Origin: a phage
Strand: one strand, 5' to 3'
Length of the DNA: 1,183 bases
Sequence record: OR846234.1
The translations under genes were made by a program, and so were the position numbers. Below the pieces are notes generated by a model, which searched no databases, was not told the DNA's origin, and saw nothing but the letters and a program-made list of their open reading frames with translations. Numbering within the stretch: the first letter of the stretch is position 1; the number at the start of each line of letters is the position of its first letter. This document shows, piece after piece, positions 1 through 1,183 of this stretch.

Positions 1-852
1 GCCGCGGCTGTTACCGCATGGGCGTCAACGTGGCGCATTCCGCAATTTAAAACGGTTGGCCTGCCGACAATGGGGGCTTACCGTGAACTACGCAAATTGC
101 CGCGCGGCGTCAGCATTGCTGATGAGTTTGACGAGCGCGTCGAGGCTGCACGCGCCGCCGCAGACAGTGGTGATTTTGCGTTGTATATCAGCGCGCAGGG
201 TGGGGCAAATGTCCCGCGCGATCGTCAGACTGTCAGGGTCGCCCGTAGCCCGTCGGATGACGTTAACGAGTACGAGGAAGAAGTCGAGAGAGTGGTCGGC
301 ATTTACGCGCCGCATCTCGGCGCGCGTCATATTCATATCACCAGAACGACGGACTGGCGCATTGTGCCGAAAGTTCCGGTCGTTGAGCCTTTGACTTTAA
401 AAAGCGGCATCGCCGCGCCTCGGAGTCCTGTCAATAACTGTGGAAAGCTCACCGGTGGTGATACTTCGTTACCGGCTCCCACACCTTCTGAGCACGCCGC
501 AGCAGTGCTTAATCTGGTTGATGAGGGTGTCATCGAATGGAGTGACCCGGAGGTCGTGAAGGCGCTCAGGGGCGCATTAAAACACAACCTGAGAACACCA
601 AATCGTCAGCAAAGAAACGGAAGCCCGTTAAAACCATATGAAATGGCACCATCGGCCAGACTGACCAGGTCGGAACGAATGCAAATTACCCGTATCCGTG
701 TTGACCTTGCTCAAAAGGGTATCAGGCCGCAGCGATGGGAGCTCGAAGTGTTGGCACGAGGCGCTACTGTTAGTTATGAGGGACAAAATTTTGCATTCAC
801 GGATAGCCATGACTGGAGTGGTTTTGCTGAACACTTTGATCTTTTTGAGTAA
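1..852 (+). CDS. hypothetical protein, probably 5'-truncated by the window edge (first in-window ATG at 70; stop TAA 850-852)
   Basis: Frame 1 is open from nt 1 to the TAA at 850-852. The supplied ORF track calls 70..852 (260 aa). Codons upstream of ATG70 (GCC GCG GCT GTT ACC GCA TGG GCG ...) look coding, with enterobacterial-type preferred codons (CTG, CCG, GCG, CGC), and there is no purine-rich Shine-Dalgarno in the 15 nt before ATG70, so the real start is likely upstream. All other tracked ORFs in 56-834 overlap this one out of frame or on the opposite strand. I do not recognise the product family from the translation. Confidence 0.75.
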   Translation, partial: AAAVTAWASTWRIPQFKTVGLPTMGAYRELRKLPRGVSIADEFDERVEAARAAADSGDFALYISAQGGANVPRDRQTVRVARSPSDDVNEYEEEVERVVGIYAPHLGARHIHITRTTDWRIVPKVPVVEPLTLKSGIAAPRSPVNNCGKLTGGDTSLPAPTPSEHAAAVLNLVDEGVIEWSDPEVVKALRGALKHNLRTPNRQQRNGSPLKPYEMAPSARLTRSERMQITRIRVDLAQKGIRPQRWELEVLARGATVSYEGQNFAFTDSHDWSGFAEHFDLFE

Positions 853-855
853 TTA

Positions 856-903
856 CCATAAAATGCTCAGGCTACCGCTTGGGATATCCCATGGAATGCT
901 CAG
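856..903. repeat. two 15-bp direct repeats (CCATAAAATGCTCAG 856-870; CCATGGAATGCTCAG 889-903; 13/15 identical, 33-bp register) flanking a perfect 10-bp palindrome GGGATATCCC (881-890)
   Basis: Read directly from the sequence. The first repeat starts 4 nt after the CDS stop codon. The palindrome lies between the two copies and also contains the arm of the long-range inverted repeat (872-883). Confidence 0.6.
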
Positions 904-936
904 TGTATACGCTTTATGCATAGGGTATAAAGGCTG

Positions 937-952
937 CAATTGGCAACAATTG
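937..952. promoter_or_regulatory. paired palindromic hexamers CAATTG (937-942 and 947-952) at 10-bp spacing; candidate operator or regulator-binding site upstream of the small ORF
   Basis: Read directly from the sequence: gCAATTGgcaaCAATTGtgc, lying 10-25 bp upstream of the GGAG at 962-965. Nearby are further small palindromes (GTATAC 905-910, ATGCAT 916-921) and a 6-bp stem CTTTAT/ATAAAG (912-917 / 927-932). Confidence 0.25.
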
Positions 953-973
953 TGCTGACATGGAGATAAACTC

Positions 974-1069
974 ATGTTGAAACTAGTGAGAGTACGTCAG
1001 TACAACCGCTATCGTTTCGGACGTTGGGAGACGGTGCGTAAACACCGCCGTTCTTACCCAACACGATGA
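974..1069 (+). CDS. candidate small ORF encoding a 31-aa arginine-rich basic peptide (MLKLVRVRQYNRYRFGRWETVRKHRRSYPTR)
   Basis: ATG 974-976 to TGA 1067-1069. GGAG at 962-965 sits 8 nt upstream of the ATG, a near-ideal Shine-Dalgarno spacing. The peptide has 9 Arg, 2 Lys and 1 His against 1 acidic residue. Codon usage is mixed (CTA, AGA, GGA, CGA are rare codons). It is too short to appear in the supplied ORF track. No homology could be checked. Confidence 0.3.
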   Translation: MLKLVRVRQYNRYRFGRWETVRKHRRSYPTR

Positions 1070-1070
1070 G

Positions 1071-1139
1071 ATGATATGCGGCCTAAGCGGTAGTGTCTTC
1101 TATATTCTTTTTCTCTTCATACATTTTATTAAAATGTGA
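1071..1139 (+). CDS. candidate 22-aa hydrophobic small ORF (MICGLSGSVFYILFLFIHFIKM), very tentative
   Basis: ATG 1071-1073 begins one nucleotide after the stop of the 974-1069 ORF; the stop is TGA 1137-1139. There is no separate spaced Shine-Dalgarno, so translation would have to be coupled. The hydrophobicity may simply reflect the T-rich sequence (TTC, TTT, CTT, ATT codons). Confidence 0.12.
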   Translation: MICGLSGSVFYILFLFIHFIKM

Positions 1140-1183
1140 AATATCTCCCATAAGTCTAAATATCTCTTTAAATTGTGTGATGT
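1094..1183. promoter_or_regulatory. AT-rich tract (about 26% GC) with direct repeat AAATATCTC (1139-1147 and 1158-1166); candidate promoter/operator region or the start of low-GC acquired DNA
   Basis: Hand-counted GC is 24 of 93 for 1091-1183, against the high-50s % in the CDS. A -10-like hexamer TAAAAT sits at 1130-1135 but has no good -35 partner. No ORF with a credible start runs to the window edge. Confidence 0.35.

What the first reader, a model, noticed from the sequence alone, without database searches (positions are those of the whole stretch)
872..1093. A 12-bp long-range inverted repeat brackets a ~220-bp module immediately downstream of the CDS
CTACCGCTTGGG (872-883) pairs with CCTAAGCGGTAG (1082-1093) at 11 Watson-Crick positions plus one G.U. 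The bracketed segment contains the second 15-bp direct repeat, the palindrome cluster, the SD-preceded arginine-rich small ORF and the start of the hydrophobic ORF, and it ends exactly where GC falls to about 26%. This geometry could fit a structured ncRNA whose 5' and 3' ends pair (retron-like a1/a2 or a 5'/3' fold-back as in some toxin mRNAs), a miniature inverted-repeat element, or recombination/binding sites delimiting an inserted cassette. I cannot tell these apart from sequence alone, and a 9-bp core match is not far above chance.
Basis: partly seen in the sequence, partly recalled or inferred. Interest (0 to 1): 0.55.

Follow-up and report, generated by a model that had tools for sequence, protein, structure and literature searches.

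The report
Locked small-gene mRNA beside RloC nuclease
The 12-bp inverted repeat is the closing stem of a conserved, tightly folded ~224-nt messenger RNA that encodes an unannotated 31-residue, highly basic protein and always sits next to a prophage-borne RloC-type anticodon-nuclease defence gene, which suggests that this "single-gene" defence candidate is really a two-part system.

Summary
The repeat is real (872-883/1082-1093; 13 bp as 871-883/1082-1094). Alone it is no better than chance. In context it is strongly supported.

It is helix P1 of a self-contained transcription unit: a promoter whose -10 box ends 6 nt before the 5' arm, an anti-SD segment, two covarying hairpins, a GGAG SD, a 31-codon ORF (974-1069), then the 3' arm.

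In 41 non-redundant homologues from Enterobacterales, Vibrionales, Pseudomonas and high-GC metagenomes, the stem persists with at least 8 different arm sequences. P1 is 84% paired with 10/14 covarying pairs on a sequence-only alignment.

The ORF is protein-coding: 56% of changes are at codon position 3, and it is always 31-37 codons.

The module is not P2 backbone. It co-occurs and co-diverges with an RloC-family ABC-HEPN ATPase (PADLOC PDC-S06) in convergent, tandem or divergent orientation. One subfamily sits next to a NYN RNase instead.

The architecture matches fold-back-locked type I toxin mRNAs (hok, AapA1). The peptide, however, is basic, not hydrophobic, and no conserved antisense promoter was found.

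Retron, MITE, cassette-boundary and terminator readings are rejected. The functional role is inferred, not shown; I favour a regulator of nuclease latency.

The parts
1..852 (+). 3' part of the P2-like replication endonuclease gene gpA (context, not part of the module). Its last codons carry the module's -35 box.
   Evidence: Annotated 'replication endonuclease' in 1683 E. coli records. ORF 70-852 is in frame with position 1.
836..864 (+). Predicted sigma-70 promoter of the module: -35 TTGATC (836-841), 17-nt spacer, -10 TAAAAT (859-864). Predicted transcript start about 870-872.
   Evidence: Consensus scan. A -10-like hexamer ends 4-8 nt upstream of the 5' arm in 35 of 41 non-redundant homologues, mode 6 nt. 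Sense-strand positional peak at -115 from the ATG. The transcript start has not been mapped experimentally.
871..883 (+). 5' arm of closing helix P1 (GCTACCGCTTGGG). The finding's left arm is 872-883.
   Evidence: Covariation.
885..893 (+). Anti-SD segment (TATCCCATG), which pairs with 958-966 (CATGGAGAT) in the MFE fold.
   Evidence: MFE and partition function: SD paired with probability 0.75, partners 888-890. A CUCC/UCUCC-type motif directly after the 5' arm recurs in Pseudomonas, Vibrio and NYN-linked homologues. The pairing partner varies between lineages, so this helix is less certain than P1.
911..934 (+). Hairpin H1 (GCTTTATGC / loop ATAGG / GTATAAAGGC, G932 bulged).
   Evidence: This is the only helix RNAalifold recovers from the plain MAFFT alignment, with 8/9 pairs compensatory. 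It is 97.5% paired with 9/9 covarying pairs on the CM alignment. The window's own MFE uses an alternative pairing here.
937..952 (+). Hairpin H2 (CAATTG / GCAA loop / CAATTG). Pair 938-951 covaries A-T, T-A, C-G among E. coli variants.
   Evidence: three different Watson-Crick pairs among 5 variants. 79.5% paired with 5/6 covarying pairs on the CM alignment.
962..965 (+). Shine-Dalgarno GGAG, 8 nt before the ATG.
   Evidence: Read from the sequence. GGAG (or GAGG/AGGA) lies 7-9 nt upstream of the start codon in all 42 homologues.
974..1069 (+). Small protein gene, 31 aa: MLKLVRVRQYNRYRFGRWETVRKHRRSYPTR (pI 11.9). Not annotated in RefSeq.
   Evidence: Matches phrog_21154 at E 1.6e-9. All 42 homologues found by tblastn are intact ORFs of 31-34 codons, and the NYN-linked forms are 37. 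56% of differences are at codon position 3. Synonymous:non-synonymous is 5027:4246 in frame, against 940:8583 and 426:8782 out of frame.
1082..1094 (+). 3' arm of closing helix P1 (CCTAAGCGGTAGT). The finding's right arm is 1082-1093.
871..1094 (+). The whole module: a ~224-nt fold-back mRNA from predicted transcript start to the end of P1.
   Evidence: CM R1 scores window 863-1103 at 190.8 bits over the full model length. Homologous modules are 209-266 nt long with constant geometry.
1083..1183 (-). 3' end of the partner gene: a 735-aa RloC-family ABC-HEPN ATPase (PADLOC PDC-S06). Stop codon at 1083-1085, and the last three codons (T-T-A) lie inside the 3' arm.
   Evidence: RefSeq CDS in L001 7083-9290. 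PDC-S06 E 1.6e-249. AAA_13 E 2.2e-110. RloC motifs. C-terminal '-TA' is conserved in all P2-type variants.

Best explanation
The inverted repeat is the closing helix (P1) of a self-contained, highly structured mRNA of about 224 nt.

Shown by comparative analysis:
- The unit has its own promoter, placed so that transcription should start at the first nucleotides of the 5' arm.
- It then has an anti-SD segment, two covarying hairpins, a GGAG SD, a 31-codon ORF for a very basic protein, and the 3' arm 12 nt after the stop codon.
- Both the RNA helices and the amino-acid sequence are under selection.
- The unit is inherited together with an RloC-type (ABC ATPase + zinc hook + HEPN) anticodon-nuclease gene, in any orientation. 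In one subfamily the neighbour is a NYN-domain RNase instead.

Inferred from the architecture, by analogy with hok and AapA1 mRNAs: pairing of the 5' and 3' ends, together with SD sequestration, makes the full-length mRNA long-lived and poorly translated. Expression of the small protein would then be gated by unfolding or processing of the RNA.

Inferred role: the module fills the 'partner' position that in related nucleases is taken by a type I R-M system (as EcoprrI does for PrrC) or by other proteins. I think it most likely controls the latency or activation of the adjacent RNase.

My estimates:
- About 0.9 that this is a fold-back small-protein mRNA functionally linked to the nuclease.
- About 0.4 that it acts as the silencing, antitoxin-like or sensing partner.
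- About 0.3 that the peptide is itself a poised second effector.
For: Fold: z = -6.3 on the + strand, with the repeat as closing stem. z = -2.4 to -8.4 in 18 representative homologues. L153 z = -5.7.

P1 conservation with different sequences:
- All 41 non-redundant modules have a contiguous 9-18 bp 5'/3' stem.
- Cognate duplexes average -31.3 kcal/mol against -21.8 for non-cognate.
- On the sequence-only MAFFT alignment, P1 is 84.2% paired with 10/14 pairs changed on both sides, and sliding the partner halves the scores.
- On the CM alignment, P1 is 91% paired with 10/11 covarying; H1 is 97.5% with 9/9; H2 is 79.5% with 5/6. The covariation score is 0.483 against 0.225 for shuffles (0/500).

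Promoter geometry: a -10 box 4-8 nt upstream of the arm in 35/41 modules.

Coding; PHROG hit.

Linkage:
- Only 94 of about 1680 E. coli genomes with this gpA carry the module, always beside the ATPase.
- 26/80 distant ATPase loci have it directly adjacent.
- Scans using the peptide alone give 49/59 loci with the ATPase adjacent, 7 with a NYN gene adjacent, and 3 uninformative.
- 3/3 non-P2 E. coli islands have it.
- Module and ATPase co-diverge: r = 0.886, Mantel 0/2000.
- The arrangement is convergent, tandem or divergent.

Partner identity: PDC-S06, AAA_13, CPFC zinc hook, and R642-x3-E646-x39-S-H686, matching the RloC definition in PMC2610378.

Partner position: module-less relatives have HsdM/HsdS, FRG or HEPN neighbours instead.

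Architectural precedent: AapA1 in PMC5416894.
Against: - No transcript ends, half-life, translation or phenotype data exist, so the promoter, the 3' end and the 'locked' state are all predictions.
- No intrinsic terminator follows the 3' arm, so where the RNA ends is unknown.
- The minus strand also folds well in many homologues. Strand assignment therefore rests on the promoter, SD and ORF, not on fold asymmetry.
- SD pairing probability is variable (0.38-1.0), and the SD's partner differs between lineages.
- The CM alignment is fitted to the structure, and the sequences are phylogenetically related, so the shuffle statistics are not probabilities.
- The peptide is basic and soluble-looking, unlike nearly all type I toxins.
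- A translationally repressed mRNA is an odd design for an antitoxin that must be made continuously.
- 54/80 RloC-like ATPases lack the module, so the nuclease does not need it in general.
- Module-bearing ATPases are not one clean clade in a rough NJ tree.
Confidence: 0.8

Rival explanations
1. A genuine type I-like toxin module. The basic peptide would be a poised killer or second effector, kept off by the fold-back mRNA. The adjacent RNase (RloC-like HEPN or NYN) would either unlock the mRNA by cleaving it on infection, or act as a type V-like antitoxin by degrading it.
For: - The mRNA architecture is that of hok/AapA1 toxin mRNAs: 5'-3' closure, SD sequestration, about 30 aa ORF, about 225-250 nt.
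- The two partner families are structurally unrelated, but both are RNases. That is easier to explain if the RNA is their substrate than if the peptide binds both proteins.
- The module has its own promoter and works in any orientation.
Against: - The peptide has no hydrophobic segment (pI 11.9, GRAVY -1.49).
- No positionally conserved antisense promoter was found.
- The module persists intact where the ATPase is broken (ISEc12 in ATCC 11775; truncated ATPase in L091). This argues against the RNase being an essential antitoxin.
- RloC is already a sufficient toxin (PMC2610378).
Confidence: 0.3
2. A regulatory arrest or leader peptide. The conserved peptide would act inside the ribosome exit tunnel. 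A ribosome reaching the stop codon, 12 nt before the 3' arm, would melt P1 and so switch the RNA's stability or conformation. The peptide would have no function in trans.
For: - The stop codon lies 8-20 nt upstream of the 3' arm in all lineages, so a terminating ribosome would reach P1.
- Conserved aromatic and basic residues and a near-C-terminal Pro resemble known arrest peptides. This resemblance is from my own knowledge and was not tested.
Against: - Conservation is spread along the whole peptide and is not concentrated at the C-terminus.
- In tandem and divergent arrangements nothing lies downstream to be regulated in cis.
- No stalling motif was tested.
Confidence: 0.1
3. The module is an independent selfish or addiction element, or an unrelated small gene, that merely hitch-hikes in defence islands. 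It would have no functional tie to the nuclease.
For: - Defence islands are mosaics. L153 also carries a RES-Xre toxin-antitoxin pair and a resolvase.
- 54/80 ATPase relatives lack the module.
Against: - Every informative peptide-found locus (56/56) has the RloC-like ATPase or the NYN gene within about 300 nt.
- Module and ATPase co-diverge.
- The association survives three orientations and at least four genomic contexts: the P2 hotspot, three other E. coli islands, a plasmid, and Pseudomonas and Vibrio chromosomes.
Confidence: 0.07
4. Retron-like ncRNA, with a1/a2 repeats bracketing msr-msd.
For: - The inverted repeat brackets a structured region of about 200 nt.
- There is a weak Rfam RT-6 match at 910-981 (19.1 bits, E 0.23).
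- Retrons are known P2-hotspot cargo (PMC9122126).
Against: - No reverse transcriptase is present in any of the loci examined.
- RT-6 scores far below its gathering score (46.7) and is absent from 8 distant homologues.
- The region encodes a protein under purifying selection.
Confidence: 0.01
5. DNA-level element: a MITE, or recombination or binding sites that delimit an inserted cassette. Alternatively, the repeat is simply a chance match.
For: - Alone, the 12-nt repeat is within chance expectation.
- In many E. coli variants the blastn homology block runs 873-1092.
- The locus is a recombination hotspot (PMC9122126).
Against: - The arms change sequence between lineages while staying complementary. 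That is selection on pairing, not on a protein-binding site.
- There is one copy per genome.
- The cargo's left boundary is inside gpA (743-825), and the right boundary lies beyond the ATPase.
- The apparent 873-1092 block is simply the conserved module flanked by faster-evolving sequence.
- G.U pairs are tolerated on the + strand.
Confidence: 0.02

Closest known systems
Fold-back-locked type I toxin mRNAs (hok/Sok of plasmid R1; aapA1/IsoA1 of Helicobacter pylori, PMC5416894)
   Same: - An independent transcript of about 225-250 nt encoding a peptide of about 30 aa.
[quoted passage not shown]
- The SD is sequestered in the full-length fold.
- The 5' end is base-paired.
- Found in mobile elements and prophages.
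   Different: - The peptide is strongly basic and hydrophilic, not a membrane helix.
- No conserved antisense-RNA promoter was found.
- No mok-like leader ORF is present.
- The unit is tightly and specifically linked to a large RNase gene.
- Toxicity, stability and activation by 3' processing are all untested.
RloC / PrrC anticodon nucleases (PMC2610378; 'PrrC/RloC/APECO1_4465' HEPN family of PMC3710099); PADLOC candidate PDC-S06
   Same: - The partner gene has the ABC motifs, the CxxC zinc hook in a coiled-coil insert, and the Arg-x3-Glu-x39-Ser-His triad.
- It is prophage-borne, as noted for APECO1_4465.
- Some relatives sit in type I R-M loci, like PrrC.
   Different: - RloC and PDC-S06 are treated as single-gene systems, and none of the papers I could search mentions a small ORF or RNA partner.
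- Here a conserved fold-back small-gene mRNA occupies the position that EcoprrI holds for PrrC.
- Nuclease activity and tRNA target are untested for this protein.
Type V (GhoS/GhoT) and type III (ToxIN) toxin-antitoxin logic
   Same: An RNase is paired with a specific structured RNA encoded next to it, each under its own control. This is the comparison that would apply if the module RNA is a substrate or inhibitor of the partner RNase.
   Different: - There is no tandem-repeat RNA as in ToxI.
- The RNase partners here are large sensor-effector proteins.
- No cleavage evidence exists.
- The comparison is recalled from general knowledge and was not tested.
phrog_21154 (PHROGs v4, unknown function)
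   Same: The peptide matches this family (E 1.6e-9, residues 3-30 to profile positions 19-46 of 47).
   Different: The family carries no function, no RNA structure and no stated linkage. The profile is 47 aa long, so some members were probably called from an upstream start.

Membership tests
Type I toxin-antitoxin toxin mRNA (hok/AapA1 type) | Small ORF (under 60 aa) on its own short transcript | tested here: met
   A 31-37 codon ORF with SD in all homologues. A positionally conserved -10 box upstream of the 5' arm in 35/41. Transcript ends are predicted, not mapped.
Type I toxin-antitoxin toxin mRNA (hok/AapA1 type) | 5'-3' long-distance pairing that closes the mRNA and sequesters the SD | tested here: met
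   P1 covaries and is the closing stem of the MFE in all lineages. The SD is paired with probability 0.38-1.0, mostly at least 0.6. The SD partner is not uniform.
Type I toxin-antitoxin toxin mRNA (hok/AapA1 type) | Hydrophobic, membrane-active toxic peptide | tested here: not met
   pI 11.9, GRAVY -1.49, 11 K+R in 31 aa. Homologues carry net +6 or more. Toxicity itself is not testable here.
Type I toxin-antitoxin toxin mRNA (hok/AapA1 type) | Antisense RNA antitoxin encoded in cis or nearby | tested here: inconclusive
   No positionally conserved antisense -10 box (at most 4/32 representatives share a position). A consensus scan cannot exclude a weak or trans-encoded sRNA. In convergent loci the ATPase mRNA could read antisense into the module.
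Type I toxin-antitoxin toxin mRNA (hok/AapA1 type) | High mRNA stability and activation by 3' or 5' processing | not testable with these tools
   Needs rifampicin chase, Northern blots, RACE and in vitro translation.
RloC anticodon nuclease family (partner gene) | ABC-ATPase motifs (Walker A, signature, Walker B/D-loop, switch His) | tested here: met
   GQNGxGKST, LSEGEK, IVIDDPISSLS and LTH are invariant in 25 homologues. AAA_13 E 2.2e-110.
RloC anticodon nuclease family (partner gene) | Coiled-coil insert with CxxC zinc hook | tested here: met
   C254-P-F-C257 is invariant. SMC/JetC/Rad50-type matches cover residues 275-465. The coiled coil itself was not predicted with a dedicated tool.
RloC anticodon nuclease family (partner gene) | C-terminal Arg-X3-Glu-X36-52-His triad, with Ser often before His (PMC2610378) | tested here: met
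   R642-NIL-E646 ... S685-H686 (X39), invariant across the alignment.
RloC anticodon nuclease family (partner gene) | Wobble-nucleotide-excising tRNase activity | not testable with these tools
   Biochemical. One distant relative (P0084) is labelled 'wobble nucleotide-excising tRNase' by JGI.
Retron ncRNA (msr-msd with a1/a2 repeats) | Adjacent reverse transcriptase gene | tested here: not met
   No RT among the annotated genes of L001-L005 or L158-L160.
Retron ncRNA (msr-msd with a1/a2 repeats) | Match to a retron or RT-associated RNA model | tested here: not met
   RT-6 scores 19.1 bits against a gathering score of 46.7. No RT-family hit in 8 distant modules.
MITE or inverted-repeat-bounded mobile cassette | Multiple copies per genome; terminal repeats conserved in sequence; presence or absence as a unit | tested here: not met
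   One place per genome in 94 genomes. The arms differ between lineages but stay complementary. The cargo's left boundary is at 743-825, inside gpA.
Intrinsic terminator | Short GC-rich hairpin followed directly by a U tract | tested here: not met
   0 terminator-like sites in 780-1183. P1 encloses about 200 nt.
Type III toxin-antitoxin RNA antitoxin (ToxI-like) | Tandem direct repeats of a short RNA unit | tested here: not met
   Only a 2-copy, 15-nt, lineage-specific repeat in the region.

The most novel reading that the evidence does not exclude
A previously unrecognised two-component class of abortive-infection or toxin-antitoxin system. A fold-back-locked mRNA encoding a basic microprotein would be the obligate partner of RNase effectors, either RloC-like ABC-HEPN anticodon nucleases or NYN RNases. 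The RNA, the peptide, or both would set the nuclease's latency. Two mechanisms fit: the peptide or RNA silences the nuclease until infection, or the activated nuclease cleaves the lock and releases translation of the peptide. If so, PDC-S06 and prophage RloC would become two-gene systems. It would also give a concrete answer to the question raised in 2008 of what keeps R-M-unlinked RloC nucleases silent.
Probability: 0.4. Interest if true: 0.8.

Novelty: new variant of a known kind. Interest (0 to 1): 0.7.

Why it matters
RloC-type anticodon nucleases and the PADLOC candidate PDC-S06 are catalogued as single-gene defence systems. How RloC stays silent when it is not linked to a restriction-modification system has been open since its description (PMC2610378).

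This analysis shows that a defined set of these genes always carries an unannotated companion: a small protein gene wrapped in a covarying, end-to-end closed mRNA. This holds in the P2 prophage hotspot, in other E. coli islands, on a plasmid, and in Pseudomonas, Vibrio and other genomes. Gene callers miss it. Only six representatives exist among 1.84 billion clustered proteins.

Consequences:
- Cloning or testing the ATPase alone may give misleading toxicity or defence results.
- The module extends the hok/AapA1 type of mRNA lock to a non-hydrophobic peptide and to a protein-RNase partnership.
- It supplies a ready covariance model and peptide profile for annotation.

If the coupling is confirmed, it gives a tractable system for asking how RNA folding gates an immune nuclease.

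Tried and rejected
1. Rfam on the window: only RT-6 at 19 bits (E 0.23) and a spurious lncRNA hit. RT-6 did not recur in 8 distant loci, so I rejected it as chance.
2. Pfam, NCBIfam and PADLOC on the peptide: no family. Only phrog_21154 matched.
3. The search for related loci and the search for homologous proteins refuse queries under 40 aa. I worked around this by joining two natural peptide variants head to tail. The word-indexed protein database then returned one mis-called 102-aa ORF. The DNA scans worked.
4. A single-protein scan of species-representative genomes for the ATPase found nothing. The alignment-based scan succeeded.
5. RNAalifold on the plain MAFFT alignment recovered only H1, because the arms and H2 are misaligned in divergent lineages. 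I resolved this with the cognate/non-cognate duplex test, the strict-stem analysis and a covariance model.
6. My first automatic P1 boundary calling, with wide duplex windows, picked spurious outer pairs. I replaced it with a contiguous-stem search.
7. Strand asymmetry of folding is clear in E. coli but not universal, so I did not use it as the argument for strand.
8. AlphaFold2 on the single peptide gave pLDDT 63.5, which is uninformative. No fold search was run.
9. PDB sequence search with the ATPase found no meaningful relative.
10. The NJ tree of ATPases was too poorly resolved to say whether the module was gained once or several times.
11. Nature 2026 HepS (PMC13043305) is a different, stand-alone HEPN protein.
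12. Literature searches for PDC-S06, RloC plus small protein or antitoxin, and the P2 hotspot papers turned up no description of the module. Subscription-only literature was not searchable.
Full report
**1. The observation.**

The window is the 3' end of a P2-like prophage replication endonuclease gene (gpA, ending at 852). An intergenic stretch of about 230 nt follows, and then the 3' end of a minus-strand 'AAA family ATPase' gene whose stop codon is at 1083-1085.

The reported repeat exists exactly as described: CTACCGCTTGGG at 872-883 and CCTAAGCGGTAG at 1082-1093, with 11 Watson-Crick pairs and one G.U on the + strand. It extends to 13 bp as 871-883/1082-1094.

By itself it is not significant. 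Dinucleotide shuffles of the whole window give 1.66 such repeats on average, and 10% of shuffles of 853-1183 contain one.

The fold is what makes it stand out. Region 853-1110 on the + strand folds at -96.3 kcal/mol, against -67.2 +/- 4.6 for shuffles (z = -6.3, 0 of 200 shuffles as good), and the repeat closes the whole structure. The minus strand gives z = -2.0.

**2. The block belongs to the cargo, not to the phage backbone.**

- About 1680 E. coli genomes match the gpA part of the window, but only 94 contain 853-1093. In every listed case an 'AAA family ATPase' lies next to it, with one copy per genome.
- Homology with P2-like gpA genes that carry other cargo stops at window 743-825, which is inside gpA and upstream of the left arm.
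- The locus is the known gpA-gpQ defence hotspot of P2-like phages (PMC9122126).
- The GC drop after 1093 is the low-GC ATPase gene, at about 0.30.

**3. The partner gene.**

The 735-aa ATPase matches PADLOC PDC-S06 (E 1.6e-249) and Pfam AAA_13 (E 2.2e-110). An alignment of 25 homologues down to 32% identity shows these invariant features:

- Walker A (GQNGxGKST)
- a CPFC motif at residues 254-257
- LSEGEK
- IVIDDPISSLS
- LTH
- R642-x3-E646-x39-S685-H686

These are the features by which Davidov and Kaufmann defined RloC: ABC motifs, a CxxC zinc hook within a coiled-coil insert, and 'Arg-X3-Glu-X36-52-His (where Ser often precedes His)' (PMC2610378). Anantharaman et al. list a 'PrrC/RloC/APECO1_4465' HEPN-ABC family that is 'also found in prophages' (PMC3710099), and APEC O1 is among my hits. 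None of these papers mentions a small ORF or an RNA partner, and neither do the hotspot papers.

**4. The small ORF is a real gene.**

ORF 974-1069 has a GGAG 8 nt upstream and encodes MLKLVRVRQYNRYRFGRWETVRKHRRSYPTR. It has pI 11.9, GRAVY -1.49, and 11 K+R against 1 D+E. It matches phrog_21154, of unknown function, at E 1.6e-9.

- tblastn finds homologues beside the ATPase in all 16 close loci and in 26 of 80 distant loci: Xenorhabdus, Serratia, Morganella, Pectobacterium, Leclercia, an Enterobacter plasmid, Vibrio, Photobacterium, Aliivibrio, Pseudoalteromonas, Neptuniibacter, Endozoicomonas, Celerinatantimonas, Halopseudomonas and many Pseudomonas.
- Every one is an intact ORF of 31-34 codons with an SD 7-9 nt upstream.
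- 56% of pairwise differences fall at codon position 3.
- Synonymous to non-synonymous codon differences are 5027:4246 in frame, against 940:8583 and 426:8782 in the other two frames.
- The invariant pattern is xVxVxxYxR[FY]RxGxxExVxxHxRxxP.

Gene callers almost never call it. An exhaustive search of 1.84 billion representative proteins returns six small proteins and no larger protein containing the motif.

**5. The repeat is a conserved, covarying helix.**

- In each of 38 distinct homologues the MFE fold pairs a segment about 100 nt upstream of the ATG with the segment just after the stop codon.
- A strict search finds a contiguous 9-18 bp stem in all 41 non-redundant modules. There are at least eight arm families, for example:

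| Left arm | Right arm |
|---|---|
| GCTACCGCTTGGG | CCTAAGCGGTAGT |
| TGCAGCTACCACC | GGTGGTAGCTGCA |
| GCAGCTACCCCC | GGGGGTGGCTGC |
| TGGATTGTCGCTCT | GGAGCGACAATCCA |
| TGTCGTCACCT | AGGTGACGATA |
| GGTGGCGCTCGTCGC | GCGACGAGCGCCACC |

- Cognate 5'/3' duplexes average -31.3 kcal/mol and non-cognate ones -21.8.
- On a MAFFT alignment made from sequence alone, with the window's MFE projected onto it, P1 is the best-supported helix. It is 84.2% paired, and 10 of 14 pairs have changes on both sides (for example AU:19/GC:9/CG:2, CG:15/UA:14, CG:16/UA:10). Sliding the partner by 1-3 columns halves pairing and covariation.
- RNAalifold independently recovers hairpin H1 with 8 of 9 compensatory pairs.
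- Five E. coli variants show A-T, T-A and C-G at pair 938-951 of hairpin H2.
- A covariance model (245 positions, 29 pairs) finds full-length modules in exactly the loci that have the peptide. That includes nine loci not used to build it, and none of the 54 module-less loci.
- On that alignment 89.8% of cells pair and 26 of 29 pairs have changes on both sides. The covariation score is 0.483, against 0.225 for shuffles (0/500) and about 0.1 for slid partners. P1 is 91% paired, H1 97.5% and H2 79.5%.

Caveat: this last alignment is fitted to the model, and the sequences are related. The sequence-only result is therefore the more conservative one.

**6. It is a self-contained transcription unit.**

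The window has a TTGATC-17-TAAAAT promoter-like site at 836-864. Across lineages a -10-like hexamer ends 4-8 nt (mode 6 nt) upstream of the first paired base of the 5' arm in 35 of 41 modules, with a sharp positional peak. The predicted transcript start is therefore at the first nucleotides of P1.

| Distance | Range (nt) |
|---|---|
| 5' arm to ATG | 95-120 |
| Stop codon to end of 3' arm | 15-34 |
| Whole module | 209-266 |

The unit occurs convergent with the ATPase (stop-to-stop gap 8-38 nt), in tandem 214-285 nt downstream of it (Pseudomonas), or divergent (Halopseudomonas). Only in the P2-type loci do the last ATPase codons overlap the 3' arm, and there all variants end in '-T-A-stop'.

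The SD is mostly paired (probability 0.38-1.0). Its partner is either a CUCC-type segment directly after the 5' arm or the start-codon region. No intrinsic terminator follows P1, so the 3' end is unknown.

**7. Linkage is specific and reciprocal.**

- Scanning viral and metagenome contigs with the peptide alone gave 59 loci. Of these, 49 have the RloC-like ATPase adjacent and 3 lack the flank needed to tell.
- The other 7 form a distinct high-GC subfamily (37 aa). All 7 lie next to a NYN-domain protein, in tandem in six and convergent in one. They have the same architecture, a perfect 15-bp P1 of unrelated sequence, and z = -5.7.
- Three non-P2 E. coli islands that carry a more distant ATPase also have the unannotated module.
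- Module and ATPase divergence are correlated (Pearson 0.886; Mantel 0/2000).
- Module-less relatives have other neighbours: HsdM/HsdS plus Abi_2, an FRG-domain protein, another HEPN protein, or NERD. The ATPase family therefore has an exchangeable partner position.
- The module stays intact where the ATPase is interrupted by ISEc12 (ATCC 11775) or truncated (L091).

**8. Interpretation.**

What is shown: P1 is a selected RNA helix closing a small-protein mRNA that is co-inherited with an RNase gene.

What is inferred: the closed, SD-sequestering fold makes the RNA stable and poorly translated. This is demonstrated for AapA1, which is a 30-aa peptide on a 250-nt mRNA with 5'-3' pairing that sequesters the SD, a half-life above 3 h, and activation by removal of about 25 nt from the 3' end (PMC5416894). 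The same is established for hok.

The role of the peptide is open. I favour a regulator of nuclease latency (about 0.4), by analogy with EcoprrI-PrrC and because the module fills the partner position. The main rival (about 0.3) is that the peptide is a poised effector whose mRNA is unlocked or destroyed by the partner RNase. That reading would explain why two unrelated RNase folds share the same module. An arrest-peptide role and mere hitch-hiking are less likely.

Retron, MITE or cassette-boundary, terminator and chance readings are rejected.

**9. Novelty.**

The kind of RNA (a fold-back small-ORF mRNA) and the kind of nuclease (RloC) are both known. Three things appear undescribed in the literature I could search: this RNA/peptide family, its non-hydrophobic product, and its obligate pairing with RloC-like or NYN RNases. 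Rfam has no model for it.

Noticed in passing
All other E. coli and Enterobacter variants read MRPKR-stop at this place. It is the antisense of the ATPase's C-terminal codons and not a gene.
   Followed up: yes
window 856-870 and 889-903: The 15-nt direct repeat (CCATAAAATGCTCAG / CCATGGAATGCTCAG) overlaps the -10 box and the anti-SD region. It is not kept in the other variants, so it is lineage-specific and probably not functional.
   Followed up: yes
window 910-981 (+): A weak Rfam RT-6 match (19.1 bits, E 0.23) covers hairpin H1, H2, the SD and the start codon. It does not recur in eight distant homologous modules, so it is most likely chance. I could not inspect the RT-6 seed to exclude a distant relationship.
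   Followed up: partly
window 743-852; The last 10-35 codons of gpA diverge together with the cargo. Homology with other P2-like gpA genes ends at 743-825, and L002's gpA 3' end differs. The module's -35 box lies inside these codons. The hotspot's left recombination boundary therefore seems to be inside gpA.
   Followed up: partly
window 1083-1094; L002, L003, L006, L010, L014: In P2-type loci the ATPase ends with an acidic tail followed by an invariant '-T-A-stop', and these codons are the complement of the 3' arm. The same bases are constrained both as protein and as RNA helix. Whether convergent transcription gives antisense regulation was not examined.
   Followed up: partly
L004 4208-8217 (E. 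coli ATCC 11775): The RloC-like ATPase is split by an ISEc12 (IS21-family) insertion while the adjacent small-ORF module is intact.
   Followed up: partly
L153 3051-5307 (also L149, L151, L152, L154, L155, L157): A high-GC metagenomic subfamily of the module sits beside a 238-aa NYN-domain protein with an Arg-rich C-terminal tail. The island also holds a RES-Xre toxin-antitoxin pair and a resolvase.
   Followed up: partly
L026 5262-6575, L028 5256-6554, L048 5275-6576: A Pseudomonas clade of RloC-like ATPases that lacks the module has a conserved FRG-domain protein of about 435 aa directly downstream on the same strand. This may be another uncharacterised two-gene arrangement.
   Followed up: no
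L051 5605-5809 (+): Above-threshold Rfam hits to isrK (65.8 bits) and C4 antisense RNA (58.5 bits), plus a below-threshold hit to the c4-a1b1 targets (38.8 bits against a gathering score of 46.7), lie about 170 nt from the module in a Pectobacterium contig. This points to a P1/P7-type prophage immunity region next door.
   Followed up: no
L049 5511-5675 (+): A TwoAYGGAY RNA hit (45.5 bits, gathering score 43) lies next to the module in Pseudoalteromonas sp. TB64.
   Followed up: no
P0093 (102 aa, ENA metagenome): The only hit in the 5.8-billion-protein word-indexed database is an over-extended ORF call whose last 34 residues are the Pseudomonas-type peptide. This shows how automatic annotation mis-handles the gene.
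   Followed up: no

Follow-up and report, generated by a model that had tools for sequence, protein, structure and literature searches.

The interval between gene A, which encodes the replication endonuclease gpA, and the portal gene Q of P2-like phages is a variable anti-phage hotspot (PMC9122126), and the DNA considered here, a stretch of 1183 nt from a phage (sequence record OR846234.1, referred to below as the window), crosses from gene A into this interval. The question raised by the locus concerns a short open reading frame (ORF) lying in a spacer in which RefSeq has no annotated feature. A preliminary description, made from the letters of the window, had drawn attention to its ribosome-binding site and its arginine-rich product, and had offered three readings: that it encodes a genuine small protein, that it acts as a leader or upstream ORF controlling downstream genes, or that it is open by chance within a structured RNA. 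Here we ask which of these is favoured by the evidence, and what the product might do beside the gene with which it shares the interval.

The locus and its setting

By megablast the window is part of a P2-like Escherichia coli prophage; its gene A part is matched by 1683 records, the whole window being covered by only 93. The gene A end borders the P2 defence hotspot on the left and does not belong to the module discussed below. At the other side the window runs into the 3′ end of a gene for a 735-aa RloC-like ATPase, which in an identical locus (L001) is the sole annotated gene between gpA and Q (Table 1). The short ORF, hereafter the sORF, is placed in the 230-nt spacer between these two convergent genes, with 13 nt from its stop codon to that of the ATPase gene. 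Of 5426 complete E. coli genomes, 94 contain this spacer, the most diverged alleles being 81% identical, and it is also present in one Enterobacter phage and 23 IMG/VR contigs. Carriers include E. coli ATCC 11775 / DSM 30083 and NCTC9008 (the 82% allele) as well as PMV-1, whose allele is 99.6% identical to the window. The paper that describes the P2 hotspot makes no mention of RloC or of a cassette containing the sORF (PMC9122126).

The setting also disposes of one earlier claim, namely that the sORF has a better ribosome-binding site than the large coding sequence at ATG70. Since that coding sequence is the 3′ end of gpA entering from upstream, ATG70 is an internal gpA codon and the comparison is void.

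Table 1. Features of the window, with their positions, strand and the basis of each assignment (SD, Shine-Dalgarno sequence)
Feature	Position	Strand	Basis
Last 284 codons of gene A, for the P2-type replication endonuclease (gpA, 762 aa)	1-852	+	RefSeq annotation of identical loci (e.g. L001); tblastn to gpA in all related loci
Sigma-70-type promoter-like site, TTGATC-17 nt-TAAAAT	836-864	+	Consensus scan; same place in 20/20 alleles
Closing stem, 5′ arm, GCTACCGCTTGGG	871-883	+	Pairs with 1082-1094
Pyrimidine-rich tract TATCCCATG, candidate anti-SD	885-893	+	Complementary to SD region 959-968 with one bulge; read from sequence
Leader hairpin 1, CTTTATGC / loop ATAGG / GTATAAAG	912-932 (912-919/925-932)	+	8/8 pairs kept in 10/10 alleles
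Leader hairpin 2, stem 936-942/947-953, loop GCAA	934-954	+	Pair 938/951 is A-U, U-A, C-G or U-G by allele
Hairpin with half of the SD and the start codon (974-976), pairs 958-963/972-977	958-977	+	6/6 pairs kept in 10 alleles
sORF, 31 codons + TGA; product small, basic and rich in beta structure (PHROG 21154 family)	974-1069	+	Purifying selection; family matches; AlphaFold2
Closing stem, 3′ arm, CCTAAGCGGTAGT	1082-1094	+	Overlaps the end of the convergent ATPase gene (final codons and stop)
Last 33 codons + TAG of the gene for a 735-aa RloC-like ABC-ATPase/putative anticodon nuclease	1083-1183	-	RefSeq 'AAA family ATPase' in identical locus L001; PADLOC PDC-S06; Pfam AAA_13

A conserved small-protein gene

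The sORF starts with ATG, stops with TGA and encodes MLKLVRVRQYNRYRFGRWETVRKHRRSYPTR (31 aa). Its coordinates are reproduced as first given, with a GGAG at 962-965 and an 8-nt gap (966-973) before ATG974, and a recount of the peptide likewise returns nine Arg in 31 residues (29%), two Lys, one Glu and one His, with a net charge of about +10. The remark that such a product is unlike the hydrophobic type I toxins holds too, given this charge and a sequence without any hydrophobic stretch.

Whether the frame is maintained as a protein can be read from its alleles, of which 31 related loci provide 20 that are distinct. In all 20 the frame is open, begins at the same ATG behind the GGAG and ends at the same point, so that it is never broken by indels or stops; the sole indel in the region (5 nt) falls directly after the stop codon. 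Variable alignment columns number 6, 7 and 18 at codon positions 1, 2 and 3, respectively, and the pooled pN/pS is 0.14 in the sORF frame as against 1.67 and 1.87 in the other two plus-strand frames, which also contain stops. Between the window and one diverged allele (L003), pS is 0.62 and pN is 0.06. One minus-strand frame is open across the sORF, but it cannot explain the pattern because the variable wobble sites of the sense frame are its second codon positions, an argument that is partly one of reasoning.

As read from these alignments, the substitution pattern is that of purifying selection on a protein, and it is not compatible with a purely RNA-level role, a leader peptide or a chance ORF. 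The synonymous bias that the preliminary description had proposed to look for is therefore present, and the unbroken frame, together with the motif shared across Proteobacteria and the match to PHROG 21154 described below, bears out the first of its three readings: judged by its conservation, the sORF is a genuine, strongly conserved small-protein gene.

A family of small basic proteins

The homology search that had been suggested for the peptide did find relatives. In a phmmer search of 1.84 billion representative proteins the 31-mer recovered six proteins of 32-70 aa that are 66-69% identical (E 9e-5 to 6e-4), and it also matches the profile PHROG 21154 (E = 1.6e-9, 38.9 bits), residues 3-30 aligning with profile positions 19-46/47. 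Five of six relatives tested match the same profile at E 3e-10 to 4e-8, and the sixth (P0006) does so weakly (E = 1.2e-3). A family profile built from 13 members then retrieved 91 clusters of proteins of 25-87 aa, none of which has a Pfam domain or an informative name.

At the DNA level, the degenerate pattern R[YF]RFG.WE.V was scanned against one genome per species and was found at no fewer than 120 loci (at least 120), with hosts that are mainly gamma-, alpha- and beta-proteobacteria. Among the matches listed, 102 of 120 have the full motif as a short ORF (V.V..Y upstream and H.[RK] downstream), and an SD-like tetramer lies before an in-frame start in 87 of those 102. Family alignments give the motif as V.V..Y.R[YF]RFG.WE.V..H.RS.P, of which the window peptide has every invariant residue. 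Alpha-proteobacterial members carry in addition C..C..HC, a possible zinc site, and the window allele is Cys-free.

AlphaFold2, run on a 75-sequence alignment, models the peptide as all beta, with four short beta strands (pLDDT 91). Comparison with solved proteins gave neither a structural nor a sequence match, searches of the peptide against Pfam, NCBIfam and PADLOC gave none either, and homology to ribosomal protein L36 was considered and discarded (hhalign probability 0.04%). Some members of the family look like zinc-ribbon-type mini-proteins (C+/C-) and some have a clamp-binding-like tail; tails such as GQLSLF, which are frequent in members beside ImmA-like genes, resemble the beta-clamp-binding motif.

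PHROG 21154 shares with the window peptide its small size and its temperate-phage origin; unlike the results presented here, its entry holds no function, RNA context or link to RloC. The family is by no means confined to phages, many Proteobacteria having members in chromosomal islands, and was previously known in databases only as 'hypothetical protein' and as PHROG 21154. The searchable full-text literature contains no description of the peptide motif or of PHROG 21154, nor does the searchable literature describe the gene, its RNA or an RloC partner.

The RloC-like neighbour

The 735-aa neighbour matches PADLOC PDC-S06 with 829 bits and Pfam AAA_13 with 371 bits; in the literature PDC-S06 appears in census papers only. 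In six homologues that are 32-52% identical, the sequences GQNGAGKST, LSEGEKT and IVIDDPISSL (Walker A, signature motif and Walker B) of an N-terminal ABC-type ATPase head are invariant, as are the zinc hook C253-P-x-C256-Q (CPFCQ) and, towards the C-terminus, M-R641-N-I-L-E645-Y-Y-F and Y-R-x-x-N-R-x-S-H685 (MRNILEYYF...YRYINRxSH). The invariant R641, E645 and H685 fit what we take to be the Arg/Glu/His triad of the anticodon nuclease (ACNase) that is common to PrrC. RloC itself, as described, combines an ABC ATPase, a coiled coil bearing a Cys-X-X-Cys zinc hook, and the ACNase triad shared with PrrC (PMC3874168). The neighbour has the same layout of ABC ATPase, presumed coiled coil with zinc hook and putative C-terminal ACNase motif, and is a predicted tRNA anticodon nuclease. 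Published RloC enzymes are described as self-regulated, with no external partner needed (PMC3874168), whereas here a large RloC clade has a conserved small gene at its 3′ end.

Linkage of the sORF with RloC-type nucleases

The sORF and the RloC-type nuclease form a conserved two-gene cassette, carried as cargo of the P2 gpA/Q hotspot. The ATPase is present in 31 of 31 P2-type loci with the sORF, and in these loci the ATPases are only about 50% identical as proteins, compared with about 82% identity of the sORF region as DNA. The pair also occurs outside prophages. It is convergent beside thiH and beside an EcoRII restriction-modification system; between hipBA and kdp the two genes are co-directional.

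The linkage can be approached from either partner. From the sORF side, an RloC-like gene lies within 50-370 nt in 17 of 102 species loci, among the matches listed. From the RloC side, a family ORF accompanies 35 of the best 80 RloC-like loci from metagenomes (identity with the window protein 29-53%), and nearly all of the closest 45 carry one. With a single exception (34/35) these ORFs adjoin the ATPase gene at its 3′ end; of the 34, 23 are convergent at 15-47 nt and 11 co-directional at 60-220 nt, the outlier in the convergent set being a locus (L222) with a distance of about 305 nt, in which the ATPase frame is apparently truncated. About 29 RloC-like loci with adequate flanks, among the same best 80, are without the sORF.

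Orientation relative to RloC varies, being convergent, co-directional (as in Pseudomonas) or occasionally divergent, and this variation combined with the strong linkage argues for a functional pair that has no fixed cis arrangement. Peptide subfamilies furthermore follow the type of partner (core identity 0.73 vs 0.59, 0/2000 permutations), a correlation that is confounded by taxonomy.

Family members away from RloC

Among the matches listed, RloC is not a neighbour for about 83% of the family, and these members occupy integrative elements, moron regions of prophages and defence islands. They are found beside ImmA/IrrE peptidases (12 loci), IS1595 transposases (7), NYN (5) and P63C (3) proteins, as well as an unknown family of 257-260 aa, a DUF4145 protein matching PD-T7-4, an HNH_5 protein, and an unknown protein of 175-177 aa that occurs both in an Stx phage (cI-N moron region) and in P4-like elements of Klebsiella. 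Further neighbours are RES, RhuM, methylases and integrases. The 175-aa and 257/260-aa partners matched neither Pfam nor PADLOC and lack an obvious HEPN motif, and they rule out the idea that the small gene is always next to a HEPN RNase. Since most members are without an RloC neighbour, the peptide is not RloC-specific and could be autonomous.

A folded mRNA

The promoter-like site sits just inside the end of gene A, and its -10 element ends 111 nt before the ATG in 20/20 alleles, while the surroundings vary. This site may well be used as the sORF promoter, with a predicted transcript start at about 871, and would then give rise to an mRNA of about 225 nt. Such an mRNA would be self-closing, its first 13 nt being predicted to pair with 13 nt that start 12 nt past the sORF stop. 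All 13 pairs of this closing stem are kept in 10 alleles, with 872/1093 swapping between C-G and U-A, and its shuffle p is 0.015. The block ATATGCGGCCTAAGCGGTA at the 3′ arm is near-invariant, with one substitution in a single lineage (L008), while the adjoining ATPase coding sequence diverges.

The leader, of roughly 100 nt, would hold two conserved hairpins (Table 1). In hairpin 1 the changes among 10 alleles are from A-U to G-U or from U-A to U-G only, and a hairpin 1 with an A-N-R-G-G loop is also present in gamma- and alpha-proteobacterial relatives; an alternative fold, 897-908/916-927, is predicted and is mutually exclusive with it. Hairpin 2 persists in other lineages, from alpha- to gamma-proteobacteria, with a wholly different stem sequence. 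The SD and AUG would be held in alternative pairings, in that the candidate anti-SD tract may pair with the SD region and the hairpin at 958-977 competes with that pairing; in other lineages, too, the 5′ arm is followed by a similar tract, CUCUCC or UCUCC. With the SD and AUG placed in this way, translation of the sORF is probably restrained or conditional.

Over the whole structure, 350 of 350 pair cells in the 10 alleles are standard pairs, as against 31-47% in slid controls. Two-sided changes occur at 872/1093 and 938/951, and the one-sided changes are all G-U compatible on the plus strand only. By our own count from the pairing table, 44 pair cells are G-U and hence A-C mismatches on the opposite strand, so that the folded molecule is the plus-strand RNA.

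The closing stem is a family trait. An inverted repeat of 5′ and 3′ arms scoring at least 9.5 is found in 36 of 112 family loci, with a shuffle p of 0.01 or below in about 30, and the arms have set positions: the 5′ arm precedes the motif by 146-166 nt in every case, and the 3′ arm lies 9-35 nt past the stop. The arm sequences themselves are lineage-specific (GCAGCTACCACC/GGTGGTAGCTGC, GGTGGCGCTCGTCGC/GCGACGAGCGCCACC and GAGGCTCCTT/AAGGAGCCTC). A MITE-like DNA element was rejected as a candidate, as the arms change in sequence from lineage to lineage and still pair, and as the G-U pairs are possible on just one of the strands.

Several known classes of RNA were compared with this element. In the window and 19 related loci, Rfam yielded only a sub-threshold match to RT-6 (RF03027), at 910-981 (+) over the full model length, with 19.1 bits in the window and 23.1 bits in the diverged P2-type allele L003. 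Membership in RT-6 was rejected, these scores standing against a gathering threshold of 46.7 in a locus that has no reverse transcriptase; the resemblance is absent from other lineages, and the RT-6 consensus has no match in E. coli genomes. A retron msr-msd was set aside as well, inverted repeats being present but with no RT gene between gpA and Q and with coding sequence enclosed, and so was a tmRNA/tRNA-like element (ARAGORN was negative for the window and 8 related loci). A consensus scan found no intrinsic terminator 3′ of the sORF in the window, and U-rich tails past the 3′ arm are a feature of some lineages only. The leader and its closing stem form a new structured mRNA element that is not represented in Rfam. 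The structured RNA hinted at in the preliminary description is thus supported as a conserved closed mRNA fold around the ORF; it does not stand as an alternative to coding, to which it is an addition.

Function of the small protein

On balance, we give a probability of about 0.5 to the reading in which the sORF is a real gene whose product is a nucleic-acid-binding accessory or regulator of the RloC-type nuclease, with its translation gated by the fold of the mRNA. The partner enzyme would join a Rad50-like ATPase and its zinc hook to a tRNA-cleaving domain at the C-terminus, and the peptide, in a supply that would be set by the folded mRNA, is most likely a safety or regulatory partner of this nuclease, either antitoxin-like or an adaptor. 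Binding of nucleic acid by the peptide may be expected from two features, its charge and the type of fold that is modelled, and the direction of its effect on RloC is likewise something that we infer. Of the roles named in the preliminary description, those of nucleic-acid binder and toxin-neutralising peptide are both still plausible.

Precedents for such a role exist. PrrC is an ACNase that can be controlled by a partner protein (EcoprrI masking) and by a 26-aa peptide (T4 Stp); Stp is encoded by the attacking phage, in contrast to the host- or prophage-encoded sORF peptide, and by eye the two have no sequence resemblance. In the RnlA-RnlB, LsoA-LsoB and T4 Dmd systems an RNA-cleaving HEPN effector is controlled by a small protein antidote, and these offer a mechanistic model for the role proposed here. 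What they have in common with the sORF locus is an RNA-cleaving abortive-infection effector with the product of an adjacent small gene, which in our case would exert a presumed control; they differ in that there is no homology and in that the sORF is much smaller, can be convergent and is also found with non-HEPN partners. Arginine-rich RNA-binding peptides such as lambda N, which binds boxB, and BIV Tat, which binds TAR, provide a further analogy. They too are short and rich in Arg, and the sORF peptide has predicted beta-hairpin character and adjacent RNA hairpins, one with a GNRA loop; it has neither sequence similarity to them nor an antitermination context, and the notion, drawn from this analogy, that the peptide might bind its own leader is pure speculation.

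Several observations weigh against the regulator reading. The large share of the family, about 83% of the matches listed, that is without an RloC neighbour does so, as do the roughly 29 RloC-like loci without the sORF and the published account of RloC as needing no external partner (PMC3874168). The variable orientation relative to RloC speaks against any single cis mechanism, and the correlation of subfamily with partner is subject to the confounding by taxonomy noted above. A wider version of the proposal would accommodate the RloC-less members: the sORF and its self-closing mRNA might be a widespread, undescribed RNA-plus-peptide control module (antitoxin, sensor or adaptor) for RloC-type nucleases and, in other subfamilies, for other single-gene abortive-infection effectors (NYN, DUF4145/PD-T7-4-like, HNH and ImmA-like peptidases). 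We offer this version tentatively, as possible though rather doubtful.

The main rival is an autonomous module resembling type I toxins, in which a harmful peptide is encoded by an mRNA kept inert through 5′-3′ fold-back and sequestration of the SD and AUG, the whole being a selfish or abortive-infection unit that travels with RloC. In hok/sok- and AapA1-type mRNAs the extreme 5′ end pairs with the 3′ end and the ribosome-binding region is sequestered, and the likeness to the sORF locus covers a small ORF on a compact mRNA, a predicted fold-back (by analogy with the hok/fbi-tac and AapA1 mRNAs) and a setting in mobile elements. The conservation of the closing stem across lineages and the inclusion of SD and AUG in conserved pairings agree with this, as does the fact that most members, among the matches listed, are without RloC and have many different neighbours in mobile or defence settings. 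The peptide, however, is hydrophilic and basic where those toxins are typically hydrophobic membrane peptides, and no sequence or Rfam relationship with these systems exists. A conserved minus-strand promoter for an antisense RNA was not found within the element in 20 alleles, the single minus-strand consensus site (1099-1071) having been rejected for its non-conserved -35; an antisense RNA could come from read-through of the convergent RloC mRNA. Placement at the RloC 3′ end in 34 of 35 cases is moreover hard to explain by hitch-hiking, and the subfamilies of the peptide track the partner type. We judge this rival unlikely.

A self-immunity or anti-defence factor would be a different kind of partner, expressed in lytic growth from the P2 early operon by gene A read-through, or from its own promoter, and silencing the phage's own RloC so that P2 can replicate. 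The position of the sORF directly downstream of gene A in the same orientation would suit this, the small and basic product is like many phage-encoded inhibitors, and in P2-type loci RloC is always paired with it. Yet the pair also lives in non-prophage chromosomal sites (thiH, kdp and EcoRII restriction-modification), it is co-directional in Pseudomonas, and the module has its own conserved promoter-like site, all of which makes this explanation very unlikely.

A similarly low likelihood attaches to a locus that is primarily an RNA element, whether it terminates or insulates the two convergent transcription units or regulates the RloC mRNA in antisense at its 3′ end, with the ORF secondary or untranslated. 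Its attractions are the near-invariant 3′ arm that overlaps the RloC stop codon, a leader with 28% variable columns compared with 58% at third codon positions, the convergent arrangement with its 13-nt gap, and the weak resemblance to Rfam RT-6 (19-23 bits). Against it stand the frame-specific substitutions with their pN/pS of 0.14, an amino-acid motif kept across phyla while the nucleotides differ, the SD-like tetramer in 87 of 102 of the matches listed, and the existence of co-directional and RloC-less arrangements; no intrinsic-terminator-like site was found, and the RT-6 scores are far below 46.7 bits. Finally, a chance ORF or a leader peptide for a downstream gene has a negligible probability, for although the sORF is short, intergenic and without RefSeq annotation, its family-wide conservation and purifying selection refute the first, and the second fails in this window because there is no co-oriented gene downstream, the next gene being convergent.

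Implications

Taken as a system, the sORF locus would combine an accessory small protein of a defence system with a fold-back mRNA, both of which are of known kinds. No anticodon nuclease is, to our knowledge, more widespread than RloC, and within the RloC-like genes a large clade has a conserved partner gene of 31-40 aa (35 of the best 80 metagenome loci). This would affect how RloC systems ought to be cloned and assayed, because the sORF is missing from the RefSeq annotation here and probably from the output of defence-finder pipelines. Constructs of PDC-S06 that end at the ATPase stop codon split the module, since the 3′ arm of the closing stem overlaps that codon. With the sORF product, moreover, the very short list of conserved bacterial micro-proteins of <40 aa that have cross-phylum homologues gains a well-supported entry.

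Leader hairpins and stop-codon region

Two mutually exclusive hairpins are predicted at 897-932 in the mRNA leader that lies 5' of the small gene. The first is favoured by RNAalifold and is paired in 97% of cells, while the second is paired in 100% of cells and is the version kept across the whole family; as alternatives, they may form a conformational switch. The leader motif of the Stx phage (TACCGCT...CTTGG) folds locally, with no pairing with the 3' end. In many lineages (loci L111, L138, L145, L162 and L083, for example) ACC, CCA or CACC often stands directly 3' of the 3' arm of the predicted closing stem, which recalls a tRNA-like 3' end, but neither a tRNA nor a tmRNA-like gene turned up in a search with ARAGORN. 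Just past or overlapping the stop codon, the window lineage has a tandem duplication of 5 nt (GATGA/GATGA region) that is missing from other alleles; it alters the spacing between the stop codon and the 3' arm and leaves the protein unaltered.

Positions of features in the window and in other loci
Feature	Record or locus	Position
First leader hairpin	Window	897-908/916-927
Second leader hairpin	Window	912-919/925-932
GATGA duplication	Window	1068-1072
Window in rotated records	E. coli, e.g. NZ_CP169544.1, NZ_CP148363.1, NZ_CP051753.1	1438-2620
Frameshifted RloC-like gene	L006 (E. coli JNE21-009)	4222-6428
isrK and C4 antisense RNA matches	L078 (Pectobacterium)	2120-2324 (-)
175-177-aa protein and homologue pair	L042 (Stx phage SH2026Stx1)	3249-4090
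175-177-aa protein and homologue pair	L057 (Klebsiella)	4304-5138
Tail-bearing members	L066, L082, L086, L148, L150, L160, L167; proteins P0053, P0080, P0089, P0090, P0096	

Variation among the small proteins

Members from five alpha-proteobacterial loci (L100, L111, L132, L134 and L158), and also the protein P0069, carry a Cys-x8-Cys ... His-Cys arrangement, which from its sequence is a possible zinc site. At these positions, alleles from enterobacteria carry Arg, Lys or Gln instead, a division comparable to the C+/C- split known among small ribosomal proteins. A separate trait, confined to one subfamily, is a C-terminal tail of the form GQLSLF, GQLDLF, GQMSLF or QLAFDF, which we take to resemble the beta-sliding-clamp-binding pentapeptide. 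Most tail-bearing members have an ImmA/IrrE (Peptidase_M78) gene directly upstream; the window allele has no such tail.

Genomic settings and module integrity

In Pectobacterium, the pair formed by the small gene and its RloC-like neighbour is preceded, at a distance of about 300 nt, by matches to isrK (65.8 bits) and C4 antisense RNA (58.5 bits), both of them components of P1/P7-type immunity regions. Elsewhere, a gene for a 175-177-aa protein, with no match in Pfam or PADLOC, is followed by a 44-45-aa homologue of the small protein; this pair is conserved (70% identity) and is found in the cI-N moron region of the Stx phage and in P4-like elements.

The window, whose bases 1-852 belong to P2 gpA, falls at the same position in many 'complete' E. 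coli genomes, so that the first base of each chromosome record is exactly that of the P2 gpA start codon; evidently a start-fixing tool took this prophage replication gene, not dnaA, as the origin of these assemblies.

In E. coli JNE21-009 the RloC-like gene carries a frameshift annotation, and the adjacent small-protein allele has its final residue substituted (R31W). At L025, the ATPase match begins only at residue 121, beside an unchanged small-protein allele. In both strains the module of small gene and RloC-like gene may be in decay.

Follow-up and report, generated by a model that had tools for sequence, protein, structure and literature searches.

The interval between genes A and Q of P2-like prophages (gpA-gpQ), which adjoins cos, is a published defense hotspot and holds tin and old in P2 itself (Odegrip, 2006; PMC9122126). 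It was defined from 18,150 E. coli loci by Rousset et al. (2022; PMC9122126), and four new systems from the P2 hotspot were described by Vassallo et al. (2022; PMC9519451). The fifth commonest system of the hotspot is an RloC-like ATPase found at 420 loci, which is listed as system #5 under the name ‘AAA_13’ with 420 occurrences and the remark ‘RloC-like’ in Table S5B of Rousset et al. and is absent from the systems that those authors cloned (PMC9122126). The same study reported non-defense genes in the hotspot too, for example partition systems and toxins (PMC9122126).

RloC is defined by ABC motifs, a CX2C hook within a helical insert and a C-terminal R-X3-E-X36-52-H motif in which Ser often precedes the His (Davidov and Kaufmann, 2008; PMC2610378). 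Mutation of any residue of this triad abolished the anticodon-nuclease activity of the RloC from Geobacillus kaustophilus, PrrC lacks the coiled-coil/zinc-hook insert of RloC, and Rad50/SbcC lack its C-terminal domain (PMC2610378). The RNase domains of PrrC and RloC belong to HEPN, and a prophage-borne ABC-HEPN group is typified by APECO1_4465 from E. coli APEC O1 (Anantharaman et al., 2013). The Old system of P2 is an abortive system that combines an ABC ATPase with TOPRIM and is reported to cut tRNA (bioRxiv 10.64898/2026.07.10.737580).

The window analyzed here, i.e., the whole of a stretch of 1,183 nucleotides of phage DNA (OR846234.1), ends in an AT-rich tract. It is highly probable that the step in GC content at this tract marks the place where the own sequence of a P2-like prophage (gene A and a linked module of 230 bp) meets a foreign AT-rich RloC-like cargo gene in the gpA-gpQ slot, the cargo being most likely a prophage-borne abortive defense. 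The step is real but already catalogued in the sense that both the slot and the cargo protein are in the literature. Under this explanation the Rad50-like ABC ATPase part of the cargo protein would sense an infection cue and turn on a C-terminal RNase with the PrrC/RloC anticodon-nuclease triad, tRNA anticodon loops would be cut, translation would halt, and the replication of a competing phage would be blocked.

By megablast the whole window was up to 99.7% identical to E. coli chromosomes, in which the features ‘replication endonuclease’ and ‘AAA family ATPase’ were annotated, and its nt 1 to ~790 were 94-96% identical to gene A of P2 and its relatives. In the near-identical locus of E. coli PMV-1 (L001) the window corresponds to positions 12001-13183 of a complete P2-like prophage adjoining cpxP, with the gene order integrase, C, cox, B-region genes, gene A, ATPase, portal Q, terminase and capsid genes. 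From this gene order the window's long ORF was assigned to the 3' end of gene A. Gene A of L001 occupies 10564-12852 on the plus strand, and the ATPase gene (13083-15290) and portal gene Q (15721-16755) lie on the minus strand. The cargo gene is transcribed towards gene A, so that its 3' end makes up the terminal 101 nt of the window (Table 1). Sequence past the end of the window was read from near-identical prophages (99.7%, not 100%, identity) and not from the source contig. The preliminary description of the window had placed low-GC acquired cargo downstream, which proved right in that a single 2.2-kb gene of 30% GC lies between genes A and Q, and had considered the accessory system to be out of view, whereas the last 33 codons of the cargo gene fall inside the window. 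The order of gene A, ATPase and portal gene was also found in loci L002, L005-L008, L012, and L069. The last of these is the locus of APEC O1, which has the module (WP_000423308); judged by its position, this copy may be APECO1_4465 (gi 117623091).

Table 1. Features located in the 1,183-nt window (positions relative to the first nucleotide of the window).
Feature	Position	Strand	Basis and remarks
P2-type gene A (gpA, replication endonuclease), 3' part	1-852	+	Frame 1, stop at 850-852; E. coli and P2-like phage annotations
Predicted sigma-70-like promoter, TTGATC-N17-TAAAAT	836-864	+	Consensus scan; L001 12836-12864
5' arm of 13-bp long-range helix	871-883	+	RNAalifold columns 4-16 with 225-237; compensatory and G.U changes
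Leader hairpin with 8-bp stem	912-932	+	100% of cells paired in 13 variants; two pairs change on both sides
Hairpin with invariant GNRA (GCAA) loop and covarying stem	936-953	+	Column 73/86: UA (5), CG (4), AU (2)
Hairpin of Shine-Dalgarno 5' part (GGAG 962-965) with start codon (ATG 974-976)	954-983	+	RNAalifold helices 4 and 5
31-aa arginine-rich ORF, MLKLVRVRQYNRYRFGRWETVRKHRRSYPTR	974-1069	+	In every variant; GGAG eight nt before ATG
3' arm of long-range helix	1082-1094	+	RNAalifold; overlaps ATPase stop and last two codons
RloC-like ABC ATPase-HEPN gene, 3' end (last 33 codons and TAG stop 1085-1083)	1083-1183	-	Translation ending in ITQFKEIFRLMGDISHFNKMYEEKKNIEDTTA and stop; gene runs past window
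Low-GC tract	1091-1183	none	24.7% GC; ~30% onward for 2.3 kb in L001

The cargo protein comprises 735 aa (WP_021038201). This exact protein appears as ‘AAA_13’ in Table S5A of Rousset et al., and the representative of system #5 in Table S5B is nearly identical to it (PMC9122126). Its family membership is plain from matches to Pfam AAA_13 (E-value: 2e-110, positions 4-712 of 713) and to the PADLOC model PDC-S06 (PDLC04886), a candidate single-gene defense (E-value: 1.5e-249, residues 2-727 against profile positions 4-725 of 727). Nothing specific was matched in NCBIfam, TOPRIM and OLD gave no match in Pfam, NCBIfam or PADLOC, and a sequence search of the PDB brought up no informative relative, only AriA with a resemblance at the level of the P-loop and S3 by a spurious match. 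The ABC motifs comprise Walker A (GQNGAGKS, 30-37), the signature (LSEGE, 499-503), Walker B (LIVIDD, 531-536, with DD at 535-536), and LTHN (567-570, with the switch residue H569). Between Walker A and the signature motif lies a helical insert of ~400 residues, and a CX2C motif (CPFC, 254-257) is located in the same interval. The C-terminal triad reads R642-NIL-E646, followed after 39 residues by S685-H686. The ABC motifs, CPFC, and the R/E/H triad showed no variation across 50 homologues, the most distant of which had 21% identity, and the Ser was nearly invariant; some positions among the 33 residues encoded inside the window are likewise unchanged across the ATPase variants compared. The protein has, at the level of sequence motifs, every hallmark of RloC.

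A scan of genome contigs with narrow back-translated ATPase patterns returned three loci, one of them useful, and the homologue set was widened via a protein homologue search, contig look-ups, and IMG/VR scans. One homologue with 28% identity has been named ‘wobble nucleotide-excising tRNase’ by JGI. The AF2 model used was that of a homologue with 69% identity (pLDDT 82.8). It shows an ABC head, long helices at 90-141 and 276-448, and a C-terminal domain built of helices only; CPFC sits in a loop amid shorter helices, with no obvious coiled-coil apex in this model. Its best structure matches in the PDB were the heads of Rad50 and SMC and the defense ATPases PtuA and AriA, in a search dominated by the ATPase head. 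A literature search found no report of an activity or defense test for this RloC-like subfamily, and nuclease activity, a tRNA target, and a defense phenotype are attributed to the protein here as predictions from its motifs and relatives.

The cargo gene could serve the prophage otherwise than as a defense or anticodon nuclease, perhaps as a Rad50/SbcC-like ATPase for DNA repair or chromosome handling. We regard this as unlikely. The Rad50 and SMC heads among the structure matches would suit such a role, and so would the non-defense genes that share the hotspot (PMC9122126), but the R-x3-E...S-H triad is invariant in all 50 homologues and is essential in the RloC of G. kaustophilus, the C-terminal domain is missing from Rad50/SbcC (PMC2610378), and no gene for an Mre11/SbcD-like partner was found at L001. 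The relative of the cargo gene in Photobacterium moreover adjoins an AAA_15/AAA_21 gene, which suggests a defense islet. An RloC-like nuclease with a probable role in abortive defense remains the preferred interpretation of the cargo.

The content of the slot is variable. P2 carries its own ORFs there, 569R9 a gene for a DUF4209 protein, and a Yersinia prophage an RT gene together with AAA_13. Among 5426 complete E. coli genomes gene A was found in 1680, and matches that span 80% or more of the window were found in 93. The preliminary description had proposed to compare strains for presence and absence of the locus, and this comparison did reveal such variation: the ATPase gene is accessory and not core, because the module occurs in only 93-94 of the 5426 genomes against 1680 with gene A.

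To locate the junction between backbone and cargo we sampled 60 of the 1683 E. coli records with matches at even spacing. About 45 of the sampled matches ended at nt 779-796, three at nt 1092 and one at nt 825, and one was full-length. The matches to phage records ended as in the E. coli records, with the alignment to P2 and 569R9 fading at ~nt 825. Gene A therefore consists of backbone sequence to ~nt 790, and the break between backbone and cargo falls within its last ~20 codons, which differ with the cargo. As placed by these alignments, the cargo module starts upstream of the GC step, near nt 790-850. The boundary near nt 1090 had previously been taken for the cargo junction, which does not hold, as most P2-like prophages lose homology at ~780-825 already. 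The segment from nt 853 to ~1093 is likewise part of the cargo module, because it was found in only 94 E. coli genomes and always beside an ‘AAA family ATPase’ (40 of 40 records listed). Position 1092/1093 is where the DNA alignment ends between divergent ATPase alleles, whose classes share 52-65% protein identity, while the ‘spacer’ is still 73-82% identical. This break is better explained if the conserved RNA module serves as an anchor for homologous exchange between ATPase alleles that have diverged.

Between the stop codons of gene A and the ATPase gene, the 230 bp form a conserved structured mRNA rather than a passive spacer. They contain the small ORF of Table 1, which carries no annotation in the RefSeq (PGAP) records of E. 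coli that were inspected. The ORF was found in six of six E. coli variant classes, in every IMG/VR locus holding the 3' end of an ATPase of at least 40% identity, and in the prophages of Serratia and Yersinia that carry the ATPase. It travels with the ATPase rather than with gene A, because the RT gene of the Yersinia prophage separates it from gene A. In Photobacterium damselae both ATPase and ORF are chromosomal and lie outside a P2 prophage, with an AAA_15/21 gene on one side and miaE/topA on the other. On 24 IMG/VR contigs a degenerate DNA pattern derived from the ORF was found, and it adjoined the 3' end of AAA_13 in all 24. As judged from the loci compared, the module accompanies this ATPase clade, including the non-P2 site in Photobacterium, over a range of 40-100% protein identity.

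In the reading frame of the small ORF pS was 0.48 and pN 0.12, the relation was reversed in the other two frames, which also contained stop codons, and the variable sites were distributed as 11/13/24 over the three codon positions. This substitution pattern indicates clearly that the ORF is under purifying selection. The peptide matched PHROG 21154, a small phage protein of unknown function, with an E-value of 1.6e-9 (residues 3-30), and its version from Photobacterium did so with 3e-8. Relatives with 57-67% identity were identified: an Stx1 phage encodes one between the cI region and N, and others come from Ralstonia Peduoviridae phages and from the contig of a faecal phage. No match to AAA_13 was found in the flanks of these relatives that were examined (4 kb or less on each side), and a strict linkage of peptide and ATPase across the whole family was accordingly rejected. 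Each of these Stx1, Ralstonia, and faecal-contig relatives has a stem-loop after the ORF. The peptide core was also recovered in six further small proteins from a representative library (E-value cut-off: 1e-3), in a search whose reach was limited by the length of the query.

The RNA structure was predicted with RNAalifold from 13 distinct sequences. Pairing was possible in 96.2% of the cells, against 32-50% when the partners were slid, and pairs changed on both sides numbered 12, against 2-5 in the slid controls; none of 500 shuffles reached the observed values. Folding energies were -96 kcal/mol for the plus strand (z = -7.3) and -69 kcal/mol for the minus strand (z = -3.2), and many of the pairs are G.U, which work on the plus strand only. 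The stem of the GCAA hairpin differs in L002, L006, L013, and L015 with its pairing kept. The hairpin that pairs the Shine-Dalgarno region with the start codon may have a role in translational control. In most variants the alignment showed a -10-like hexamer with unchanged spacing to the 5' arm, and the candidate promoter at the end of gene A would start an RNA at ~nt 870, the first base of the closing helix. When the window was scanned against Rfam (E-value cut-off: 1), the only hit was a sub-threshold match to RT-6 (19 bits against a gathering threshold of 46.7, E-value: 0.23), which we attributed to chance. The stop codons of the small ORF and the ATPase gene are 13 nt apart. The convergent transcripts probably overlap, because no terminator lies between these two stops and the 3' arm of the helix overlaps the ATPase stop.

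A long-range inverted repeat with the GC drop directly past its distal arm had been noted before, and both observations stand: the repeat (872-883 with 1082-1093; 12 nt with one mismatch, 92% complementary) corresponds to the two arms of the helix. Such a repeat (871-883 with 1082-1094 at its full extent) could also represent MITE-like ends or a site-specific recombination site, in which case the GC step would be an insertion junction. Across all variants the arms do show little or no change, and the homology between ATPase allele classes stops exactly at nt 1092. Against this, the arms covary (C-G to U-A in five of 13 sequences, and G-C to A-U in Photobacterium), G.U pairs are tolerated on the plus strand only with the corresponding asymmetry in folding z-scores, the three internal hairpins covary too, and the 240-bp segment was a single-copy sequence confined to this site among the E. 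coli genomes searched. Because of the covariation, the G.U pairs of the plus strand, the internal hairpins, and the single site, the repeat is regarded as an RNA helix and not as a pair of terminal inverted repeats, and a mobile-element or recombination-site origin of the step is very improbable.

The so-called single-gene RloC-like system may be a two-part module, and we suggest tentatively that the ~225-nt mRNA (871-1094) with its 31-aa peptide might restrain or tune the nuclease, a possibility to which we give somewhat less than even weight. Control of the nuclease could run via the peptide or via the antisense overlap with the 3' end of the ATPase gene, and it could come into play, for example, during lytic growth of the prophage, when transcription of the early operon would read through gene A. 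A functional tie of the small gene to the nuclease is plausible but unproven, because relatives of the peptide occur without AAA_13 in the flanks examined.

The GC step itself was evaluated by direct counts. The G+C content was 23 of 93 nt for 1091-1183, 27.7% for 1083-1183, and 53.2% for 1-1090, and the fall near nt 1091 in the preliminary description is borne out by Fisher's exact test (p = 1.2e-7 for 1091-1183 against 1-1090, and p = 1.8e-4 against the local segment 853-1090). The low-GC tract given there as 24 of 93 nt was found again, with the tally lower by one. A GC content in the high 50s just before the step could not be reproduced: the segment 853-1082 has 46.5%, at the end of a stepped descent from ~55-63% (1-570) through ~47-54% (570-850), with ~25% thereafter. 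A likelihood fit with two changepoints placed the breaks at 575 and 1097. In L001 the GC content is 28-33% from 13083 to ~15400 (~2.3 kb), with flanks of 52-60%, and GC3 is 0.29 for the ATPase gene and 0.55 for gene A. The step is consequently no local fluctuation, since low GC runs on for ~2.3 kb. The profile beyond the window had been proposed as a check, in which core genes after a return to host-typical GC in the first ~100 bp would speak for a mere promoter; the near-identical prophages instead keep low GC for ~2.3 kb before the 52-60% of the flank. The low GC of the cargo gene (30%) reflects a foreign origin, as is usual in such cargo.

The other reading offered at the outset, in which the tract would be a strong promoter or UP element serving a gene just past the window, is extremely unlikely. 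Promoter-like hexamer pairs are present in the tract without excess (13, against 10.4 +/- 3.4 in shuffled sequence), but the reading fails because the tract belongs to a leftward ORF that ends at 1083-1085, the AT-rich 101 nt being the 3' coding end of a convergent gene whose start lies at the far end (L001 15290), and because low GC persists for 2.3 kb. A chance fluctuation, or an ordinary AT-rich intergenic stretch between convergent core phage genes, is just as hard to credit: E. coli phages often have AT-rich intergenic and 3' regions, and the GC content dips to ~40% near 781-990 already, but the Fisher p is 1e-7, no other 93-nt window lies below 35% GC (the lowest within 1-1090 has 33 G+C), the whole 2.2-kb gene is low in GC, and this gene occupies the site in 93-94 of 5426 E. 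coli genomes against 1680 with gene A. The meeting of prophage sequence and RloC-like cargo gene is the reading that we retain.

The cargo slot of a P2-like prophage can be recognized from nothing more than a step in GC content, for which the present locus serves as a worked example only, slot and protein being known. In practice, cloning the ‘AAA_13 gene’ for defense assays would probably cut or omit the conserved neighbor that overlaps its stop. The omission could alter toxicity or activity and hereby lead to a false negative in a defense assay.

Compared with the described systems, the cargo protein resembles the RloC of G. kaustophilus by its motifs, with ABC motifs, CX2C as a putative zinc hook amid long helices, and the triad R-X3-E-X39-(S)H near the C terminus, and by a gene that stands alone without linkage to an R-M locus. 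It differs in that Anantharaman et al. (2013) placed prophage ABC-HEPN proteins of the APECO1_4465 type beside, not within, the RloC-like family. With PrrC of the E. coli prr locus it shares the layout of an ABC NTPase joined to a C-terminal RNase, predicted here to be of HEPN type, an Arg-Glu-His triad, and the rationale of abortive defense. However, PrrC is encoded inside a type Ic R-M locus and silenced by it, whereas the cargo gene has no hsd genes beside it and has A and Q as neighbors; identity with PrrC was rejected on account of the missing R-M locus and the insert that PrrC lacks. The Old system of P2 occupies the same prophage slot and likewise fuses an ABC ATPase sensor to a nuclease effector (bioRxiv 10.64898/2026.07.10.737580). 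The effector of Old is TOPRIM, whereas that of the cargo protein is predicted to be HEPN-like, and membership in the OLD family was rejected as no TOPRIM domain was found.

For the small gene the comparisons are leads only. A 13-bp helix joins the ends of its ~225-nt mRNA and the start codon is sequestered, which recalls hok-type mRNAs, and these are closed by long-range pairing of their 5' and 3' ends. The small gene differs from hok in having no antisense RNA gene, and a hok-like type I membrane toxin was rejected, the peptide being strongly basic without a hydrophobic segment. In the N-boxB system of lambda an arginine-rich peptide binds a GNRA-like hairpin, and the invariant GNRA loop upstream of an arginine-rich ORF is similar to this arrangement; the small gene lacks the nut-site context, and binding of the hairpin by the peptide is suggested by analogy only. 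The slot is the same as that of the published P2 hotspot, whose catalogue gives a single gene without mention of a linked small ORF and structured RNA, and the structured small-ORF mRNA is the only element of the locus that may be new.

The gene of the RloC-like ATPase (AAA_13) is convergent with a small ORF carried by a structured mRNA, which overlaps the stop codon of the ATPase gene (see the table). Throughout the RloC-like ATPase clade, down to 40% identity and including a non-P2 site in Photobacterium, the small-ORF mRNA was found to be co-inherited with the ATPase. None of the E. coli records examined in RefSeq (PGAP) annotates the ORF. In most variants the spacing between the 5' arm of the RNA and the -10 element of a predicted promoter-like site was constant.

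Features of the small-ORF unit and loci of distant relatives of its product
Feature	Locus	Position	Strand	Remarks
Structured mRNA	window	868-1097	+	conserved, strand-specific
ORF for 31-aa arginine-rich protein	window	974-1069	+	PHROG 21154
Helix arms of structured mRNA	window	871-883 / 1082-1094	+	
Promoter-like site TTGATC-N17-TAAAAT	window	836-864		overlaps gene A end; predicted from sequence
Small-protein relative	L070	3956-4090		Escherichia phage SH2026Stx1 gp19 (lambdoid Stx1 phage), between cI region and N
Small-protein relative	L071	2209-2292		
Small-protein relative	L072	2770-2850		

Two further signals were detected in the window. The Rfam model of the RT-6 RNA gave a weak match at 910-981 (E 0.23; 19.1 bits, below the gathering score of 46.7), overlapping the leader hairpins of the small-ORF mRNA, and this was treated as a chance match. 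A second long-range inverted repeat (36-51 / 1167-1182; 16 nt, 81% complementary, 1115 nt apart), with one arm in gene A (the P2-type replication endonuclease gene) and the other in the ATPase coding sequence, probably also arose by chance.

The final ~20 codons of gene A (window ~780-852) vary with the identity of the downstream cargo. Because homology to the window ends at 779-796 in most P2-like prophages, the recombination junction of the hotspot was placed within the 3' end of gene A and not past its stop codon. In a P2-like prophage of Yersinia enterocolitica a reverse transcriptase gene (RVT_1; L015 6666-8165) has gene A on one side and the small-ORF/AAA_13 module on the other, and one hotspot slot therefore holds two cargo units. 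In Photobacterium damselae the AAA_13 module has as neighbours a gene for an AAA_15/AAA_21 ATPase and two ORFs that carry no annotation (L013 2539-3810); the region, flanked by a LysR gene on one side and miaE/topA on the other, resembles a small defence islet in the chromosome.

In many "complete" E. coli chromosomes (window match at record positions 1438-2620) and in some plasmid records, the first base of the record is exactly that of the start codon of P2 gene A; locus L007 (1-2289) is an example. Presumably an assembly-rotation tool mistook the phage replication gene for a replicon start gene, and these record starts are an artefact of the database without biological meaning.

The small protein has more distant relatives in the Stx1 phage, in Ralstonia Peduoviridae phages and in a faecal phage contig. 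No AAA_13 match was found near them in the fetched flanks (up to 4 kb per side). They have the core V.VR.Y.R.RFG.WE.V..H.RS.P in common, and each is followed at its 3' side by a stem-loop.
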